A DNA stretch of 64,000 bases from positions 3,498 to 67,497 of the forward strand of contig JADGOO010000106.1 in NCBI GenBank assembly GCA_017882905.1, in the 5' to 3' direction. A program made the position numbers and the translations under genes. The stretch's first letter is position 1. Each line of letters begins with the position of its first letter. Source of the DNA: Acidimicrobiia bacterium (GTDB taxonomy: Bacteria; Actinomycetota; Acidimicrobiia; IMCC26256; PALSA-610). The notes under the pieces were generated by a model that worked only from the letters and a program-made list of their open reading frames with translations, was not told where the DNA came from and did not search any database. Shown here in pieces: positions 1 to 64,000 of the stretch.

Positions 1-969
1 ATCGACCGTCTCGCGATCGGGCCGTTGCCCTTCGGCGCGCGCGAGCGACAGCAAGCCCTCGACCACGCGATTGAGGCGCCCGATCTCGTCGGAGAGCTCG
101 TTGACCTCGTTCGGGATCTCGTCGAGCGACGCGTAGGCGAGGTTCTCGATGCGCAGGCGAAGTGCCGTGAGCGGAGTGCGCAGCTCGTGCGACGCGTCGG
201 CCACGAACGCGCGCTGCGCTCCGATGAGCTGGGCGAGGCGGCGGGCCATGTCGTTGAACTCGGTGGCGAGGCGGCGAACCTCCGGTGGCCCTTCATCGTC
301 GGGAGCCCGAACCGACAGATCGCCCCGGGCCACGGCGGCCACTGCGAGCTCCAGCGCGCGTACGGGCTGCGTGACGGATCGCGCGAACAGCGAACCCACG
401 ATCGCGACCGACCCGAGCACGACCACGGCCAAGAACGCGAGCGACAACCAGTTGCGATGCACGCGGTCGGTGAGCGCGGTGACCGAGTACGACATGTTCA
501 CGGCGCCGAGCAATGAGTGGCCTGAGACGACGGGCACCGCCACGTAGAGGCGACCGTCGCGTTGCAGATGCACCGCCGGCGGTGGAGCAGGGTTGTCGGG
601 CGAATCGAGGTCGAGCGCCGAACGGATCTCGGTGTCCTTCGAGTAGTCGATGCCTGCGACGGCCGGCGCGGCCGAGTTGGCCACGCTCATCCCGTTCTTG
701 TCGACGACGATCACGCTCGCGTTCGACTTCGCGGCGTATTGCTGCAGCTTCTCGACCAGCTGTTGTTGCGCCGCGCGCGCGCCCTGCGTACCCGGCGTCT
801 GGCGGAGCGTGTCTTCTGAGAACGCGCCGATCGTGTTGGCATCGCGTTCGAGGGCCGCGTTCACCCGTTCGTGCTCGCTGCGTTGATACGTGATCGCGAG
901 CGGCACCTCGAGGATCAACAGCACGAAGGCAGTGATGGTGAGGTAGCTGGCGAGCAGGCGGCGCGTCAT
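1..969 (-). CDS. Sensor histidine kinase (HAMP-HisKA), runs off the window's left edge
   Basis: Minus-strand translation from ATG 969: MTRRLLASYLTITAFVLLILEVPLA (TM) ... FVADASHELRTPL H-box; directly downstream of a response regulator. Confidence 0.9.
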   Translation of the reverse strand, partial: MTRRLLASYLTITAFVLLILEVPLAITYQRSEHERVNAALERDANTIGAFSEDTLRQTPGTQGARAAQQQLVEKLQQYAAKSNASVIVVDKNGMSVANSAAPAVAGIDYSKDTEIRSALDLDSPDNPAPPPAVHLQRDGRLYVAVPVVSGHSLLGAVNMSYSVTALTDRVHRNWLSLAFLAVVVLGSVAIVGSLFARSVTQPVRALELAVAAVARGDLSVRAPDDEGPPEVRRLATEFNDMARRLAQLIGAQRAFVADASHELRTPLTALRLRIENLAYASLDEIPNEVNELSDEIGRLNRVVEGLLSLARAEGQRPDRETVD

Positions 970-979
970 CTCGCCGGCC

Positions 980-1648
980 TCACTCTGGTGGGCTGAGACG
1001 GAAGCCCACGCCTCGCACCGTCTCGATCCATGCGGTCTCGCCCAGCTTCTTGCGCAGCGCCGCTACGTGGACGTCGAGCGTCTTGGTCGGTCCGTACCAG
1101 TGCGTGTCCCAGACCGACTCGAGGATCTCTTGGCGGCTGAAGACGGCGCCGGGATCCGTGGCGAGGAACGCGAGGAGATCGAACTCCTTCGGTGTGAGGA
1201 GCACCTCGGCGCCGTCGATGGTGACGCGCCGGGTACGACGATCGATCTCGAGTGCACCCACTCGCAGTGGTGTCGTTGCCCCAGGGTCGGCCGCGCGGGG
1301 TTGGGCACGGCGGAGCACGGCACGGATGCGCGCCTGCAGCTCCTTGAACCCGAACGGCTTGACCATGTAGTCGTCGGCACCGAGCTCGAGCAGCACAACC
1401 CGGTCGATCTCGTCGGCGCGTGCGGTGATGACGATGATCGGCACGTCGCTGCGACCGCGCAGCTCGCGGCACACGTCGGCGCCGTCGGCGTCGGGGAGGC
1501 CGAGGTCGAGCAAGATGAACTCCGGCTCGACCACAGCGAGCGCATCGCCACCGGTTGCGACGCGCGTGACCGTGTAGCCGACGCGCTGGAGTCCGGCGCA
1601 CAGTGGCTCTGCGATCGAGTCGTCGTCTTCGACGAGAAGAATGTCCAT
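980..1648 (-). CDS. OmpR/PhoB-family response regulator
   Basis: MDILLVEDD, LLDLGLPD, GADDYMVKPF, LTPKEFDLL, ETVRGVGFR; start set at ATG 1648. Confidence 0.95.
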   Translation of the reverse strand: MDILLVEDDDSIAEPLCAGLQRVGYTVTRVATGGDALAVVEPEFILLDLGLPDADGADVCRELRGRSDVPIIVITARADEIDRVVLLELGADDYMVKPFGFKELQARIRAVLRRAQPRAADPGATTPLRVGALEIDRRTRRVTIDGAEVLLTPKEFDLLAFLATDPGAVFSRQEILESVWDTHWYGPTKTLDVHVAALRKKLGETAWIETVRGVGFRLSPPE

Positions 1649-1751
1649 GTGTGTACGGTCGCGCGTCGCGTGTGCCACGCTAGGACCTGCTGGCCGAATC
1701 TTTACCCCAGCCTGGCGTCTGGGCGGCGGATGCCCCCGTACCCTCGCTCAC

Positions 1752-1937
1752 ATGGAACGCCGCACTGTGATCACCGTGGCTGCTTCCATAATGTTGGCCG
1801 TGATCTGTGCCGCGGCCACGATCGCCGTCAACGTGAGCATCCTGCAGCGCACGCCCACGGACCCCATCGGGCGTACCCGACCCATCACGCAGGTGAGCCC
1901 TACGAGCGTCGACCCGTTCGCCCGCTCGACTCCCTGA
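1752..1937 (+). CDS. Small single-TM membrane protein
   Basis: MERRTVITVAASIMLAVICAAATIAVNV hydrophobic helix; TACCCT -10-like box 7 nt upstream; strong hairpin downstream. Confidence 0.55.
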   Translation: MERRTVITVAASIMLAVICAAATIAVNVSILQRTPTDPIGRTRPITQVSPTSVDPFARSTP

Positions 1938-1954
1938 CCGGCCGGATCGACCAC

Positions 1955-1978
1955 GATCGGGCGGCGGGCCGCCCGATC
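1955..1978 (+). terminator. GC-rich hairpin (terminator-like)
   Basis: GATCGGGCGGC-GG-GCCGCCCGATC, perfect 11-bp inverted repeat just after the small ORF. Confidence 0.55.
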
Positions 1979-2040
1979 TGCACGGTTTCTCCACACCTGG
2001 GCGGTGCCCCGGGAGCAGTGGCTCCCTAACCTTCCATCTT

Positions 2041-2739
2041 GTGGTGGCCTCGCCGCGCACGATCGTCGTCATCGAAGACGAGGCACCGATCGCGCATTCC
2101 GTGGCCGCTCGCCTGCGGAGTGAGGGTCATCGTGTCGAGATCGCCGTCGACGGTCTGTCGGGAGTGGAGCTTGTCGAGTCACTGCGGCCCGACCTCGTCG
2201 TGCTCGACCTCATGCTCCCCGGTCTCGACGGCCTCGAGGTATGCCGCCGGATCCAGCGCGAGCGTTGGGTCCCGGTGCTGATGCTCACCGCACGCGACAG
2301 CGAAGCCGACCTCGTCATCGGGCTCGGCGCCGGTGCTGATGACTACCTGACGAAGCCGTTCAGCGCTCGGGAGCTGCTCGCACGGGTCAGTGCGCTGTTG
2401 CGCCGCGCTGAGCGCGTCGACGCCGATCGCGCCCGCGACACGGGCGGCGACGCCGTGCACGTCGGACCGGTCGAGCTCGATCCGCGCAGCCGGCGCGTGC
2501 GGCGCGACGGCGACGTGGTGCACCTCACGCCGACCGAGTTCGATCTGCTCACGTATCTGGCTCGCCAGCCCGGTCGGGTCGCAACCCGTGAGGAGCTGTT
2601 GCAGCAGGTGTGGGGCTACGACTTCCCGGCCGGCGGCCGCACGGTCGACTCCCACGTGCGGTCGTTGCGGCGCAAGCTCGGCCAGGAGGTCGTGCGCACC
2701 GTGCACGGCGTCGGTTACGCGGTCGAGGAGGCCGTGTGA
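2041..2739 (+). CDS. OmpR/PhoB-family response regulator
   Basis: IVVIEDE, VLDLMLPGLDG, GADDYLTKPF, LTPTEFDLL, RTVHGVGY; TAACCT -10 at 2027-2032 (leaderless-type). Confidence 0.95.
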   Translation: MVASPRTIVVIEDEAPIAHSVAARLRSEGHRVEIAVDGLSGVELVESLRPDLVVLDLMLPGLDGLEVCRRIQRERWVPVLMLTARDSEADLVIGLGAGADDYLTKPFSARELLARVSALLRRAERVDADRARDTGGDAVHVGPVELDPRSRRVRRDGDVVHLTPTEFDLLTYLARQPGRVATREELLQQVWGYDFPAGGRTVDSHVRSLRRKLGQEVVRTVHGVGYAVEEAV

Positions 2740-3794
2740 TCGCGCCCAAGGCAGCGCTGCACATCCGGCCGCTCGACCGGCTCCCGACGCTGCGCCTGCG
2801 GCTCGCCATCTTGATCGTGGTGGCCGTCGCCGTCACCGACGCGGTGTTCTACCTGGGCGTGAAGGCCACCAGCGTGTGGCCGGGTGTTATCGGTGCCTTC
2901 TCCGCGCTGTGCGCGCTGGGATTCGTCTGGGTGTTCTCGCGCGGCACGCTCGAGCCGCTGCGCGAGATGGCGCGCGCGTCGGAAGCGATCGCTCGCGGCG
3001 CGCTGTCCACGCGCGTCACACCGGTCTCGCGCGACGAGATCGGGCGCCTCGCCGAGTCGTTCAACCAGATGGCTTCCGAGCTCGAGGCCACTGATCGCGT
3101 CCGGCGCGATCTCGTCGCCAACGTGAGCCACGAGCTGCGCACACCCATCGCGGCACTCCAGGTGAAGCTCGAGAACATCATCGACGGTGTCGAAGATCCC
3201 GACGCCGAGACGCTGGAAGTGATGCGGGCGCAGGTCGAACGGCTCGGGCGGCTCGTCGTGCAGCTGCTCGATCTGTCGCGGTTGGAGTCGGGCACCGTGC
3301 CCCTCGACCGGCGCGAGTTCGAGGTGGCGCCGATGCTCGAGCATGCGGTGCGCGAAACCCGTCTCGCGGTTCCCGACGCCCACATTGCGCTGCAGGTCGA
3401 ACCGTCGAACCTCGTGCTCGACGCCGATCCTGAGCGGCTGCACCAGGTGATCGCCAACCTGGTGGCGAACGCCGTGCGGCACTCGCCGGTCGGCGCTCCG
3501 GTCACCGTGTCGGCGCACGCCAGCAACGGGTCGGTGTGCATCGAGGTCGACGACGAAGGACCGGGTATCCCCGAAGGAGAGGCCCAGCGCGTCTTCGAGC
3601 GGTTCTACCGCTCCGACTACGCGCGTTCGTCACGTGACGGCGGCGCCGGACTCGGCCTCGCCATCGCGCGGTGGATCGTCGACCTCCACGGAGGCGACAT
3701 CCATCCGGAAGCACGGGCACCGCACGGCTGCCGCATGGTGGTCACGTTGCCCAAAGCCGCACCTTGTTCTCAATCCAACGATTCAAGCGACTGA
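2736..3794 (+). CDS. Sensor histidine kinase (2 TM, HAMP, HisKA, HATPase)
   Basis: GTG overlaps the regulator's stop; VSHELRTP, NLVANA, DEGPGI, FERFYR, GAGLGLAI. Confidence 0.95.
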   Translation: MIAPKAALHIRPLDRLPTLRLRLAILIVVAVAVTDAVFYLGVKATSVWPGVIGAFSALCALGFVWVFSRGTLEPLREMARASEAIARGALSTRVTPVSRDEIGRLAESFNQMASELEATDRVRRDLVANVSHELRTPIAALQVKLENIIDGVEDPDAETLEVMRAQVERLGRLVVQLLDLSRLESGTVPLDRREFEVAPMLEHAVRETRLAVPDAHIALQVEPSNLVLDADPERLHQVIANLVANAVRHSPVGAPVTVSAHASNGSVCIEVDDEGPGIPEGEAQRVFERFYRSDYARSSRDGGAGLGLAIARWIVDLHGGDIHPEARAPHGCRMVVTLPKAAPCSQSNDSSD

Positions 3795-3807
3795 ATTCGG
3801 AGCACCC

Positions 3808-4449
3808 ATGAGCTTCACGAGCATCGACGAAGCGGTTCGCCGCATCCGGCGTGGGGAGATGGTCCTCGTCGTCGACGACGAAGACCGCGAGAACGAGGGC
3901 GACCTCACGATGGCGGCCGAGTGGGTGACGCCCGACGCGATCAACTTCATGCTGCGCTGGGCGCGCGGTCTCGTCTGCATGCCCTGCGACGGTGAGCGCC
4001 TCGACGCGCTCGACATCCACCCGATGCTGCCGGCCGGCCGCGCCACCTGCGACACGCCGTTCTGCGTCACGATCGACCACGTCGACGCGGGTAGCGGCAT
4101 CGGTGCGGCCGACCGCGCGCTCACGGTTCGGCGCGTGCTCGATCCGCGCTCGAGCGCCGGCGACTTCGTGCGTCCTGGGCACGTGTTCCCGCTGCGCGCT
4201 CGCGACGGTGGCGTGCTCGAGCGTCGCGGTCACACCGAGGCGGCTGTGGATCTCGCCCGTCTGGCCGGCTTGCCGCCGGTGGCCGTGATCTGCGAGGTGC
4301 TCCACGACGACGGCTCGCCGGCGCGCCTCGCCTACCTCGAGATGTTCGCGCAGGAGCACCGGATCGCCGTGATCTCGGTCGACCAGCTGGCGGACCACCG
4401 GCGCCGCACCGAGTCGGTCGGTGCGCCCGGTTCCCGGCTCGTGCTCTGA
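3808..4449 (+). CDS. ribB: 3,4-dihydroxy-2-butanone-4-phosphate synthase (stand-alone)
   Basis: VDDEDRENEGDL, GLVC, RPGHVFPL, RRGHTEAAVDL, VICE motifs. Confidence 0.93.
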   Translation: MSFTSIDEAVRRIRRGEMVLVVDDEDRENEGDLTMAAEWVTPDAINFMLRWARGLVCMPCDGERLDALDIHPMLPAGRATCDTPFCVTIDHVDAGSGIGAADRALTVRRVLDPRSSAGDFVRPGHVFPLRARDGGVLERRGHTEAAVDLARLAGLPPVAVICEVLHDDGSPARLAYLEMFAQEHRIAVISVDQLADHRRRTESVGAPGSRLVL

Positions 4450-4514
4450 TCCGCGCGCGTTCCCGGCGCGCGGCGGCCTACGTTCGTTGGCCTGCCGCCG
4501 CCACGAGGTCGGGG

Positions 4515-5873
4515 ATGGATCCACACAGCCTGCAGGTGCGATGGGTCGCGTGGCCGGCGATCGTGGTGCTCGCCGCCGCGAGCGTCGCGTTCCTCGCGCG
4601 GGTGCAGCCGCGCGGCGGGAACTTCGGGCTCGACTGTGTGCTGGCCGCGACCGTCGCGTGGCTCGTCGTGCTCGCGTGCGCCGGCCGCTTCCCGAGCGCG
4701 ATCTCGATGCGCGCCGTCGCGGTTGTTGCGGTCGCGCTCGGGATCGCCGCCGTGGTCGCGCCGCCGCGGCAGTCGGCCGACCTCTACTCGTATGTGATGT
4801 ACGGGCGCATCGCCGCAGTGCACCACGCGAACCCGTACGTCGCGCTGCCGTCGTCGTTCCGCCGCGATCCGATGCTGCACCTCGTGAGCAGAGCATGGTT
4901 GCGCACGCCGTCGCGCTACGGCGTCGTCTTCACCGCCTTCTCCGCGCTCGGTGCCTGGTTCTTCGGAACCGGCCAGCTCGCGTTGCGCCTGTGGTTCCAG
5001 CTGGCGGCGCTGCTCGCCGTCGGCGTGATGGCGACGATCGTGTGGCGCCGAACGCGTTCCGTCGCTGCCCTTGCGTTCGTGGCGCTCAACCCGTTCGTGC
5101 TCCTGAGCGTGGTCAACGGCGGGCACAACGATGCCCTGCTGGCACTCGGGCTCCTCGCCGGCGTGCTGCTCGTGCGCGACGACCATCTCCTTGCCGGCGC
5201 GACCGTGCTTGCGGCGACGTCGCTCGTCAAGCTCACGGCCGTGCTGGCGATCGTCGGCGTCGTCGCGTGGCTGTTGTTGCGGCGACGCCTGCGCGCCGCG
5301 GTCGTCGTGGGTGGGCTGAGCGGCGCACTGACTGCGGTCGGCACGTTCGGCATGCCGGGCGCCTATGCCGCCGTGAAGTCGGGCGACGCGGGCACGACGC
5401 GCGTCTCCGTGTGGAGGCTCGTACGCCTCGCGACCGAGCGCCACTCGGTGCTGCCGTGGCACGGTCCTGTGCTGTCCGCCGACCAGTTCCGCAACCTGGT
5501 GACCATTGGCGTGCCGCTCGTTGCGCTCGCGGCGCTCGTGATCGGCATGCTGTGGCTCGGCGGCCGTGGCGGTCTCACGCTCGAGGTCGCCGCAGTGCTC
5601 GGCGTGAGCGCGTACGCCGTACTCGGCGGTTGGGTACTGCCTTGGTACGCGGTCTGGGCGCTGCCACTCGCCGCCGTCGCCGGCTCGGCACGGCTGCGTT
5701 GGGTGGTTGCCCTGCACGGCGCGCTGCTGCTCGCGGTGCAACAGGTCCCGATCGCCGAGTGGACCGAGCCCCGACCCGATCTCGTGTTCTGGCTCCTCGT
5801 GTCGATTCCGGTCGTGCTCGCCGTGCTGTACGGCCTGGCGATCTTCGCCGCGCCGCGTCCGGCACGCATCTGA
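4515..5873 (+). CDS. Polytopic GT-C glycosyltransferase (MptA/MptB / GT87-like)
   Basis: Multiple TM helices; DLYSYVMYGR, NPY, NPF...GGHNDAL, LPWYAVWALP motifs. Confidence 0.7.
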   Translation: MDPHSLQVRWVAWPAIVVLAAASVAFLARVQPRGGNFGLDCVLAATVAWLVVLACAGRFPSAISMRAVAVVAVALGIAAVVAPPRQSADLYSYVMYGRIAAVHHANPYVALPSSFRRDPMLHLVSRAWLRTPSRYGVVFTAFSALGAWFFGTGQLALRLWFQLAALLAVGVMATIVWRRTRSVAALAFVALNPFVLLSVVNGGHNDALLALGLLAGVLLVRDDHLLAGATVLAATSLVKLTAVLAIVGVVAWLLLRRRLRAAVVVGGLSGALTAVGTFGMPGAYAAVKSGDAGTTRVSVWRLVRLATERHSVLPWHGPVLSADQFRNLVTIGVPLVALAALVIGMLWLGGRGGLTLEVAAVLGVSAYAVLGGWVLPWYAVWALPLAAVAGSARLRWVVALHGALLLAVQQVPIAEWTEPRPDLVFWLLVSIPVVLAVLYGLAIFAAPRPARI

Positions 5874-5931
5874 GGAGCGCGTCCGAGACGCGCGCTTGAC
5901 GACGCTTCGGGCCGGGTGCTGGCATCGGAGC

Positions 5932-6864
5932 GTGGAGACGATCACGCCCGACATCACCGACCTGGCCACCGGATTGTTCTTTCCCGAAGGGCCGGTGTGG
6001 CGTCCCGACGGCACGCTCTACACCACCGAGCTCGGAGGGCGCTGCGTCACGCGCATCGCGCCCGATGGCACGGTCAGTCGGGCGTCCGACAACGGCGGGA
6101 GCCCGAACGGCGCGGCGATCGGCCCCGACGGCGCGCTCTACATCTGCAACTCGGGCGGTTGGTCGTTCCACGAGCTGATGGGGATGCACATCCCGTCGAC
6201 CGAGCTTCCTCCGGATCACAGCGGCGGTCGCATCGAGCGTGTCGATCCGGCCACGGGCGACGTGCGCGTGCTCTACACCGAATGCGACGGCCATCCGCTC
6301 ATCGGCCCGAACGACCTCGTGTTCGACGCGCAGGGCGGCATCTGGTTCACCGACCACGGCCGCAACCAAGGTCGGGTGCATCACCTCGGTGGCGTGTACT
6401 ACGCGCAACCCGACGGCAGCGAGATCCGCGAAGTGCTCTTCCCCGTGGAAGGCCCCAACGGCATCGGGCTCTCGCCCGACGGCACCCGCCTCTACGTGGC
6501 GGAGACGCACACCGGCCGCGTGAAGGCGTGGACCGTGACGGCGCCGGGCGAGCTCGACTCGGGGTCGCCGCTCGGCGGGCCCGGCGGTGAGCTGCTCTGG
6601 GGCTTCGAAGGCAACCAGCTCCTCGACTCGCTCGCGATCGACGCCGAGGGCAACGTGGTCGTGGGCACGCTGGTCACGGGCGGTGTGTCGGTGATCTCGC
6701 CCGGCGGCGTGCTGCTCGAGCAGTGGCTGCTCGGCGACCCAATGGTCACGAACGTGTGCTTTGGTGGTCCGGACCGGCGCACGGCGTTCGCCACCTGCTC
6801 GGCGACCGGCCGGCTCGTCAGCTTCGAGTACGCCCGCCCCGGCCTCGCCCTCAACTTCGAATGA
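5932..6864 (+). CDS. SMP-30/gluconolactonase/LRE family protein
   Basis: FPEGPVW, GPNDLVFD, PNGIGLSPDG, DSLAID, TNVCFGG. Confidence 0.9.
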   Translation: METITPDITDLATGLFFPEGPVWRPDGTLYTTELGGRCVTRIAPDGTVSRASDNGGSPNGAAIGPDGALYICNSGGWSFHELMGMHIPSTELPPDHSGGRIERVDPATGDVRVLYTECDGHPLIGPNDLVFDAQGGIWFTDHGRNQGRVHHLGGVYYAQPDGSEIREVLFPVEGPNGIGLSPDGTRLYVAETHTGRVKAWTVTAPGELDSGSPLGGPGGELLWGFEGNQLLDSLAIDAEGNVVVGTLVTGGVSVISPGGVLLEQWLLGDPMVTNVCFGGPDRRTAFATCSATGRLVSFEYARPGLALNFE

Positions 6865-6917
6865 CGATGCGTCGCTGAGCCGTGCCATTTCCGGGTTCCC
6901 GACGCATGGGGCTCCGA

Positions 6918-6936
6918 CCTGACGTGTCCGTCAGGT
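6918..6936. promoter_or_regulatory. Palindrome upstream of the CoA-transferase (operator candidate)
   Basis: CCTGACG-TGTC-CGTCAGG just upstream of a TATCGT -10-like box (6943-6948). Confidence 0.35.
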
Positions 6937-6991
6937 GGCGCGTATCGTGGCCGCGCCGGCCGACGGAGCCGTCGACGTCGAGGAGCGCAAC

Positions 6992-8137
6992 GTGGCCGGA
7001 CCGCTGACCGGGATCAAGATCGTGGAGTTGGCCGGCATCGGTCCCGGACCGTTCGCCGCCATGCTGTTGTCCGACCTCGGTGCCGACATCGTGCGCGTCG
7101 ACCGCGCCCAGCAGGTGAACCCGGCGCACTTCGGTCGGCCCAACGTCGACGTGATGTTGCGAGGGCGCCGCTCCGTGGGCATCGACCTGAAGCACCCCGA
7201 GGGCCTCGAGACCGCGCTCGCGCTCATCGAAGCGGCCGACGGCCTCATCGAGGGCTTCCGGCCGGGCGTCACCGAGAAGCTCGGCCTCGGCCCCGACGTG
7301 TGTCTCGCTCGCAACCCTCGCCTCGTGTACGGCCGCATGACCGGTTGGGGCCAGGACGGTCCGATGGCCCAAGCCGCCGGCCACGACATCAACTACATCG
7401 CCCTCGCCGGCGCGCTCGCCCACTTCGGCCGCGAGGGCGCCAAGCCCACGCCGCCCATCAACCTGGTCGGCGACTTCGCCGGCGGCGGCATGTTCATGGC
7501 GCTCGGCATCGTGTGTGGCGTGCTCGAAGCCCGCACCTCGGGCAAGGGTCAGGTGCTCGACGTCGCCATGGTCGACGGCACCGCCACGTTGATGTCGATG
7601 ATCTGGGGCATCAAGGCGATGGGCGCGTGGTCGGAAGACCAGGGCGTCAACGTGCTCGACACCGGCGCGCCGTTCTACGACACCTACGAGACAGCCGACG
7701 GCAAGTTCATCGCGCTCGGCTCCCTCGAACCGCAGTTCTACGCCGAGCTCCTCACGCGCGTGGGGCTCACCGACACCGGGCTCCCCGCGCAGATGGACCG
7801 CGCCGGCTGGGACGCATGGCGCGAACGCTTCACCACGCTGTTCAAGACCAAGACGCGCGACGAGTGGGACGCGATCCTCGGGGGAACCGACGCCTGCTAC
7901 GCACCGGTGCTGAAGATGAGCGAGGCGCTCGACGACGAGCACATCAAAGCGCGCGGCACGCTCGTGACGCTCGACGGCGTGCCGCAGCCCGCGCCGGCGC
8001 CGCGCTTCTCGCGCACTCCGGGCGCGATCGAGCGCAGCGGTGCCTGGCCGGGCGAGCACACCGACGAAGCGCTCGCCGACTGGGGTGTCAACAAGGAGCG
8101 CATCGGCGAGCTGCGCGCATCGGGCGCAATCGCGTAG
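6992..8137 (+). CDS. CaiB/BaiF CoA-transferase, alpha-methylacyl-CoA racemase-like
   Basis: GPLTGIKIVELAGIGPGPF, EGFRPGV, AGHDINY, GDFAGG; AGGAG RBS. Confidence 0.92.
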   Translation: MAGPLTGIKIVELAGIGPGPFAAMLLSDLGADIVRVDRAQQVNPAHFGRPNVDVMLRGRRSVGIDLKHPEGLETALALIEAADGLIEGFRPGVTEKLGLGPDVCLARNPRLVYGRMTGWGQDGPMAQAAGHDINYIALAGALAHFGREGAKPTPPINLVGDFAGGGMFMALGIVCGVLEARTSGKGQVLDVAMVDGTATLMSMIWGIKAMGAWSEDQGVNVLDTGAPFYDTYETADGKFIALGSLEPQFYAELLTRVGLTDTGLPAQMDRAGWDAWRERFTTLFKTKTRDEWDAILGGTDACYAPVLKMSEALDDEHIKARGTLVTLDGVPQPAPAPRFSRTPGAIERSGAWPGEHTDEALADWGVNKERIGELRASGAIA

Positions 8138-8146
8138 CCGCCTGCT

Positions 8147-9550
8147 TCAGGCGGCGGCGAGCGCGCGCGCCACGCGTGCGTCGCGCGCAACCGCGACGCG
8201 CACGGCACGTCCCGGGCACTCCACGACGACACGCCCGCCTGCCGCGGCGATGCGCGGCGCGGCTCGCCTGCTCCAGAGTCGGATCGACGAGCACAACGGA
8301 ACCGATGCATCCGATCGGCTCATGAGCACGAGGGCGACGGCCGCGGCTCCGCTCGCGTCGTGCCATTGGTGCACCGTGCCGCCCGCCCACGCGCCGGCTC
8401 GTTCCGTGGCATGGTCGAGTGCCACCGACTCGTTGTCGCCCGGCGCTTCGAACAAGCCAACGAGCGCGGCGGCACCGAACGTTCCCTGGCGAACGAGGCG
8501 CCATCCGGGCCCGGGATCGCCGGCCATCGGCGCGGTGCCGCCAGCCGCGGCGAAGCCGAGTGCTGCCGCGGTGCTGCGGGGTGGATCGAGCTCGAGCGCG
8601 TCGATCGCGGCGCGGCCGGGCCGGCCGTGGCCGAGCGTGCACAACCGTTCGAGGCCCGCAGTGGCGCCGAACAGCGCGGCGCGCGCCAGGTAGTGCGGCA
8701 ACGGGCTCGGGACGGGGCCGCTCGCCGCGCTCGCGGCGTCGGGTTCGATCGCTTCGAGCGCGAAGCGGCTCATCAACAACGTCGTCGGCCCGTCGGCCGC
8801 GGTCCGCGCCGCACGCGCGCCGTCATCGACGACGAGCGATGGTGCACGAGCGGGCAGCCCGTGGCCGTGCTGCGCGGCGAGCAGCCGCACGAGCGCGCCC
8901 GCAAGCGCGATCAGCGAGTCGGGGGCGAGGGGCCGGTCGACGTCGTCGGCTGAGACGAACACGGTGTTGCTCGCGGGCTCGGCGTCGGCGAGCAACCGAG
9001 CTTGGGCGAGCTCGACGGCGCCGTACACGAGATCGGTGCCGGGGGCGACGGCTCCGAGCGCGGCGAGCACTTCCTCGTCGAGCCGCGCGGTCCCGGCGTC
9101 GACTGCGGCTCGAGCGAGCTGCGCAGTGCGAGCGCGGTACGCAGATCTCGTGAGCGCGACGACGCGCGGGACGGCGACGAACGGTTCGCCTCTGGCGGCG
9201 GCGACCCATGACACGACGGCGGCGATCTGGGTGTTCTGGTGCGCCGACTCGGAGATCAAGGTCGATTGCCGTGTGGCGGCGCGTGCGGCGCGATCAGGAT
9301 CGTCGCCGATGCATGCGCCGAGGCCGATCGGGTCGCGGCCCGCCACGAGTGTGATCAGGCCGTCGCGCGTCGCCACACGGGCCGGGTCATCGAGCGCAGT
9401 ACCACTGGTGGGGGTTGGCGCGGGTGGGCGCGGTGCGACCCGGCGCGGCGGTGCCGCGCACGCGCTCGACCCGAGCGCGAACGCGGCCGTGGCGATCAGT
9501 GCGGCGGCGAAGCGGGAGCGGGGGTGGTGAGGGTGGTCACGCCATGTCAT
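8147..9550 (-). CDS. Putative lipoprotein; degenerate homolog of the zincin-like protein at 43985-45697
   Basis: Hydrophobic signal ending SSAC (lipobox-like); ATG overlaps the purK stop; colinear similarity to 43985-45697 without HExxH. Confidence 0.65.
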   Translation of the reverse strand: MTWRDHPHHPRSRFAAALIATAAFALGSSACAAPPRRVAPRPPAPTPTSGTALDDPARVATRDGLITLVAGRDPIGLGACIGDDPDRAARAATRQSTLISESAHQNTQIAAVVSWVAAARGEPFVAVPRVVALTRSAYRARTAQLARAAVDAGTARLDEEVLAALGAVAPGTDLVYGAVELAQARLLADAEPASNTVFVSADDVDRPLAPDSLIALAGALVRLLAAQHGHGLPARAPSLVVDDGARAARTAADGPTTLLMSRFALEAIEPDAASAASGPVPSPLPHYLARAALFGATAGLERLCTLGHGRPGRAAIDALELDPPRSTAAALGFAAAGGTAPMAGDPGPGWRLVRQGTFGAAALVGLFEAPGDNESVALDHATERAGAWAGGTVHQWHDASGAAAVALVLMSRSDASVPLCSSIRLWSRRAAPRIAAAGGRVVVECPGRAVRVAVARDARVARALAAA

Positions 9551-10659
9551 CCATCGTCCTCGGTCGCGGCGAGCACACGCGCGAGCGTCTGCTCGCGTGC
9601 GTCGTCGTCGACGGCCGTGATGGTGATGTGTCCGACCTTGCGGCCGCGGCGCGCCGACTTCCCGTAGCTGTGGAAGTGGGCGCCGGGGATGGCGCTGATC
9701 GCCGCCGGATCGGGGAGCCGGCCGATGCAGTTGACCATCGCGGACCACCCACGAGGGTCGGTCGCGCCGAGCGGCCAGCCGAGCCCGGCTCGCAGGTGCG
9801 CCTCGAACTGGCTCACCATGGCCCCTTCGATCGTCCAGTGGCCGGAGTTGTGGACGCGGGGCGCAAACTCGTTGGCGAGGAGCTCATTGCCAACTTGAAA
9901 CAACTCTACGCAAACTGTGCCTATGTAGCAAGTTTCGTCGAGCAGCGCGGTGACGAGCCGGGACGCCGCTTCGGCCACGCCGGGCGCGACGTCGGCCACG
10001 GGCGCCCGTGAGACCCGCAGGATCCCGCCGCGGTGCTCGTTGTGCACGAGGGGCCAGGTCACGGTCGTGCCGTCACGACCCCGGCACGCCAGCACCGACA
10101 GCTCCCGGTCGAAATCGACGACGCCTTCGACGAGCACCGGAACACCGCCGAGCGCGGCCCACGCCGCGTCGAGCTCTCGGGGCGAATCGACCCGCACCTG
10201 ACCCTTGCCGTCGTAGCCACCGCGCCGGGTCTTGATGATCGCGGGGCAGCCCACGATGCGCAGCGCGGCGTCGAGCGCGGCGCGTTCCTCGGCCGGAGCG
10301 AACAGTGCCGTGGCGATGTCGAGCGACGCGAAGAGCTGCTTTTCGACGAGGCGGTCCTGGCTGGCGCGCAGGGCCTGCGTGCTCGGGTACACGTCGTGAC
10401 CGTTGGCCACGAGGTGCTCGACCGATGAGGCGCGCACGCCCTCCCACTCGTAGGTGACGGCGTCGGTGTCTCGGGCCAGTGCGTCGAGTGCGTCCTTGTC
10501 GTCGAGCGCGCCCACGACCAGCTCGCCGAAGGCCGCTGCGCCCGCGTCCGGCGACGGGTCGAGGAAGCGGAACCGCAGCCCGAGCGGGGCACCCGTCCAG
10601 CCGAGCATGCGGCCGAGCTGGCCGCCGCCGATCACGCCTATCAGCGGTGCCGCGGCCAT
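9547..10659 (-). CDS. purK: N5-carboxyaminoimidazole ribonucleotide synthase
   Basis: GGGQLGRML, GGYDGKGQ, NEFAPRVHNSGHWT, YGK...RKVGH. Confidence 0.96.
   Translation of the reverse strand: MAAAPLIGVIGGGQLGRMLGWTGAPLGLRFRFLDPSPDAGAAAFGELVVGALDDKDALDALARDTDAVTYEWEGVRASSVEHLVANGHDVYPSTQALRASQDRLVEKQLFASLDIATALFAPAEERAALDAALRIVGCPAIIKTRRGGYDGKGQVRVDSPRELDAAWAALGGVPVLVEGVVDFDRELSVLACRGRDGTTVTWPLVHNEHRGGILRVSRAPVADVAPGVAEAASRLVTALLDETCYIGTVCVELFQVGNELLANEFAPRVHNSGHWTIEGAMVSQFEAHLRAGLGWPLGATDPRGWSAMVNCIGRLPDPAAISAIPGAHFHSYGKSARRGRKVGHITITAVDDDAREQTLARVLAATEDDG
9903..9931 (-). promoter_or_regulatory. Candidate sigmaA-type promoter inside purK
   Basis: Minus strand TTGCTA-N17-TAGAGT within a 50-nt patch of 40% GC. 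Confidence 0.45.
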
Positions 10660-10671
10660 CGCCGCGGCACG

Positions 10672-11763
10672 CTAACCGAGCGGCCGATCCCTGCCCGCCA
10701 CCGCCCGCAACGGAGCCGCCGCGAAGCCAGGGCCGTCGGGGTCGGCCAGCGCCTGGTCGTCGTGGGCGCGGCGCAAGGCGGCGATCTTGTCGAGCGGACG
10801 CTGCAGCGCACGGGCCCGCGTCGATTGGAGCTCGTCGAGGTCTCGCTGGGCGGTGCCGAGCGAACGCGACAGCTTGTCGAGCTTGTCACCACACTTGGCC
10901 CATTGCTGCTCGAACTCGCCGAGCAGCCCGAGGATCTCGCCTGCCGTGCGCTCCAAGCGGAAGTGGTCGATCGCCTGGCGGATCACGCGCAAGATGGCGA
11001 ACAACGTGAGGGGCGAGCACACGACGATGCCCCGGGCCAGTGCCTCGTCGAGCAGCGCCGGATCCTGTTCCTGCACGAACGCGTAGAGACCTTCGTTCGG
11101 GATGAAGAGGAGCAGGCACTCCACGGTTCCCGCCCGATCGTCGGCGTAGCCGCGGGTCGTGAGCTCGGCGATGCGGCCGCGCACATCGCGCAGGAACGCG
11201 CGGCGGCGCTGTTCGCGCTCGACATCGCTCGGCGCTTCGAGAAAGCGCACGTAGTTGTCGAGCGGGAACTTCACGTCCATGTGCATCACGAGATCGTTGG
11301 GCATGAGGAACGTGAAGTCGGGGATGGATCCGTTGGCGATGGCCTTCTGCTTGCGGTAGTTGATGCCTTCGACGAAGCCGGCGACGCGCAGCACGTCGTC
11401 GGCCATGCGCTCACCCCACTGCCCGCGCGCCTTCGCGCTGGCCAGCGCGTCGTGCAATTGCTGGGTGGTGTGCGATAGCGAGCGCATCGTGGTGGCCAGC
11501 GCGCCGAGCTGCTCGCGTTGATGGCCATCGACCTCGCGCACCGTGCGCTCGAACTCGCCGAGGCGGCGCGCGACGTTGCGCAGCTGCTCGTCGATGACGG
11601 CCTGCGCCGCGCCGAGATCACCGCCGCCCGCGCCGCGCTCGGCGCGCAGCTCGCGACGAAGGTCTCGTTCGATCGCGCGCACCCCTCCGAGCACCAGCAC
11701 GCCGATGGCCACGAGGCCGCCGACCGCGAGCGCCACGAGCGCGAGCACCAGCAGGATGTTCAT
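10672..11763 (-). CDS. rmuC: DNA recombination protein RmuC
   Basis: N-terminal TM and coiled coil; RGQWGE, PDFTFLMP, DVKFP, LFIPNE, SPLTL. Confidence 0.92.
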   Translation of the reverse strand: MNILLVLALVALAVGGLVAIGVLVLGGVRAIERDLRRELRAERGAGGGDLGAAQAVIDEQLRNVARRLGEFERTVREVDGHQREQLGALATTMRSLSHTTQQLHDALASAKARGQWGERMADDVLRVAGFVEGINYRKQKAIANGSIPDFTFLMPNDLVMHMDVKFPLDNYVRFLEAPSDVEREQRRRAFLRDVRGRIAELTTRGYADDRAGTVECLLLFIPNEGLYAFVQEQDPALLDEALARGIVVCSPLTLFAILRVIRQAIDHFRLERTAGEILGLLGEFEQQWAKCGDKLDKLSRSLGTAQRDLDELQSTRARALQRPLDKIAALRRAHDDQALADPDGPGFAAAPLRAVAGRDRPLG

Positions 11764-11769
11764 GCGGGC

Positions 11770-11791
11770 AGCGTGTCACGGGGGTGTGACA
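11770..11791 (-). promoter_or_regulatory. RecA-NDp/PafBC-like promoter of rmuC
   Basis: TGTCAC-N10-CACGCT-N6-ATG; also part of a 9-bp inverted repeat (11771-11794). Confidence 0.5.
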
Positions 11792-11821
11792 CGCCGATGG
11801 GGCGCCACGGACGGTGGCGGC

Positions 11822-12358
11822 TCAGGAGCTCGTCATCAGCTGCGGGATCGCCTCGTCGCCCAAGATGTCGGCCACGATGCTGAACAGCTGGCCTCGTCGC
11901 GCGTCGTCGTACCGGGCGATCGCGGCGTCGAGCGTGAGCACCCCGGCGCGGGGGAGCGCTGAGGTCGTGTAGTTGCCGACGGCATCGGTGACCGACTTGA
12001 TCGAGTGGTAGCGCCGGTTCGGGTCGAGTGCGAGCACGACGAGGCGGCGGCCGGCCCCTTCGAGATCGTTCGCGGTGGCGAGCTGGCTGGCGAGATTCCC
12101 GCCGGCGCCCCAACGGCGCAACGCTGCCTCCGCGGCCCGGCTCGGGTCGCGCAGTGGGCCCGCGGCGACGATCTGGCGATCGAGCGCGGTGAGCGCGCCG
12201 ACGCGCGAGCGCATGTTCGCCTGGAGCGCCGTCCAGTCGTGCGCGACCACGGCCCGCCGGTCGTCGAGGCGCGGACGCGTGGTGAGGAACAGCACTGCTC
12301 CACCGGCCACGAGCGCCAGGATCGCGAGCAGGAGCAGTCGACGCAGCCGGCGCAGCAT
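11822..12358 (-). CDS. Membrane-anchored helical protein, LemA-like
   Basis: N-terminal TM; W-x-x-L...R and Y-D-D-A-R...F...A-x-I-L-G patterns resemble LemA. Confidence 0.5.
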   Translation of the reverse strand: MLRRLRRLLLLAILALVAGGAVLFLTTRPRLDDRRAVVAHDWTALQANMRSRVGALTALDRQIVAAGPLRDPSRAAEAALRRWGAGGNLASQLATANDLEGAGRRLVVLALDPNRRYHSIKSVTDAVGNYTTSALPRAGVLTLDAAIARYDDARRGQLFSIVADILGDEAIPQLMTSS

Positions 12359-12448
12359 TCGGCGCTGCACCGTAGCGGGCCCGTCGCGCGCCACCGTGGT
12401 TGGGCGCCCGATGTTGTGTTGACCGGCGACTCCGCCGTCGGGCGGCCC

Positions 12449-12470
12449 TGTCGCACGTCGCTGATACCGT
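12449..12470 (+). promoter_or_regulatory. RecA-NDp/PafBC-like promoter of the thermonuclease
   Basis: TGTCGC-N10-TACCGT-N6-ATG(12477). Confidence 0.55.
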
Positions 12471-12476
12471 CGTCGC

Positions 12477-12971
12477 ATGGCCCGTTCCCGGGCCGGGCTC
12501 GCAGTGACCGCTGCCTTGCTCGCGGGAGCGGTCGCCGCGGGCTGGTGGTCGGGAGCGTCGAGCTCGGCGGCATTCGCAGCGCGCGTCACGCGCGTGATCG
12601 ACGGCGACACGATCCTCGTCGCGCTCGCTGGTGGGCGCGTCGAGACCGTGCGAATCCTCGGCGTCGACACCCCCGAGACGAAGAAGCCCAACACGCCCGT
12701 GCAGTGCTATGGGCCGGAGGCGTCGGCGTACACGAAGGAACGGCTCACCGGCCGCGCGGTCGTGCTCGAGCTCGACACCGAGCCACGCGACATCTACGGC
12801 CGCCTCCTCGCCTACGTGGTCGTCGACGGTCGCCGCTTCGACGACGAGCTGCTGCGCTTCGGATACGCGCGGCTGCTCGTGATCTCCCCCAACGACGCGT
12901 ACTCCCGTGCGATGCTGACCGCCGAGACCGAAGCGCGCCGCGCCGATCGTGGGCTGTGGGGTGCGTGTTGA
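12477..12971 (+). CDS. Thermonuclease (SNase-family) with signal/anchor
   Basis: VIDGDT, VRILGVDTPE, RDIYGRLLAYV, GYAR, GLWGAC. Confidence 0.93.
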   Translation: MARSRAGLAVTAALLAGAVAAGWWSGASSSAAFAARVTRVIDGDTILVALAGGRVETVRILGVDTPETKKPNTPVQCYGPEASAYTKERLTGRAVVLELDTEPRDIYGRLLAYVVVDGRRFDDELLRFGYARLLVISPNDAYSRAMLTAETEARRADRGLWGAC

Positions 12972-12980
12972 GGAGGCACA

Positions 12981-13517
12981 GTGGACATTGCGGTGGTGCG
13001 GCGCTGGCTCGACCGGCTCGCGATCGTCGTGGTCATCGCTGCAATGGTCGGGTGGCTGCCGCTGCTCATCGACGTGCTCGTCAAGGGCAACGGGACGGGT
13101 TCCGGCACGAGCGACTTCTGGACCCGGATCTACGTCGTGACGTACCGCGGTGGGTTTCAGCCGGGCGGCTTCCTCCTCGTCGCGGTGGTCGTTGCGGTCG
13201 GCGTCCGGGCCGGTGCGCCGCCGCGTCGCGTCGACCCACTCCTGTGGCTCACCGCGGCGGCATCGGTCGTTGTCGGCGTCACGGAATGGCTCGGTGTGAT
13301 CGGCGCGTTCAATGCAGCCTTCGTCACCTCGTTCAATGACAAGCTGGTCGCCGGTTCGGTGACCGCCGGAGAAGCGATCGTGGTGACCGCGGTCGGTGCC
13401 GTGGCACTGCTCGTGCTTCGCGGCAGTGGTCGTGACGATCCTGCGGGGCGCGTCGGGCGCGTTGCGTGGGATCGACCGCCGGGCCCACCGATCGCCGAGA
13501 TGCAAGATCACGACTAG
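12981..13517 (+). CDS. Hypothetical 4-TM membrane protein
   Basis: AGGAGG RBS; four hydrophobic segments; GC3-biased codons. Confidence 0.65.
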   Translation: MDIAVVRRWLDRLAIVVVIAAMVGWLPLLIDVLVKGNGTGSGTSDFWTRIYVVTYRGGFQPGGFLLVAVVVAVGVRAGAPPRRVDPLLWLTAAASVVVGVTEWLGVIGAFNAAFVTSFNDKLVAGSVTAGEAIVVTAVGAVALLVLRGSGRDDPAGRVGRVAWDRPPGPPIAEMQDHD

Positions 13518-14875
13518 GTCATCGTGGCAAGGATCTCGTCGACGATGTCGAGCGTCGTCTCCGGGTGCAAGAACGCGAGCCGGGCGACGGTCTCGCCCTT
13601 CCACTTGGTCGGGGTGACGAACGCGATCTGTGCAGCGAGGAGCTCGTGCGACCAACGGTCGTAATCGGCCGGCGTCCACCCGGGCCGGCGAAACAGCACG
13701 ATCGACAGCTCGGGTTCGCGCACGAGCTCGAGCGTGGGATGCGCCTCGATACGTGCGGCGGCCGCACGCGCGACATCGAGCACCACCTCGATCGCATCGC
13801 GATATGCACCCCAACCGTGGACCGCCAGCGAGAACCACAACGGCAATCCGCGCGCCCGCCGGGTGAGGTGGTAGGCGTAATCGGTGGGATTCCACTCCGT
13901 CTCGCTCGTGTGGATCACGTCGAGGTACGACGCGTCCTGCGTGTGCACGCGGCGGGCCAGCTCGGGCTCCCGATACACGAGTGCGGCGCAGTCGAAGGGC
14001 GCGAACAGCCACTTGTGCGGATCGACCACGAAGCTGTCGACGAGCTCGATCCCGGCGAGGCGGTCCCGGGCCGACGGCGCGAGCAACGCGGCACCGCCGT
14101 AGGCGCAATCGGCGTGAAACCAGATGCCCCGATCGCGCGCGACGGCACCGACACCAGCGAGATCGTCCACGATGCCGGCGTTCGTGGTACCGCCCGTGGC
14201 CACGATCGCGCAGATCGATTCCGCCTGCCCCTCGGCGCTCAACGCGGTGGCCACGGCGTCGCCGGTGAGGTGATCGTCGCTGCGCGTCGGCACCACCAGC
14301 AGGTCGACATCGATGATCCGCGCGGTGCTGGCGATCGAGGAATGGGCCTGCTCGCTCACCGCGAGCTGCCAACGGTGCGGCCCGCCCGCGCCGGCGCGCT
14401 GACGCGCCGTGTCGCGCGCGACGACCAGCGCGGAGAGGTTCGCGGCCGAGCCACCCGACACGAAGCAACCACCCGCGCTCTGCGGCAGCCCCGCCAACCG
14501 AGCGAGGAAGCGCAGCACCTGGTTCTCCGCGTGCACCGCACCGGCCGCTTCGAGCCAGGAGATGCCCGACAGCGACGAGCAGGAGACGACCATGTCGAAC
14601 AGCAGCGACGCCTTCGTGGGCGCAGTGGGGATGAAGGCGAGGAATCGTGGGCTGTCGCACGAGATCACCGCCGGTGCGAGCGCCTCGGCGAACAGCGTCA
14701 GCACGTGGTCGGCATCGTTGCCGAGCTCGTTGATGATCGAGTCGGGAACCCGCGCCGCAAGCTCGGTGGGCGCGAGACCGCGGTCGAGCGGGACCGGATC
14801 GAGGCGCAGCCGCTCGTAGGTGTAGTCGAGGACCTGTTGGGCCATCGCCGCTGTGGCCGCGTCGAACCGATGCAT
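13514..14875 (-). CDS. Group II PLP-dependent amino acid decarboxylase
   Basis: FVSGGSAAN, AHSS, HADCAYGG, DPHKWL (PLP lysine). Confidence 0.9.
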   Translation of the reverse strand: MHRFDAATAAMAQQVLDYTYERLRLDPVPLDRGLAPTELAARVPDSIINELGNDADHVLTLFAEALAPAVISCDSPRFLAFIPTAPTKASLLFDMVVSCSSLSGISWLEAAGAVHAENQVLRFLARLAGLPQSAGGCFVSGGSAANLSALVVARDTARQRAGAGGPHRWQLAVSEQAHSSIASTARIIDVDLLVVPTRSDDHLTGDAVATALSAEGQAESICAIVATGGTTNAGIVDDLAGVGAVARDRGIWFHADCAYGGAALLAPSARDRLAGIELVDSFVVDPHKWLFAPFDCAALVYREPELARRVHTQDASYLDVIHTSETEWNPTDYAYHLTRRARGLPLWFSLAVHGWGAYRDAIEVVLDVARAAAARIEAHPTLELVREPELSIVLFRRPGWTPADYDRWSHELLAAQIAFVTPTKWKGETVARLAFLHPETTLDIVDEILATMT

Positions 14876-14885
14876 CGGGCCGACG

Positions 14886-16889
14886 CTATCGAGGTGCATG
14901 CTCCCGGACGATGCGCAGCACGGCGTCGCCGTAGCGGGTCAGCTTCGAGTCGCCCACGCCGTGCACGGCGAGCAGATCGCCGCTGGTGCCCGGCCGCGCG
15001 GCGGCGATCTCCTCGAGCGTGGCGTCGTGGAAGATCGTGAACGCCGGCAGATCGTGAGCGCGCGCGTGCGTGAGGCGCCACTGCTTCAGCGCTTCGAGCA
15101 GCTCGCGGTCGATGTCGGCGACGCCTTCGGGGCGAGCCGCGCGCAGCGCACGCCGCGTGTCGGCCAGTCGATCGCGCCGGGCGGCGGGCTTGACAGGCGG
15201 AGCCGGGCGGCCACCCACCAGCGTCTCTTCGATCGGACCGAGCCAGGGGCTCGGCCGGCGGGGCTTGCCGGCGCGCTTTCGGGCCCAGCTGATGTGCAGC
15301 TCGGTCTCGGCCCGCGAGAGCGCCACGTGGAAGAGGCGCTGCTCTTCGGCGCGTGTCTCGTGCGTGCGGGCGTACCCGATGGGAACGAGACCTTGCTCGG
15401 CGCCGGTGACGAACACCACGGGCCATTCGAGACCCTTGGCCGCGTGGAACGTGGAGAGCTCGACCGCGTCGCCGCCGATCACGTCGTCGCCTCGGGTCGC
15501 AGCCTCGAGCCATCCTCGGAACGCGGCGAGCGTGCCCGGGCCGCCGTCGATCGCGAGGTACTCGGCGGCGAGGCGCGCCAGCGCGTCGAAGTGCTCGCGT
15601 TCCGAGTCGAGCTCGGTCTCACGACCCGCGTCGAGCAGGTCGGCGAGGTGATCGGAGAGCGGCCGCCCGGGCGCTTCCTGCTCGGTGCGCAGCATCATCT
15701 CGAACGCGGCGCGCACCTCGGCGCGCTCGAGGAACCGGCTCGTGCCGCGCAACCGGACCGGTACGCCGGCGCGCGTGCACGCCGCCTCGAAGAGCGCCGA
15801 TTGCGCGTTCGTGCGGTAGAGCACAGCGAGCGAACGCCACGGCCGCCCTCCCCGCGCGCACTCGGCGAGCAGGCCGGCGACCGCGTTCGCCTCGGCTTCG
15901 TCGTCGTCGTAGGCGCGCACCGTCGGGGCGGGCCCGGGCGGGCGGGGGGCCAGCGGGCGGGGCCGCTGGACGTCGGATCCCGCGCCGAGCGCGGCATGCG
16001 TGACGGCCACGATCTCCGGGGTGGAGCGGTAGTTCGTGGAGAGGCGGATCATCGCCGCGCCGGGGAACAGCCGGTTGAAGCCCGTGAGCGCGCCGGGTTG
16101 CGCGCCGGCGAACCCGTAGATCGCCTGGGCGTCGTCGCCGACCACGGTGAGGTCGCGTCGATCGCCCAACCAGGCCCGCAGCACCCTCAGCTGCGACGGT
16201 GTGACGTCTTGGAACTCGTCGACGAAGAAGGTGCGGAAGCGGAAGCGCTGCGCCGCCGCGAACGTGGGGTCGCGTGCGAACGCCTCTGCCGTCCACCAGA
16301 GCAGATCGTCGAAGTCGACGAGGCCGCGCCGGCGCTTCTCCTGCTCGTAGCGCTCGTAGACCTGCGCGATCTCCGCCGCGGGGCGCGAGAGCCGGCGTTG
16401 CTCGCGCTCGGCCTCCTCGGCGTACCGGTCGGGCGTGATCGTGCGCGCCTTGGCCCACTCGATCTCGCTGGCGATGTCGTTGATGTCGAGCACGGCGCTC
16501 GCGCCACGGCGACCGAGCAACGGAGCGAGGATTCGACCTTTGCGGTCGAGCACCGACGGAAACTCGCGGCCGCGCTCCACCGCTCGCCGGCGCAACATCG
16601 CGAGCGCCAACGAGTGGAACGTGCCGGCTGTGACCGCGCCCGCGCCCGCCTTCGAGAGCCGCGACCGCAGCTCACCCGCCGCCTTGCGCGTGAACGTGAC
16701 CGCCAGCACGCGTGCCGGCTCGGCCCGGCCGCTCGCGATCATCCACGCCATCCGCCGGGTGAGCACGCGCGTCTTGCCCGAACCCGCCGGCGCCAAGATC
16801 GCGAGCAACGGCGCGTCGTGGGTGACCGCGGCGCGCTGACTGTCGTCGAGATCGGCGAGCAGCTCCTCGGGGAGCCCCGGGTCGACCAT
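14886..16889 (-). CDS. uvrD2: UvrD2-like SF1 helicase with C-terminal HRDC domain
   Basis: APAGSGKT, TFTRKAA, VDEFQD, NYRS, HAAKGLEW, ALSRA; HRDC LKQWR...PAFTIFHDATL. Confidence 0.9.
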   Translation of the reverse strand: MVDPGLPEELLADLDDSQRAAVTHDAPLLAILAPAGSGKTRVLTRRMAWMIASGRAEPARVLAVTFTRKAAGELRSRLSKAGAGAVTAGTFHSLALAMLRRRAVERGREFPSVLDRKGRILAPLLGRRGASAVLDINDIASEIEWAKARTITPDRYAEEAEREQRRLSRPAAEIAQVYERYEQEKRRRGLVDFDDLLWWTAEAFARDPTFAAAQRFRFRTFFVDEFQDVTPSQLRVLRAWLGDRRDLTVVGDDAQAIYGFAGAQPGALTGFNRLFPGAAMIRLSTNYRSTPEIVAVTHAALGAGSDVQRPRPLAPRPPGPAPTVRAYDDDEAEANAVAGLLAECARGGRPWRSLAVLYRTNAQSALFEAACTRAGVPVRLRGTSRFLERAEVRAAFEMMLRTEQEAPGRPLSDHLADLLDAGRETELDSEREHFDALARLAAEYLAIDGGPGTLAAFRGWLEAATRGDDVIGGDAVELSTFHAAKGLEWPVVFVTGAEQGLVPIGYARTHETRAEEQRLFHVALSRAETELHISWARKRAGKPRRPSPWLGPIEETLVGGRPAPPVKPAARRDRLADTRRALRAARPEGVADIDRELLEALKQWRLTHARAHDLPAFTIFHDATLEEIAAARPGTSGDLLAVHGVGDSKLTRYGDAVLRIVREHAPR

Positions 16890-16896
16890 CTCGCGC

Positions 16897-16918
16897 ACGG
16901 TACACGCGGGTTGTGACA
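16897..16918 (-). promoter_or_regulatory. RecA-NDp/PafBC-like promoter of uvrD2
   Basis: TGTCAC-N10-TACCGT-N7-ATG on the minus strand. Confidence 0.6.
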
Positions 16919-16940
16919 GCACCGCCGGTAACGTGCCGGC

Positions 16941-17318
16941 GTGCAGATCAGCCGCCGACGGTTCGAACAGCTGGCCGCCGAGGCGCTCGACGCCATCCCG
17001 CGCCCGATGCTCGACGCGTCGGAGAACGTCGCCGTCATCGTCGAAGATCGGCCCGGCCCCGACCTGGTCGTCGCACCGGGCACCCAGCTCCTGGGCCTCT
17101 ACCAGGGCAACGGCACGAAACCGGCGGGGATCATGCCGCGCGGGTGGGCGCCGACCCCCATCTCACTGCCGGATCGGATCACCTTGTTCCGCGAACCGCT
17201 CGCCGAGCGCGCCCACGACGAAGACGAGCTGCGCGAGCAGATCCGCGCCACACTCGTCCACGAGTTCGCGCACCACTTCGGCATCGACGACGCCCGCCTC
17301 GACGAGCTGGGCTGGTAG
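16941..17318 (+). CDS. Zincin-like metallopeptidase (Zincin_1/DUF1025)
   Basis: LLGLYQG, LPDRITLFR, VHEFAHHFGIDD. Confidence 0.88.
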   Translation: MQISRRRFEQLAAEALDAIPRPMLDASENVAVIVEDRPGPDLVVAPGTQLLGLYQGNGTKPAGIMPRGWAPTPISLPDRITLFREPLAERAHDEDELREQIRATLVHEFAHHFGIDDARLDELGW

Positions 17319-17321
17319 CCG

Positions 17322-17849
17322 ATGCCGCACTACGTGGTGTTCGCGGTCGGAGCCGACCGGCCCGGCATCGTCGCCCGCCTCACCGGCGCGCTCTACGACA
17401 TCGGCGCCAACCTGCTCGACAGCTCGATGACCATCCTCTCCGGACACTTCGCCGTTGCCCTCGCACTCGACGCACCGCTCGCCACCGCTGCGCTCGAGGC
17501 CGCGCTCAGCGACGTGGCCGAGCGCCTCGACCTCGGCGTCACGGTTCGGGCGGTCGAAGCCGTGGTGCGCGCTCCCGCGGGCGACCATCACGTGGTCTCC
17601 GTCTACGGCGCCGACCATCCCGGAATCGTGGCGCGCGTCGCCCGCGAGCTCGCCGATCGCGGCGTCAACATCGTCGACCTCGAGACCCGGCGCGTGGGCG
17701 ATCCGTCCGATCCGGTGTACGCGATGGTGCTCGACGTGACGTTGCCCCCCGACCTCGACGCCGACACGCTCGAGACCGACCTGCGCGCCGTGGGCACAGA
17801 GCTCGGCGTCGACGCCCACCTCCACCCCCTCGACGCCGACATCCTCTAG
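17322..17849 (+). CDS. Tandem ACT-domain protein (GcvR-like)
   Basis: Two ACT repeats: GADRPGIVA and GADHPGIVA. Confidence 0.85.
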   Translation: MPHYVVFAVGADRPGIVARLTGALYDIGANLLDSSMTILSGHFAVALALDAPLATAALEAALSDVAERLDLGVTVRAVEAVVRAPAGDHHVVSVYGADHPGIVARVARELADRGVNIVDLETRRVGDPSDPVYAMVLDVTLPPDLDADTLETDLRAVGTELGVDAHLHPLDADIL

Positions 17850-17897
17850 CTGTGTCTATGGCGCCGCGCGCTGCGCGTCTTGCTCGATGTCTGGTCG

Positions 17898-18401
17898 ATG
17901 ACGACGCTTGATGTTGTTCGCCTGCCGGCGCCGGTGCTCACGCAGCCGACGCAACTCGTCGCGCAGCTCGACGACGACGTTCGCGCGTTCTGTCGCGACC
18001 TGGTCGAGACGATGTACGCGTCGCCCGCGTGCGTCGGCCTTGCCGCCAATCAGGTCGGTGTGGCGAGTCGGGTGTTCTGCATCGACGTCACTGGGCACCG
18101 CAAAGCCGATTCGTGCCACGGGCTGGTTGTGCTCGTGAACCCACAGATCGTGCTCGGCCGCCAACCGGTCGTGGCTCGTGAAGGTTGCATGAGCGTCCCC
18201 GATCTCACCGGGGATGTGGCGCGCGCGTCCGAAGTCGTAGTGCGCGGTCTCACACCCGAAGGTCGCGACCGCGTCATCGAAGCCAACGCGTTCGAGGCGC
18301 GCGCGCTCTTGCACGAGATCGACCATCTCGACGGGCGCACCTTCCTCGATCGTGTGCGCTCACTCGGCACCGACGTGTTCGCGCGTCGGCGCTACCGCTG
18401 A
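17898..18401 (+). CDS. def: Peptide deformylase
   Basis: GLAANQVG, EGCMS, HEIDHLDG. Confidence 0.93.
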   Translation: MTTLDVVRLPAPVLTQPTQLVAQLDDDVRAFCRDLVETMYASPACVGLAANQVGVASRVFCIDVTGHRKADSCHGLVVLVNPQIVLGRQPVVAREGCMSVPDLTGDVARASEVVVRGLTPEGRDRVIEANAFEARALLHEIDHLDGRTFLDRVRSLGTDVFARRRYR

Positions 18402-18434
18402 TAGCGGAGGGGCCTCGACGGGTAGGTTCGCGTC

Positions 18435-19034
18435 GTGCGTAATCGCAGCGACCCGCAGCTGTCGCTGTTCGCGGGCCGACCCGAACCGCCGGTGGAGCTC
18501 ACGCGACCGCCAGGCGACGTGGATCAGCAGGACCCGTGTAGTCCGCCGTCCCGACTCGCAGTAGAGCTGCGGCGCGGATCCACACGGCGTCGCCACGTCG
18601 AAGGCGTGCTGCGCGGCGAGACGTTGGTGGTGTCGTACCCGGCGCGCATGTCGAAGGCGGAAGCCGAGCGCATCGCGGTCGAGCTGCGCGATCGGATGCA
18701 ACGGCGCCTCGCCCGCGAGCGCATCGATCTCCGGGTACGCGCCCGCCGTCTCGCCCGCGAGCTCGATCTGCCCCTGCCCGCGAACGTGGAGTGGTCCGAC
18801 CGCCAGCTCCACCGCTGGGGGTCGTGCACACCCGTCGACCGGCGCATTCGCGTGTCGTCGCGCCTCGCCGCCTTCCCGCTCTGGGTGCTCGATTACGTGC
18901 TCGTCCACGAGCTCGCGCACCTGCGCTACGCCGATCACAGCGCCGAGTTCCACGAGCTCGTGGCGCGCTACCCGAAGTCGGAGCGGGCCATCGGGTTCCT
19001 GATCGCGCAGTCGATCTACCTCGACGAGGGGTGA
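18435..19034 (+). CDS. YgjP/DUF45-like metallopeptidase
   Basis: RWGSCT, IRVSSRL, DYVLVHELAHL...HS. Confidence 0.85.
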   Translation: MRNRSDPQLSLFAGRPEPPVELTRPPGDVDQQDPCSPPSRLAVELRRGSTRRRHVEGVLRGETLVVSYPARMSKAEAERIAVELRDRMQRRLARERIDLRVRARRLARELDLPLPANVEWSDRQLHRWGSCTPVDRRIRVSSRLAAFPLWVLDYVLVHELAHLRYADHSAEFHELVARYPKSERAIGFLIAQSIYLDEG

Positions 19035-19053
19035 AGGCCCGTACGATTGGGGC

Positions 19054-19701
19054 ATGCCGTACCCGCAACGACTGCTTCACGACGACGAAGAGGTCTGTCT
19101 CGACCTCCAGCCGCACTGGTGGTTCTTCGCCCGCCAGATCGGATCCGCCATCCCGCTGCTCGTCGTGCTCGTGCTCGTGATGGCCGTGCACGGCGACGTC
19201 CGTCACCTCTTGTTCGCCGTGTGGGCCATCGCCACGCTCATCTGGGCCGGCTGGCTCGCGATCAAGTACTTCGACTGGCGCTTCACGCACTTCGTCGTGA
19301 CCGATCAGCGGGTCATCTTCCGTACCGGCGTGATCGCCAAGCGCGGCGTCGAGATCCCGCTCGGGCGGATCAACAACATCAACTTCAGCCAGGGGATCTG
19401 GGAGCGCGTGATCGGAACCGGCGACCTCGAGATCGAGTCGGCCGGTCGCGACGGCCAGTCGGTGTTCGACGACGTGCGCCATCCCGACGGTGTGCAGCAG
19501 GAGATCTACCGGATGATGGAGACCTTCGAGCGCACCCGCGCGTCATGGAGCGCGCCGCAGGTCGTCGCGCAACAGGGCCCGGCGCCCGCTCCGGCATCGG
19601 TGCCCGAGCAGATCGCGCAGCTCGCCGAGCTGCGCGACCGAGGCGTGATCACCCAAGCGGAGTTCGACACCAAGAAGGCCGAGCTGCTCGGTCGCATGTG
19701 A
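19054..19701 (+). CDS. Membrane protein with bacterial PH domain and C-terminal SHOCT
   Basis: 2 TM; FVVTDQRVIFRTG...GTGDLEIESAG; IAQLAELRDRGVITQAEFDTKKAELL. Confidence 0.85.
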   Translation: MPYPQRLLHDDEEVCLDLQPHWWFFARQIGSAIPLLVVLVLVMAVHGDVRHLLFAVWAIATLIWAGWLAIKYFDWRFTHFVVTDQRVIFRTGVIAKRGVEIPLGRINNINFSQGIWERVIGTGDLEIESAGRDGQSVFDDVRHPDGVQQEIYRMMETFERTRASWSAPQVVAQQGPAPAPASVPEQIAQLAELRDRGVITQAEFDTKKAELLGRM

Positions 19702-19707
19702 GCGAGG

Positions 19708-19723
19708 CGCGTGGGAACACGCG
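19708..19723. terminator. Small hairpin between convergent genes
   Basis: CGCGTG-GGAA-CACGCG. Confidence 0.35.
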
Positions 19724-19740
19724 TGAGATGACGCCGCAGC

Positions 19741-20160
19741 TCAATGCGCCGGATCGTGGCCGAGCTCGACAAGGGCATGGCGTAACGCGTCGGCGGCGGC
19801 GTCGAGCTGCTCGGCAGTTGCGTTGCGATCCGCGGCCGCGAAGCTGAGCTGGGCGATGCTGTCGAAGCCGATCACGTGCACGTGCGCATGCGGTACCTCT
19901 TCGCCGGCGATGAGCAGGCCCACGCGGGTGGGCGAGAACGCGCGCTGCATCGCCTGACCGACGACGCGCGCCACCTCGAAGACACGCGCGTTGAGCTCGG
20001 CCGGCATGTCGATCCAGTGGTCGATCTCGGCGCGCGGCACCACGAGCGTGTGACCGGTGGAGAAGGGCTCGATCGTGAGGAACGCCACGACGTCGTCGTC
20101 GCGCCACACGAAGCGTCCGGGCAGCTCGCCTTGGATGATCCGGGTGAAGATGGTGGGCAT
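19741..20160 (-). CDS. HIT family hydrolase
   Basis: TIFTRII, GHTLVVP, VPHAHVHV. Confidence 0.92.
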   Translation of the reverse strand: MPTIFTRIIQGELPGRFVWRDDDVVAFLTIEPFSTGHTLVVPRAEIDHWIDMPAELNARVFEVARVVGQAMQRAFSPTRVGLLIAGEEVPHAHVHVIGFDSIAQLSFAAADRNATAEQLDAAADALRHALVELGHDPAH

Positions 20161-20173
20161 CGTGCTCCTCGGG

Positions 20174-21298
20174 CTATCCACCGGCGGGGGAGCCGCGCGG
20201 GCCCATCACCTCGGCTCCGTCGGCGCTGTTGGCCACGAATGCCGTCGGCCGGAGCGCGGTGGCCGCACGGTAGCGCCGGGCGGCCACGCGCGCGATCTCC
20301 TCGGCCCCGGCCGCGGGCGCGAGGGCGACCACACAGCCGCCGAACCCGGCTCCGGTCAGGCGCGCACCGATCGCTCCGGCCGCCCGCAGCTGGGCGCACA
20401 GCTGATCGAGCTCCGGTGTGCTCACACGGAAGTCGTCGGCTAACGACGCATGGCTCGTGTCGAGCACCGCGCCGATCACGGCGTGGTCATTGGCGCGCAG
20501 CGCGCCGACGAGCTGTTCCACGCGGTGGTTCTCGCTGACCACATGCCGGGCGATCGGGTCGTCGCGCACCGAATCGAGGTCGGCGTCGCGCAGGGTCGGC
20601 ACACCGATGCGCGCGGCCGCAGCCTCGCAGGCGGCGCGCCGAGCCGCGTACTCCGACGTGGCGAGCGCGCGCGGAAGTCCGCTGTGCACGACCACGATGG
20701 CAAGATCGGTCGGAAGTGGGATCGGCTCAACCTGCAACGAGCGGCAGTCGATGCGCAGCGCGTGTCCGCGGCGCCCGTGCACGCTCGCCATCTGGTCCAT
20801 GATCCCGCACGGCACACCCACGAGGTGCTCGGCTCGTTGCGCGCACCGCGCGAGCTCGTCGCCGTGAAGGTCGGTGCCGGCGAGGCACGAGAGGGCCATC
20901 GACACGGCCACGTTGCACGCCGCGCTCGACGACAGTCCGGATCCGACCGGCACGCTCGACGCCAGCGCGAGACGAGCACCGGTCATTGCGATGCCGAGCT
21001 CGTGGAGCGCGCCCACCACGCCTGCGATCCCGATGCTCCACGATGCGCCCGACGCGCGCGGGGGATCTGCGATGTCGACCGCGGCCTCGCCGTCGATGGC
21101 GTCGGAGACGGCCCGGATCGTTGCGTCGCCGCGGGGCGCCGCGGCGACGAGCACGTCGCGGTCGATCGCGACCGGCAAGCAGAGTCCGTCCTGGTAGTCG
21201 GTGTGGTCGCCGATGAGGTTCACGCGGCCGGGCGCGCGGACCATCACCGCGGCGTCGGCCGCGGCGCGCGCGAGCCACTCCCGCCGCCGGTCAGGCAT
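20174..21298 (-). CDS. galK: Galactokinase paralog 1
   Basis: PGRVNLIGDHTDY, PVGSGLSSSAA, CGIMDQ, GARLTGAGFGG. Confidence 0.9.
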   Translation of the reverse strand: MPDRRREWLARAAADAAVMVRAPGRVNLIGDHTDYQDGLCLPVAIDRDVLVAAAPRGDATIRAVSDAIDGEAAVDIADPPRASGASWSIGIAGVVGALHELGIAMTGARLALASSVPVGSGLSSSAACNVAVSMALSCLAGTDLHGDELARCAQRAEHLVGVPCGIMDQMASVHGRRGHALRIDCRSLQVEPIPLPTDLAIVVVHSGLPRALATSEYAARRAACEAAAARIGVPTLRDADLDSVRDDPIARHVVSENHRVEQLVGALRANDHAVIGAVLDTSHASLADDFRVSTPELDQLCAQLRAAGAIGARLTGAGFGGCVVALAPAAGAEEIARVAARRYRAATALRPTAFVANSADGAEVMGPRGSPAGG

Positions 21299-22451
21299 CG
21301 GGGCGCGACGAGACCGGCGCGAGCGGCGTCACGCCGGCTCCCGGCGCGGCCTGGGCCACGTAGGCCATGCCGTCGCGGCCGCAGCGTTCGCGGTAGCGAC
21401 GCACGACAGTGGCGGCGACGCCGTCGGCCTGATCGGCGTCGACGAGACCGACGCAACAGCCCCCGAATCCACCGCCGGTGAGGCGCGCACCGTGGGCCCC
21501 GGCCGCGAGCAGCTCCTCCACGATGGCATCGAGCTCGGGCCGCGAGACCTCCATGTCGTCGCGCAGCGACGCGTGGCCCGCGGTCATCAACGCACCTGCG
21601 GCGCGCACGTCGCCGGCGCGGAGCGCGTCGGCGAATGCCCACACCCGTTGCATCTCCGATACCACATGGCGCCCGCGTGGGTTGCCGGCGACCTGATCGG
21701 GTGTCGCGTCGCGCAACACGCGCAATCCGAGATCCGTCGCGCAGCTGAGACCGTCGGCCCGGCGTTGCGGCCACGGACTCGTCTCGAGCGTGCGAGGCAC
21801 CCGTGAGTCGACCACCACGATGGCGATGTCGCCGGGCAGCGGGATCGCCTCCACGTGCTGTGAACGGCAGTCGATGAGCAGCGCGTGGCCGGCGCGTCCG
21901 AGCACCGACGCGAACTGATCCTGGATGCCGCAGGGCACGCCGGTGGCCGCGCGTTCCGCGGCCTGGCACGCCAACGCGAGCTCGGCGCCCTCGATCGGAG
22001 TGCCGGTCGCGCCGGCGGCGTGCACGAGCGATACGGCCACCGCGACCTCGAACGCCGCACTCGACGACAGGCCGCCGCCGATGGTCAGGTTCGAGCCCAC
22101 CACGCCCTCGAGGCCCACTGGCGGACGGCCGTGCGCGGCGAGGATCGAGGCGACGCCGCCCACGAGTCGGCCCCATCGAGGCTCGATGCCGGGCGCGTCG
22201 TCGCGACCATCGGCCGCGATGTCGACGGTTCCGTCGAGGTCGAGCGAGCGCAACACGATACGGCCGTCGGGTCGGGGTCGCATCGCGATCGCGATCTCGC
22301 GGTCTATCGCGAGGCACACGACCGGCCCTTCGTGGTAGTCGACATGCCCGCCGAGCAAGTTGACGCGCCCTGGAGCACGCGCCACCGCGGTCGCGTCGGG
22401 AAAGGCCGCGAACACACGCGCGATCGGATCGTCGGCGGACTCGATCGCCAT
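21291..22451 (-). CDS. galK: Galactokinase paralog 2 (altered sugar-binding motif)
   Basis: PGRVNLLGGHVDY, GGGLSSSAA, CGIQDQ, GARLTGGGFGG. Confidence 0.85.
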   Translation of the reverse strand: MAIESADDPIARVFAAFPDATAVARAPGRVNLLGGHVDYHEGPVVCLAIDREIAIAMRPRPDGRIVLRSLDLDGTVDIAADGRDDAPGIEPRWGRLVGGVASILAAHGRPPVGLEGVVGSNLTIGGGLSSSAAFEVAVAVSLVHAAGATGTPIEGAELALACQAAERAATGVPCGIQDQFASVLGRAGHALLIDCRSQHVEAIPLPGDIAIVVVDSRVPRTLETSPWPQRRADGLSCATDLGLRVLRDATPDQVAGNPRGRHVVSEMQRVWAFADALRAGDVRAAGALMTAGHASLRDDMEVSRPELDAIVEELLAAGAHGARLTGGGFGGCCVGLVDADQADGVAATVVRRYRERCGRDGMAYVAQAAPGAGVTPLAPVSSRPDA

Positions 22452-22461
22452 CGCCACGACG

Positions 22462-23427
22462 CTACGCGTCACGCAGTGCCCGGGCCGCGTCTTCGGGCAC
22501 GACAGGGTTGGCGAGCGTGCCACTGCCGAGCTCACCGCTCGCCACGAAGCGCGCAACGCCCGGCGCGCGCTGGGGAGGCGCGACATGCGCGTGGATGTGC
22601 TGCGGTGCGTCGCGCTCGCCCTGCGCCGGGGCCTGGTGGAACCAGAGGAGGTACGGGAAGGGCCGCGGCGCGGCATCCGAGGTCCACAGACGGTCGTAGC
22701 GACCCAGCGCGTCGTGGAGCGCCTCTGCGAGTCCGTCGCGTTGCGAGTCGTCGAGCTGCGGGAACCCCGCCGTATGACGGCGCGGCGCGATGCGCAGGCC
22801 GAACGGATGCGACGACGCGAACGGTACGTACACGACCCAGGATTCGGTCTCGTGCACGATGCGCTCGCCGTCGCGCAGCTCGGCCGCGACCTCCGCGCAC
22901 ACCGCGCAGCCGTGCTCGCTCGACACGTCGTCTTCGCCCGCCGCGGCGGGCGGCACGAATGGATACGCGTAGATCTGGCCGTGCGGGTGGTTGATGGTGG
23001 CGCCGACCTCGGCGCCCCGGTTCTCGAACACGAGCACGTACGCGACTTCTGAGCGGGCGAGGAGCACTTCGGTGCGAGCCGCCCACAGATCGACGACCTT
23101 GCGCACCTGCGTGAGCGGCAGCGTGGCGAGCGACGCGTCGTGATCGGGTGAGAACAGCACCACCTCGCACGCGCCCACCGCGGGGATCCGGAGGCCTCCC
23201 GCGGCTTCTGCGCTGCGGGTGTGGTCGGTCTGGGAATCGATCGGGTTGCCGGGCGCGAGTGCGGGCCAGCGGTTCGTGAACCACCGCACGTCGTAGGGCT
23301 CCGGAGCCTCGAGGCCGCCGACGCAGAACGGGCAGTCGCCGGTGGGCAGGTTGGGGCGCCCCTGTCGGTGCCCGACGATGGTCACCCATTGGCGCGTCAA
23401 CGGGTCGAGGCGGAACTCGGCGGCCAC
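22462..23427 (-). CDS. galT: Galactose-1-phosphate uridylyltransferase
   Basis: R-x-x-RP...CPFC, NRWP, FENRG...GATINHPHGQIY. Confidence 0.92.
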   Translation of the reverse strand: MAAEFRLDPLTRQWVTIVGHRQGRPNLPTGDCPFCVGGLEAPEPYDVRWFTNRWPALAPGNPIDSQTDHTRSAEAAGGLRIPAVGACEVVLFSPDHDASLATLPLTQVRKVVDLWAARTEVLLARSEVAYVLVFENRGAEVGATINHPHGQIYAYPFVPPAAAGEDDVSSEHGCAVCAEVAAELRDGERIVHETESWVVYVPFASSHPFGLRIAPRRHTAGFPQLDDSQRDGLAEALHDALGRYDRLWTSDAAPRPFPYLLWFHQAPAQGERDAPQHIHAHVAPPQRAPGVARFVASGELGSGTLANPVVPEDAARALRDA

Positions 23428-23455
23428 GCCCCGCATCCTGCCCTACGGTGCGCAT

Positions 23456-24058
23456 GTGGTCGGGATCCGGCGCATGAGGCGGGGCGACATCGTGGCGGTG
23501 TCGGCCGCCCAGTCCAGGGCGTTCTACGACGACCCGTTGCAGGTCTGGACGTTGCCCGACGACAGCACGCGCCTGGCCGCACTCGAGCGGATGTTCCTCA
23601 TCGCGCTGCCGGTCATCTCGCTGCGCCACGACGAGTGCTACACCGACGACTCGGGTGCCGTTGCCGCGCTCTGGATGCCTCCCGGCTCGTGGCACCTGCC
23701 GCTGCCCGCGCCGGCGATCACCGCGTTGGCGCCGCTGCGCGAGGTGCTCGGCGAAGAAGCTATGGAACGCCAGCGTGTGCTGAACGACGCGATGGCCGCT
23801 GTGCATCCGCAGGAGCTGCACTGGTACCTGCAGGGACTCGGTACCGACCCGCCGTGCCAGCGGCGCGGCTTCGCGTCGGCCGCGCTCGCGCCCGTGCTCG
23901 CTCGGTGCGACGTCGACGGCACGCCCGCGTACCTCGAGAGCACGAAGGTGGAGAACGTGCCGTTCTACGAGAGCCACGGGTTCGCGGTGACGGGCACGAT
24001 CGACATCCCCGACGGCCCCAGCCTGTTCACCATGTGGCGCGCCCCGAAGCCCGGCTGA
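23456..24058 (+). CDS. GNAT N-acetyltransferase
   Basis: HWYLQGLGTDPPCQRRGFAS, AYLES, NVPFYESHGF. Confidence 0.88.
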   Translation: MVGIRRMRRGDIVAVSAAQSRAFYDDPLQVWTLPDDSTRLAALERMFLIALPVISLRHDECYTDDSGAVAALWMPPGSWHLPLPAPAITALAPLREVLGEEAMERQRVLNDAMAAVHPQELHWYLQGLGTDPPCQRRGFASAALAPVLARCDVDGTPAYLESTKVENVPFYESHGFAVTGTIDIPDGPSLFTMWRAPKPG

Positions 24059-24077
24059 CGATCGCGCCGCAACGCGG

Positions 24078-24989
24078 TCAGGCTTTGCGTACGGCCGGCA
24101 TCACTTCGGCCGCGAAGCGCTCGAGGCCGTCGACGTCGAACGGTGCGCGCACGGCCACGATCACGTACTCCGCGCCCGCGCCGGCGAACGCAGCCGCGTG
24201 GTCGACCATCTGCTGCGTCGACCCCCGGAACACCGAAGGCCGCACCGCGTCGCTCATCGGGCCGAACTGGCGCACGAGCTCCTCTTCGCTGAACGCCATG
24301 CCGACGTTCACCGACTTCGTGATGGTCGACGGGTCGCGGCCGAGTCGCTCGCAGTGCGCGTCGAGCACGCCGGCTTTGCGGGCCCACAGATCGGGTGGGA
24401 TGAACGGCACGTTCCAGCCGTCGGCGTGTTGGGCGGCGATGCGCAGCGTGACCTTCTCGCCACCTCCGCCGATCCAGATCGGGAGGCGCTCCTGCACTGG
24501 CTTGGGTTCGCACTGCGCGTCGCGCAGGGTGAAGTGCCGGCCGTCGAACGTGGTGCGTTCCTGGGTGAGCAAGCCGCGCACGCACTGGATCGACTCTTCG
24601 AGCATCCGGAGTCGCTCGCCACTCGACCCGTAGTGCATGCCGTACACGTCGTACTCGTTGCGCAGCCACCCGGCGCCCATGCCGAACGTGATCCGGCCGG
24701 CGGCGAGCTGATCGAGCGTGGCCATCGTGTTGGCGAGAACGGCCGGGTGCCGGTAGCCCGCCGAGTACACGAGCGAGCCGCAGCGCACCCGTGTGGTCGC
24801 CGCAGCCAAGGCCGCGTGCGACGCGACCGCTTCGAGGCAGTGCGGGTTGCCGGTGTTGTCGGCGGCGTAGAAGTGGTCCCAGATCGAGATCCAGTCGAAG
24901 CCGAGCGCCTCGATGCGCTGCCAGAGCTGCTGCAGCTCGCTGATCGAAGTGTTCTGCAGGCCGGTGTGCACACCGAACTTCACATCCAT
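24078..24989 (-). CDS. LLM-class (probably F420-dependent) oxidoreductase
   Basis: GFDWISIWDHF, RHPAVLA, GMGAGW, PIWIGGGGEK. Confidence 0.88.
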   Translation of the reverse strand: MDVKFGVHTGLQNTSISELQQLWQRIEALGFDWISIWDHFYAADNTGNPHCLEAVASHAALAAATTRVRCGSLVYSAGYRHPAVLANTMATLDQLAAGRITFGMGAGWLRNEYDVYGMHYGSSGERLRMLEESIQCVRGLLTQERTTFDGRHFTLRDAQCEPKPVQERLPIWIGGGGEKVTLRIAAQHADGWNVPFIPPDLWARKAGVLDAHCERLGRDPSTITKSVNVGMAFSEEELVRQFGPMSDAVRPSVFRGSTQQMVDHAAAFAGAGAEYVIVAVRAPFDVDGLERFAAEVMPAVRKA

Positions 24990-25002
24990 CGTGGGCGCCC
25001 GT

Positions 25003-25935
25003 TCAGCCGAGGTGCGGCATCACGCGCTCCGCGATGAGCCGCACGTGATCGTGGTCGTTGATGTCGAGCACCTGCAGGTATGCACGCGACGCACCCGCTG
25101 CGCCGAACGCCCGCAGGCGTTCGATCACCTCGTCGGGAGTGCCCGCGACGCCGTTCTGGCGCAGCTCATCGGGCGCGCGACCGATCGCGGCTGCGCGGCG
25201 CGCGAACTCGGCGTCGTCGGTGCCGCAGCACACGACGACCGCCGCCGAGAAGGTCATCGTGGTGGACCAGTCGCGGCCGACCGTGTCGCATGCGGTCTTC
25301 ACATGATCGATCGCAGTGGGGTAGTAGTCGAGCGGCGCGAACGGCACGTTGAAGTCGGTGGCGTACTGCGCGGCCAGCCGCGGTGTGCGCTTCGTGCCGA
25401 AGCCACCGATGACGATCGGCACCGCGTGCTGGACCGGCTTGGGCAACGCGGGTGAGTCGGTCAGCTGGTAGTGCTTGCCCTCGTAGCTGAACCGTTCACC
25501 GACCGGCGTCGACCACAGGCCGGTCACGATCGCCAGCTGCTCCTCGAGACGTTCGAAGCGCACGCCGAGGGGCGGGAACTCGAAGCCATAGGCGCGGTGC
25601 TCGTCTTCGTACCAGCCGGCACCTATGCCGAGCTCGATCCGCCCGCCACTCATCGCGTCGGCCTGCGCGACCGTGATCGCGAGCAAGCCCGGCGGCCGGA
25701 AGGTGGCCGAGGTGACGAGCGTGCCGAGCCGGATGCGCGATGTCTCCCGACCGATCGCGGCGAGCGTGGCCCACGCATCGGTGGGTCCCGGGCCGCCGTC
25801 GACGTCGCCCATCTTGAGGAAGTGGTCAGATCGGAAGAACGCGTCGAAGCCCAGGTCATCGGCCAGCTGTGCGAGCGCGAGGAGCTGGTCGTAGCTCGCG
25901 CCCTGCTGCGGTTCGGTGAAGATTCGGAGCTGCAC
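25003..25935 (-). CDS. LLM-class F420-dependent oxidoreductase (Rv1855c-like)
   Basis: LRIFTEPQQGA, AFFRSDHF, GPTDAW, DSPALPKP. Confidence 0.9.
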   Translation of the reverse strand: MQLRIFTEPQQGASYDQLLALAQLADDLGFDAFFRSDHFLKMGDVDGGPGPTDAWATLAAIGRETSRIRLGTLVTSATFRPPGLLAITVAQADAMSGGRIELGIGAGWYEDEHRAYGFEFPPLGVRFERLEEQLAIVTGLWSTPVGERFSYEGKHYQLTDSPALPKPVQHAVPIVIGGFGTKRTPRLAAQYATDFNVPFAPLDYYPTAIDHVKTACDTVGRDWSTTMTFSAAVVVCCGTDDAEFARRAAAIGRAPDELRQNGVAGTPDEVIERLRAFGAAGASRAYLQVLDINDHDHVRLIAERVMPHLG

Positions 25936-25997
25936 GACACCGGAACCTACCGAGCGCGCGTGCCCACCGTCCTGCGCGGCGCCCCTACGCTGGTCCC

Positions 25998-26837
25998 GTG
26001 CTGCAGGTGGAGCGATGGCCCACGCTGAACGACCCGGTGCTCGTGTACTCGTTCACGGGCTGGGTCGACGCGGGCCTCGCCGGGCAGGGCACCGCCGCGC
26101 TCATCGTGGATCAGCTCGAGGCCGGCAACGGCAGCCGGTTCGGTCGCATCGACCTCACCGATCTGCTCGACCTGCAGCAGACGCGCCCCACGGTGAAGCT
26201 CGTCGACGGCGGATTGCGCCGCATCGAGTGGCCGCAGGTGGAGCTGTGGTCCGGGCGCCTCGGACGCGACGTGGTGTGCGTGCGCGGGCCCGAGCCGTCG
26301 ATCCGCTGGCCCACGTTCGCGGGCTGGATCGTGGAGATCGCCGAGCAAGTGGGTGCGCGTGAGGCGTACGCCGTTGGCGGCATGCCGCACGTGATCACGC
26401 ACCGGCGTCCGGTGCCGGTGCTCGCGACGGCCACGAAGCGATCGATCGCCCAGGAGGTGGGGCCGCTGCGCGACGACTACCTCGGCGCCACCGGTCTCAA
26501 CACGGTCGTGCAGTCGATCCTCGGCGATGCGGGCATCCGTTCGGTGGCGCTGTGGGCGCAGGTTCCGCAGTACGTGTCGGGTTCGCCGTCTCCGCCCGCC
26601 GTGCGCGCGCTCGCGCAACGCCTCGCCGACCTGGCGCGCCTCACCCCCGATCTGCGAGCGCTCGATGCTCGCGCCGCCGCGTATCGCGACAAGGTCGAAG
26701 AGGGATTGGCGGAGCGTCCCGACGTGCTCGCGATCGTCAACCAGATCGACGAGCAATGGTCGCAACGGATCCCGAGTGCCGACGAGCTCGCCTCGGAGAT
26801 CGAGCAGTTCCTGAAGACGCAGCGCGACCAGGACTGA
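25998..26837 (+). CDS. PAC2 family (proteasome assembly chaperone-like) protein
   Basis: FTGWVDAG, TRP, GPEP, HRRP, WAQVPQY, IPSADELASEIEQFL. Confidence 0.88.
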   Translation: MLQVERWPTLNDPVLVYSFTGWVDAGLAGQGTAALIVDQLEAGNGSRFGRIDLTDLLDLQQTRPTVKLVDGGLRRIEWPQVELWSGRLGRDVVCVRGPEPSIRWPTFAGWIVEIAEQVGAREAYAVGGMPHVITHRRPVPVLATATKRSIAQEVGPLRDDYLGATGLNTVVQSILGDAGIRSVALWAQVPQYVSGSPSPPAVRALAQRLADLARLTPDLRALDARAAAYRDKVEEGLAERPDVLAIVNQIDEQWSQRIPSADELASEIEQFLKTQRDQD

Positions 26838-28029
26838 CATTCCGCTCCGGCGCATGGTGGTCGCGCCACACGTCGCGCAGCTTCAGGGTCGGCCCGCTGT
26901 GCAGGACCGCTCGCGTGTACACGCGGCCGCCGAGCTCCACCAGCCCGGCGATCGTGAGGACCGTGAGCGCCAGGGCGACTGCCGGCTCCCACCAGGCCGC
27001 GGTACCCATCGCGATGCGCACCGGCATCGTGAGCGGCGCGGTGGCCGGGAAGAACGACAGCACGCGCGCCCAGCTGCTGTCGGGGCTGCCGATCGCCCCG
27101 AACGACACGAAGTAGCCGGCGATCAACACGAACTGCACGGGTCCGGCGACGCTCTGAGCGTCTTCCGTACGCGATGCGAGCGAACCGAGCGCGCCGTACA
27201 CCATTGCGTAGAGCGCGTACCCGAGCACGAACCACACGACGACCCAGGCGAGCACCGCGCCGCGCGCGGCCGGGACATCGAACGAGTCGACGCTCGAAGT
27301 GGCGACGAGCGCAGCGAGCGCGGTCACGGCGATCTGCGCGAGCCCGAGCAATCCGATCCCCGCGACCTTCCCTGCGAGCAGGTTGCGGGCAGGAATGCGT
27401 GCGAGCAGTACCTCGACGACGCGGCTCGCCTTCTCCTCGACCACACCGGTGAGCACGAGGTTCCCGTAGGTGGTGATCGAGATGAAGAGCAACACCATCA
27501 TGATCATCGCCGCGGTCTCGTCGTCCTTGCTGCGGCCGGCCACCGAGCCCAACGCCGTGTTCGCGATCGGAACCGGTGCCACGATGGCGAGCAGGTCCTG
27601 CTCGCTGATGCCCGCGCTGGTTGCTCGCGCGCGCACGGCCACGAGCTGGATCGCGCTCGCGACGACGCCGCGCAGCTTCTCGTCGGTCTGACCGCGCCAT
27701 TCGAGCTTCCGGGCGTCGACGACGAGCACATCGACGCGACTGCGACGTGTCGCTTCTTCCCCTGCAGCGATCGAGCTGTAGCTGTGCACGCGCACCGTCA
27801 TGCCAGAAGCCTTGCTCTGCACCTGGATGGTGCTCGCGAGGTCGGTCGGGACCGAACCAGCCAGGCCGATGTTGCGGGGAGCACTCCCGGAGCTGAGCAG
27901 CGACGGTGCGACGATCACGCCGACGACGATGAGGATCATCACCACCACGGAGGCGCGAAAGGCGCGCGAACGGCTCCGCTCTCGCATCTCTCGCGCGGCG
28001 ACGAGCCACACTTGGCGAAGGCTGCTCAT
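26737..28029 (-). CDS. ABC-2 type transporter permease
   Basis: REMRER, GVVEEKASRVVEVLL, LLAGK, SFFPATAP; 3' end overlaps PAC2 antisense. Confidence 0.88.
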   Translation of the reverse strand: MSSLRQVWLVAAREMRERSRSRAFRASVVVMILIVVGVIVAPSLLSSGSAPRNIGLAGSVPTDLASTIQVQSKASGMTVRVHSYSSIAAGEEATRRSRVDVLVVDARKLEWRGQTDEKLRGVVASAIQLVAVRARATSAGISEQDLLAIVAPVPIANTALGSVAGRSKDDETAAMIMMVLLFISITTYGNLVLTGVVEEKASRVVEVLLARIPARNLLAGKVAGIGLLGLAQIAVTALAALVATSSVDSFDVPAARGAVLAWVVVWFVLGYALYAMVYGALGSLASRTEDAQSVAGPVQFVLIAGYFVSFGAIGSPDSSWARVLSFFPATAPLTMPVRIAMGTAAWWEPAVALALTVLTIAGLVELGGRVYTRAVLHSGPTLKLRDVWRDHHAPERNVSPGRAASSGTARSPRRARRHSGSVATIARRSG

Positions 28030-28913
28030 GACGCGACCGCGTCGCGGAACAGCTCGGACAGCGTGGGGGGCTGATACGCGAACGACACCAGGTCGGCCGT
28101 GTGGCGAGCGAGGCCGATCACCTGGCCGAGGTCGGTCGCGCGGTCCACGCGCAGGCGCGTGTGACCGTCGTGGCACGCGACCACCCGAGCCGACGACAGC
28201 GACGACCAGTCGGGCGCTGGCCCGCGCGTATGGATGTCGACGAATCGGTCGGGCACTGCGGCCCGCAGCGCTTCGAGCTCGCCGGCGAGAACGACCCGAC
28301 CGTGGTCGATGATGACCACGTCTTCGCACAGATCCTCGACCAGGTCGAGCTGATGGCTCGAGAACAACACCGTTGCGCCCGCTTGCGCGACGGTGGCGAG
28401 CAGCTCGGCCATGCTGGCGATGGCCAGTGGATCGAGACCGGAGAATGGCTCGTCGAGCACGAGCAGATCGGGCTCGTTGATGAGCGCCGCGATCAACTGC
28501 ACCCGTTGCTGGTTGCCGTGTGACAGTGCGTCGAGGCGATCGCTCGCGCGCTCGGCCAACCCGAGCTGCTCGAGCCACGTGTTGACGCTCCGGTTGACGT
28601 CGACGCGCCCGCGGCCGCACAACCTCCCGAGGTACAGAAGCTGATCGCGCACGCGCATGCGCGGATACAGGCCACGTTCCTCGGGCATGTACCCGAAACG
28701 GGCGCGTTCGGCGGTCGCGATCGGAGCGTCGTTCCAACGCACCGCGCCCGCGTCGAGTTCGACAAGCCCGAACACCGCTCGCATCGCCGTGGTCTTGCCG
28801 GCTCCGTTCGGCCCGAGGAACCCAGTGAGGCGACCCGACTTCGCAACGAACGAGCAGTCGTCGAGTGCGGCCACCCTGGCGAACTGCTTCGTCGCCCGGT
28901 CGAACTCGAGCAC
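28026..28913 (-). CDS. ABC transporter ATP-binding protein
   Basis: GPNGAGKTT, PEERGLY, LSHGNQQR, VLDEPFSGLD; GGGAGG RBS. Confidence 0.93.
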   Translation of the reverse strand: MLEFDRATKQFARVAALDDCSFVAKSGRLTGFLGPNGAGKTTAMRAVFGLVELDAGAVRWNDAPIATAERARFGYMPEERGLYPRMRVRDQLLYLGRLCGRGRVDVNRSVNTWLEQLGLAERASDRLDALSHGNQQRVQLIAALINEPDLLVLDEPFSGLDPLAIASMAELLATVAQAGATVLFSSHQLDLVEDLCEDVVIIDHGRVVLAGELEALRAAVPDRFVDIHTRGPAPDWSSLSSARVVACHDGHTRLRVDRATDLGQVIGLARHTADLVSFAYQPPTLSELFRDAVAS

Positions 28914-29023
28914 GGCGCACCTCCCGCTCGAGCATCGATCCAGCGCGTGCGGGTCGCCAGGGCCCAAGGACTCCAACGCTGTGGCCATCCGAATCGCCGG
29001 GGCTCACGCCCGGGCTTGGGCGC

Positions 29024-29683
29024 TCAGGCGTCGGGCTTGGCGCCGGCGTCGTCGAGGCGTTGCTGCGGGAGCCAGACGCACACGCCGGTGTTCGATGCCG
29101 TGGTGCCGGTCTGCACGCTGCCGCCGAGGCCACGGGCGAGGCGCCGTAGGCGGTCGAGCGCCTCGGCCGCGATGCGCACGTCGTCGAGCTCGAGGAGCAG
29201 CTCGCCGCGGCGGCGGTCCGCCGAGAGGCGCACGTCGTGGTCGCTCGCAACCACCCCCGCCTCGAGCAGCGTGGCGAGCAGCTCCTGGAAGCGAACCGGG
29301 TTCGTGACGATCGCAGCGTGCGCGGGGCAGCGCACCACGATGTTGCGGTCGCGCAACGTTGCGCCTGCCGCGGCGGCCGCCAGCTCGAGCGCCCCGGCCA
29401 CGAGCACGGTCGCCTGCGGCTCGCGGCCGTCGAGCGTGCCGGTACGGGTTCCGTCGTCGATGATCTGCTCGACCACCTGTTGCAAGCCGTGTGCGAGCGT
29501 GCGGGCGCGGGCCAGCAGGTGCGGGTCGAGCGTCTCGCCCGACGGTCCGAGGTGGGCGAGGGCAAGTCGCTGGAGGGTGCGCATGATCTCGGCGAGCGGG
29601 TCGGCGAGACCCGCCGTCACGGTGTCGCGGAGCTGGCGCCGATCGGCTTCGGTCGTACCGAGGGCCGGAGTCGTGGTGGTCAT
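29024..29683 (-). CDS. Hypothetical protein resembling a degenerate HisKA-HATPase core
   Basis: GC3-biased ORF; VTAGLADPLAEI / TNPVRFQELLATLL / LGGSV...GVCVWLP track kinase architecture without catalytic residues. Confidence 0.6.
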   Translation of the reverse strand: MTTTTPALGTTEADRRQLRDTVTAGLADPLAEIMRTLQRLALAHLGPSGETLDPHLLARARTLAHGLQQVVEQIIDDGTRTGTLDGREPQATVLVAGALELAAAAAGATLRDRNIVVRCPAHAAIVTNPVRFQELLATLLEAGVVASDHDVRLSADRRRGELLLELDDVRIAAEALDRLRRLARGLGGSVQTGTTASNTGVCVWLPQQRLDDAGAKPDA

Positions 29684-29878
29684 GGCGGTTCCCGTCGCTG
29701 GGCTACTCGGACCCATCGGCCTCGCGGTGACCGGTCTTGAGCCTCGGGGGCGTCGGCCGCCCCGCCGATGCGCCGCTGCGTCGCTCGCAGTGCCATTCTC
29801 CGGGTGAGCGGCGCATGGGCCGTGGTGGCCCCCGACTGGGGGAGTGGACCAGCGAGTGGACCGGCGAATGGAGACGAC

Positions 29879-30193
29879 ATGAGCGTGGTGCGGATCAACG
29901 CCATCGAGGTACCGGCGGAGCGGGCCGACGAGCTCGTCGAGCGGTTCTCGAAGCGGGCCGGCGAGGTCTCGAAGATGCCCGGCTTCGAAGCCTTCGAGCT
30001 GCTGCGCCCCACCGACGACCGCACCACCTTCCTCGTGTACACGCGCTGGAGCACCCAGGAGGCGTTCGATGCGTGGGTGAACGGCCAGGCCTTCCAACGG
30101 GGCCATGCCCAGCACACCGGGCAAGGCCCCGTGAGTCAGCATGCCGAGCTGTGGAGCTTCGACGTCGTGCAGCACGAAGAGGCTCCGGCCTAG
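29879..30193 (+). CDS. ABM-family monooxygenase, MhuD/IsdG-like heme-degrading type
   Basis: VVRINAIEVP...RF...PGF..F.LLRP...YTRW...AF.AW...H closely follows the MhuD pattern (Asn, Trp, His). Confidence 0.75.
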   Translation: MSVVRINAIEVPAERADELVERFSKRAGEVSKMPGFEAFELLRPTDDRTTFLVYTRWSTQEAFDAWVNGQAFQRGHAQHTGQGPVSQHAELWSFDVVQHEEAPA

Positions 30194-30242
30194 AGCGCCG
30201 CGGCGAGCGGTCGGCCGAGTCGATCCAATAGGGTCGGCGCCC

Positions 30243-31976
30243 ATGCCGACGCTCGCCGAAGTTGCTGCCGAGGTCACCGGACCCGGCGGCCCGCTCGAGA
30301 TCGTGGTCGAAGAAGCGCTCGGCCACCGAGTGCAGGTCTACAAGACCCGAATGCGCAGCATGCGCGAGCTGATGGCGCAGAACGCCGCGCGCGCCGACGT
30401 CACGTTCGTGGTGCAAGGCGATCGCCGCCTCACCTACGGCCAGCACGACCGCTGCGCGCGCCGCACGGCCCACGCGCTCGCTGCGCTCGGCGTCGGCCCC
30501 GGCGACCGGGTCGCGGTGATCTCGGCCAACAACCCCGAATGGCTCATCACGTTCTGGGCCTGCGCGATCCTCGGCGCGATCGTCGTGCCCCTCAACGCAT
30601 GGCAGAAGGCCGAAGAGCTGCAGTTTGCGATCGACGACTCGGGCTCGAAGATCGTCGTCGCCGACCGCAAGCGCCTCGACGCGATCATGCCGATCCTCGA
30701 CGACCTGCCGACCGTCGAGCAGGTGTTCCTCGTGGGTGAGAGCGACCCGGGCGACATCGCCGTGGTGCGCAGCTTCGTCGAGCTCTCGGGCGCCGACGAC
30801 AGCGACCAAGACCCGGGGATGCCCGGTGGCGGAATCGCCGAAGACGACGTGGTGGCGATCCTCTACACGTCGGGCACGACCGGGCGGCCCAAGGGCGCAA
30901 CCATCTCGCACCGCCAGGTGATCGCGAACCTTCAGAACATCATGTGCCTCGGCATCATCCAGCTGATGGCCGGCGTCGCGTCGCGCGGCAACGAAGACGG
31001 CAATCAGGAAGCCGCGCTGCTCGTGGTGCCGCTCTTCCACGTGACGGGCTGTCTGTCCACGATGGTCGTGAGCTACGCCACCGGCGGCAAGCTCGTGTTG
31101 ATGCCCGCCAAGCGCTTCGACCCTGATCTGGCGATGCAGACCATCGAGAGCGAGCGTGTCACGAGCATCGGTGGCGTGCCCACGATCATGTGGCGCATCA
31201 TCGAATCGCCCAACTTCGACAAGTACGACCTGTCGAGCGTGAAGCGCGCCAGCTACGGCGGCGCGCCGGCCGCGGCCGAGCTCGTCGAGCGCATCGAGCG
31301 GGCCTTCCCGAACCTGCGCAAGACGTTGTCGACGGCGTACGGGCTCACCGAGACGGCGTCGGTCGCCACGGCGCTCGGCGGCGACGACTACTTCGCCCAT
31401 CCCACGAGCTGCGGCCGGCCGGCGCCCACCGTCGAGCTCGAGATCCGCGACGACTTCTCTTGCGAGGTGCCCCGCGGCGAGCAGGGCGAGATCTGGTTGA
31501 AGGGTCCGACGATCATGCTGCGGGGGTACTGGAACCGCCCCGAGGTGAACGCCGAGGTGCTCGTCGACGGCTGGTTCCGCACCGGCGACATCGCCAAGCA
31601 GGACGACGAGGGCTTCGTCTACATCGTCGACCGCGCCAAGGACATGATCATCCGTGCCGGCGAGAACATCTACTGCGTCGAGATCGAGAACGTGCTCTAC
31701 GACTTCCCTGGGGTGATCGACGCCGCGGTGGTCGGGGTCCCGCACGTACAGCTCGGCGAGGAGGTCAAGGCCGTCGTGCACCTGAAGGCCGGCGTGCACG
31801 CGACGGCTGACGCGATCCGGGAGCACTGCCGCCGGCACCTCGCCGACTTCAAGGTGCCGGAGTACGTGGAGATCCGCGACGAGCCCCTGCCCCGCAACCC
31901 GGCCGGCAAGGTCCTGAAGGCGGCCCTCCGGGGCGGCGAGACCGCGTTCGCGACGAGCGACGACCAGGCCCTGTGA
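30243..31976 (+). CDS. Long-chain acyl-CoA synthetase (AMP-binding)
   Basis: YTSGTTGRPKG, AYGLTET, WFRTGD, DRAKDMIIRAGEN, PRNPAGK. Confidence 0.93.
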   Translation: MPTLAEVAAEVTGPGGPLEIVVEEALGHRVQVYKTRMRSMRELMAQNAARADVTFVVQGDRRLTYGQHDRCARRTAHALAALGVGPGDRVAVISANNPEWLITFWACAILGAIVVPLNAWQKAEELQFAIDDSGSKIVVADRKRLDAIMPILDDLPTVEQVFLVGESDPGDIAVVRSFVELSGADDSDQDPGMPGGGIAEDDVVAILYTSGTTGRPKGATISHRQVIANLQNIMCLGIIQLMAGVASRGNEDGNQEAALLVVPLFHVTGCLSTMVVSYATGGKLVLMPAKRFDPDLAMQTIESERVTSIGGVPTIMWRIIESPNFDKYDLSSVKRASYGGAPAAAELVERIERAFPNLRKTLSTAYGLTETASVATALGGDDYFAHPTSCGRPAPTVELEIRDDFSCEVPRGEQGEIWLKGPTIMLRGYWNRPEVNAEVLVDGWFRTGDIAKQDDEGFVYIVDRAKDMIIRAGENIYCVEIENVLYDFPGVIDAAVVGVPHVQLGEEVKAVVHLKAGVHATADAIREHCRRHLADFKVPEYVEIRDEPLPRNPAGKVLKAALRGGETAFATSDDQAL

Positions 31977-31986
31977 ACGCACCGAG

Positions 31987-32364
31987 GTGATCGCCCTCTC
32001 GTTGTTCGACGTGCATCGCGCGTGGGGGTACACGGCGATCGTGCTCAACGGTCTGGCCGGCCTCTACGGCCTGGCCGCGTGGCGCTGGCCGCGCCTACGG
32101 GGCCGCGCGGTGTGGGGCGCGGTGATCTTCGCCGAGGTGGCGATGATGGTGCAGGTCCTGCTGGGCGTGTTGCTCGTCACCGCGCAGCATTACAAGCCGC
32201 CGCGGTTCCACATGTTCTACGGGTTCGTGTCGTTCATCACGGTGGGGTTGCTCTACTCGTACCGCTATGTTTTCAAGGCGCGCAACCAGATGGAGCTCTT
32301 CTACGGCCTCGGTGGCCTCTTCCTGATGGGCCTCGGCATCCGGGCGGTCCTCCAGGTGGTCTAG
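31987..32364 (+). CDS. Hypothetical 4-TM membrane protein
   Basis: GAGG RBS; four hydrophobic helices; His in helices 1 and 3. Confidence 0.7.
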   Translation: MIALSLFDVHRAWGYTAIVLNGLAGLYGLAAWRWPRLRGRAVWGAVIFAEVAMMVQVLLGVLLVTAQHYKPPRFHMFYGFVSFITVGLLYSYRYVFKARNQMELFYGLGGLFLMGLGIRAVLQVV

Positions 32365-32395
32365 AGACTGGCGCGCACCCCAAGACTCGCGCAGA

Positions 32396-32456
32396 GGCGG
32401 CAAGCAGCCCGCGACGAAGGAATCGCGAATCGCGCCCGGCGTCGCGAACTTGCCGC
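32396..32456. repeat. Imperfect long hairpin between convergent genes
   Basis: GCGGCAAG..CGCGACG ... CGTCGCG..CTTGCCGC. Confidence 0.45.
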
Positions 32457-32485
32457 GCCGGGCGGAACAGGCGCAGGAGAAACCG

Positions 32486-32722
32486 CTAGAGGTTCACCAC
32501 GGGGCAGGTGAGGGTGCGGGTGATGCCCTCCACGAGCTGGATCTGACTCACCACCATCTTGCCGAGGTCGTCGACGGAGCCCGCCTCGGCCTTGACGATC
32601 ACGTCGTAGGGACCGGTGACGTCGTCGGCGTCGATCACGCCCGGCAAGCCACGGATCGAATCGACCACGTGCGATGCCTTGCCGACCTCGGTCTGGATCA
32701 GGATGTAGGCCTGGACTGCCAT
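32486..32722 (-). CDS. Lrp/AsnC ligand-binding domain protein
   Basis: VQAYILIQTEVGKA, VTGPYDVIV, GITRTLTCPVV. Confidence 0.93.
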   Translation of the reverse strand: MAVQAYILIQTEVGKASHVVDSIRGLPGVIDADDVTGPYDVIVKAEAGSVDDLGKMVVSQIQLVEGITRTLTCPVVNL

Positions 32723-32929
32723 GCGGGGAATCTAACCGCATGCCGCCCGCGCCGCTCCGGGGCGGCGGGCACGACCCGGCCCCACCTGCGAGCGAGGGCC
32801 AAGGGAGGTGACACCCGCCGCTCCTTTCGGTTTCCGTGAGTGTGGTCTGCCTACAATTTCCGAACGGTTCGCGCCCTTTGCGGCGCCCACTGGTCGCAAC
32901 GCGGCGAGCAGCAGCGAGCAGGAGCAGGC

Positions 32930-34729
32930 ATGACCACCACGACGCCCCCGACGGACCATCAGCGCTTGCGGGCGTGGGTGGAGGAGTGGGCGGCGATCCT
33001 CGAGCCCGCAGCCGTCGAGTGGTGCGACGGATCCGACGCCGAGTACGCCGAGCTGTGCCGCCGTCTCGTGGAGGCGGGCACGTTCACGCCGCTCGATCCG
33101 GAGAAGCGGCCGAACTGCTTCTACGCGCGCAGCGACCCCGGCGACGTCGCCCGCGTGGAGGACCGCACCTTCATCTGCTCCGAGCGCGAGGCCGACGCCG
33201 GACCCACGAACAACTGGCGCGACCCGGCCGAGATGCGCGCCGAGCTCCTCGCGCTGTACCGCGGCGCGATGCGCGGTCGCACGCTCTACGTGGTTCCCTT
33301 CTCGATGGGTCCGCTCGGATCGCCGATCGCGCACATCGGCGTGGAGCTCACCGACTCGGCCTATGTGGCCGCCTCGATGCGAATCATGACCCGCATGGGT
33401 GCGGGCGCGCTCGAGGTGCTCGGCACGACCGGCGAGTTTGTGCCGTGCGTGCATTCCGTGGGTGCGCCGCTCGAAGCGGGTCAGGCCGACGTCGCGTGGC
33501 CCTGCAACCCGAACAACAAGTACATCGTGCACTTCCCGGAGACGCGTGAGATCTGGAGCTTCGGCTCGGGCTACGGCGGCAACGCGCTGCTCGGCAAGAA
33601 GTGCTTCGCGCTGCGCATCGCTTCCACGATGGCGCGCGACGACGGCTGGCTCGCCGAGCACATGCTCATCTTGAAGCTCACGAACCCGCAGGGCGACAGC
33701 CGTTACATCGCGGCCGCGTTCCCGAGCGCGTGCGGCAAGACGAACCTCGCGATGCTCGTGCCGACCATCCCGGGCTGGAAGGCCGAGACGATCGGCGACG
33801 ACATCGCCTGGATGAAGTTCGGTCCCGACGGCCGCCTCTATGCGATCAATCCCGAGTTCGGCATGTTCGGTGTGGCCCCGGGTACCGGCGTCGACACGAA
33901 CCCGAACGCGGTCAAGGCCCTCGACCGCAACACCGCCTTCACCAACGTGGCGCTCACCGATTCGGGCGACGTGTGGTGGGAGGGCCTGTCGGCTCCGCCC
34001 GAGCACTGCACCGACTGGCTCGGCAACGACTGGACACCGGCTTCGCGAACGCCCGCCGCGCACCCGAACGCCCGCTTCACGGCACCGTTGAGCCAGGTGC
34101 CGTCGGTGGCGCCCGAGTGGGAAGACCCGGCCGGCGTACCGATCAGCGCATTGTTGTTCGGCGGTCGTCGGGCGTCGGTCGTCCCGCTCGTGACCGAAGC
34201 GTTCGACTGGGCCCACGGCGTGTTCCTCGGCTCGATCATGGCGAGCGAGAAGACGGCCGCGGCGGCCGGCACGGTGGGCGAGCTCCGGCGCGACCCGTTC
34301 GCGATGCTGCCGTTCTGCGGCTACCACATGGGTGACTACTTCGCGCACTGGCTGCGCATCGGTACGAAGACCGGACCGGCGAACCTGCCCAAGATCTTCT
34401 ACGTGAACTGGTTCCGCAAGAGCCCCGAAGGCAAGTTCCTCTGGCCCGGCTACGGCGAGAACTCGCGGGTGCTGGCGTGGATCTTCGGGCGCTGTGCGGG
34501 AACGTCCGAGGCCATCGACACCGCCATCGGGCGGTTGCCCGCTCCCGGGGCGCTGCCCACCGAGGGCCTCGACGTGTCGCCCGACGCGCTCGCCGAGATC
34601 CTCTCCGTCGACGACGACGCGTGGCGTGCCGAGGTGCCGTCGATCGCAGAGCACTTCGCGGTGTTCGGTGAGCGGCTCCCCGACGCCTTGAACACCGAGC
34701 TCGCTGCACTGCAACAGCGCCTGGCGTAG
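32930..34729 (+). CDS. pckG: Phosphoenolpyruvate carboxykinase (GTP)
   Basis: [43 protein letters not shown]; TACAAT -10 at 32852. Confidence 0.97.
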
Positions 34730-34741
34730 ATTCCGCGCCCG

Positions 34742-35014
34742 ATGGGCGTGATCGGTTGGATCGTCATGGGGTTCGTCGCCGGCGTGTTCGCACGCGCCGT
34801 GACGAACTATGACCGGCGGGTCCCGCCCACGGCCCGGCTTGGTTGCCTGGGCACCATCGCGATCGGTGTGCTCGGTGGCTTGATCGGCGGCGCGCTCACC
34901 GACGCGGCCACGGGCGATGGCATCGGCGATTTCGGACTGCGCTCCATCGCGGTGGCGTTCGTGGGCGCGGTGCTCCTGCTCATGGTCGTACAAGCCATCT
35001 CGAGCCGCCGCTAG
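34742..35014 (+). CDS. GlsB/YeaQ/YmgE (transglycosylase-associated) membrane protein
   Basis: IGWIVMGFVAG...TIAIGVLGGLIGG...AFVGAVLLL. Confidence 0.88.
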   Translation: MGVIGWIVMGFVAGVFARAVTNYDRRVPPTARLGCLGTIAIGVLGGLIGGALTDAATGDGIGDFGLRSIAVAFVGAVLLLMVVQAISSRR

Positions 35015-37364
35015 CCACGGCAGTACGGGGCGTGACTGGCAGCTCGGAGGCGGTGGGCACAGGGTTGAGGGAGCCGAACGGCCGGCTCACGCTCGCGAGC
35101 AGCTCGTCGACCTCGGCGGCGGCGAGCGGGCGCGAGTAGTAAAAGCCCTGCGCGAAGTCACAGCCGAGCCGGCGCAGCGCGGCGACCTGCTCGACGCTCT
35201 CGGCACCTTCGCCGATCACCTCGAGGCCGAGGGCGTGCGAGAGCGCCACGACCGCGGCCACGACGGTGGCCGCCGGCGCTTCCGAAGCCACGTCGTGCAT
35301 GAACAGGCGGTCGATCTTGACCACGTCGATGGGGAACTGCCGCAGGTAGGCGAGCGCGCTGTAGCCGGTGCCGAAGTCGTCGATGGCGACACGCACGCCG
35401 AGGCGCTTGATCGCTTCGAGCTGACGGATCGACCATTCGGCGTCATCGAGCAGCATGCTCTCGGTGAGCTCGAGCAGCACATCCCCGGGGCTGACGCGTG
35501 CGCGGGTGATGGCGCGTTGCACGGATTCGCAGAGGTTGGCCTGGGTGAGCTGGCGGCCCGACACGTTCACCGCCACGTGCAGCGCGCGCATCTCGGGATG
35601 CTCGGAGCGCCAGTGGGCGAGCTGGAAGCACGCCTGCTCCATGACCCACTCACCGATCGGCACGATCAGACCCGTCTCCTCGGCGAGGCTGACGAACTCC
35701 GACGGCGCCACCAACCCGATCCCGGGTCGCTGCCACCGCACGAGCGCTTCGAAGCCGACGATCTCACCCGTGGTGACGCGCACGATCGGTTGGTAGTGCA
35801 GGCGCAGCTCGCCGTGCTTGACGGCCGTCTGCAGCGCCTTTTCCGTCTCGCGGCGGCGATCGACCCACGCGCGCATGTCGGCATCGAACACCTCCCAACG
35901 GTGGCGGCCCTGCTCCTTGGCGCGATACATCGCCGCGTCGGCATCCCGCAGGATCGACTCGGCGGTGTCGTCGCTCGTCTGATGCACGGCAACGCCCACC
36001 GATGCCGACACGACCACGGCGCTGTCGCCGATCGTGAACGGCTTCGAGAGCGCGTCGACGATGCGTTGCGCGATCTCGAACGCGACGCTCGGTGTGATGA
36101 GGTCCTCGCAGAGCACCGCGAACTCGTCACCGCCGAGACGCGCGACGGTGTCGCCGGTACGCACGGCGTCGTTCACGCGCGCCGCCGCTTCGATCAACAG
36201 CGTGTCGCCGGCCTGGTGGCCCAGTGTGTCGTTGACAGCCTTGAACCGATCGAGATCGAGGTAGAGCACGGCGAGCGCCGCGTCGCGTCGCGCGGCGCGG
36301 GTGAGCGCATGCTCGATGCGGTCGGCGAGCAGGTACCGGTTGAGCAGACCCGTGAGCGCGTCGTGGCTGGCTTGGTGCGTGAGCTCCTGTTGGTCGTGCT
36401 CCCGGTCGCGTACCAGCCCGGCGAGCCGCGCGAAGACGATGCCCGCGACGAGCAGCGTGGTGAACACGAGCGTCGGCTCCGCGATCTCGTCGCCCTTGGC
36501 GTGTTCGATGAGGTTGATCGTGGGTGGCGTGAGCAGCGCGACGCCGAGGAACGCCACGCGGACGAGGTGCAACGGCTGGAATGACGACATCGACCGGTCG
36601 GTCAGCTCGTCCGAATCCGGGTGCAGCGCCGCGAGTGCGAAGAGCAGGTACGCGGGCGGATAGTGCGCCGGCGTGTACTGCTGCCACGGTCCGATGATCG
36701 TGGCGAGGTCGAGCGCGAGAAGGCTGAGGAGGCCGACGAAGAGCAGATGCGTCGGCGTGCCCCGACGGCCCGGCGCGAATGCGAGCCACGCGAGGCCCAT
36801 GAGGGCCATCACGTCCATCATCGGGTAGGCCGCCTCGACGAGTCTCGTGAAGCCGTGCACGCCGTCGACCGCCGGCGCCACCAGGTACTGCCAGAGCGCG
36901 AGGCCGGCCGCGATCGCGACGGCCAGCCCGTCGAGCAGCCCGTCACGACTGTGGTCGAGCGTGCGCAGGCGGACCATCTGGACGAGGCCGAGCGCGAGCA
37001 ACGGGTAGCCGGCCAGCGCGAGCAGGTCGGCCACCGATGCGGCGGGCCGGGTGCCGTCGTTCAGACGCAAGATCGACCAGACGACGTCGCCGACCGCCCA
37101 CACGGACAGGGCCGCGGCCACCCACAGCCAGGCCTTGCGGACCCGGCCGCGGTGGCGCCAGGCCCCCAGTGCAGCCAGACCGGCCGCGCCCGCGGCGCTG
37201 CCGTCGACCGCGAGGGCGGCGATCAGCGGATGCGAACCGTCGGCGAGCCGTCCCACGACGGCCGCGATGACCCACACCGCCACCAGCGTCGTCGAGACGC
37301 GAGTGCGCGACACGGTTCCGCATCGGCCCGCCGCAGCGTGGTCTTGATGTCGAGATGGCGCCAC
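34980..37364 (-). CDS. Membrane-bound GGDEF-EAL protein (diguanylate cyclase/phosphodiesterase)
   Basis: Many TM helices; HDALTGL, DLDRFK, RLGGDEF, EALVRW, DDFGTGYS; start uncertain. Confidence 0.92.
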   Translation of the reverse strand: MAPSRHQDHAAAGRCGTVSRTRVSTTLVAVWVIAAVVGRLADGSHPLIAALAVDGSAAGAAGLAALGAWRHRGRVRKAWLWVAAALSVWAVGDVVWSILRLNDGTRPAASVADLLALAGYPLLALGLVQMVRLRTLDHSRDGLLDGLAVAIAAGLALWQYLVAPAVDGVHGFTRLVEAAYPMMDVMALMGLAWLAFAPGRRGTPTHLLFVGLLSLLALDLATIIGPWQQYTPAHYPPAYLLFALAALHPDSDELTDRSMSSFQPLHLVRVAFLGVALLTPPTINLIEHAKGDEIAEPTLVFTTLLVAGIVFARLAGLVRDREHDQQELTHQASHDALTGLLNRYLLADRIEHALTRAARRDAALAVLYLDLDRFKAVNDTLGHQAGDTLLIEAAARVNDAVRTGDTVARLGGDEFAVLCEDLITPSVAFEIAQRIVDALSKPFTIGDSAVVVSASVGVAVHQTSDDTAESILRDADAAMYRAKEQGRHRWEVFDADMRAWVDRRRETEKALQTAVKHGELRLHYQPIVRVTTGEIVGFEALVRWQRPGIGLVAPSEFVSLAEETGLIVPIGEWVMEQACFQLAHWRSEHPEMRALHVAVNVSGRQLTQANLCESVQRAITRARVSPGDVLLELTESMLLDDAEWSIRQLEAIKRLGVRVAIDDFGTGYSALAYLRQFPIDVVKIDRLFMHDVASEAPAATVVAAVVALSHALGLEVIGEGAESVEQVAALRRLGCDFAQGFYYSRPLAAAEVDELLASVSRPFGSLNPVPTASELPVTPRTAVASGGSRWLVRP

Positions 37365-37392
37365 GGCCCCTGTGCGGGCCGAGGAGGGCTTG

Positions 37393-37620
37393 TCAGACGC
37401 GTGCGGTGGTCATGCCCATGTCGGGTTCGGCCCCAGTGCGCAACGCCACCGCGTGGCCGCCGGCGTCGAGGTCGAACACGACCCGCTGGCCCTGGCGCAA
37501 GGTGCGAAACAACGAGCCTTCGAGCGCATCGGCGGCGAGCACGAGCTCGGCCCGGTCGGTGTCGCGCACGACGATCCCCTCGCGGGTGATCGGGTCGTAG
37601 GCCTTGACGACGCCCTGCAC
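37393..37620 (-). CDS. Cold-shock-like OB-fold small protein
   Basis: VQGVVKAYD...G...FRTLRQGQRVVFD resembles CSD termini; 5 nt after the rpmB stop. Confidence 0.7.
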   Translation of the reverse strand: MQGVVKAYDPITREGIVVRDTDRAELVLAADALEGSLFRTLRQGQRVVFDLDAGGHAVALRTGAEPDMGMTTARV

Positions 37621-37625
37621 GGCGC

Positions 37626-37823
37626 TCAGCCCCTCGAGGGCTTGGTGACCTTGCCGGCCTTGATGCACGACGTGCAGGCGTTGACCCGTCGGGGTGCGCC
37701 GTTCACGATCGCGCGCACTCGCTGGATGTTCGGGTCCCAGCGGCGCTTGGTGCGCCGGTGCGAGTGCGAGACGCTCATGCCGAAATGCGGCTTCTTGCCG
37801 CAGACATCGCACACCGCTGCCAT
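37626..37823 (-). CDS. rpmB: 50S ribosomal protein L28 (Zn-binding form)
   Basis: CDVCGK...VSHSHRRTKRRW.PNIQ...CTSC. Confidence 0.97.
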   Translation of the reverse strand: MAAVCDVCGKKPHFGMSVSHSHRRTKRRWDPNIQRVRAIVNGAPRRVNACTSCIKAGKVTKPSRG

Positions 37824-37893
37824 GATCGCCGAACCTCATGTCTTGCCAGAACCGGACCGGGGAATACTAGCCGGGCGGTATCGTGCCGCTCTG

Positions 37894-39537
37894 ATGGCGA
37901 CCCTCGAACGCCCGCTCGCCGCGCTCGGGGCCACGGATCTGCGCCGCGCGGTGGAAGTCTTCCGCGACGCGCTCCGCGTCCACCAAGACGAGCTCAACCG
38001 GTTGAACGTCTACCCGGTCCCCGACGGCGACACGGGTACCAACATGGCGCTCACGCTCGAGTCGGTGTGCACCGAGCTGCGCACCGCCGAGGCGATGCCC
38101 GAGGTGTGCCGTGCGATCAGCCGTGGCTCCCTGATGGGCGCCCGCGGCAACTCGGGGGTCATCACGAGCCAGATCCTGCGGGGGATCTGCGATGTGTTCG
38201 CGCCGCTCACCGAGATCGGCCCCGCCGACGTGGTCCGGGCTCTGCGCACCGCGGCCGACGCCGCGTACCAAGCCGTGCTCCGGCCGGTGGAGGGCACGAT
38301 CCTCACCGTCGTGCGCGAGACCGCCGAAGCCGTGGAGGCGATGACGAACGCGAGCCTCGCCGACATGATGGAGGCCGCGACCGACGCCGCCGCGCGTGCC
38401 GTGGAGCGCACGCCCGAGTTGTTACCCGTGTTGCGTGCGGCCGGCGTGGTCGACGCAGGCGGCAAGGGCTTCACGTTGCTCATCGCCGCGCTCGCCCACG
38501 TGATCGACGGTCGCGAGCTCCCGCAGCCGGAAGTGGTGTCGACACCTGCCGCCGTGGAGCGTCACTTGGCCGGCGACGACGTCTCGTTGCTGCGCTACGA
38601 AGTCATGTACCTGCTCGACGCACCCGACGACACGCTGCACGCGTTCCGCGACACGTGGGGCGCGATCGGCGACTCGATCGTGGTCGTGGGCGGCGAAGGC
38701 ATGTGGAACTGCCACATCCACACGAACGACATCGGCGCCGCGATCGAAGCCGGCATCCAGGCCGGCCGGCCCTACGAGATCCGCGTCACCGACCTCATCG
38801 AACAGGCCCACGACGAAGAGGCGCGCTGGGTGCGCGACGCACCGATCACAGCCGCGGGCTCCGGCGAGCTCCCGGCGGTCACCACGGCCGTCGTAGCGGT
38901 TGGCGTCGGCGACGGGCTGCGGCGCTTGCTGCACGGCCTCGGTGTGCAGCAAGTGGTGGCAGGTGGGCAGTCGATGAACCCCTCGACGGCGCAGATCCTC
39001 GAGGCGGTCGAGGCGTGCAACGCCGACTCGGTGATCGTGCTGCCGAACAACAAGAACATCGTGCCCGTCGCGCGTCAGGTCGACGCGCTGAGCGACAAAC
39101 ACGTCGAGGTGGTGCCCACCACATCGGTCGTCGAGGCGCTGGCCGCGCTCGTTGCCTACGACCCGGACGAGGCGATCGGACCCAACACGGCCGCCCTCAC
39201 CGAGGCCGTCACCCGCGTGCGCGCCGGTGAGGTCACCCAGGCGGTGCGCGATGCCGTCGCCGAGTGCGGGCCCGTGCACGAAGGCGACTGGCTCGCGATC
39301 GCGCGCGACGGCGGCATCGTGGCCACCGCCGCCGACGCGGCAGGTGCGTGCACAGCGCTGCTCGACCACATCGTCGACGACGACTGCGAGATCGTCACGC
39401 TCCTCGTCGGCAGCGACGCCCACGCGGCCGAGACCGAGCGGATCCGGGCCCATCTGCGGCTCGCGCACCCGAACGTGGAGTGCGAGTGCCACGAAGGTGG
39501 CCAGCCGCTCTACCCGTATCTCGTCGGCGTCGAGTAG
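37894..39537 (+). CDS. DAK2-domain fatty acid kinase subunit (FakA/YloV-like)
   Basis: LNVYPVPDGDTGTNM, GARGNSGVI, VVDAGG, GGQSMNPST, LPNNKN, HEGGQP. Confidence 0.93.
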   Translation: MATLERPLAALGATDLRRAVEVFRDALRVHQDELNRLNVYPVPDGDTGTNMALTLESVCTELRTAEAMPEVCRAISRGSLMGARGNSGVITSQILRGICDVFAPLTEIGPADVVRALRTAADAAYQAVLRPVEGTILTVVRETAEAVEAMTNASLADMMEAATDAAARAVERTPELLPVLRAAGVVDAGGKGFTLLIAALAHVIDGRELPQPEVVSTPAAVERHLAGDDVSLLRYEVMYLLDAPDDTLHAFRDTWGAIGDSIVVVGGEGMWNCHIHTNDIGAAIEAGIQAGRPYEIRVTDLIEQAHDEEARWVRDAPITAAGSGELPAVTTAVVAVGVGDGLRRLLHGLGVQQVVAGGQSMNPSTAQILEAVEACNADSVIVLPNNKNIVPVARQVDALSDKHVEVVPTTSVVEALAALVAYDPDEAIGPNTAALTEAVTRVRAGEVTQAVRDAVAECGPVHEGDWLAIARDGGIVATAADAAGACTALLDHIVDDDCEIVTLLVGSDAHAAETERIRAHLRLAHPNVECECHEGGQPLYPYLVGVE

Positions 39538-39559
39538 CGGCTCAACCCCACAACTGCGG

Positions 39560-40021
39560 TCAGGCGCGGGGCGCGAGCTCGTCGCGCAGCGCCTCGAAGG
39601 CACCGGGTGGCTGTCGATTGTTGCGGATGCGCAGCCGTGTGCCGTCTTGCAGCCCAACGGTGAACGACGCCTGACCGTGGTGGAGCGCCGACCGCATCGG
39701 CCATTGCGCCTGGCGTTCGGTGACCGGTCCGACGGCCGTGATCTCGTCCCAACCGTGACGCACCCATTGCCGGTTCCGTCGCACCGCGATGCCTTCGGGC
39801 TCGAGTCGCACGCGCCGGGCCATCGACATGCTGTTCGCCACGGCGATGCCCACGAGTGCGGCGGCCGCGAGCAGCGGGAGCGTGAGCAGCGCGATGCCCA
39901 CGTTGGCGGCCGCGACCTGCCCGACGAACAGGGCCAGCGCCACGACACCGAACGTGATCGAGATGCCGGGCGGCGTGTCGCGCAGCTGCACGTCGAGGCC
40001 CTCGGTGTCGACGCGCTCCAT
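39560..40021 (-). CDS. Hypothetical 2-TM protein with PH-like C-terminus
   Basis: Two TMs, then VRLEPEGIAVR...WDEITAV; fills the fakA-recG gap. Confidence 0.55.
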   Translation of the reverse strand: MERVDTEGLDVQLRDTPPGISITFGVVALALFVGQVAAANVGIALLTLPLLAAAALVGIAVANSMSMARRVRLEPEGIAVRRNRQWVRHGWDEITAVGPVTERQAQWPMRSALHHGQASFTVGLQDGTRLRIRNNRQPPGAFEALRDELAPRA

Positions 40022-40103
40022 CACGCCGACCGTATCCGCGGCGAGCAACGCCGACAGCGGGGCTCGCTCGACCGGCCGTCCCGCCCGGTTAGCCTCCTCG
40101 CGC

Positions 40104-42260
40104 ATGCCGGGCGAGCCGCTCACACTGCGCGAGCTCGCGGGCCGGCCGGTGAGCGACCTGCAGGGCGTCGGACCGAAGCTCGAAGAGAAGCTCGCGATGC
40201 TCGGCATCACGACCGTGCTCGACCTGCTCCAGCACTACCCGCGTCGCTATGTCGACCGCACGCACCGCGCCGACATCGCCGAGCTCACCGTGGGCGACGA
40301 AGCGACGGTGGTGGGCGAGGTGCGGCGGGTGAACGCGCGGCGCACGCGCAACGGCAAGGCACTCGTCGAGGTGACCGTGAGCGACGGTACGTCGATGTTG
40401 CCGATCACGTTCTTCAATCAGGCGTGGCGCGAGCGCCAGCTCTCGGTCGGCACAGAGGCGGCGTTCTTCGGCAAGCTCGACGTGTACCAGGGGAAGCGCA
40501 AGATGACGAACCCCGTCGTCGACGTGATCGGCCGCGCCGGAGAAGGCGACGAGCGCACCGGCGTGGTCGTGCCGATCTACCCCCAGAGCGGCAAGGCCGA
40601 GGTGTACACGTGGGAGCTGCGCAAGCTCGTCACGCAGGTGTTGCGCCGTTGCGAGCCGCGCGGCTTCGCCGACCCGCTCCCCGAAGGTGTGCTCGACGCT
40701 CGCGATCTCGTCGACCGCAACACCGCGTATCGCGCCGTGCACCAGCCGTCGAGCACGCCCGAAGCGCACGCTGCACGCCACCGGCTCAAGTTCGACGAGT
40801 TCCTGCGCCTCCAGACCGGGCTCGTGGCGCGCAAGCGAGCGATGGAGCGCACCGAAGAGGGGATCGCGCACCACGTCGACGGCCACCTCGTGCGCGCGTT
40901 TCGTGAGCAGCTCCCGTTCCCGCTCACGGGTGACCAGCGCGACGCCATCGCAGAGATCGACGCCGATCTGGCGCGCGCCGCGCCGATGCACCGACTCCTG
41001 CAGGGCGACGTTGGCTCCGGCAAGACGGTGGTGGCGCTGCACACGCTGCTCGTCGCGGTGCAGGGCGGCTACCAGGGCGCACTGATGGCGCCCACGGAGG
41101 TGCTGGCGGAGCAGCACTTCTTGTCGGCCCGCAGCTTCCTGCACGGGCTCACGGTGAGCGGCGAGGGCGGCGCCTCGCTGTTCGCGGAGCGACCGCTCGG
41201 GATCGCACTGCTCACCAACCGAACGACCGCAGCCGAGCGCCGCGAGCTCACGCGCGGCCTGGCCGACGGCACCATCGACATCGTCGTCGGTACGCACGCC
41301 CTGCTCTACGACACGGCCGAGTTCCGTGCTCTCGGCGTCGCCGTGATCGACGAGCAACACCGCTTCGGCGTGGAGCAGCGATCGTGGTTGCGCGAACGCG
41401 CGAGCCAGACCCAGATCCCCGACGTGCTCGTGCTGACCGCCACGCCGATCCCGCGCACTGCCGCCATGCTCGTCTACGGCGACCTCGACAAGAGCGAGCT
41501 GCGCGAGATGCCGCCCGGTCGCACGCCGATCGTCACCGAGGTGATCGGACCCGAGCCCCTCGACCGCGAGCGTGCCTATCAGCGCCTCCGCGACGAGGTC
41601 GCCGTCGGTCACCAGGCCTACGTCGTCTGCCCGCTCGTGGAAGGCTCCGACAAGGTGCAGGCCAAGGCGGTGACGGCGGAGTTCGAACGACTCGGCCACG
41701 AAGACCTCGCCACCCTGCGCCTCGGGTTGCTGCACGGCCAGCTGCCGTCACGCGAGAAGGAGGCCGTGATGGCCGAGTTCCGCTCGGGGGCGCTCGATGC
41801 GCTGGTATCGACGACTGTGATCGAAGTCGGAGTCGACGTCCCCAACGCCACCGTGATGATCGTGGAGGACGCCGATCGCTTCGGGTTGTCGCAACTGCAC
41901 CAGCTGCGCGGCCGTGTCGGTCGCGGCGGCGCGCAGTCGTGGTGCTTCCTGTTCGCCGACCCCGGCACCGATGAAGGCCGTGAGCGCATGGACGCCATGG
42001 CCGCCTCCACCGACGGGTTCGAGCTCGCCGAGCGCGACCTCGAGATCCGCGGCGCGGGCGAGGTGTTCGGCGAGCGCCAATCGGGGCTGAGCGACCTCAA
42101 GCTCGGGCGCATCCCGCGCGACGCCGACATCGTGGCCGATGCGCGCGTCGTGGCCGAAGCGATCCTCGACGCCGACCCCACGCTCGAGCGCCACCGAGAC
42201 CTCGCCGACGAGGTCCACGATCTGCTTGGCGACCAGGTCGCCATGCTGTTCAAGAGCTGA
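40104..42260 (+). CDS. recG: ATP-dependent DNA helicase RecG
   Basis: GVGPK, LLQGDVGSGKT, DEQHRFG, TATPIPRT, QLHQLRGRVGRG, DGF..AE.DL..RG.G. Confidence 0.97.
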   Translation: MPGEPLTLRELAGRPVSDLQGVGPKLEEKLAMLGITTVLDLLQHYPRRYVDRTHRADIAELTVGDEATVVGEVRRVNARRTRNGKALVEVTVSDGTSMLPITFFNQAWRERQLSVGTEAAFFGKLDVYQGKRKMTNPVVDVIGRAGEGDERTGVVVPIYPQSGKAEVYTWELRKLVTQVLRRCEPRGFADPLPEGVLDARDLVDRNTAYRAVHQPSSTPEAHAARHRLKFDEFLRLQTGLVARKRAMERTEEGIAHHVDGHLVRAFREQLPFPLTGDQRDAIAEIDADLARAAPMHRLLQGDVGSGKTVVALHTLLVAVQGGYQGALMAPTEVLAEQHFLSARSFLHGLTVSGEGGASLFAERPLGIALLTNRTTAAERRELTRGLADGTIDIVVGTHALLYDTAEFRALGVAVIDEQHRFGVEQRSWLRERASQTQIPDVLVLTATPIPRTAAMLVYGDLDKSELREMPPGRTPIVTEVIGPEPLDRERAYQRLRDEVAVGHQAYVVCPLVEGSDKVQAKAVTAEFERLGHEDLATLRLGLLHGQLPSREKEAVMAEFRSGALDALVSTTVIEVGVDVPNATVMIVEDADRFGLSQLHQLRGRVGRGGAQSWCFLFADPGTDEGRERMDAMAASTDGFELAERDLEIRGAGEVFGERQSGLSDLKLGRIPRDADIVADARVVAEAILDADPTLERHRDLADEVHDLLGDQVAMLFKS

Positions 42261-42266
42261 GCGCTG

Positions 42267-42848
42267 GTGGCCCCCCAACCTCCTCGCATCGTGGCCGGCC
42301 ACGCCCGTGGCCGGCGCCTCAGCGTGCCCCCGGGCGCGCAGGTCCGGCCCACCAAGGATCGGGTCAAAGAGGCGGTGTTCTCGGCGCTCGACGCGCGCGG
42401 CCTGCTCCTCGACGCCGTGGTTGCCGACGTGTGCGCCGGGTCGGGCGCGCTCGGGCTCGAAGCCCTCTCCCGGGGCGCGTCGGCCGCGACCTTCGTGGAG
42501 CGCGACCTGCTGGCGCTCGGGTCGCTGCGCGCCAACGTGAAGGCGATCGCCGAGGCGGGCACGGCCACGGTGGTGGCGAGCGACGCCTTGGCCTTCCTGG
42601 GGTCGGGTGGCGCGCCACGCAGCACCTTCGATCTGGTCTTCGTCGACCCGCCGTACTCCACCGGTGGCGCCGACCGTGACGCGCTGGTCGCGGCCGCGGC
42701 GACGCGTGCTCCCGGCGGCACGGTCGTGCTCGAGACGGCGGCCACGGGCGCGGCTCCGGAGGCGCCCGAGGGTTGGTCGGTCACGTGGGAACGCCGCTTC
42801 GGCGATACGCTCGTAGTCTTCGTACAGCCCGCCGACCAGGCCGGCTGA
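42267..42848 (+). CDS. rsmD: 16S rRNA m2G966 methyltransferase
   Basis: RIVAG..RGRRL, RPT.DRVKEA.F, AGSGALGLEALSRGA, DPPY. Confidence 0.93.
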   Translation: MAPQPPRIVAGHARGRRLSVPPGAQVRPTKDRVKEAVFSALDARGLLLDAVVADVCAGSGALGLEALSRGASAATFVERDLLALGSLRANVKAIAEAGTATVVASDALAFLGSGGAPRSTFDLVFVDPPYSTGGADRDALVAAAATRAPGGTVVLETAATGAAPEAPEGWSVTWERRFGDTLVVFVQPADQAG

Positions 42849-42853
42849 GTCGC

Positions 42854-42901
42854 CCGTTCCCTCACCGTTTCCCGAACGGTTACCCGAACTGTTTCCCGTC
42901 C
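42854..42901 (+). repeat. Four degenerate 12-nt tandem repeats
   Basis: CCGTTCCCTCAC / CGTTTCCCGAAC / GGTTACCCGAAC / TGTTTCCCGTCC. Confidence 0.6.
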
Positions 42902-42928
42902 TGTCGCCTTTCCAGTCGGAGGGACCCG

Positions 42929-43417
42929 TTGCCGATCGCCCTCTGTCCGGGCAGCTTCGATCCGGTCACGCTCGGACACATCGACATCATCGAACGGGCC
43001 GCTCGCCACTTCGACGAGATCATCGTCGCCGTGATCCGCAACCCGCAGAAGTCGCAGAGCCTGTTCAGTCTCGAGGAGCGCCAGGACCTGCTCGCCGAGT
43101 GCCTCGGCCACCTCGACAACTTCCGGATCGAGGTCTTCAAGGGCCTGCTCGTGGAGTTCGCCAAGGAGCACGGCGCCGACTCCATCGTCAAGGGCCTGCG
43201 GGCCGTCTCCGACTTCGACTACGAGCTGCAGATGGCGCAGATGAACCAGCGGCTCACGGGCATCGACACGTTCTTCTTGTCGACCAGCCCGCAGTACTCG
43301 TTCCTGTCGTCGAGTCTCGTCAAGGAGGTCGCACGCTTCGGCGGCGACGTCTCGACGATGGTGCCGCCCATCGTCGCCAAGAGGCTGCGCGACCGCTACG
43401 GCGAGGAGAACGCGTGA
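42929..43417 (+). CDS. coaD: Phosphopantetheine adenylyltransferase
   Basis: PGSFDPVTLGH, KGLRAVSDFDYE, SSSLVKE; GGAGG RBS, TTG start. Confidence 0.96.
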   Translation: MPIALCPGSFDPVTLGHIDIIERAARHFDEIIVAVIRNPQKSQSLFSLEERQDLLAECLGHLDNFRIEVFKGLLVEFAKEHGADSIVKGLRAVSDFDYELQMAQMNQRLTGIDTFFLSTSPQYSFLSSSLVKEVARFGGDVSTMVPPIVAKRLRDRYGEENA

Positions 43418-43980
43418 ACGAACCCGACGACGCCGTGTACCAGCCGCAGGTCGGCGACACCGAGGCCATCCTGCTCGAGTTGAGGGAGAAGATCGAACAG
43501 GCGGGCACGCTGCCGCTGTCGTCGTCTCCGCGTGTGAATCGCGACGAGGTGCTCGCCGAGCTCGACGACGCGCTCAACACGCTGCCGCTCGAGATCCGCG
43601 AAGCGCGCTGGATCCTCAAGGAGCGCGACGAGGTGATCGCGCGCGCCCACAAAGAGGCCGACGAGATCATCGAGGCGGCACGGGAGCGCGCGGCCCGGAT
43701 GGTCGAGCGGACCGAGGTGGTGCGCGAGGCCCGCCGCGCGGCCGACCACATCGTGACCGAGGCCGAAGATCGCGCCCGCGTGCTGCGCCTCGAAGCCGAG
43801 GACTACGTCGACCAGAAGCTGGCCGCGTTCGAGGTGGTGCTCGACCGCACCATGCAGGCGGTGCAGAAGGGTCGCGAGAAGCTCCAGGTGCACGTGGGCA
43901 CGCCGGCGCTCGCCGAACCGGTCTTCGACGCCGAGTCCGAGGCCGATCAGGCTGCGTTCTTCGACCAGGACGACTTCTGA
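43414..43980 (+). CDS. Coiled-coil DivIVA-like protein (SepIVA/Rv2927c-like)
   Basis: LP.EIREARW...AEDYVDQKLA.FE...V.KGR; conserved position after coaD. Confidence 0.75.
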   Translation: MNEPDDAVYQPQVGDTEAILLELREKIEQAGTLPLSSSPRVNRDEVLAELDDALNTLPLEIREARWILKERDEVIARAHKEADEIIEAARERAARMVERTEVVREARRAADHIVTEAEDRARVLRLEAEDYVDQKLAAFEVVLDRTMQAVQKGREKLQVHVGTPALAEPVFDAESEADQAAFFDQDDF

Positions 43981-43984
43981 GCGG

Positions 43985-45697
43985 TCAGGTCCCCGCCAAC
44001 GCTGCGCAGCTCTGCTGCGAGCGGGCGATCACCGCACTCCACGCCCGCGACTGGAAGTAGCTGCTGTCGTTGAGCTTGTCGAGCGGCACCGCATCGGTGA
44101 GGTGGTCCACGAGACAGGTCGCGAAGGTGAGTCGCAGCCGGTCGTGCGACTTGACCACATCACGAGCCGCTTCGCCGAGGATGGCGCTTCGGAAGGCGAG
44201 CAGCGCGTAGGCCGTCTTCGCTCGGTGGGTGACGAGCTTCGCCGCCGGACCCGGATCGCACGCCTGCACCGCGATCTGGTTGCCGCTCGTGGTGAACGTG
44301 GCCTTGATCGCGGGCACGGCCGTCCGCCACGCCTCGAGCTCGGTCGCCATCGTGGCCGCGGCCGACGCGTCGGTGCCCACCCATTCGAGGGCCATGCAGC
44401 TCCGGCCCGCCTGCTGGTAACGCGTGACCGAATCGCCGGCCCATCCGCCGATCGCCTGCAGCGCGGCGCGGGCGTCGCCGTGCTCGCTGAGCATGAGGTA
44501 CCAGCTGACTGCACCGAACTCGCCATCGTGGTGCACCTGCGTGGCACCCGTGAGCGCGGGCTGGGGCACCGTGACGGGTTGGCGGCCTTCGACGTACACC
44601 GACGGCTCGATCACCTGGAGCTCGTCGCGAGGAGGGTTGGCGAAAGCGGCGTCGAGCGACGACGTTCCCGGTGTCACCGCGCGCAGCACCGCCACGAACT
44701 CGGGACCGAAGTCATAGGGCCACTCTTGGTTGAGGCTCAAGACGTCGGGGACACCCTTCAGGTCGACCGAGCCGCCGAGGGCCGACTGCTGTTTGTCGTA
44801 CGCCGCCTGATCCGACTTCGACAGCGACTGCTCGTAACGGTTCTCCACGTCGACGGCGTCACCTTCGTAGAGCGCCGTCACCGCATCGGTCTGGTGGTCG
44901 GAGCCGAAGCGCTCCACCTTCTGGAGATCGAAGTGCTGGTCCTGCAGCGCATGGGTGAGCTCGTGCACCACGGTCACTCGCGTCGAGACGTCGAGGGTGG
45001 TGCCGCGGATCGTGACCTTCTTGGTGCGGTCGCTGTAGAACGCCAGCACGGTCTGGCCCTGGAGCTGGTCGTTGGCGGCGGCGAGGTCGATGTTGCCCTC
45101 CGCGAGGCCGAGCGCGCGCATGTAGCCGATCTCCGCTCGCATCTCGCGGCGCGCCGCGGCGGCCGATTGCGTCGGCGAGTCGCCGATGGTGACGAGCTTG
45201 CGGAAGGCCGCGGGGGAGAGGAAGTCGACCTCCACGGGGTGCTCGAAGGTGAGGCCGCGGGCCTGCTCGACGAAGTGCACGAGCGGCAGGACGCGGGCGT
45301 CCCACTTCGACGGGTAGGTGGGTCCGCTCGCGCGGCCCCACAGCAACGCCAGGAGCCCGCCGCCGACGGCGAGCATGATCACGAGCGGGATGACCACGGC
45401 GAACCGGCCGTGGGCCCGGCGCGGTGCGGGCGGTGCCGGCGGGGCGGGCGGGAAGGGCGGTCCCGGCGAGAAGCCCGGTCCCGGCGGGGGCCCGAACCCG
45501 GGTGCAGCCGAAGGAGGTGCTCCGAGGGGCGGTGGCGAGGCGAACGTCGGCGGCGCCATCGGTGCGCTCGAGCCGGGTGCGCCCGGGGCAGGGGAAGGGG
45601 TCGCGGCGAACGCGGCGGGCAGCGCCATCGAGCAGTGGCTGCAGTACGGGCGCCAGTCGTCGTTCGGAGCTCCACATGCCCCACACGTGGTCGTCAT
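43985..45697 (-). CDS. Membrane-anchored zincin-like protein (Zn ribbon, Pro-rich linker, TM, HExxH domain)
   Basis: CGAC...CSHC; Pro-rich stretch; TM; VHELTHALQDQHF and ALYEGDA. Confidence 0.8.
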   Translation of the reverse strand: MTTTCGACGAPNDDWRPYCSHCSMALPAAFAATPSPAPGAPGSSAPMAPPTFASPPPLGAPPSAAPGFGPPPGPGFSPGPPFPPAPPAPPAPRRAHGRFAVVIPLVIMLAVGGGLLALLWGRASGPTYPSKWDARVLPLVHFVEQARGLTFEHPVEVDFLSPAAFRKLVTIGDSPTQSAAAARREMRAEIGYMRALGLAEGNIDLAAANDQLQGQTVLAFYSDRTKKVTIRGTTLDVSTRVTVVHELTHALQDQHFDLQKVERFGSDHQTDAVTALYEGDAVDVENRYEQSLSKSDQAAYDKQQSALGGSVDLKGVPDVLSLNQEWPYDFGPEFVAVLRAVTPGTSSLDAAFANPPRDELQVIEPSVYVEGRQPVTVPQPALTGATQVHHDGEFGAVSWYLMLSEHGDARAALQAIGGWAGDSVTRYQQAGRSCMALEWVGTDASAAATMATELEAWRTAVPAIKATFTTSGNQIAVQACDPGPAAKLVTHRAKTAYALLAFRSAILGEAARDVVKSHDRLRLTFATCLVDHLTDAVPLDKLNDSSYFQSRAWSAVIARSQQSCAALAGT

Positions 45698-46002
45698 TGA
45701 GAACGCTTGCCTCTCCTCGGGGCCGGCCTGGAGGGCGGCTGGCCTGCTAAGATGCCTCTCACCTCGCGGCCCGGCGGCTACCGTGCCGGCCCGTGTTCGG
45801 TTCTGTGGTGCGTCCGGTGTCCCGCCGGACATCTCGTGCCGTCGCTCGCCGTTGGCGCCGGCGCAGCGCCACCGCGCGGAGCCGGGCAACGGGATGCAGG
45901 AGCCGCCCGGACAGCCCGACATCGCCACGATCCACCCGGCCGACCCTCTGTTCATCGGCATGCCGGGCCCCCGCCGTACACCGATCCGAGCAACGAGCCC
46001 CG

Positions 46003-46509
46003 ATGACCAACTCCGATCCCTGGCGCGTCCCGGTCACCGATCTGCTGTCGCGGATCGGCGCCCAGCGCGCGGTCGAGATCTCCGCGCCCGCCGGCGAGCT
46101 CGGTACGGGGGCGGCCACGGTCAGCGACGGTACGCCCGTCGAGCTCGAAGTGCTGCTCGAACGGGTCCCGGAAGGCATCGTCGCCCGGGGCCGCGTCCAC
46201 GCCACCTGGCGAGCCGAGTGCAGCCGCTGCCTCGCCCCCGCGACCGGCGAGATCACCGTCGGAGTCGACGAGCTGTTCGAGCGCGAGCCGGTGCCCGGTG
46301 AGACCTACCCGCTGACGGCCGAGGCCCTCGACCTCGAACCGCTCGTGCGCGATGCCATCGTGCTCGAGCTGCCGGGCGCGCCGTTGTGCCGCGACGACTG
46401 CGCCGGACTGTGCGCAGTGTGCGGCGTTGACCACAACCTCGTCACGTGCGACTGCACGGTCGACGAATCCGACCCGCGCTGGGCGGCCCTCGGGTCGCTC
46501 GAGCTCTGA
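46003..46509 (+). CDS. YceD/DUF177 family protein
   Basis: ECSRCL, LDLEPLVRD, PLCRDDCAGLCAVCG, DPRWAAL. Confidence 0.92.
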   Translation: MTNSDPWRVPVTDLLSRIGAQRAVEISAPAGELGTGAATVSDGTPVELEVLLERVPEGIVARGRVHATWRAECSRCLAPATGEITVGVDELFEREPVPGETYPLTAEALDLEPLVRDAIVLELPGAPLCRDDCAGLCAVCGVDHNLVTCDCTVDESDPRWAALGSLEL

Positions 46510-46533
46510 AGCGGCCCGAACAGGAGCATTGCG

Positions 46534-46713
46534 ATGCCCGTCCCGAAGCGGAAACTGACCCGGTCGCGCACTCGGTCGCGCCGGTCGGCGAACTTGCGCC
46601 TGGAGCCCGCGGCGCACTCGCTGTGCCCGAACTGCGGTAACTCGAAGCTGCCCCACACCGTCTGCGCGAACTGCGGGTGGTACCGCGGTCGCCAGGTCAT
46701 CGACGTCGAGTAG
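46534..46713 (+). CDS. rpmF: 50S ribosomal protein L32 (not in the ORF track)
   Basis: MPVPKRKLTRSRTRSRR...CPNCG..KLPHTVCANCGWYRGRQV; AGGAG RBS. Confidence 0.96.
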   Translation: MPVPKRKLTRSRTRSRRSANLRLEPAAHSLCPNCGNSKLPHTVCANCGWYRGRQVIDVE

Positions 46714-46729
46714 CGGCGGAGCTGCGGCG

Positions 46730-47731
46730 TTGCGTCCGGTCATCGCGATCGACGCGATGGGCGGTGATCGCGCGCCCCACGAGATCGTGGCCGGCGCGCT
46801 GGCGGCGCGCGACGCCGTGGGTGTCGACGTGCTGCTCGTCGGCGACGACGCCGCGGTCCGCGCCGAGCTGCCCGGTGGCGAACCTCCCGCCGGCGTGAGC
46901 CTGCTGGCCACCACCGAAGTCATCGCCATGCACGAAGACCCCGCCGCGGCGGTACGGGCCAAGCGCGACAGCTCGATCGTGCGCGCCGCCGAGGTCGTGC
47001 GTGACGGCCGGGCCCACGCCTTCGTGGGCGCAGGCAACACCGGCGCCACGATGGCCGCCGCGCTGTTGCGCTTCGGCCGCATTCGGGGCGCGGCCCGCCC
47101 GGCGATCGCCGTGCCGATCCCGATCGCCGGATCCGCTCGCCGCCAGCTGCTCGTCGACGGCGGCGCCACCGTCGATCCGCAACCTGAGTGGCTCGTGCAG
47201 TGGGCACATCTCGGTCGCGCCTACGCCCGGCTGCGCCTCGGCGTCGAGAACCCCACGGTCGGGCTCCTGTCGAACGGCGAGGAAGCGGGTAAGGGCGATG
47301 CGCTGCGCAAGGCCGCGTACGCACGCTTCGAAGCCGAGGTGCCGGAGTTCGTCGGCAACGTGGAAGGCCGCGACCTGTCGCGTGTCGCGGCCGACGTGAT
47401 CGTCACCGACGGTTTCACGGGCAACGTCGCGCTGAAGACGATCGAGGGGGCGATGATGGGCATCGCCGGGCTGGTGTTCTCCGTGCTCGACGAACCCGAC
47501 TTCGCCGAGATCTCCGGGCCCATCAAGCTGCGCCTCCTCGAAGCCGCGTCCGATCTGCTCCCCGACAACACGGGTGGGGCGCTGCTGCTTGGTGTCCAAG
47601 GCGTCTGCGTGATCTCGCACGGGTCGTCGTCGGCGAACGCGATCGTGAACGCGGTGCGCGTGGCTGCCGCGTGCGTGGAAGCCGATGTCGTCGAATCGCT
47701 CGCCGGCTCGTTGCGCCGAGCGGCGGTCTAG
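46730..47731 (+). CDS. plsX: Phosphate acyltransferase PlsX
   Basis: IAIDAMGGD.AP, AGNTGA, NGEEAGKG, GNVEG, DGFTGN, HGSS. Confidence 0.96.
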   Translation: MRPVIAIDAMGGDRAPHEIVAGALAARDAVGVDVLLVGDDAAVRAELPGGEPPAGVSLLATTEVIAMHEDPAAAVRAKRDSSIVRAAEVVRDGRAHAFVGAGNTGATMAAALLRFGRIRGAARPAIAVPIPIAGSARRQLLVDGGATVDPQPEWLVQWAHLGRAYARLRLGVENPTVGLLSNGEEAGKGDALRKAAYARFEAEVPEFVGNVEGRDLSRVAADVIVTDGFTGNVALKTIEGAMMGIAGLVFSVLDEPDFAEISGPIKLRLLEAASDLLPDNTGGALLLGVQGVCVISHGSSSANAIVNAVRVAAACVEADVVESLAGSLRRAAV

Positions 47732-47734
47732 GCG

Positions 47735-48046
47735 ATGCCCGCCGAGACCCACAGCCATGGTCACGGCCTCGACCGCAGCGACGTGAGCGCGCTCGTCGTG
47801 GAACGCCTCGCCGAGCTCCTCGGCCGCGACCCCGACGACCTTCGGCCCGAGCTGCGCTTGCGGGACGACCTCGACGCCGACGATCTCGTCGTGCTCGATC
47901 TCGTGGAGGCCGTGGAACAAGAGCTCGGCGAGCGCATGGTGGGCCTGCACCTCGACGACGACGATCTCGTGGAGCTCGAGACGGTCGGCGAGCTGATCGA
48001 CTGCGTGTGCGATCACCTCGGCGTCGCCGGCGGGTCGGGCCGGTGA
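47735..48046 (+). CDS. Acyl carrier protein-like, lacking the phosphopantetheine serine
   Basis: Acidic ACP pattern between plsX and rnc; DDLDADDL in place of DLxADSL. Confidence 0.8.
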   Translation: MPAETHSHGHGLDRSDVSALVVERLAELLGRDPDDLRPELRLRDDLDADDLVVLDLVEAVEQELGERMVGLHLDDDDLVELETVGELIDCVCDHLGVAGGSGR

Positions 48047-48837
48047 GCGACATCGATCTCACCCAGCTCGCCGCCCGCGCCGAGCTCGAGCGCGTGCTCG
48101 GCGTGACGTTCCGAGACCCGTCGCTGCTGCTGCGATCCCTGGCCCACCGTTCCTGGTGCGCCGAGAACGGCGAGGTGGCGAGCAATGAGCGGCTCGAGTT
48201 CCTCGGCGACTCCGTGCTCGGCCTGGTGGTCACCAACCACGTGTTCGCGCATTTCCCCGGTCTTCCCGAAGGGCAGCTCTCCGAGGTGCGTGCCGGCGTC
48301 GTGAACGCCCGCACGCTCGCCGAGGTCGCATCCGAGCTGGCGCTCGGCGATCACCTGCTCCTCGGCAAGGGTGAAGACGCCGCCGGCGGCCGGACCAAGC
48401 AATCGATCCTGGCCGACGCGCTCGAGGCCGTCATCGCCGCCATCTACCTCGATGCCGGCTTCGCCGAGGCCGAGCGGTTCGTGATGCGGGTCCTGTTGAC
48501 CCGTATCGACGAGGCGGCCAGCGGACCGGGTGGGCGCGACTACAAGACCCGGCTCCAGGAGCTGGCCGCCTCCCGATCGCTCGGCCGGCCCCGGTACCAC
48601 GTGCGCGACGAGGGGCCCGACCACGCCAAGACATTCTTCGCCACCGTGCTGCTCGACGGCGCCCCATCGGGGGAGGGCGAGGGCCGTTCCAAGAAGGAAG
48701 CCGAGCAGGCCGCGGCGTGGATGGCCCACGAGCACCTCACGGGGGCGTCCGCTTCGGGGCTACCGTCGCCCTCGCCGTCGGGCGACCAGCACGCGCTCGA
48801 CACGGCGATCGGTTCTGAGGAGAGTGCGGGCACATGA
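48043..48837 (+). CDS. rnc: Ribonuclease III
   Basis: NERLEFLGDSVL, ADALEA, DYKTRLQE, SKKEAEQAAA. Confidence 0.97.
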   Translation: MSDIDLTQLAARAELERVLGVTFRDPSLLLRSLAHRSWCAENGEVASNERLEFLGDSVLGLVVTNHVFAHFPGLPEGQLSEVRAGVVNARTLAEVASELALGDHLLLGKGEDAAGGRTKQSILADALEAVIAAIYLDAGFAEAERFVMRVLLTRIDEAASGPGGRDYKTRLQELAASRSLGRPRYHVRDEGPDHAKTFFATVLLDGAPSGEGEGRSKKEAEQAAAWMAHEHLTGASASGLPSPSPSGDQHALDTAIGSEESAGT

Positions 48838-48852
48838 GCGAGGGTGGGCGTG

Positions 48853-49695
48853 ATGCCGGAGCTACCTGAGATCGAGGCGTTACGGCGTGAGCTCGAGAAG
48901 GATCTCTCGGGGCGAAAGATCAAGACGGTCGACCTCACGTCGCTGAAGTGCGTGCCGCGGTACCGCACGAAGAAGGCGTTCACCGACCCCATCGAGGGTC
49001 GCAAGATCCTCGGCCTGGAGCGGCGCGGGCCGTTCCTCGTGATGCGCCTCGAGGGCGGCGACGCCGTCGTCATGGATCTCGGGCCGCAGGCGTCGTTGCA
49101 GCGCGCCACGGGCCGCCAGGCGGTCACCAAGGCCACCCAGATCGTGGTCACGTTCACCCAGGGCGGCCAGCTGCGGCTGGTCGACCCGAAGGGCGCTTCC
49201 GAGGCGTGGGTGCTGCCCGCGGCCGAGCTGTCCGGCGCGCCTGAGCTGGCCGGCCTCGGGATCGACCCGCTCGAAGCGGCGATGTCGTGGGAGACGTTCG
49301 GGCGCCTGATCTGGCAGCGGCACGCCAAGCTGAAGCCGCTGTTGATGGATCGCCAGGTGATCGTGGGCATCGGGCCCGTGTACGCCGACGAGATCTTGTT
49401 CGCGGCCGGGCTGCGCCACGACCGCGACAGCGACAAGCTCACCGAACAGGAGATCCGGCGCCTGTACCGGGCGATCGTGGAGACGATGCAGGACGCGGTG
49501 AAGTACCGCATGTCGCCGGCGGGTGTGGCGGCGAACAAGGCGGCGACGTCGGGCGACCCGTTCGACGACGACAGCGCCGAGCACTTCAAAGTGTTCGAGC
49601 GTGACGGCGAAGCGTGCCGGCGGTGCCGTCACCACATCGTGAAGCTCCGGATCGGCGGCCGCGCGACCTACTTCTGCGAAGCCTGCCAAGTCTGA
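48853..49695 (+). CDS. mutM: Fpg/Nei family DNA glycosylase (divergent)
   Basis: MPELPE, H2TH GIG..YADEILF, C-terminal CRRC...R...CEAC; several catalytic residues substituted. Confidence 0.8.
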   Translation: MPELPEIEALRRELEKDLSGRKIKTVDLTSLKCVPRYRTKKAFTDPIEGRKILGLERRGPFLVMRLEGGDAVVMDLGPQASLQRATGRQAVTKATQIVVTFTQGGQLRLVDPKGASEAWVLPAAELSGAPELAGLGIDPLEAAMSWETFGRLIWQRHAKLKPLLMDRQVIVGIGPVYADEILFAAGLRHDRDSDKLTEQEIRRLYRAIVETMQDAVKYRMSPAGVAANKAATSGDPFDDDSAEHFKVFERDGEACRRCRHHIVKLRIGGRATYFCEACQV

Positions 49696-49712
49696 CGACC
49701 GACGCCCCCAAC

Positions 49713-49762
49713 CGCGGCTTGCTCGAGCGCACCGGTGGGAGCGACCCGTACGCTCACCAGAA
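49713..49762. repeat. Left arm of the inverted repeat flanking acyP (REP-like)
   Basis: CGCGGCTTGCTCGAGCGCAC + GAGCGACCCGTACGCTCACCAGAA. Confidence 0.85.
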
Positions 49763-49769
49763 GCTACGA

Positions 49770-50051
49770 ATGACGTCCTCTGAAGCGGTTCGCGCGCACG
49801 TCTGGGTGTCCGGACGGGTCCAGGGAGTCTGGTTCCGCGACGCCTGCCGGGACCGGGCCCGTGCCGAGCGCGTCACGGGCTGGGTGCGCAACCTCATCGA
49901 TGGACGGGTCGAGGCGGTGTTCGAGGGTCCTGTCGCGGCCGTCGACCGGATGGTCGCCTGGTGCCATGAGGGACCGCCGCGAGCCCACGTGATCGACGTC
50001 GAGGCGCGCCGCGAAGTCGCACTCGGCGAGGCGTCGTTCACGGTGCGTTGA
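49770..50051 (+). CDS. acyP: Acylphosphatase
   Basis: VSGRVQGVWFR, GWVRN..DGRVE, GPP.A.V. Confidence 0.95.
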   Translation: MTSSEAVRAHVWVSGRVQGVWFRDACRDRARAERVTGWVRNLIDGRVEAVFEGPVAAVDRMVAWCHEGPPRAHVIDVEARREVALGEASFTVR

Positions 50052-50066
50052 GGGCCCCTGCGCCCG

Positions 50067-50118
50067 TTCTGGTGAGCGCACGGGTCGCTCAGCGACGTGT
50101 GCGCTCGAGCAAGCCGCG
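50067..50118. repeat. Right arm of the inverted repeat flanking acyP (REP-like palindrome)
   Basis: Reverse complement matches the left arm 23/24 and 20/20; internal palindrome GAGCGCAC-GG-GTCGCT-C-AGCGAC-GT-GTGCGCTC. Confidence 0.85.
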
Positions 50119-50219
50119 AAACGGGGGTGACGCGGTCCGCGGGTGGGGGAGAGGGGGCGCCTACGATCTGTCCCGGGAGGAGGGGCGCGCGCCGACCGGC
50201 GTGCTCCGACGGTGCATCT

Positions 50220-53200
50220 GTGTTCCTGAAATCGCTCCAGATGAAGGGCTTCAAGTCCTTCGCCGAGAAGACCACCCTCGACCTCGAGCCCGGCGTGACC
50301 GTGATCATCGGTCCGAACGGATCGGGCAAGAGCAACGTCGTCGACGCTGTGGCCTGGGTGCTCGGTGCGCAAGGCGCACGAGCCCTGCGCGGCGGCAAGA
50401 TGGACGACGTCATCTTCGCCGGCACCGCCCAGCGCCCGGCCCTCGGCCGCGCCGAGGTGTCGCTCACCATCGACAACACGAGCGGCGTGCTGCCGATCGA
50501 TTTCTCCGAGGTCACGATCACGCGCCGCCTGTTCCGCACGGGCGACAGCGAGTACGAGATCAACGGCGTTCCGTGCCGGCTCCTCGACATCCAAGAGCTG
50601 CTCTCGGACAGCGGGATCGGCCGCCAACAGCACGTGATCGTGGGTCAGGGCCAGCTCGACACGGTGTTGAACGCCCGTCCCGAAGACCGACGGGCGATCA
50701 TCGAAGAGGCCGCGGGCGTCCTCAAGTACCGCAAGCGCAAGGAGAAGGCCGAGCGCCGCCTCGAAGCCACCGAGGGCAACCTGCTCCGCCTCACCGACTT
50801 GCTGCGCGAGGTGCGCCGTCAGCTCCGTCCACTCGAACGCCAGGCCGACGCGGCTCGGCGCTATGAGGGCCTGGTGGCCGACGTGCGCGCGGCGCGGTTG
50901 CACCTCACCGGCCGCGAGATCGACAAGCTCCGTACCCGCCAGGAGCGCCAGAGCGCACAGCGCGTCGAACTCGTGCGCGGCGAGAGCGAGCTGCGCGGCC
51001 AGCTGCGCGCGCTCGATTCCCGCGTCGCCGAAGCGGAGCGTCACCTCTCCGTGTCGAGCGACGACGACGCGGCCGACGCGTTGCTGCGCGTCGAGCAGCT
51101 GCGCGAGCGCGGCCGCGGACTGCAAGCACTTCTCGCCGAGCGCGTGCGCGGTCTCGACCGCGAGCTGCTCGCGGCCGCCGACGAAGGTGTTGTCGAGACG
51201 CTCGTGGCCGACGCCGACGCGATTCGCGTCGAGCTGCGCGCCGTCGAAGCCGACTTCGAGTCGTTGGCGCCGACGCGCATGGAGGTCGACGCGGCCGAGG
51301 CGCGCGTGCAAGAGCTCCGTGACGAGCTCGAGACGGCGGCTGACGCCGTGCCCGAGCTCGCACCCGAAGGCCGCGAGCGCCGCGCTGCGGAAGACGCGCT
51401 CGAACAGGCGACTGCGGCATGGCGCGATGCGGATGGCGAGTGCACGTCGCTCGCCCGCACCGAAGAGTCGTTGCGCCGCGACGAACCGCGGCTCGCCGCG
51501 CAGCTCGCGGAGGCGGCCGCCGCGCTCGCCGGAGTGGCCGGCGAGCGGGATGCGCTCGAAGCTGCGGCGCGCGAAGCCGAGTCGGCGCGGGCGCTGCTCG
51601 ACGCCGACAACGCTCGTCCGTCCGATGAGACGCCCGAAGGTTCGCAGCGCCGCGCGGCCGATGCCGCGCTCGACGGCGCTACGGCCGAGCTGCACGAAGC
51701 GCAATCCGCGGCCGCCCGTTGGCGAGCCCGCGCCGACACGCTGCAGCTCGCGCTCGACGAGGCACATGCCGCCGCGGGCGGCGATGCGATCCAGGCCGTC
51801 CAGGGCGTGCTCGGGCCGATGCTCGATCACTTGCAGATCGACGACGGTGCCGAGCTCGCGGTGGCTGCCGCGCTCGGCGACGCGCTCCACGCGGTGGTCG
51901 TCGACAGCGACACCGCCGCCCGCGCCGCGATCGACGAGCTCAAGCGCGGTCAGGCATCGGCGCTCCTCGTCGTGCTCGACGGCCGGGCCGGCCATGTGGC
52001 CCCGAGCCAGTCGATGTTCGTGCCTTCCGGCACGCGCGCACTCGGCGATTGCGTGCGCAGCGCACGCCCGGGCCTCGACGCCGTGCTGCGCCGTCTGCTC
52101 GCGAACGTCGTACTGGCAGCCGACTGGCGCCAGGCCGTCGACCTCGCGCTCAGCGACCCGGGAATCGTCGCGGTCACGATCGAAGGCGACCGCTTCGGCG
52201 GTGGTGGTGCGTGGCGCGCTGGGCCGAGTGGCCGTACGGCCGTCACGCCGGCTGCGCTCGAAGAAGCCCGCACCCGTGCGGCCGAAGCCGAGACCACGCG
52301 CGACACCGCCGAAGCGGGCGTGCGCGACGCGCGCGAGCGCGTGGCGCAGGCGCGGGCGGCCGAGCAGCGAGCCGCCGAGGCCCTGCGCGCCCGGCGCCAT
52401 CAGGTCGATCAAGCGCTCGACGAGGTGGGCCGCCGGCGCCGCGATTTCGAGCGGCGCACAGCCGGGCTCGACGAGCGTCACGCGCAGATCGCCGCGCGCC
52501 TCTCTGAGATCGCTACCCACCTCGCTGGTGTGCCGGCCGCGCTCGCCGACGCGACGGCGCGCCGCGAGAGCGCTGATGTGGATGTCGAAGCGGCCCGCCA
52601 ACGAGTCGCGGCCGCGCGTCGGGCCGAGCTGGTCGCCACCGAGACGTTGCGCGCCCGGCGCGGCGAGCTCGATCGCCTGCGCGCCGGAGCCGCGGCGCTG
52701 CGCCGCGACTTCGAGGTGCGCGGCGCCGGCATCGATGAGCGTCGCAACGTGCTCACGCGCCGACTCGACGAGATCGAGCGCCGGCTGGCGGCCCGACCCG
52801 ACGAGGAAGCTGCCGCCCAGGCGCGCCGGCTCGTGCTCACGGAGCGGCTCGCTTCGGTCGGCACGCTCGGCGTGCGCCTCGGGGAACAGCTCATCGCGGC
52901 CGACGCACTCGCGGAGCGGTTGCACGAGCGTCGCCGCCGTCAATCGGAAGCCGCTCGCGCCGCAGGGCTCACCCTCGACGCACTGCGCGTGGAGCGCGTC
53001 GACGCCGAACGCCACCTGACCGAGATGCGCGAGCGGGTGTCGCGGCTCGAGGTGGAAGACGCCGAGATCGCCCTGCGGCTGGAGACGGCTGTGGAGCAGG
53101 TGCGCCGGGAGTTCGACTGCGAGCCCGAGGCTGCGGTCGCCGCGCCGGCGCCCGAGCTGCCCGAGCAGGTGTCGCTCGCGCAGCACGTGCGCGACCTCGA

Positions 53201-53831
53201 TCGCGAGCTGCGGATGCTCGGTCCGATCAACCCGCTCGCGCTCTCCGAGTATGAGGCGCTGCTGGAGCGGCACGACTTCCTCACGAACCAGCTCGACGAC
53301 GTGAAGCACAGCCGGCGCGAGCTCAACCGCGTGATCCAGGCCGTGAACGCCGAGATCGTCGCCAGCTTCGACGCGGCGTTCGCCGACGTGTCGCGCTACT
53401 TCGAAGAGCTGTTCGCGCTGCTGTTCCCCGGCGGTTCGGGGCGGCTGTTCCTCTCCGATCCCGACGACCCGTTGCAGACCGGCGTCGAGGTGGAGGCACG
53501 CCCGTCGGGCAAGATGCCGAGGCGCCTTTCGCTGCTCTCGGGTGGCGAACGCTCACTTGCCGCGCTTGCGTTCTTGTTCGCGGTGTTCCGCGCTCGTCCC
53601 TCGCCCTTCTACCTGCTCGACGAGGTGGAAGCCGCGCTCGACGATGTGAACCTGCACCGCTTCCTCGACCTCGTGCACGAGTTCCGCAACGAGGCGCAGC
53701 TCCTCGTGGTGTCGCACCAGAAGCGCACAATGGAATCGGCCGACGTGCTCTACGGCGTGTCGATGCCGCCGGGCGGCTCGAGCCGCGTGGTCAGCCAGCG
53801 CATGCGTGATCTCGCGCTCGAAGACGCTTAG
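50220..53831 (+). CDS. smc: Chromosome segregation protein SMC
   Basis: GFKSFA, GPNGSGKSN, GQG Q-loop, hinge, LSGGE, LLDEVEAALD, SHQK. Confidence 0.97.
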   Translation: MFLKSLQMKGFKSFAEKTTLDLEPGVTVIIGPNGSGKSNVVDAVAWVLGAQGARALRGGKMDDVIFAGTAQRPALGRAEVSLTIDNTSGVLPIDFSEVTITRRLFRTGDSEYEINGVPCRLLDIQELLSDSGIGRQQHVIVGQGQLDTVLNARPEDRRAIIEEAAGVLKYRKRKEKAERRLEATEGNLLRLTDLLREVRRQLRPLERQADAARRYEGLVADVRAARLHLTGREIDKLRTRQERQSAQRVELVRGESELRGQLRALDSRVAEAERHLSVSSDDDAADALLRVEQLRERGRGLQALLAERVRGLDRELLAAADEGVVETLVADADAIRVELRAVEADFESLAPTRMEVDAAEARVQELRDELETAADAVPELAPEGRERRAAEDALEQATAAWRDADGECTSLARTEESLRRDEPRLAAQLAEAAAALAGVAGERDALEAAAREAESARALLDADNARPSDETPEGSQRRAADAALDGATAELHEAQSAAARWRARADTLQLALDEAHAAAGGDAIQAVQGVLGPMLDHLQIDDGAELAVAAALGDALHAVVVDSDTAARAAIDELKRGQASALLVVLDGRAGHVAPSQSMFVPSGTRALGDCVRSARPGLDAVLRRLLANVVLAADWRQAVDLALSDPGIVAVTIEGDRFGGGGAWRAGPSGRTAVTPAALEEARTRAAEAETTRDTAEAGVRDARERVAQARAAEQRAAEALRARRHQVDQALDEVGRRRRDFERRTAGLDERHAQIAARLSEIATHLAGVPAALADATARRESADVDVEAARQRVAAARRAELVATETLRARRGELDRLRAGAAALRRDFEVRGAGIDERRNVLTRRLDEIERRLAARPDEEAAAQARRLVLTERLASVGTLGVRLGEQLIAADALAERLHERRRRQSEAARAAGLTLDALRVERVDAERHLTEMRERVSRLEVEDAEIALRLETAVEQVRREFDCEPEAAVAAPAPELPEQVSLAQHVRDLDRELRMLGPINPLALSEYEALLERHDFLTNQLDDVKHSRRELNRVIQAVNAEIVASFDAAFADVSRYFEELFALLFPGGSGRLFLSDPDDPLQTGVEVEARPSGKMPRRLSLLSGGERSLAALAFLFAVFRARPSPFYLLDEVEAALDDVNLHRFLDLVHEFRNEAQLLVVSHQKRTMESADVLYGVSMPPGGSSRVVSQRMRDLALEDA

Positions 53832-53846
53832 GACGGTCGCGGCCGC

Positions 53847-54491
53847 GTGATCGCGTCGCTGGCTTCCGCCGCGCCCGCTTCCGACGCGCACCGCGCCGCG
53901 TGTGGTGCGCCGGGGCACCGGCGTTGGCTGTGCGAGCTCTTCTGGTCACACAGCGACAGCCATGCGCTGGCGCGCGTCGGTCACTACCTGTCGCCCTGGG
54001 TCACGTCGCTACTGATCGTGCTCGGCGCCGTGGTCGTGAACCGCGTCGCGCGCGTGGTGGTACGCCATGTGGTGAGCCGCCTGATCGCGTTGCGGCCCGG
54101 GTCCGATCCGCCGCGCCGGGCGCGGCGCGCCGACACGATCGGCGCGGCGATGCGCAGCCTGGCCACGATCGTGATCTCGTTGATCACGGTGTTCGCGGTG
54201 ATCGCCGCGTTCGGCATCAGCCTGACGCCCCTGGTCGCCGGCGCGGGCCTCACGGGCGTGATCCTCGGCTTCGGCGCGCAGAACCTGCTGCGCGACACGA
54301 TCGCCGGTGCGTTCATGATCTTCGAGGACCAGTTTGGCGTGGGCGACCGTATCGACACCGGCCTGGTGACGGGAGTGGTCGAGAACGTGACGTTGCGCCT
54401 CACGAGCGTGCGCGACGACGACGGCGTGCTCTGGCACGTGCCGAACGGCGCCGTCACGCGCATCGCCAACCTCAGCCAGCGCGTCACCTGA
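53847..54491 (+). CDS. MscS-family mechanosensitive channel
   Basis: GFGAQNLLRD..AG.F..FEDQF.VGD, VE..TLR.T, VPNG. Confidence 0.88.
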   Translation: MIASLASAAPASDAHRAACGAPGHRRWLCELFWSHSDSHALARVGHYLSPWVTSLLIVLGAVVVNRVARVVVRHVVSRLIALRPGSDPPRRARRADTIGAAMRSLATIVISLITVFAVIAAFGISLTPLVAGAGLTGVILGFGAQNLLRDTIAGAFMIFEDQFGVGDRIDTGLVTGVVENVTLRLTSVRDDDGVLWHVPNGAVTRIANLSQRVT

Positions 54492-54556
54492 ACCGCGGGC
54501 GGCCGCGTCGCCCGGCTACCGCTCCGAGCAGGGCCCGTCGGTAGCCTGCGCGCCGC

Positions 54557-55732
54557 ATGCTCCCCGTGATCATCATCGTTGCCGTCGTGGTTGTGCTCGC
54601 CTTGACCACGTTCACCGTGGGGCGGGTTCGGAGCCGGCGCGGCGGCCGCGACGTGGTCGCGCCGCCGGAAGCACCGATCTCGCGTCCGATCACGCCGTCT
54701 GCGCGTCCGACCGCGCCCGGCGTCGAACCGGGAGCGGCCGTCGAAGCCGGAGATCTCGCACCACTGGCCGAGGCGCCGGTCGAGTCGGCTCCCGAAGCGC
54801 CGCCGCTGGCACCGCCCGAGGTGCCGGTCAAGGCGCGGTTGCGCGATCGCCTCGGCCGAACCCGTGCCGCGTTCGCGGGCTACGTACGAGGCATCGCCGG
54901 CCGCAAGGTCGACCAGAGCACCTGGGACGACCTCGAAGAAGCGCTGTTGCTCGCCGACGTGGGTCTCGAGACCACGAGCCACCTCCTCGGCGCCGTGCAG
55001 GCGCGCGCCAAGGAGTTCAAGGTCACCGACGCCGACGAGGTCGTGGCGCTGCTGCGGACCGAGATCGAGGCACTGCTCGAGCAGTCGGGAGTCGACCGAA
55101 CGCTGCGCGAGGTTCCCGGCGAGGTCAACGTGTGGATGTTCGTGGGCGTGAACGGCGTGGGGAAGACCACCACGATCGGCAAGCTCGCCGCCCAGCAGAT
55201 CGCAGAAGGTCGCTCGGTCGTGCTCGCCGCGGGCGACACGTTCCGCGCGGCAGCAGCCGAGCAGCTCGGCCTCTGGGCCGACAAGACCGGTGCCACGATC
55301 GTGCGCGGGCAAGCCGACGGCGACCCGGGCGCGGTCGTGTTCGACGCCATGAGCGCGGCCACGAGCCGCCACGTCGATCTGCTGCTCGTCGACACCGCCG
55401 GACGCCTGCACACGAAGCAGAATCTGATGGCCGAGCTCGAGAAGCTCAAGCGCATCATCGACCGCACCGAGGGCGCGCTCAAAGAGGTGCTGCTCGTGAT
55501 CGACGCCACCACCGGCCAGAACGGTCTGCAGCAGGCCAAGCAGTTCGCCGAAGCGGTCGACGTGAGCGGCATCGTGCTCACGAAGCTCGACGGCACCGCC
55601 AAGGGCGGCATCGTGTTGGCGATCCAGGCCGAGCTGGGGCTGCCCGTGAAGCTCGTGGGTGTGGGCGAACAGCTCGGCGATCTGATCGAGTTCGACCCCC
55701 GCGAGTTCGCGTCGGCGCTCTTCGAGGAGTGA
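54557..55732 (+). CDS. ftsY: SRP receptor FtsY
   Basis: N-terminal TM, GVNGVGKTTT, DTFRAAA, DTAGRL, TKLDGTAKGG. Confidence 0.97.
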   Translation: MLPVIIIVAVVVVLALTTFTVGRVRSRRGGRDVVAPPEAPISRPITPSARPTAPGVEPGAAVEAGDLAPLAEAPVESAPEAPPLAPPEVPVKARLRDRLGRTRAAFAGYVRGIAGRKVDQSTWDDLEEALLLADVGLETTSHLLGAVQARAKEFKVTDADEVVALLRTEIEALLEQSGVDRTLREVPGEVNVWMFVGVNGVGKTTTIGKLAAQQIAEGRSVVLAAGDTFRAAAAEQLGLWADKTGATIVRGQADGDPGAVVFDAMSAATSRHVDLLLVDTAGRLHTKQNLMAELEKLKRIIDRTEGALKEVLLVIDATTGQNGLQQAKQFAEAVDVSGIVLTKLDGTAKGGIVLAIQAELGLPVKLVGVGEQLGDLIEFDPREFASALFEE

Positions 55733-55788
55733 CCCGCCGGTAGCCTGGCCCTCCGGCTGCCGCCGGTTCACAGTCCCAGGAGCGCTGC

Positions 55789-57234
55789 GTGTTCGAGTCG
55801 CTGTCCGAACGGTTCGAGGGGATCTTCAGCCGCCTCTCCAAGCGGGGCCGGATCTCGCCGGCCGACGTCGAGGAGGTGGGGAGCGAGCTGCGCCGCGCCC
55901 TGCTCGCGGCCGACGTCAACGCCCGTGTGGCGCGCGCGTTCGTCGATCGCGTGAAGGAGCGCGCCGTCGGCGCGGAGGTGCATCAGGCCCTCAACCCGGC
56001 GCAGCAGGTGCTGAAGATCGTCAACGACGAGCTCGTCACGATGCTCGGTGGCGAGACCGGCAAGATCACGATGAGCTCGAAGCCGCCGACGATCGTGCTG
56101 CTCGCCGGTCTGCAGGGCTCGGGCAAGACCACGCACGCCGCGAAGCTCGCTCGTCACCTGAAGAGCCAAGGGTTGCAGCCGATGCTCGTGGGCGCCGACC
56201 TGCAGCGACTGGCCGCCGTGGAGCAGCTGCGCACGCTCGCCGAGCGCGTCGATGTGCCGTTCTTCTCCGAGGCGAGCGACCCGGTGACCGTGGCCACGAA
56301 GAGCCTCGCCGAGGCCGCGCGCCTCGGCCGCAACGTGGTCATCATCGACACTGCGGGTCGACTGCAGATCGACGACGACCTGATGGACGAGCTGCAGCAC
56401 CTGCGTGACACGGTGCACCCGCACAACACGCTGCTCGTGATCGACGCCATGATCGGCCAGCAAGCCGTCGACGTGGCCGAGGAGTTCAACCGGCGCATCG
56501 GCCTCGACGGCGTGATCATCACCAAGATCGATGGCGACGCGCGCGGTGGCGCGGCGCTCTCGGTGAAAGAAGTGGTCGGCAAGCCGATCCTGTTCGCGGG
56601 TACGGGCGAGAAGCTCGACGAGTTCGAGGTGTTCCACCCCGACCGCATGGCGAGTCGCATCCTTGGCATGGGCGACCTGATGACGCTCATCGAGAAGGCC
56701 GAGGCGACCTTCGACACGCAACAGAAGGAACGCGCCGAGGAGATCCTGCGCGACGGCTCCTTCACCCTCGAAGACTTCCTCGGTCAGCTACAGCAGGTCC
56801 GCAAGATGGGACCCCTGCAGCAGGTGATCGGGATGATGCCCGGGCTCCCGAAGGAGCTGAAGGGTGTCGAGGTCGACGACCGCGAAGTGGTGCGCATCGA
56901 GGCGATCATCCAGTCGATGACCGCGGCCGAGCGCATGAAGCCGGAGATCATCAACGGCAGCCGCCGCAATCGCATCGCCATGGGCTCGGGCACGTCCACC
57001 AACGAGGTGAACAAGCTGCTCAAGCAGTTCAAGGAGATGCAGAACATGATGAAGAGCATGGGCGCGATGGGCAAAGTGATGCAGCGCGCCGGCAAGAAGA
57101 ACAAGAAGAAGAACAAGGGCAAAGGGGCGGCCCGCCCGGCCGCGGGGCTCCCGGCCGGCGTGGATCTCAGCAAGCTGGGCGACCTGAGCGGCCTCGACCT
57201 GTCGAAGCTCGGCTTCGAGCCCCCCAAGCGCTGA
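55789..57234 (+). CDS. ffh: Signal recognition particle protein
   Basis: GLQGSGKTT, DTAGR, TKIDGDARGG, RMASRILGMGD, M domain. Confidence 0.97.
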   Translation: MFESLSERFEGIFSRLSKRGRISPADVEEVGSELRRALLAADVNARVARAFVDRVKERAVGAEVHQALNPAQQVLKIVNDELVTMLGGETGKITMSSKPPTIVLLAGLQGSGKTTHAAKLARHLKSQGLQPMLVGADLQRLAAVEQLRTLAERVDVPFFSEASDPVTVATKSLAEAARLGRNVVIIDTAGRLQIDDDLMDELQHLRDTVHPHNTLLVIDAMIGQQAVDVAEEFNRRIGLDGVIITKIDGDARGGAALSVKEVVGKPILFAGTGEKLDEFEVFHPDRMASRILGMGDLMTLIEKAEATFDTQQKERAEEILRDGSFTLEDFLGQLQQVRKMGPLQQVIGMMPGLPKELKGVEVDDREVVRIEAIIQSMTAAERMKPEIINGSRRNRIAMGSGTSTNEVNKLLKQFKEMQNMMKSMGAMGKVMQRAGKKNKKKNKGKGAARPAAGLPAGVDLSKLGDLSGLDLSKLGFEPPKR

Positions 57235-57315
57235 GTCTCGGGCGCGAGCGCCTCGATCGAGTAGCCCGATCTGGGGCGCCTGGGGTGCCAACCGTGCTCC
57301 TGGGCCGGGGTGGCG

Positions 57316-57360
57316 TACACTTCACGATTCGTGTGCCGACCCGCGGATCCGCCGGTCGGC
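57316..57360 (+). promoter_or_regulatory. rpsP promoter -10 and leader hairpin
   Basis: TACACT at 57316-57321; hairpin GCCGACC-CGCGGATCCGCC-GGTCGGC at 57335-57360. Confidence 0.5.
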
Positions 57361-57395
57361 CGACAGCTCTGATGCACAGCAGGTAGGAGAGTGGT

Positions 57396-57719
57396 GTGGC
57401 GGTCAAGATCCGCTTGATGCGAGTGGGCAAGAAGAAGCAGCCCACGTATCGCGTCGTCGTCGCTGATTCGCACAGCCCTCGCGATGGGCGCTTCATCGAG
57501 ATCCTCGGCCAGTACGAGCCGCGCCGCGAGCCTTCGCTGGTGCAGATCGACGCCGACAAGGCGCTCGCATGGATCGAGAAGGGCGCGCAGCCGACCGCAC
57601 GCGCCGGCAAGATCCTCGAGCTCGCCGGAGTGTGGGACGGCTACCGCGCTCGCCACAACAAGGACGCAGCGGCGCAGCCGAAGCGTCGGACACCGGCGCC
57701 GAAGGTCGCAGCCGAGTGA
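57396..57719 (+). CDS. rpsP: 30S ribosomal protein S16
   Basis: [27 protein letters not shown]. Confidence 0.97.
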
Positions 57720-58045
57720 CGCTCGACCCCGACGCGTTCGACGCCGAAGCGAGCGAGCTCGACGACGGCGAAGAGGGCGACGAGGCGAACCGCCTCGTGG
57801 GGGGCCGCGCGGCACGCGTGGCCGAGTTCCTCGCGCGCCAGCTCGTCGACGAACCCGACGGTGTCGACGTCGACATCGAAGACAGCCGGCGCGACTGTGA
57901 TGCCTTGATCGTGGTGCGCGCGGCTCCCGGTGACGTGGGTCGCCTCATCGGCCGGCGCGGCCGCACCGTGCAGGCGTTGCGCCAGGTCGCCCGGGCCGCA
58001 GGGTCGATCGACGGCGAGCGTGTCCAGCTCGACGTCGTTGACTAA
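57716..58045 (+). CDS. khpA: KH domain RNA-binding protein KhpA
   Basis: [22 protein letters not shown]; between rpsP and rimM. Confidence 0.9.
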
Positions 58046-58072
58046 CACCCGATCCGCGCTCCACCGCGAGCC

Positions 58073-58570
58073 GTGGTGACGGCCGACTCACAACCGCGTC
58101 TCGAAGTGGGCCGCATCACTCGCGCCCACGGGTTGCGGGGCGATGTGGTGATCGCACCGATCTCCAATCGTCCCGAGCGATTCGTCGCGGGCGCCATGCT
58201 GCTGGCCGACGATCGGTCGTTTGTCATCGAACGGGTGCGGCCGCAGGGCGCGACCTTCGTCGCGCATCTCGAAGGCATCGACGATCGTGACAGCGCCGAG
58301 CGCCTGCGCAACACGATGCTCTACGGCACACCGCTCGACGGGCTCGACGACGACGAGATGTGGGTGCACGAGCTGATCGGCAGCGAGTGCGTCGACACCG
58401 ACGGCCACCCGCTCGGTCGTGTCGATGCGGTGCAGGAGAACCCTGCCCACGACCTGCTCGTGCTGCACGGGGGCGCGCTCATCCCGATGGTGTTCGTCGT
58501 GGAGCACGACCGTGCCGCGCAGCGCGTCGTGGTCGATCCGCCCGAGGGCCTGCTCGATCTGTACCGCTGA
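58073..58570 (+). CDS. rimM: Ribosome maturation factor RimM
   Basis: VGRI.RAHGLRG, R..AE.L, ELIG, LIP.VFV, PPEGLL. Confidence 0.93.
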   Translation: MVTADSQPRLEVGRITRAHGLRGDVVIAPISNRPERFVAGAMLLADDRSFVIERVRPQGATFVAHLEGIDDRDSAERLRNTMLYGTPLDGLDDDEMWVHELIGSECVDTDGHPLGRVDAVQENPAHDLLVLHGGALIPMVFVVEHDRAAQRVVVDPPEGLLDLYR

Positions 58571-58579
58571 GAGGTGCCG

Positions 58580-59314
58580 ATGACGCGGATCGACATCTTC
58601 ACGATCTTCCCCGAGTACCTGCGCGGTGCACTCGAGTGCTCGATCCTCGGTCGGGCGCGTGCGGGTCGTCTGCTCGACGTGCGCCTCCATGATCCGCGCG
58701 AGCACACCGACGACCGACACCGAAGCGTCGACGACGCACCGTTCGGCGGTGGGGCCGGCATGGTGATGATGCCGGGGCCGCTGTTCGCGGCGGTCGAGGC
58801 CGCGGCGCCTCCGCGCCCCCTGTTCCTCCTCGCTCCGGGCGGTCGGCGCTTCGACCAGGCCACCGCGCAGGAGCTGGCGGCGGGCGGCGGGTTCTCGCTG
58901 ATCTGCGGCCGCTATGAAGGGGTCGACCAACGCGTGGCCGACCATCTTTGCGACGGCGAGATCTCGGTGGGCGATGTGGTGCTGGCGGGGGGTGAAGCGG
59001 CTGCGCTCGTGGTGGTCGAGGCCGTGGCCCGGCTGCTCCCGGGCGTGCTCGGAAACGCCGAGAGCCCCGTCGAGGAGTCGTTCAGCGCCGGCCTGCTCGA
59101 GCATCCGCAGTACACCCGCCCCGCCGAGTTCCGCGGCTGGGCGGTGCCCGAGGTGCTGCGCGGCGGTGACCACGCCCGGGTGGCGCGCTGGCGGCGGGCG
59201 CAGGCCGTGCGGCGCACCCTGGCCCGCCGTCCCGATCTCCTGGCTCCCGACCAGCTCGCCGACGACGATCGGCGCCTGCTCGACGAGTTCCCGCCCGATC
59301 CGGCCGACGGCTAG
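58580..59314 (+). CDS. trmD: tRNA (guanine-N1)-methyltransferase
   Basis: DDAPFGGGAGMV, CGRYEGVDQR, S.GD.VL.GGE, LLEHPQYTRP. Confidence 0.97.
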   Translation: MTRIDIFTIFPEYLRGALECSILGRARAGRLLDVRLHDPREHTDDRHRSVDDAPFGGGAGMVMMPGPLFAAVEAAAPPRPLFLLAPGGRRFDQATAQELAAGGGFSLICGRYEGVDQRVADHLCDGEISVGDVVLAGGEAAALVVVEAVARLLPGVLGNAESPVEESFSAGLLEHPQYTRPAEFRGWAVPEVLRGGDHARVARWRRAQAVRRTLARRPDLLAPDQLADDDRRLLDEFPPDPADG

Positions 59315-59404
59315 CATCAGCCGCCGCGACTGCGCCGGCCGCCGCCTGAGCGCGGTGCGGCTGCGTCCCGCCTGTTTGCCCCGCTCGATTGCCAGGAGCT
59401 CGTC

Positions 59405-59749
59405 ATGCAACGCACCGATCTCGTCGACCGCGCGAGCTTGCGCACCGATGTGCCCGACTTCGCTCCCGGCGACACCCTCAAGGTGCACGTGCGCGTCGTC
59501 GAGGGCAACCGCGAGCGGGTTCAGGTGTTCCAGGGCGCGGTCATCCGCCGCCAGGGCAGTGGCGCTCGCGAGACCTTCAGCGTGCGCAAGGTGAGCTTCG
59601 GCGTCGGCGTGGAGCGCACATTCCCCGTGCACTCTCCTGTGATCGCCAAGATCGAGGTCATGACACGCGGCGACGTACGGCGGGCGAAGCTGTACTACCT
59701 GCGTGACCGCGTGGGCAAGGCCGCGAAGATCAAAGAGAAGCGCTTCTAG
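59405..59749 (+). CDS. rplS: 50S ribosomal protein L19
   Basis: [34 protein letters not shown]. Confidence 0.98.
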
Positions 59750-59880
59750 CCCTCCGCCACCTCGCGCGGGGCCAAGGGTGGCACCGATCACGTAGCCGAA
59801 CTTGGCGGCCCCGGCCTCTTGGTCCGTGCTGCCAGTCTGCGTACGATGACGGCTCTCTGGGCGCCGGGCAGGCATGGACG

Positions 59881-61980
59881 ATGCAAGGGCGACGCGGCGA
59901 GGAGGGGGCGGCCACGATCGGGCACGACGCGCCGGCAGCGGCGCTCGTGCGGCATCTCGCGATCCTGGTCGTCTACTACCTGAAGGACAACAGCGACCTG
60001 CCGCTGCTCGAGCTGCACCTGCAGCGCATCGCGCAGCACACCCACGTGCCGTACACGCTGTTCGCGGTGGCAAATCGGGTGAGCCCCGAGGCACGGGAGA
60101 TCATCCGCGCCCAGCCGCACGTGGTGGAGTGCGACATCACGCCGACCGACGCTCGCGGGAGTCGCGAGCACGGCTACTACCTCGACGCGATGTTGCGCAT
60201 CGCCCTCACGGCGGGCGTGACCCATGTGTGCACGCTCGACGTCGACTCGTTCCCGATCGACGATCGCTGGCTCGACGTGCTCGTCGCCAAGATGCCCCCT
60301 TCGGGCGTGGTCGGGATCCTGCGCCGCGAGAACGGCGACGTGGCGCTCGCGCACCCGTCGTGCATCCTGGCCACCCGAGAGTTCTTCGGCCGCTTCTCGC
60401 CGAGCTTCTCGCCCGATGCCGAGGACACCAACGAGTTCCGGCGGTTCCTGCGCACCACCGGCCAGGCGGCCGACACGGGTATCCGCCTCACCGCGGCGCT
60501 GTGGAACGCCGAGGAACCGTGGGGCCAGCTGACGCGGAGCAACGCGGTCGATCCGCACTACCTGATGGCCGGGATCTACGACGACGTGGTGTTCCACCTC
60601 GGCGGCGTGTCACGCGGCAGCTTGTTCCGCGCCGACCTCCAGCAGTCGCGCCGCCACCAGCTCACGCGCCCGATCGAACGACTCCCTGCTCGAGGCAAGC
60701 TGCTCGCGCGCTGGAAGCGCGCCGCGCTGGCGAAGGTCCGCAGGAGCTCGGAACGCCGGCTCGCGAACACGAACCGGCGCGTCTTCAACGATCTTCGGAG
60801 CCGGCTGCTCGACGACCCCGATGCGCTGTTCGCGTATCTGCGAGGAGGCCGAGCCCCAGCTGAGGCCGATCAGCCTGATGCGCAGCCCTCATCGCCCACC
60901 CCCACCGAACCGTCCTCCGAGACGAAGGAGCTGATCAACACCGTGGAGCCGGCCCTGCCCGCCGAGCATGTCGACGTTGCCCACGTCGAGCCAGTCGATG
61001 ATCTCGAGCTCGCCCCGCTCCGCGCGGCGCGCGAGACGAGCGAGGTGAACGACGACGATGAGTGGGCATCGTCGGAGCTGCCTCGCCGCGAGGATGGACA
61101 CGACCGTGGGGTCGTCGAGTTCCCCGTACCTGTCGTTGCCGACGCTCCACCGCCCGAGCTGCGGTACCGCCGCGCGCTCGAGCTCGGCGCCGCACTGCGC
61201 TCGTTGGCGCGGTCGCGCGGCATCGTCTGGGCGCTGGTCGTGCGCCAGCTGCGCGCCCAGTACAGCCAGCAGGTGCTGGGTCTCGCCTGGGCGATCCTCA
61301 CGCCGCTGGCGCAGACGCTGCTGTTCACGCTCATCCTGCACCGCTTCAACGGCAAGGCGGGGATCAACACGGGCGGCGTGCCCAACGCCTTGTTCCTCTA
61401 CGTCGGCCTCACAGCCTGGAGCTTCTATTCGTCGTCGCTGAGCAGCGGCGGCACGAGTCTCGTCGGCAACCCCCTGCTCAACAAGGTGTACGCACCGCGT
61501 GAAGTGTTCCCGTTGTCGCAGGTGGCGTCGTCGGCCATCAACGCGGTGGCGGCGGCACTCGTCCTGCCGGTGTTGATGCTCGCGGTGCAACGCGGACCGA
61601 GTGTCACGATCTATTGGACGGCGATCCTGGCCTTGCCGTTGTTGGCGTTCACGGTGGCCGTCACGCTGGTCGTGTCGGCGATCACCGTGTATCTCCGCGA
61701 CCTGCGCAGCGGTCTCCCGCTCATCTTGCAGCTCGCGATGTTCTTCCCCGGTGTGCTGTATCCCGTGCGCACGGCGTTCCACTCGGCCGCGTGGCGCGGG
61801 CTGTACGCATTGCTCTTGCCGGCCTGGACGCTCATCGACCAGATCCGCGAGACGATGTTCCATCATCACGCGCCGGCGGTCGGTTTCACGTTGCTCGCCA
61901 CGGCCGGTTCGATCGTCTACCTGATCGGCGGGTTCGTGTTCTTCAAACGACTCGAGACGGGCTTCGCCGATGTCTCGTGA
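59881..61980 (+). CDS. Fusion: GT-A glycosyltransferase-like domain + polysaccharide ABC permease (Wzm)
   Basis: N-terminal TLDVDSFP (DxD) and HPS; C-terminal Y.QQ.LG..WAI..PL, LLNKVYAPREVFPL, RDL, FKRLE..FAD; start may be GTG 59947. Confidence 0.8.
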   Translation: MQGRRGEEGAATIGHDAPAAALVRHLAILVVYYLKDNSDLPLLELHLQRIAQHTHVPYTLFAVANRVSPEAREIIRAQPHVVECDITPTDARGSREHGYYLDAMLRIALTAGVTHVCTLDVDSFPIDDRWLDVLVAKMPPSGVVGILRRENGDVALAHPSCILATREFFGRFSPSFSPDAEDTNEFRRFLRTTGQAADTGIRLTAALWNAEEPWGQLTRSNAVDPHYLMAGIYDDVVFHLGGVSRGSLFRADLQQSRRHQLTRPIERLPARGKLLARWKRAALAKVRRSSERRLANTNRRVFNDLRSRLLDDPDALFAYLRGGRAPAEADQPDAQPSSPTPTEPSSETKELINTVEPALPAEHVDVAHVEPVDDLELAPLRAARETSEVNDDDEWASSELPRREDGHDRGVVEFPVPVVADAPPPELRYRRALELGAALRSLARSRGIVWALVVRQLRAQYSQQVLGLAWAILTPLAQTLLFTLILHRFNGKAGINTGGVPNALFLYVGLTAWSFYSSSLSSGGTSLVGNPLLNKVYAPREVFPLSQVASSAINAVAAALVLPVLMLAVQRGPSVTIYWTAILALPLLAFTVAVTLVVSAITVYLRDLRSGLPLILQLAMFFPGVLYPVRTAFHSAAWRGLYALLLPAWTLIDQIRETMFHHHAPAVGFTLLATAGSIVYLIGGFVFFKRLETGFADVS

Positions 61981-63160
61981 AGGCAGCGTCGAGGTCAATC
62001 ACGTCTGGAAGCGATTCCGGCGCGACCGCGGTCGGAGGCTCCTGCGCGACCAGTTCGGGCGCATGCATCGCCGCGTGTTGGGTCGCGACGGCGACAACTC
62101 GTGGCGGTGGGTGTTGCGCGACATCGACTTCCGTGTCGAACCGGGCGAGTCGGTCGGCTTCATCGGCGCCAACGGCGCCGGCAAGTCGACGCTGCTGAAG
62201 ATCGTCTCGGGTGTGATGTTCCCGCACTCGGGGCGCGCCCGCGTGCAGGGTCGCATCGGCGCACTGCTCGAGGTGGCGTCGGGCATCCATCCCGAGCTGA
62301 CCGGCAAGGAGAACATCAACATCTTCGGCGCGCTGCTCGGTCTCGGGCGCCGGGAGGTGCTCTCCAAGTTCGAGGAGATCGTCGCCTTCGCGGAGCTCGA
62401 AGACGCCGTTGATCGCCAGACGAAGTTCTATTCGAGCGGCATGAAGACCAGGCTCGGGTTCGCCATCGCCGCGTTCCTCGAGCCTGAGGTGCTCGTTGTC
62501 GACGAGGTGCTCGCGGTGGGCGACCAGCTCTTCCAGCAGAAGTGTCTCGACCGGATGCGTGTCGTGCTCGACAGCGGGGCCACGTTGCTCCTCGTGTCGC
62601 ACGACCTTGCCGCCGTCGGTGCCACCGCCTCGCGTGGGATCTGGCTCGACCAAGGCATCATCCGTGCCGACGGTGCCATCAGCGACGTGCTGGCCGCGTA
62701 CCGCAGTGAAATCGAGCTCAAGTCGGCGCAGAACCTCTCCTTGACGGGCAGCGTGCGCGTCCGAGACCTGCGCGTGTTCGGACCCGACGGGCCCCGGGTC
62801 GACGGACATGGGCCGTGCACGATCGACTTCGTCCTCGAGAGCGAGGAGAGCTCGGCTGTGACCGTGTTCGTCGGCGTGAGCGAAGGGCCGGCGACGCCGA
62901 TCTTCGCGCTCACGCGCGGCATGCACCTCGGGCGCGGGCCCACACCGATGTCGGTGAGCATCACGACACTGCCGCTCCCGGCCGGCTCGTACTACCTCTG
63001 GATCGCGGTGCGCGACCCGGTGAAGCGTCGTGAGCTCACGCCGTGGCAGCCGATGGGACCGCTGATCGTGCAGGGCAATCGCCGGCTCGACCCGCTCCCG
63101 CGCGCCATCGCCCGCCTGTCACCGGTGTACGTCGAGGCCACGTGGGCCACCGAGGCGTGA
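61970..63160 (+). CDS. Polysaccharide ABC ATP-binding protein Wzt with C-terminal Wzt_C-like domain
   Basis: GANGAGKSTLLK, HPELTG.EN, YSSGM..RL.F, VDEVLAVGD..FQ.KC, C-terminal beta-rich domain. Confidence 0.92.
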   Translation: MSREGSVEVNHVWKRFRRDRGRRLLRDQFGRMHRRVLGRDGDNSWRWVLRDIDFRVEPGESVGFIGANGAGKSTLLKIVSGVMFPHSGRARVQGRIGALLEVASGIHPELTGKENINIFGALLGLGRREVLSKFEEIVAFAELEDAVDRQTKFYSSGMKTRLGFAIAAFLEPEVLVVDEVLAVGDQLFQQKCLDRMRVVLDSGATLLLVSHDLAAVGATASRGIWLDQGIIRADGAISDVLAAYRSEIELKSAQNLSLTGSVRVRDLRVFGPDGPRVDGHGPCTIDFVLESEESSAVTVFVGVSEGPATPIFALTRGMHLGRGPTPMSVSITTLPLPAGSYYLWIAVRDPVKRRELTPWQPMGPLIVQGNRRLDPLPRAIARLSPVYVEATWATEA

Positions 63161-63165
63161 GCCGT

Positions 63166-63432
63166 TCAGTGCGAGCGATGGCGCCGGCGTGTCGCCGACG
63201 CGTAGTACGCGCCGAGGAGGGCGAGGCCGGCGAGGATGAACGCCGCGATGCCCCGCTTGGTGTACTTGCGGGTGTAGGTGAGCTTCGGGTGTTTCGGATT
63301 GAATGCGTGGCCACCGAGGAAGGTCGGTAGCGACCGCACTTCGGTCGTGAGCAGGATGATGCCGACCACTACGAGAGCCGTCGCCGCGATGACGAGCACG
63401 ATCTCGAGCGGCTTGGGTCGATGCCGCGCCAT
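63166..63432 (-). CDS. Small 2-TM membrane protein
   Basis: Two hydrophobic helices around SLPTFLGGH; TAGGTT -10-like box 8 nt upstream. Confidence 0.6.
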   Translation of the reverse strand: MARHRPKPLEIVLVIAATALVVVGIILLTTEVRSLPTFLGGHAFNPKHPKLTYTRKYTKRGIAAFILAGLALLGAYYASATRRRHRSH

Positions 63433-63611
63433 AACCTGGAAACCTAACACGGGAGCCAGGTTTCACACCCACACGGTCGCGCCGATCCGTGCGTGGTGCG
63501 TCACGGTGCACGTTCGTTACGCTGCAGCCTCAGTCGCACGGGGTGTCGACGGCCACGGTGCGGTGACGTCGGATGGGCACCCGGGTGGTTCGGCGGGCCG
63601 GAAGCGAACGC

Positions 63612-64000
63612 ATGCGTGATCGAGCGGTCGGAGACGTCGCCGTGGTTGCTCGTGCATTCGCGCCCGATGACGAACTTGCGGGTGCGGTCGACGCGCCGAG
63701 CCGGGTGCGCCTGAGATCTGAATTCGCGTCGCTCGCCGCGCTCGCGTTCGTGTCCGTTGTGGTGCCCATCGTCGTTGCGAGTCGCTACGGCGCGCTCGGA
63801 GTGCCGCGCGGCGACGACTGGTCGTACCTGCGAACACTGTTCACTTGGGTCGATGGGAATGGTCTGAACTTCAACCACTGGGTCTCGATGACCTTGGTGG
63901 GTCAGCTGGTCCTGGCGGCACCGGTTGCGAAAGCCAGCAACGACGACATCGCGGCGGTACAAGTCCTCACCGCCGTGCTTGGATTCGCAGGTCTCTGCGG
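63612..64000 (+). CDS. GT-C/ArnT-like membrane glycosyltransferase, truncated at the window edge
   Basis: Open frame to the end: TM1 then GVPRGDDWSY...W.SMTLVGQ; start uncertain (63573, 63612 or 63705). Confidence 0.6.
   Translation, partial: MRDRAVGDVAVVARAFAPDDELAGAVDAPSRVRLRSEFASLAALAFVSVVVPIVVASRYGALGVPRGDDWSYLRTLFTWVDGNGLNFNHWVSMTLVGQLVLAAPVAKASNDDIAAVQVLTAVLGFAGLC

Follow-up and report, generated by a model that had tools for sequence, protein, structure and literature searches.

The window analysed here is a stretch of 64,000 nucleotides from an uncultured Acidimicrobiia bacterium (assembly GCA_017882905.1, contig JADGOO010000106.1, positions 3,498-67,497). The smc gene, for the housekeeping Smc of Smc-ScpAB, lies on its forward strand at 50220..53831 and encodes 1203 aa plus a stop codon, beginning with a GTG start that matches the N-termini of its orthologs. 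Its neighbours, all on the same strand and assigned by Pfam, are genes of RNase III (ORF 47671-48837, true start uncertain), an Fpg/MutM glycosylase (48844-49695) and an acylphosphatase (49614-50051) upstream, and of a small MscS-like protein (53847-54491), an FtsY-like SRP receptor (54557-55732) and Ffh/SRP54 (55789-57234) downstream, giving the order rnc-fpg-smc-ftsY-ffh. With TIGR02168 (SMC_prok_B; cut-off 567.35) the product reaches 852.9 bits, aa 2-1195 being aligned to all positions of the model, 1-1181 of 1181; Pfam matches are SMC_N (aa 2-1183), AAA_23 and SMC_hinge. The host genome has one Smc match, and ScpA (PF02616, 144.5 bits) and ScpB (PF04079, 176.5 bits) are adjacent on its contig C225. 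Judged by these sequence features, the product is an intact housekeeping Smc, the only one of its Acidimicrobiia genome, in which ScpA and ScpB are encoded as well.

The ATPase head is formed from two halves, both with approximate limits: an N-terminal half at about aa 1-165 (50220..50714), supported by SMC_N, AAA_23 and motifs, and a C-terminal half at about aa 1030-1203 (53307..53828), supported by motifs and the SMC_N match up to aa 1183. A motif search located what we take to be the Walker A (aa 31-38) and Q-loop (aa 142) in the first half and the signature (aa 1106), Walker B (aa 1130) and H-loop (aa 1165) in the second. The hinge core occupies aa 528-643 (51801..52148; PF06470 SMC_hinge, 62.3 bits against a cut-off of 22.5), and an AF2 model contains a mixed strand and helix (alpha/beta) domain around it, at aa 525-676. 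In the arm, a single chain is expected to double back, with the N strand pairing antiparallel to the C strand. The protein resembles other bacterial Smc (Bacillus subtilis, TIGR02168) in its end-to-end alignment, ATPase motifs, hinge, near-canonical arm, ScpA/ScpB and rnc...smc-ftsY-ffh surroundings. It differs from them in that about half of the hinge-adjacent arm consists of two tandem copies of one unit in each strand.

In the N strand, the head-proximal copy N1 (aa 326-415, 51195..51464) is followed directly by the hinge-proximal copy N2 (aa 416-505, 51465..51734). In the C strand, the hinge-proximal copy C1 (aa 694-781, 52299..52562) precedes the head-proximal copy C2 (aa 782-869, 52563..52826). 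All four units lie on the forward strand and are supported by self-comparison and unit HMMs. An earlier note on this DNA had proposed these units, and its coordinates are in frame with smc: positions 51195, 51465, 52299 and 52563 correspond to aa 326, 416, 694 and 782, and the proposed end at 52826 falls inside aa 869. Both repeats adjoin the hinge, as the same note had claimed, N2 ending 22 aa upstream of the SMC_hinge match and C1 starting 50 aa downstream.

C1 and C2 share 43 of 88 residues without a gap. Their Smith-Waterman score of 168 was reached by none of 500 shuffles (mean 48.5, maximum 81; z 16.6), and their DNA identity is 0.614, where the in-frame background of arm-coding windows has a mean of 0.344, an sd of 0.032 and a maximum of 0.466 (n=15,213). 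Similarity is much lower in the N strand: N1 and N2 agree at 24 of 90 residues (27%), the score is 83 (500 shuffles with mean 46.3 and maximum 74, none reaching 83; z 5.0), and the DNA identity of 0.463 lies slightly below the background maximum. In an all-offset self-scan of the whole protein with 40-aa windows, the offsets of 88 at aa 687 (score 89) and of 90 at aa 379 (score 59) ranked first and second, and both exceed the maximum of 58 found over 100 shuffles of the coiled-coil part; the claim of repeats of about 90 aa in both strands thus held against the shuffled coiled-coil background proposed as a check. Four cross comparisons of N units with C units gave no significance (z -1.5 to 1.2). 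Tandem Repeats Finder reported only short-period rows on the DNA and no 264- or 270-nt period, because the copies are too diverged, and BLASTP of the Smc against itself returned the identity match only, which is uninformative on repeats. The matched repeats in the Smc arm are confirmed as real. The DNA coding for the arm is 75% G+C, and the arm is compositionally biased.

The repeats belong to the host family and not to this genome alone. HMMs of the C1+C2 and N1+N2 units gave two significant matches per strand in 16 of 16 complete family orthologs, so that the duplications, which the earlier note had described for this Smc, are present as claimed and are in addition old and family-wide. In raw self-scans, the C repeat was the top match in 15 of the 16; the N repeat did not exceed the shuffle maximum in four (L003, L005, L011, L037) and fell outside the top three in L006 and L010. 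No family member with a single unit was found among the matches in 58 of 63 family genomes, and the 19 such matches that span query aa 300-900 cover 558-601 aa, none of them about 420. Outside the family, none of the canonical-length orthologs had two matches to the repeat models. A search with the first 1200 residues of this Smc gave 150 protein representatives; when each of these was scanned against itself, P0025 alone stood out, by an offset of 91 within the hinge region, and no second case emerged in this way. The C1+C2 peptide, used as a query for related loci, matched three, from Acidimicrobiia or uncultured Actinomycetes MAGs. One Smc of another family, L075 of genome G108, was considered as a second case by its length of 1199 aa and was rejected: it has no match to the unit models, retains the match to the ancestral N block, and its C repeat is not significant.

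Orthologs of about 1020 aa with single units, suggested in the earlier note as something to look for, were found in the same order. These short-arm orthologs measure 963-1058 aa (in sister families, loci L031-L036, L077, L079, L081-L085 and L087-L089), have a single unit and lack one matched block in each strand, and show no internal repeat. Among the matches listed, they occur in at least 35 of the 121 genomes of the order. Short and long states are patchy even inside two families, and at least six separate state changes are counted on the gene tree, indicating that shortening was recurrent. In five short forms, the deletions in the N and C strands measure 74/73, 67/73, 63/63, 79/87 and 93/102 aa, and the position sums n+c of the deletions are 1131-1155. 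HMMs built from the lost blocks match orthologs of other orders (six for the N block, two for the C block), showing that these blocks are ancestral.

The host family lacks the same two hinge-proximal blocks that the short orthologs have lost, at outgroup aa of about 386-455 in the N strand and 690-765 in the C strand, which sets it apart from canonical relatives. In a profile dot-plot, family aa 619-715 correspond to outgroup 593-689, family 724-786 and 807-892 both match outgroup 766-851, and nothing in the family corresponds to outgroup 690-765. The outgroup HMM of the retained block matches 15 of 16 family members twice; that of the lost C block matches one of 16 family members and one of five short forms. 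The match in this Smc (25 bits, aa 686-760) is probably due to 30 retained residues at the start of the model. Against a short form of 1028 aa, N1 is collinear with aa 326-417 at offset 0/-1 and N2 with the same stretch at offset -90/-91, and the C strand is collinear at offsets -92 and -180. HMMs of C1 alone and C2 alone match one and the same outgroup region: in long outgroups the C1 model finds about 747-830, where the ortholog of C2 lies, and not the positional equivalent of C1 itself. The long outgroup profile contains no internal repeat. Adjacent copies that map to one single-copy region in relatives, and that meet inside sequence which is otherwise contiguous, indicate, at the level of sequence, a tandem internal duplication. 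The family thus resembles the short-arm orthologs in its missing blocks and in the collinearity of their single unit with each of its copies, and differs from them in having two units per strand instead of one.

The order of these events may be read from the deletion junctions. N1 consists of the joined outgroup segments 331-368 and 457-476, and thus spans the junction; twenty-residue segments of N2 match outgroup 331-350, 349-368 and 457-476, each at rank 1, and aa 481-500 in N2 and aa 391-410 in N1 both match outgroup 457-476. The starts of C1 (aa 697-716) and of C2 (aa 785-804) both match outgroup 671-690 at rank 1. This counterpart of the C2 start sits about 76 aa upstream in the outgroup, which implies that C2 also spans the deletion junction. 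Altogether, eight of eight twenty-residue segments, namely the two C-strand starts and three N1/N2 pairs, with the variable loop and the second block of the repeat excluded, match the predicted outgroup position at rank 1. Each strand thus has the junction in both of its copies, which are also collinear with the 1028-aa form, and the deletion is accordingly placed before the duplications. The lengths agree, with 1028 + 90 + 88 giving 1206, near the 1203 aa observed.

A history of four steps is therefore probable on the sequence anatomy: a canonical arm, a paired deletion, a paired duplication and, in one subclade, a paired trim. The starting point would be a canonical Smc of about 1165 aa, its mean arm measuring about 341 aa, which then lost facing blocks of about 67-74 aa in the N strand and about 73 aa in the C strand, producing a short Smc of about 1025-1030 aa that resembles the short-arm Smc still present in sister families. 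On the family stem, the hinge-adjacent unit would then have been duplicated in tandem in each strand (+90 aa in N, +88 aa in C), giving about 1200 aa with N1 opposite C2 and N2 opposite C1. Finally, one subclade would have been trimmed by 23 aa (N) and 18 aa (C) at facing positions to exactly the canonical arm length, and one family member shortened further. The earlier note had proposed an ancestor of about 1025 aa and two duplications at separate sites; both parts are supported by the junctions and the collinearity, with the amendment that this ancestor would itself have descended from the canonical form. Two separate duplication events appear to be needed: the hinge lies between the two sites, which are about 1.1 kb from each other, and no single rearrangement was seen that would place the parts in this order. 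No ortholog among 46 carries a duplication in one strand only, so the intermediates with one duplication that the earlier note suggested looking for did not appear in this set.

A different order, in which an Smc of about 1165 aa was duplicated to about 1340 aa (arm about 430 aa) and the old blocks were deleted afterwards to give about 1200 aa, is very unlikely. An extra-long intermediate of this kind is permitted by the functional window of 407-435 aa and the minor natural mode of 423 aa given by Burmann et al. (2017, PMC5344682), and gene trees set the family beside mostly canonical-length forms. However, the same junction is found in both copies of each strand, which requires either a repeated deletion or a copied unit that was not contiguous; no extra-long ortholog occurs among the 62 extracted, and short forms are common in the order.

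The gene trees also bear on the possibility that the arm and hinge were acquired by recombination from a short-arm lineage and then duplicated, the heads having a different history. In heads-plus-hinge trees, the host family (support 98-99) is sister to a mixed clade and is placed neither in nor beside a short-arm clade. Together with the patchy states inside two families and the collinearity of the units with 1028-aa forms of two other families, this placement could be taken to favour recombination, as could the scores of the C2-only HMM, 62 and 46 bits on the 1028-aa forms against 38-45 on long outgroups. Higher scores on short forms are expected in any case, as the junction is in one piece there, and common descent with three short forms is not clearly rejected: forcing the family together with them costs 24.0 lnL (AU p = 0.0825), and with all five 38.5 lnL (AU p = 0.0435), for groupings that were chosen with the tree already known. 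Recombination is thus considered very unlikely, while a common origin of the family with the extant short forms is neither shown nor clearly excluded; it is the anatomy of the copies that points to a short ancestor of the host family.

It is highly improbable that the canonical arm was kept throughout and that neighbouring arm segments became alike through gene conversion or homogenisation. The length of 1203 aa is near canonical, the TIGR02168 alignment runs from end to end, and hmmalign places the family on the long-outgroup model without large gaps; that model forces the family into a gap-free alignment in which the duplication is hidden, and only for the short forms was it of use. In 12 of 16 family members the outgroup HMM of the lost N block has a match of 19-32 bits at N2, which is explained by a hinge-proximal part that is kept in every form. 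The C-strand lost block, on the other hand, is undetectable in 15 of 16 members, and the long outgroup profile offers no repeat. Moreover, homogenisation would have to write in a retained block with the pre-deletion tail directly behind it; these two stretches adjoin each other in tandem copies of the short form, but a canonical arm keeps them apart. Chance similarity between alanine-, arginine- and glutamate-rich coiled-coil segments, to which the biased arm composition and the 27% identity of the N repeat might point, can practically be dismissed: the observed scores exceed those of all 500 and all 100 shuffles, no other offset scores as high as these two, and the repeats stand at matching places in 16 of 16 family orthologs, while the outgroups have none.

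The four-step history is accompanied by matched changes of the two strands within the family. Among eight members of 1193-1203 aa, a C period of 88 is paired with an N period of 84-90 in six; the exceptions are L005, whose N score does not exceed its own shuffle maximum, and L011, whose best N offset is 70. Members of 1159-1172 aa pair C periods of 70-71 with N periods of 67-69 in five of six cases, and the 1141-aa member pairs 59 (C) with 58 (N). On the tree, the 70-aa class forms a nested clade within the family (support 99) and the 88-aa class is paraphyletic at the base of the family, placing the trim later than the duplication. Facing copies also diverge alike, the mean identity across orthologs being 0.426 for N1 and 0.544 for C2, against 0.346 for N2 and 0.394 for C1. 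The AF2 model of aa 300-900 (pLDDT 88), read for secondary structure, has long helices on either side of the hinge, with breaks at aa 323 and 859; their sum is 1182, and the indel positions predict 1181. On these secondary-structure breaks and the indel arithmetic, the duplicated units are predicted to pair in register, which would set N2 opposite about aa 691-773 and N1 opposite about aa 774-855.

The lengths of the arms can be compared with published classes. The earlier note had cited a period of about 91 residues and discrete natural classes, and both are given in Burmann et al. (2017, Mol Cell 65:861, PMC5344682): Smc works at certain arm lengths only, viability varies with arm length with a period of 91 aa, the functional windows in B. 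subtilis are 253-267, 330-373 and 407-435 aa, and natural lengths cluster in modes of 238, 341 and 515 aa, besides the minor one. In the current work, the mean arm is 361 aa in this Smc, about 341 in canonical relatives, 244-275 in short forms, 340.5-341 in the trimmed subclade and 330-361 across the host family, lengths that depend on the chosen anchors (reference aa 170-520 and 660-1030) and are robust only as differences between orthologs. By these anchors, this Smc lies inside the published 330-373 window and the short relatives lie in or near that of 253-267, where 244 and 275 are borderline and anchor-dependent. The earlier suggestion that the protein moved up one length class stands insofar as length was gained by paired duplications; the gain is a return to the canonical class and does not create a new one. 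N and C arm lengths are strongly correlated (r = 0.98, 46 orthologs), and no unmatched block of about 90 aa was found among these 46.

At 88-90 aa, the natural step nearly equals the 91-aa period, and the matched resizing of both strands near the hinge resembles the engineered Mini-Smc and extended chimeras described in PMC5344682. Unlike those constructs, the proteins compared here are natural, and the order of events can be reconstructed from them; the natural deletions, at 63-102 aa, are not exactly one period. By analogy, selection on arm length or on superhelical phase may have driven the compensation.

On balance, it appears that SMC arm length evolves in paired quantum steps, with facing modules lost and regained by separate compensating events in a round trip from about 341 to about 270 and on to about 361 aa, with one subclade returning to 341. 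If this is true, strong stabilising selection would act on the canonical arm length and phase, and an intermediate mismatched in one strand would be viable, at least transiently. In the literature searched and in passages of Burmann et al. (2017, PMC5344682), no account was found of how a lineage crosses between arm-length classes, and the searches gave no published case of matched SMC arm duplications; that paper treats the classes and not the moves between them, and its text does not contain the word 'duplication'. A path between classes may be read from the sequences of this family, from paired deletions through paired tandem duplications of about one superhelical period to paired trimming. 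With the hinge between the duplicated sites and one event required for each, the question arises of how a duplication in one strand only is tolerated. The variants on offer, whose strands have a single unit, a pair of units, or trimmed units with periods of 88, 70 and 59 aa, would form a natural allelic series from 963 to 1203 aa on which the published periodic length rule may be tested.

The protein encoded at 50220..53831 (+) is the housekeeping Smc. The ORF is in frame over 50097..53831, and the GTG at 50220 was taken as its most plausible start; the resulting 1203-aa protein begins at the N-terminus shared by every ortholog. It covers the full length of the NCBIfam model TIGR02168 (SMC_prok_B) and scores 852.9 bits (cut-off 567.35). 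The Pfam domains SMC_N and SMC_hinge (aa 528-643) are present, together with the Walker A, Q-loop, signature, Walker B and H-loop motifs of the ATPase. The only Smc match in the genome was the window protein itself, and ScpA and ScpB are adjacent to each other on a different contig. The smc neighbours are RNase III, Fpg, acylphosphatase, a small MscS-like protein, FtsY and Ffh; close relatives with named records are Acidimicrobiia or uncultured Actinomycetes MAGs. Two open frames overlapping smc, 49764-53309 (-; 1181 aa) and 50863-53019 (+, another frame; 718 aa), were not counted as genes; long overlapping frames are expected at 70-76% G+C.

The four repeat starts claimed by the earlier note are all in frame and correspond to aa 326 and 416 in the N strand (units N1, aa 326-415, and N2, aa 416-505) and aa 694 and 782 in the C strand (C1, aa 694-781, and C2, aa 782-869). 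C1 and C2 share 42-43 of 88 residues (48%) in an ungapped comparison, with a Smith-Waterman score of 168 that none of 500 shuffles reached (mean 48.5, maximum 81). N1 and N2 share 24 of 90 residues and score 83, also reached by none of 500 shuffles (mean 46.3, maximum 74). Cross-comparisons of N units with C units remained at background level. When the whole protein was scanned against itself at all offsets, the highest score, 89, fell at offset 88 (aa 687, C strand) and the next highest, 59, at offset 90 (aa 379, N strand). Both lie above shuffled coiled-coil background, for which the best of 100 shuffles scored 58. DNA identity is 61.4% for the C pair and 46.3% for the N pair, compared with an in-frame background of 34.4% (sd 3.2%, maximum 46.6%), and Tandem Repeats Finder did not detect the arm repeat in the DNA. 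The C1/C2 identity of 48% stands against 32-39% in the other seven orthologs with an 88-residue C period, and C1 copies from different orthologs average 39% identity; the high value may reflect partial gene conversion in the lineage of the window Smc, or chance.

Orthologs were sampled as 46 complete sequences from relatives, the order and the class, followed by 16 more. HMMs of the units gave two significant matches per strand in all 16 complete orthologs of the family. The C repeat ranked first in the raw self-scan of 15 of these 16. The N repeat was weaker: it did not exceed the shuffle maximum in L003, L005, L011 and L037, and in L006 and L010 it did not rank among the three best offsets. 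Among members of 1193-1203 aa, a C period of 88 is paired with an N period of 84-90 in 6 of 8, the exceptions being L005, with an N score not above the shuffle maximum, and L011, with a best N offset of 70. Among members of 1159-1172 aa, C periods of 70-71 are paired with N periods of 67-69 in 5 of 6, and the 1141-aa member pairs C 59 with N 58. The repeat periods of the two strands thus co-vary across the family. An Smc match is present in 58 of the 63 family genomes searched, among which no member with single units was found; the 19 matches spanning query aa 300-900 cover 558-601 aa, and none covers about 420. The rows include G087, a genome flagged as unpublished, and no conclusion depends on it by itself.

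Two matches to the unit HMMs were found in no canonical-length ortholog outside the family, and profile dot-plots of the long outgroup showed no internal repeat. Raw self-scan scores above 60 were observed in two canonical-length outgroup proteins, L090 (G171; N arm, 69 at offset 70, aa ~375) and L091 (G109; N arm, 65 at offset 208, aa ~432), and in the non-family L036 (G032; 64 at offset 84, aa ~648-770). These signals are isolated, lie just above or near shuffle maxima, and have no HMM or profile dot-plot support. Among 150 self-scanned cluster representatives, the sole score of at least 65 belonged to P0025 (1181 aa; offset 91 at aa 511, region aa ~511-640) and was judged unrelated; it lies inside the hinge and may represent the internal two-fold symmetry of that domain. 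L075 (G108:C81:65800-70700), of another family, is equally long at 1199 aa but has zero matches to the family's unit HMMs. It retains a match to the ancestral N block, its retained C block is shifted by ~37 aa, and no C repeat was found in it. In its N strand, offset 89 gives a weak self-similarity (z 3.3, reached by 3 of 300 shuffles).

Shorter orthologs with single units, predicted at about 1020 aa, do occur: intact Smc genes of 963-1058 aa were found in the order of the window genome, in families f6, f7, f9, f12, f14, f17 and f32 and in one genus of f11. By listed coordinates, an smc span of no more than 1028 aa occurs in at least 35 of 121 searched genomes of the order. When five short forms were aligned to a model built from canonical relatives, each was missing a block in both strands (N/C: 74/73, 67/73, 63/63, 79/87 and 93/102 aa), and the position sums of these deletions, 1131-1155, are as would be expected for facing segments of an antiparallel coiled coil. 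On a 62-row tree the short state requires at least six changes, and a short genus falls within a long-arm group with strong support; shortening is therefore recurrent. Class-level outgroup Smc proteins are 1146-1192 aa long and some are matched by HMMs of the lost blocks, so the long form is ancestral. In f11, one genus has forms of 985-987 aa and the others of 1131-1163 aa; in f12, forms of ~960 aa occur alongside spans of ~1157 aa. The presence of both forms within these families indicates that arm shortening in the order is repeated and recent. Outside the order, Smc frames of ~881-897 aa in G045, G050, G055, G060 and G065 (one genus, genomes of 1.0-1.1 Mb) and of ~1083 aa in G048, of the same class, are further arm-length classes. 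L086 (G130:C6:18500-23000), a 1090-aa Smc of a short-arm genus, has a very strong internal repeat at aa ~463-560 (score 194 at offset 40, aa 482; second score 84 at offset 60), which looks like near-identical short tandem units near the N-strand entry into the hinge and accounts for ~88 residues more than its 987-aa sister.

The composition of the family's arm relates it to these short forms. HMMs of C1 alone and C2 alone match canonical outgroups at one place, ~aa 747-830, and neither model has an outgroup match at the positional equivalent of C1. An outgroup-built HMM of the retained C block matches twice in 15 of 16 family members. The HMM of the adjacent C block, missing in short forms, matches 1 of 16, namely the window Smc at 25 bits, which we attribute to 30 retained residues that open that model. 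In profile dot-plots family aa 619-715 correspond to outgroup 593-689, and family 724-786 and 807-892 each match outgroup 766-851; outgroup 690-765 is therefore missing from the family. The family is collinear with the 1028-aa form at an offset of -92 through C1 and -180 from C2 onward in the C strand, and at 0/-1 through N1 and -90/-91 through N2 in the N strand. The family arm is thus that of the short form with one tandem copy added in each strand.

The order of events was examined by sliding 20-residue pieces of the family profile along the entire outgroup profile. The starts of C1 (aa 697-716) and C2 (aa 785-804) both fall on outgroup 671-690 (rank 1, z 4.6 and 4.4), a segment that in canonical forms precedes the retained block by ~76 aa; the overlapping controls, aa 690-709 and 778-797, fall seven residues upstream, on 664-683. 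Three N-strand pairs also have rank-1 matches: aa 331-350 and 421-440 on outgroup 331-350, aa 351-370 and 441-460 on 349-368, and aa 391-410 and 481-500 on 457-476. No clear outgroup match was obtained for the variable-loop pieces, aa 371-390 and 461-480, or for the second 20 residues of C1 and C2. These paired matches imply that every copy spans a deletion junction, which is also visible by eye in the alignment of each copy. The simplest reading is that deletion came first and was followed by tandem duplication of the junction-spanning unit.

The proposal of a short ancestor lengthened by paired duplications stands in that both copies carry the junction and the lengths add up (1028 + 90 + 88 = 1206, near the observed 1203 aa); the ancestor itself is inferred and unobserved. 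In the gene trees the family is not united with any short lineage. Constraining it to group with the five short forms lowers the likelihood by 38.5 lnL (AU p = 0.0435), and with three of them by 24.0 lnL (AU p = 0.0825); both groupings were chosen with the tree already in view. The case for a short ancestor thus comes from sequence anatomy. An intermediate duplicated in one strand only, also sought, was found in none of the 46 orthologs.

The region aa 300-900 was modelled with AF2 from 41 aligned orthologs (mean pLDDT 88). In the model the hinge domain occupies aa 525-676, the N-strand helix is broken at aa 323, 348-349, 376-381 and 465-471, and the C helix runs unbroken from aa 677 to 858, with a break at 859. 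The breaks at 323 and 859 sum to 1182, which fits the 1181 that the indel positions predict. If helical residues are counted from the hinge towards the heads, by secondary-structure arithmetic and not from a contact map, N2 would lie opposite ~aa 691-773 (C1, 694-781) and N1 opposite ~aa 774-855 (C2, 782-869). Mean identities across orthologs are 0.426 for N1 and 0.544 for C2, and 0.346 for N2 and 0.394 for C1; facing copies share a rate of change.

In trees of the heads, hinge and outer arm, with repeat columns excluded, the family is a single clade (support 98*-99*). The 88-period members are the first to split off within it, and the 70-period members group together as a clade nested among them (99*). 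This subclade lacks reference aa 372-394 and 789-806, and the sums of 1178 and 1183 indicate that the two trimmed positions face each other. Mean arm lengths, which depend on the anchors we chose, are about 341 aa in canonical forms, 244-275 aa in short forms, 357-361 aa in 88-period members, 340.5-341 aa in the trimmed subclade and 330.5 aa in the 1141-aa member. Burmann et al. 2017 (PMC5344682) gave natural arm modes of 238, 341 and 515 aa, minor modes of 163 and 423 aa, a viability period of 91 aa, and functional windows of 253-267, 330-373 and 407-435 aa; the word 'duplication' is absent from the text of that article. Full-text literature searches listed no paper describing tandem duplications that arose naturally in SMC arms. 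Across 46 orthologs, which are kin and not independent points, the lengths of the two arm strands are correlated (r = 0.98). L013 (G015; 1182 aa, arms 342/364) sits inside the trimmed 70-period clade, with about 13 extra residues in the N strand and 11 in the C strand. L037 (G019; 1141 aa) is shorter by another 5 and 4 aa, with periods of 59 and 58. In both proteins the two strands have again changed by matched amounts.
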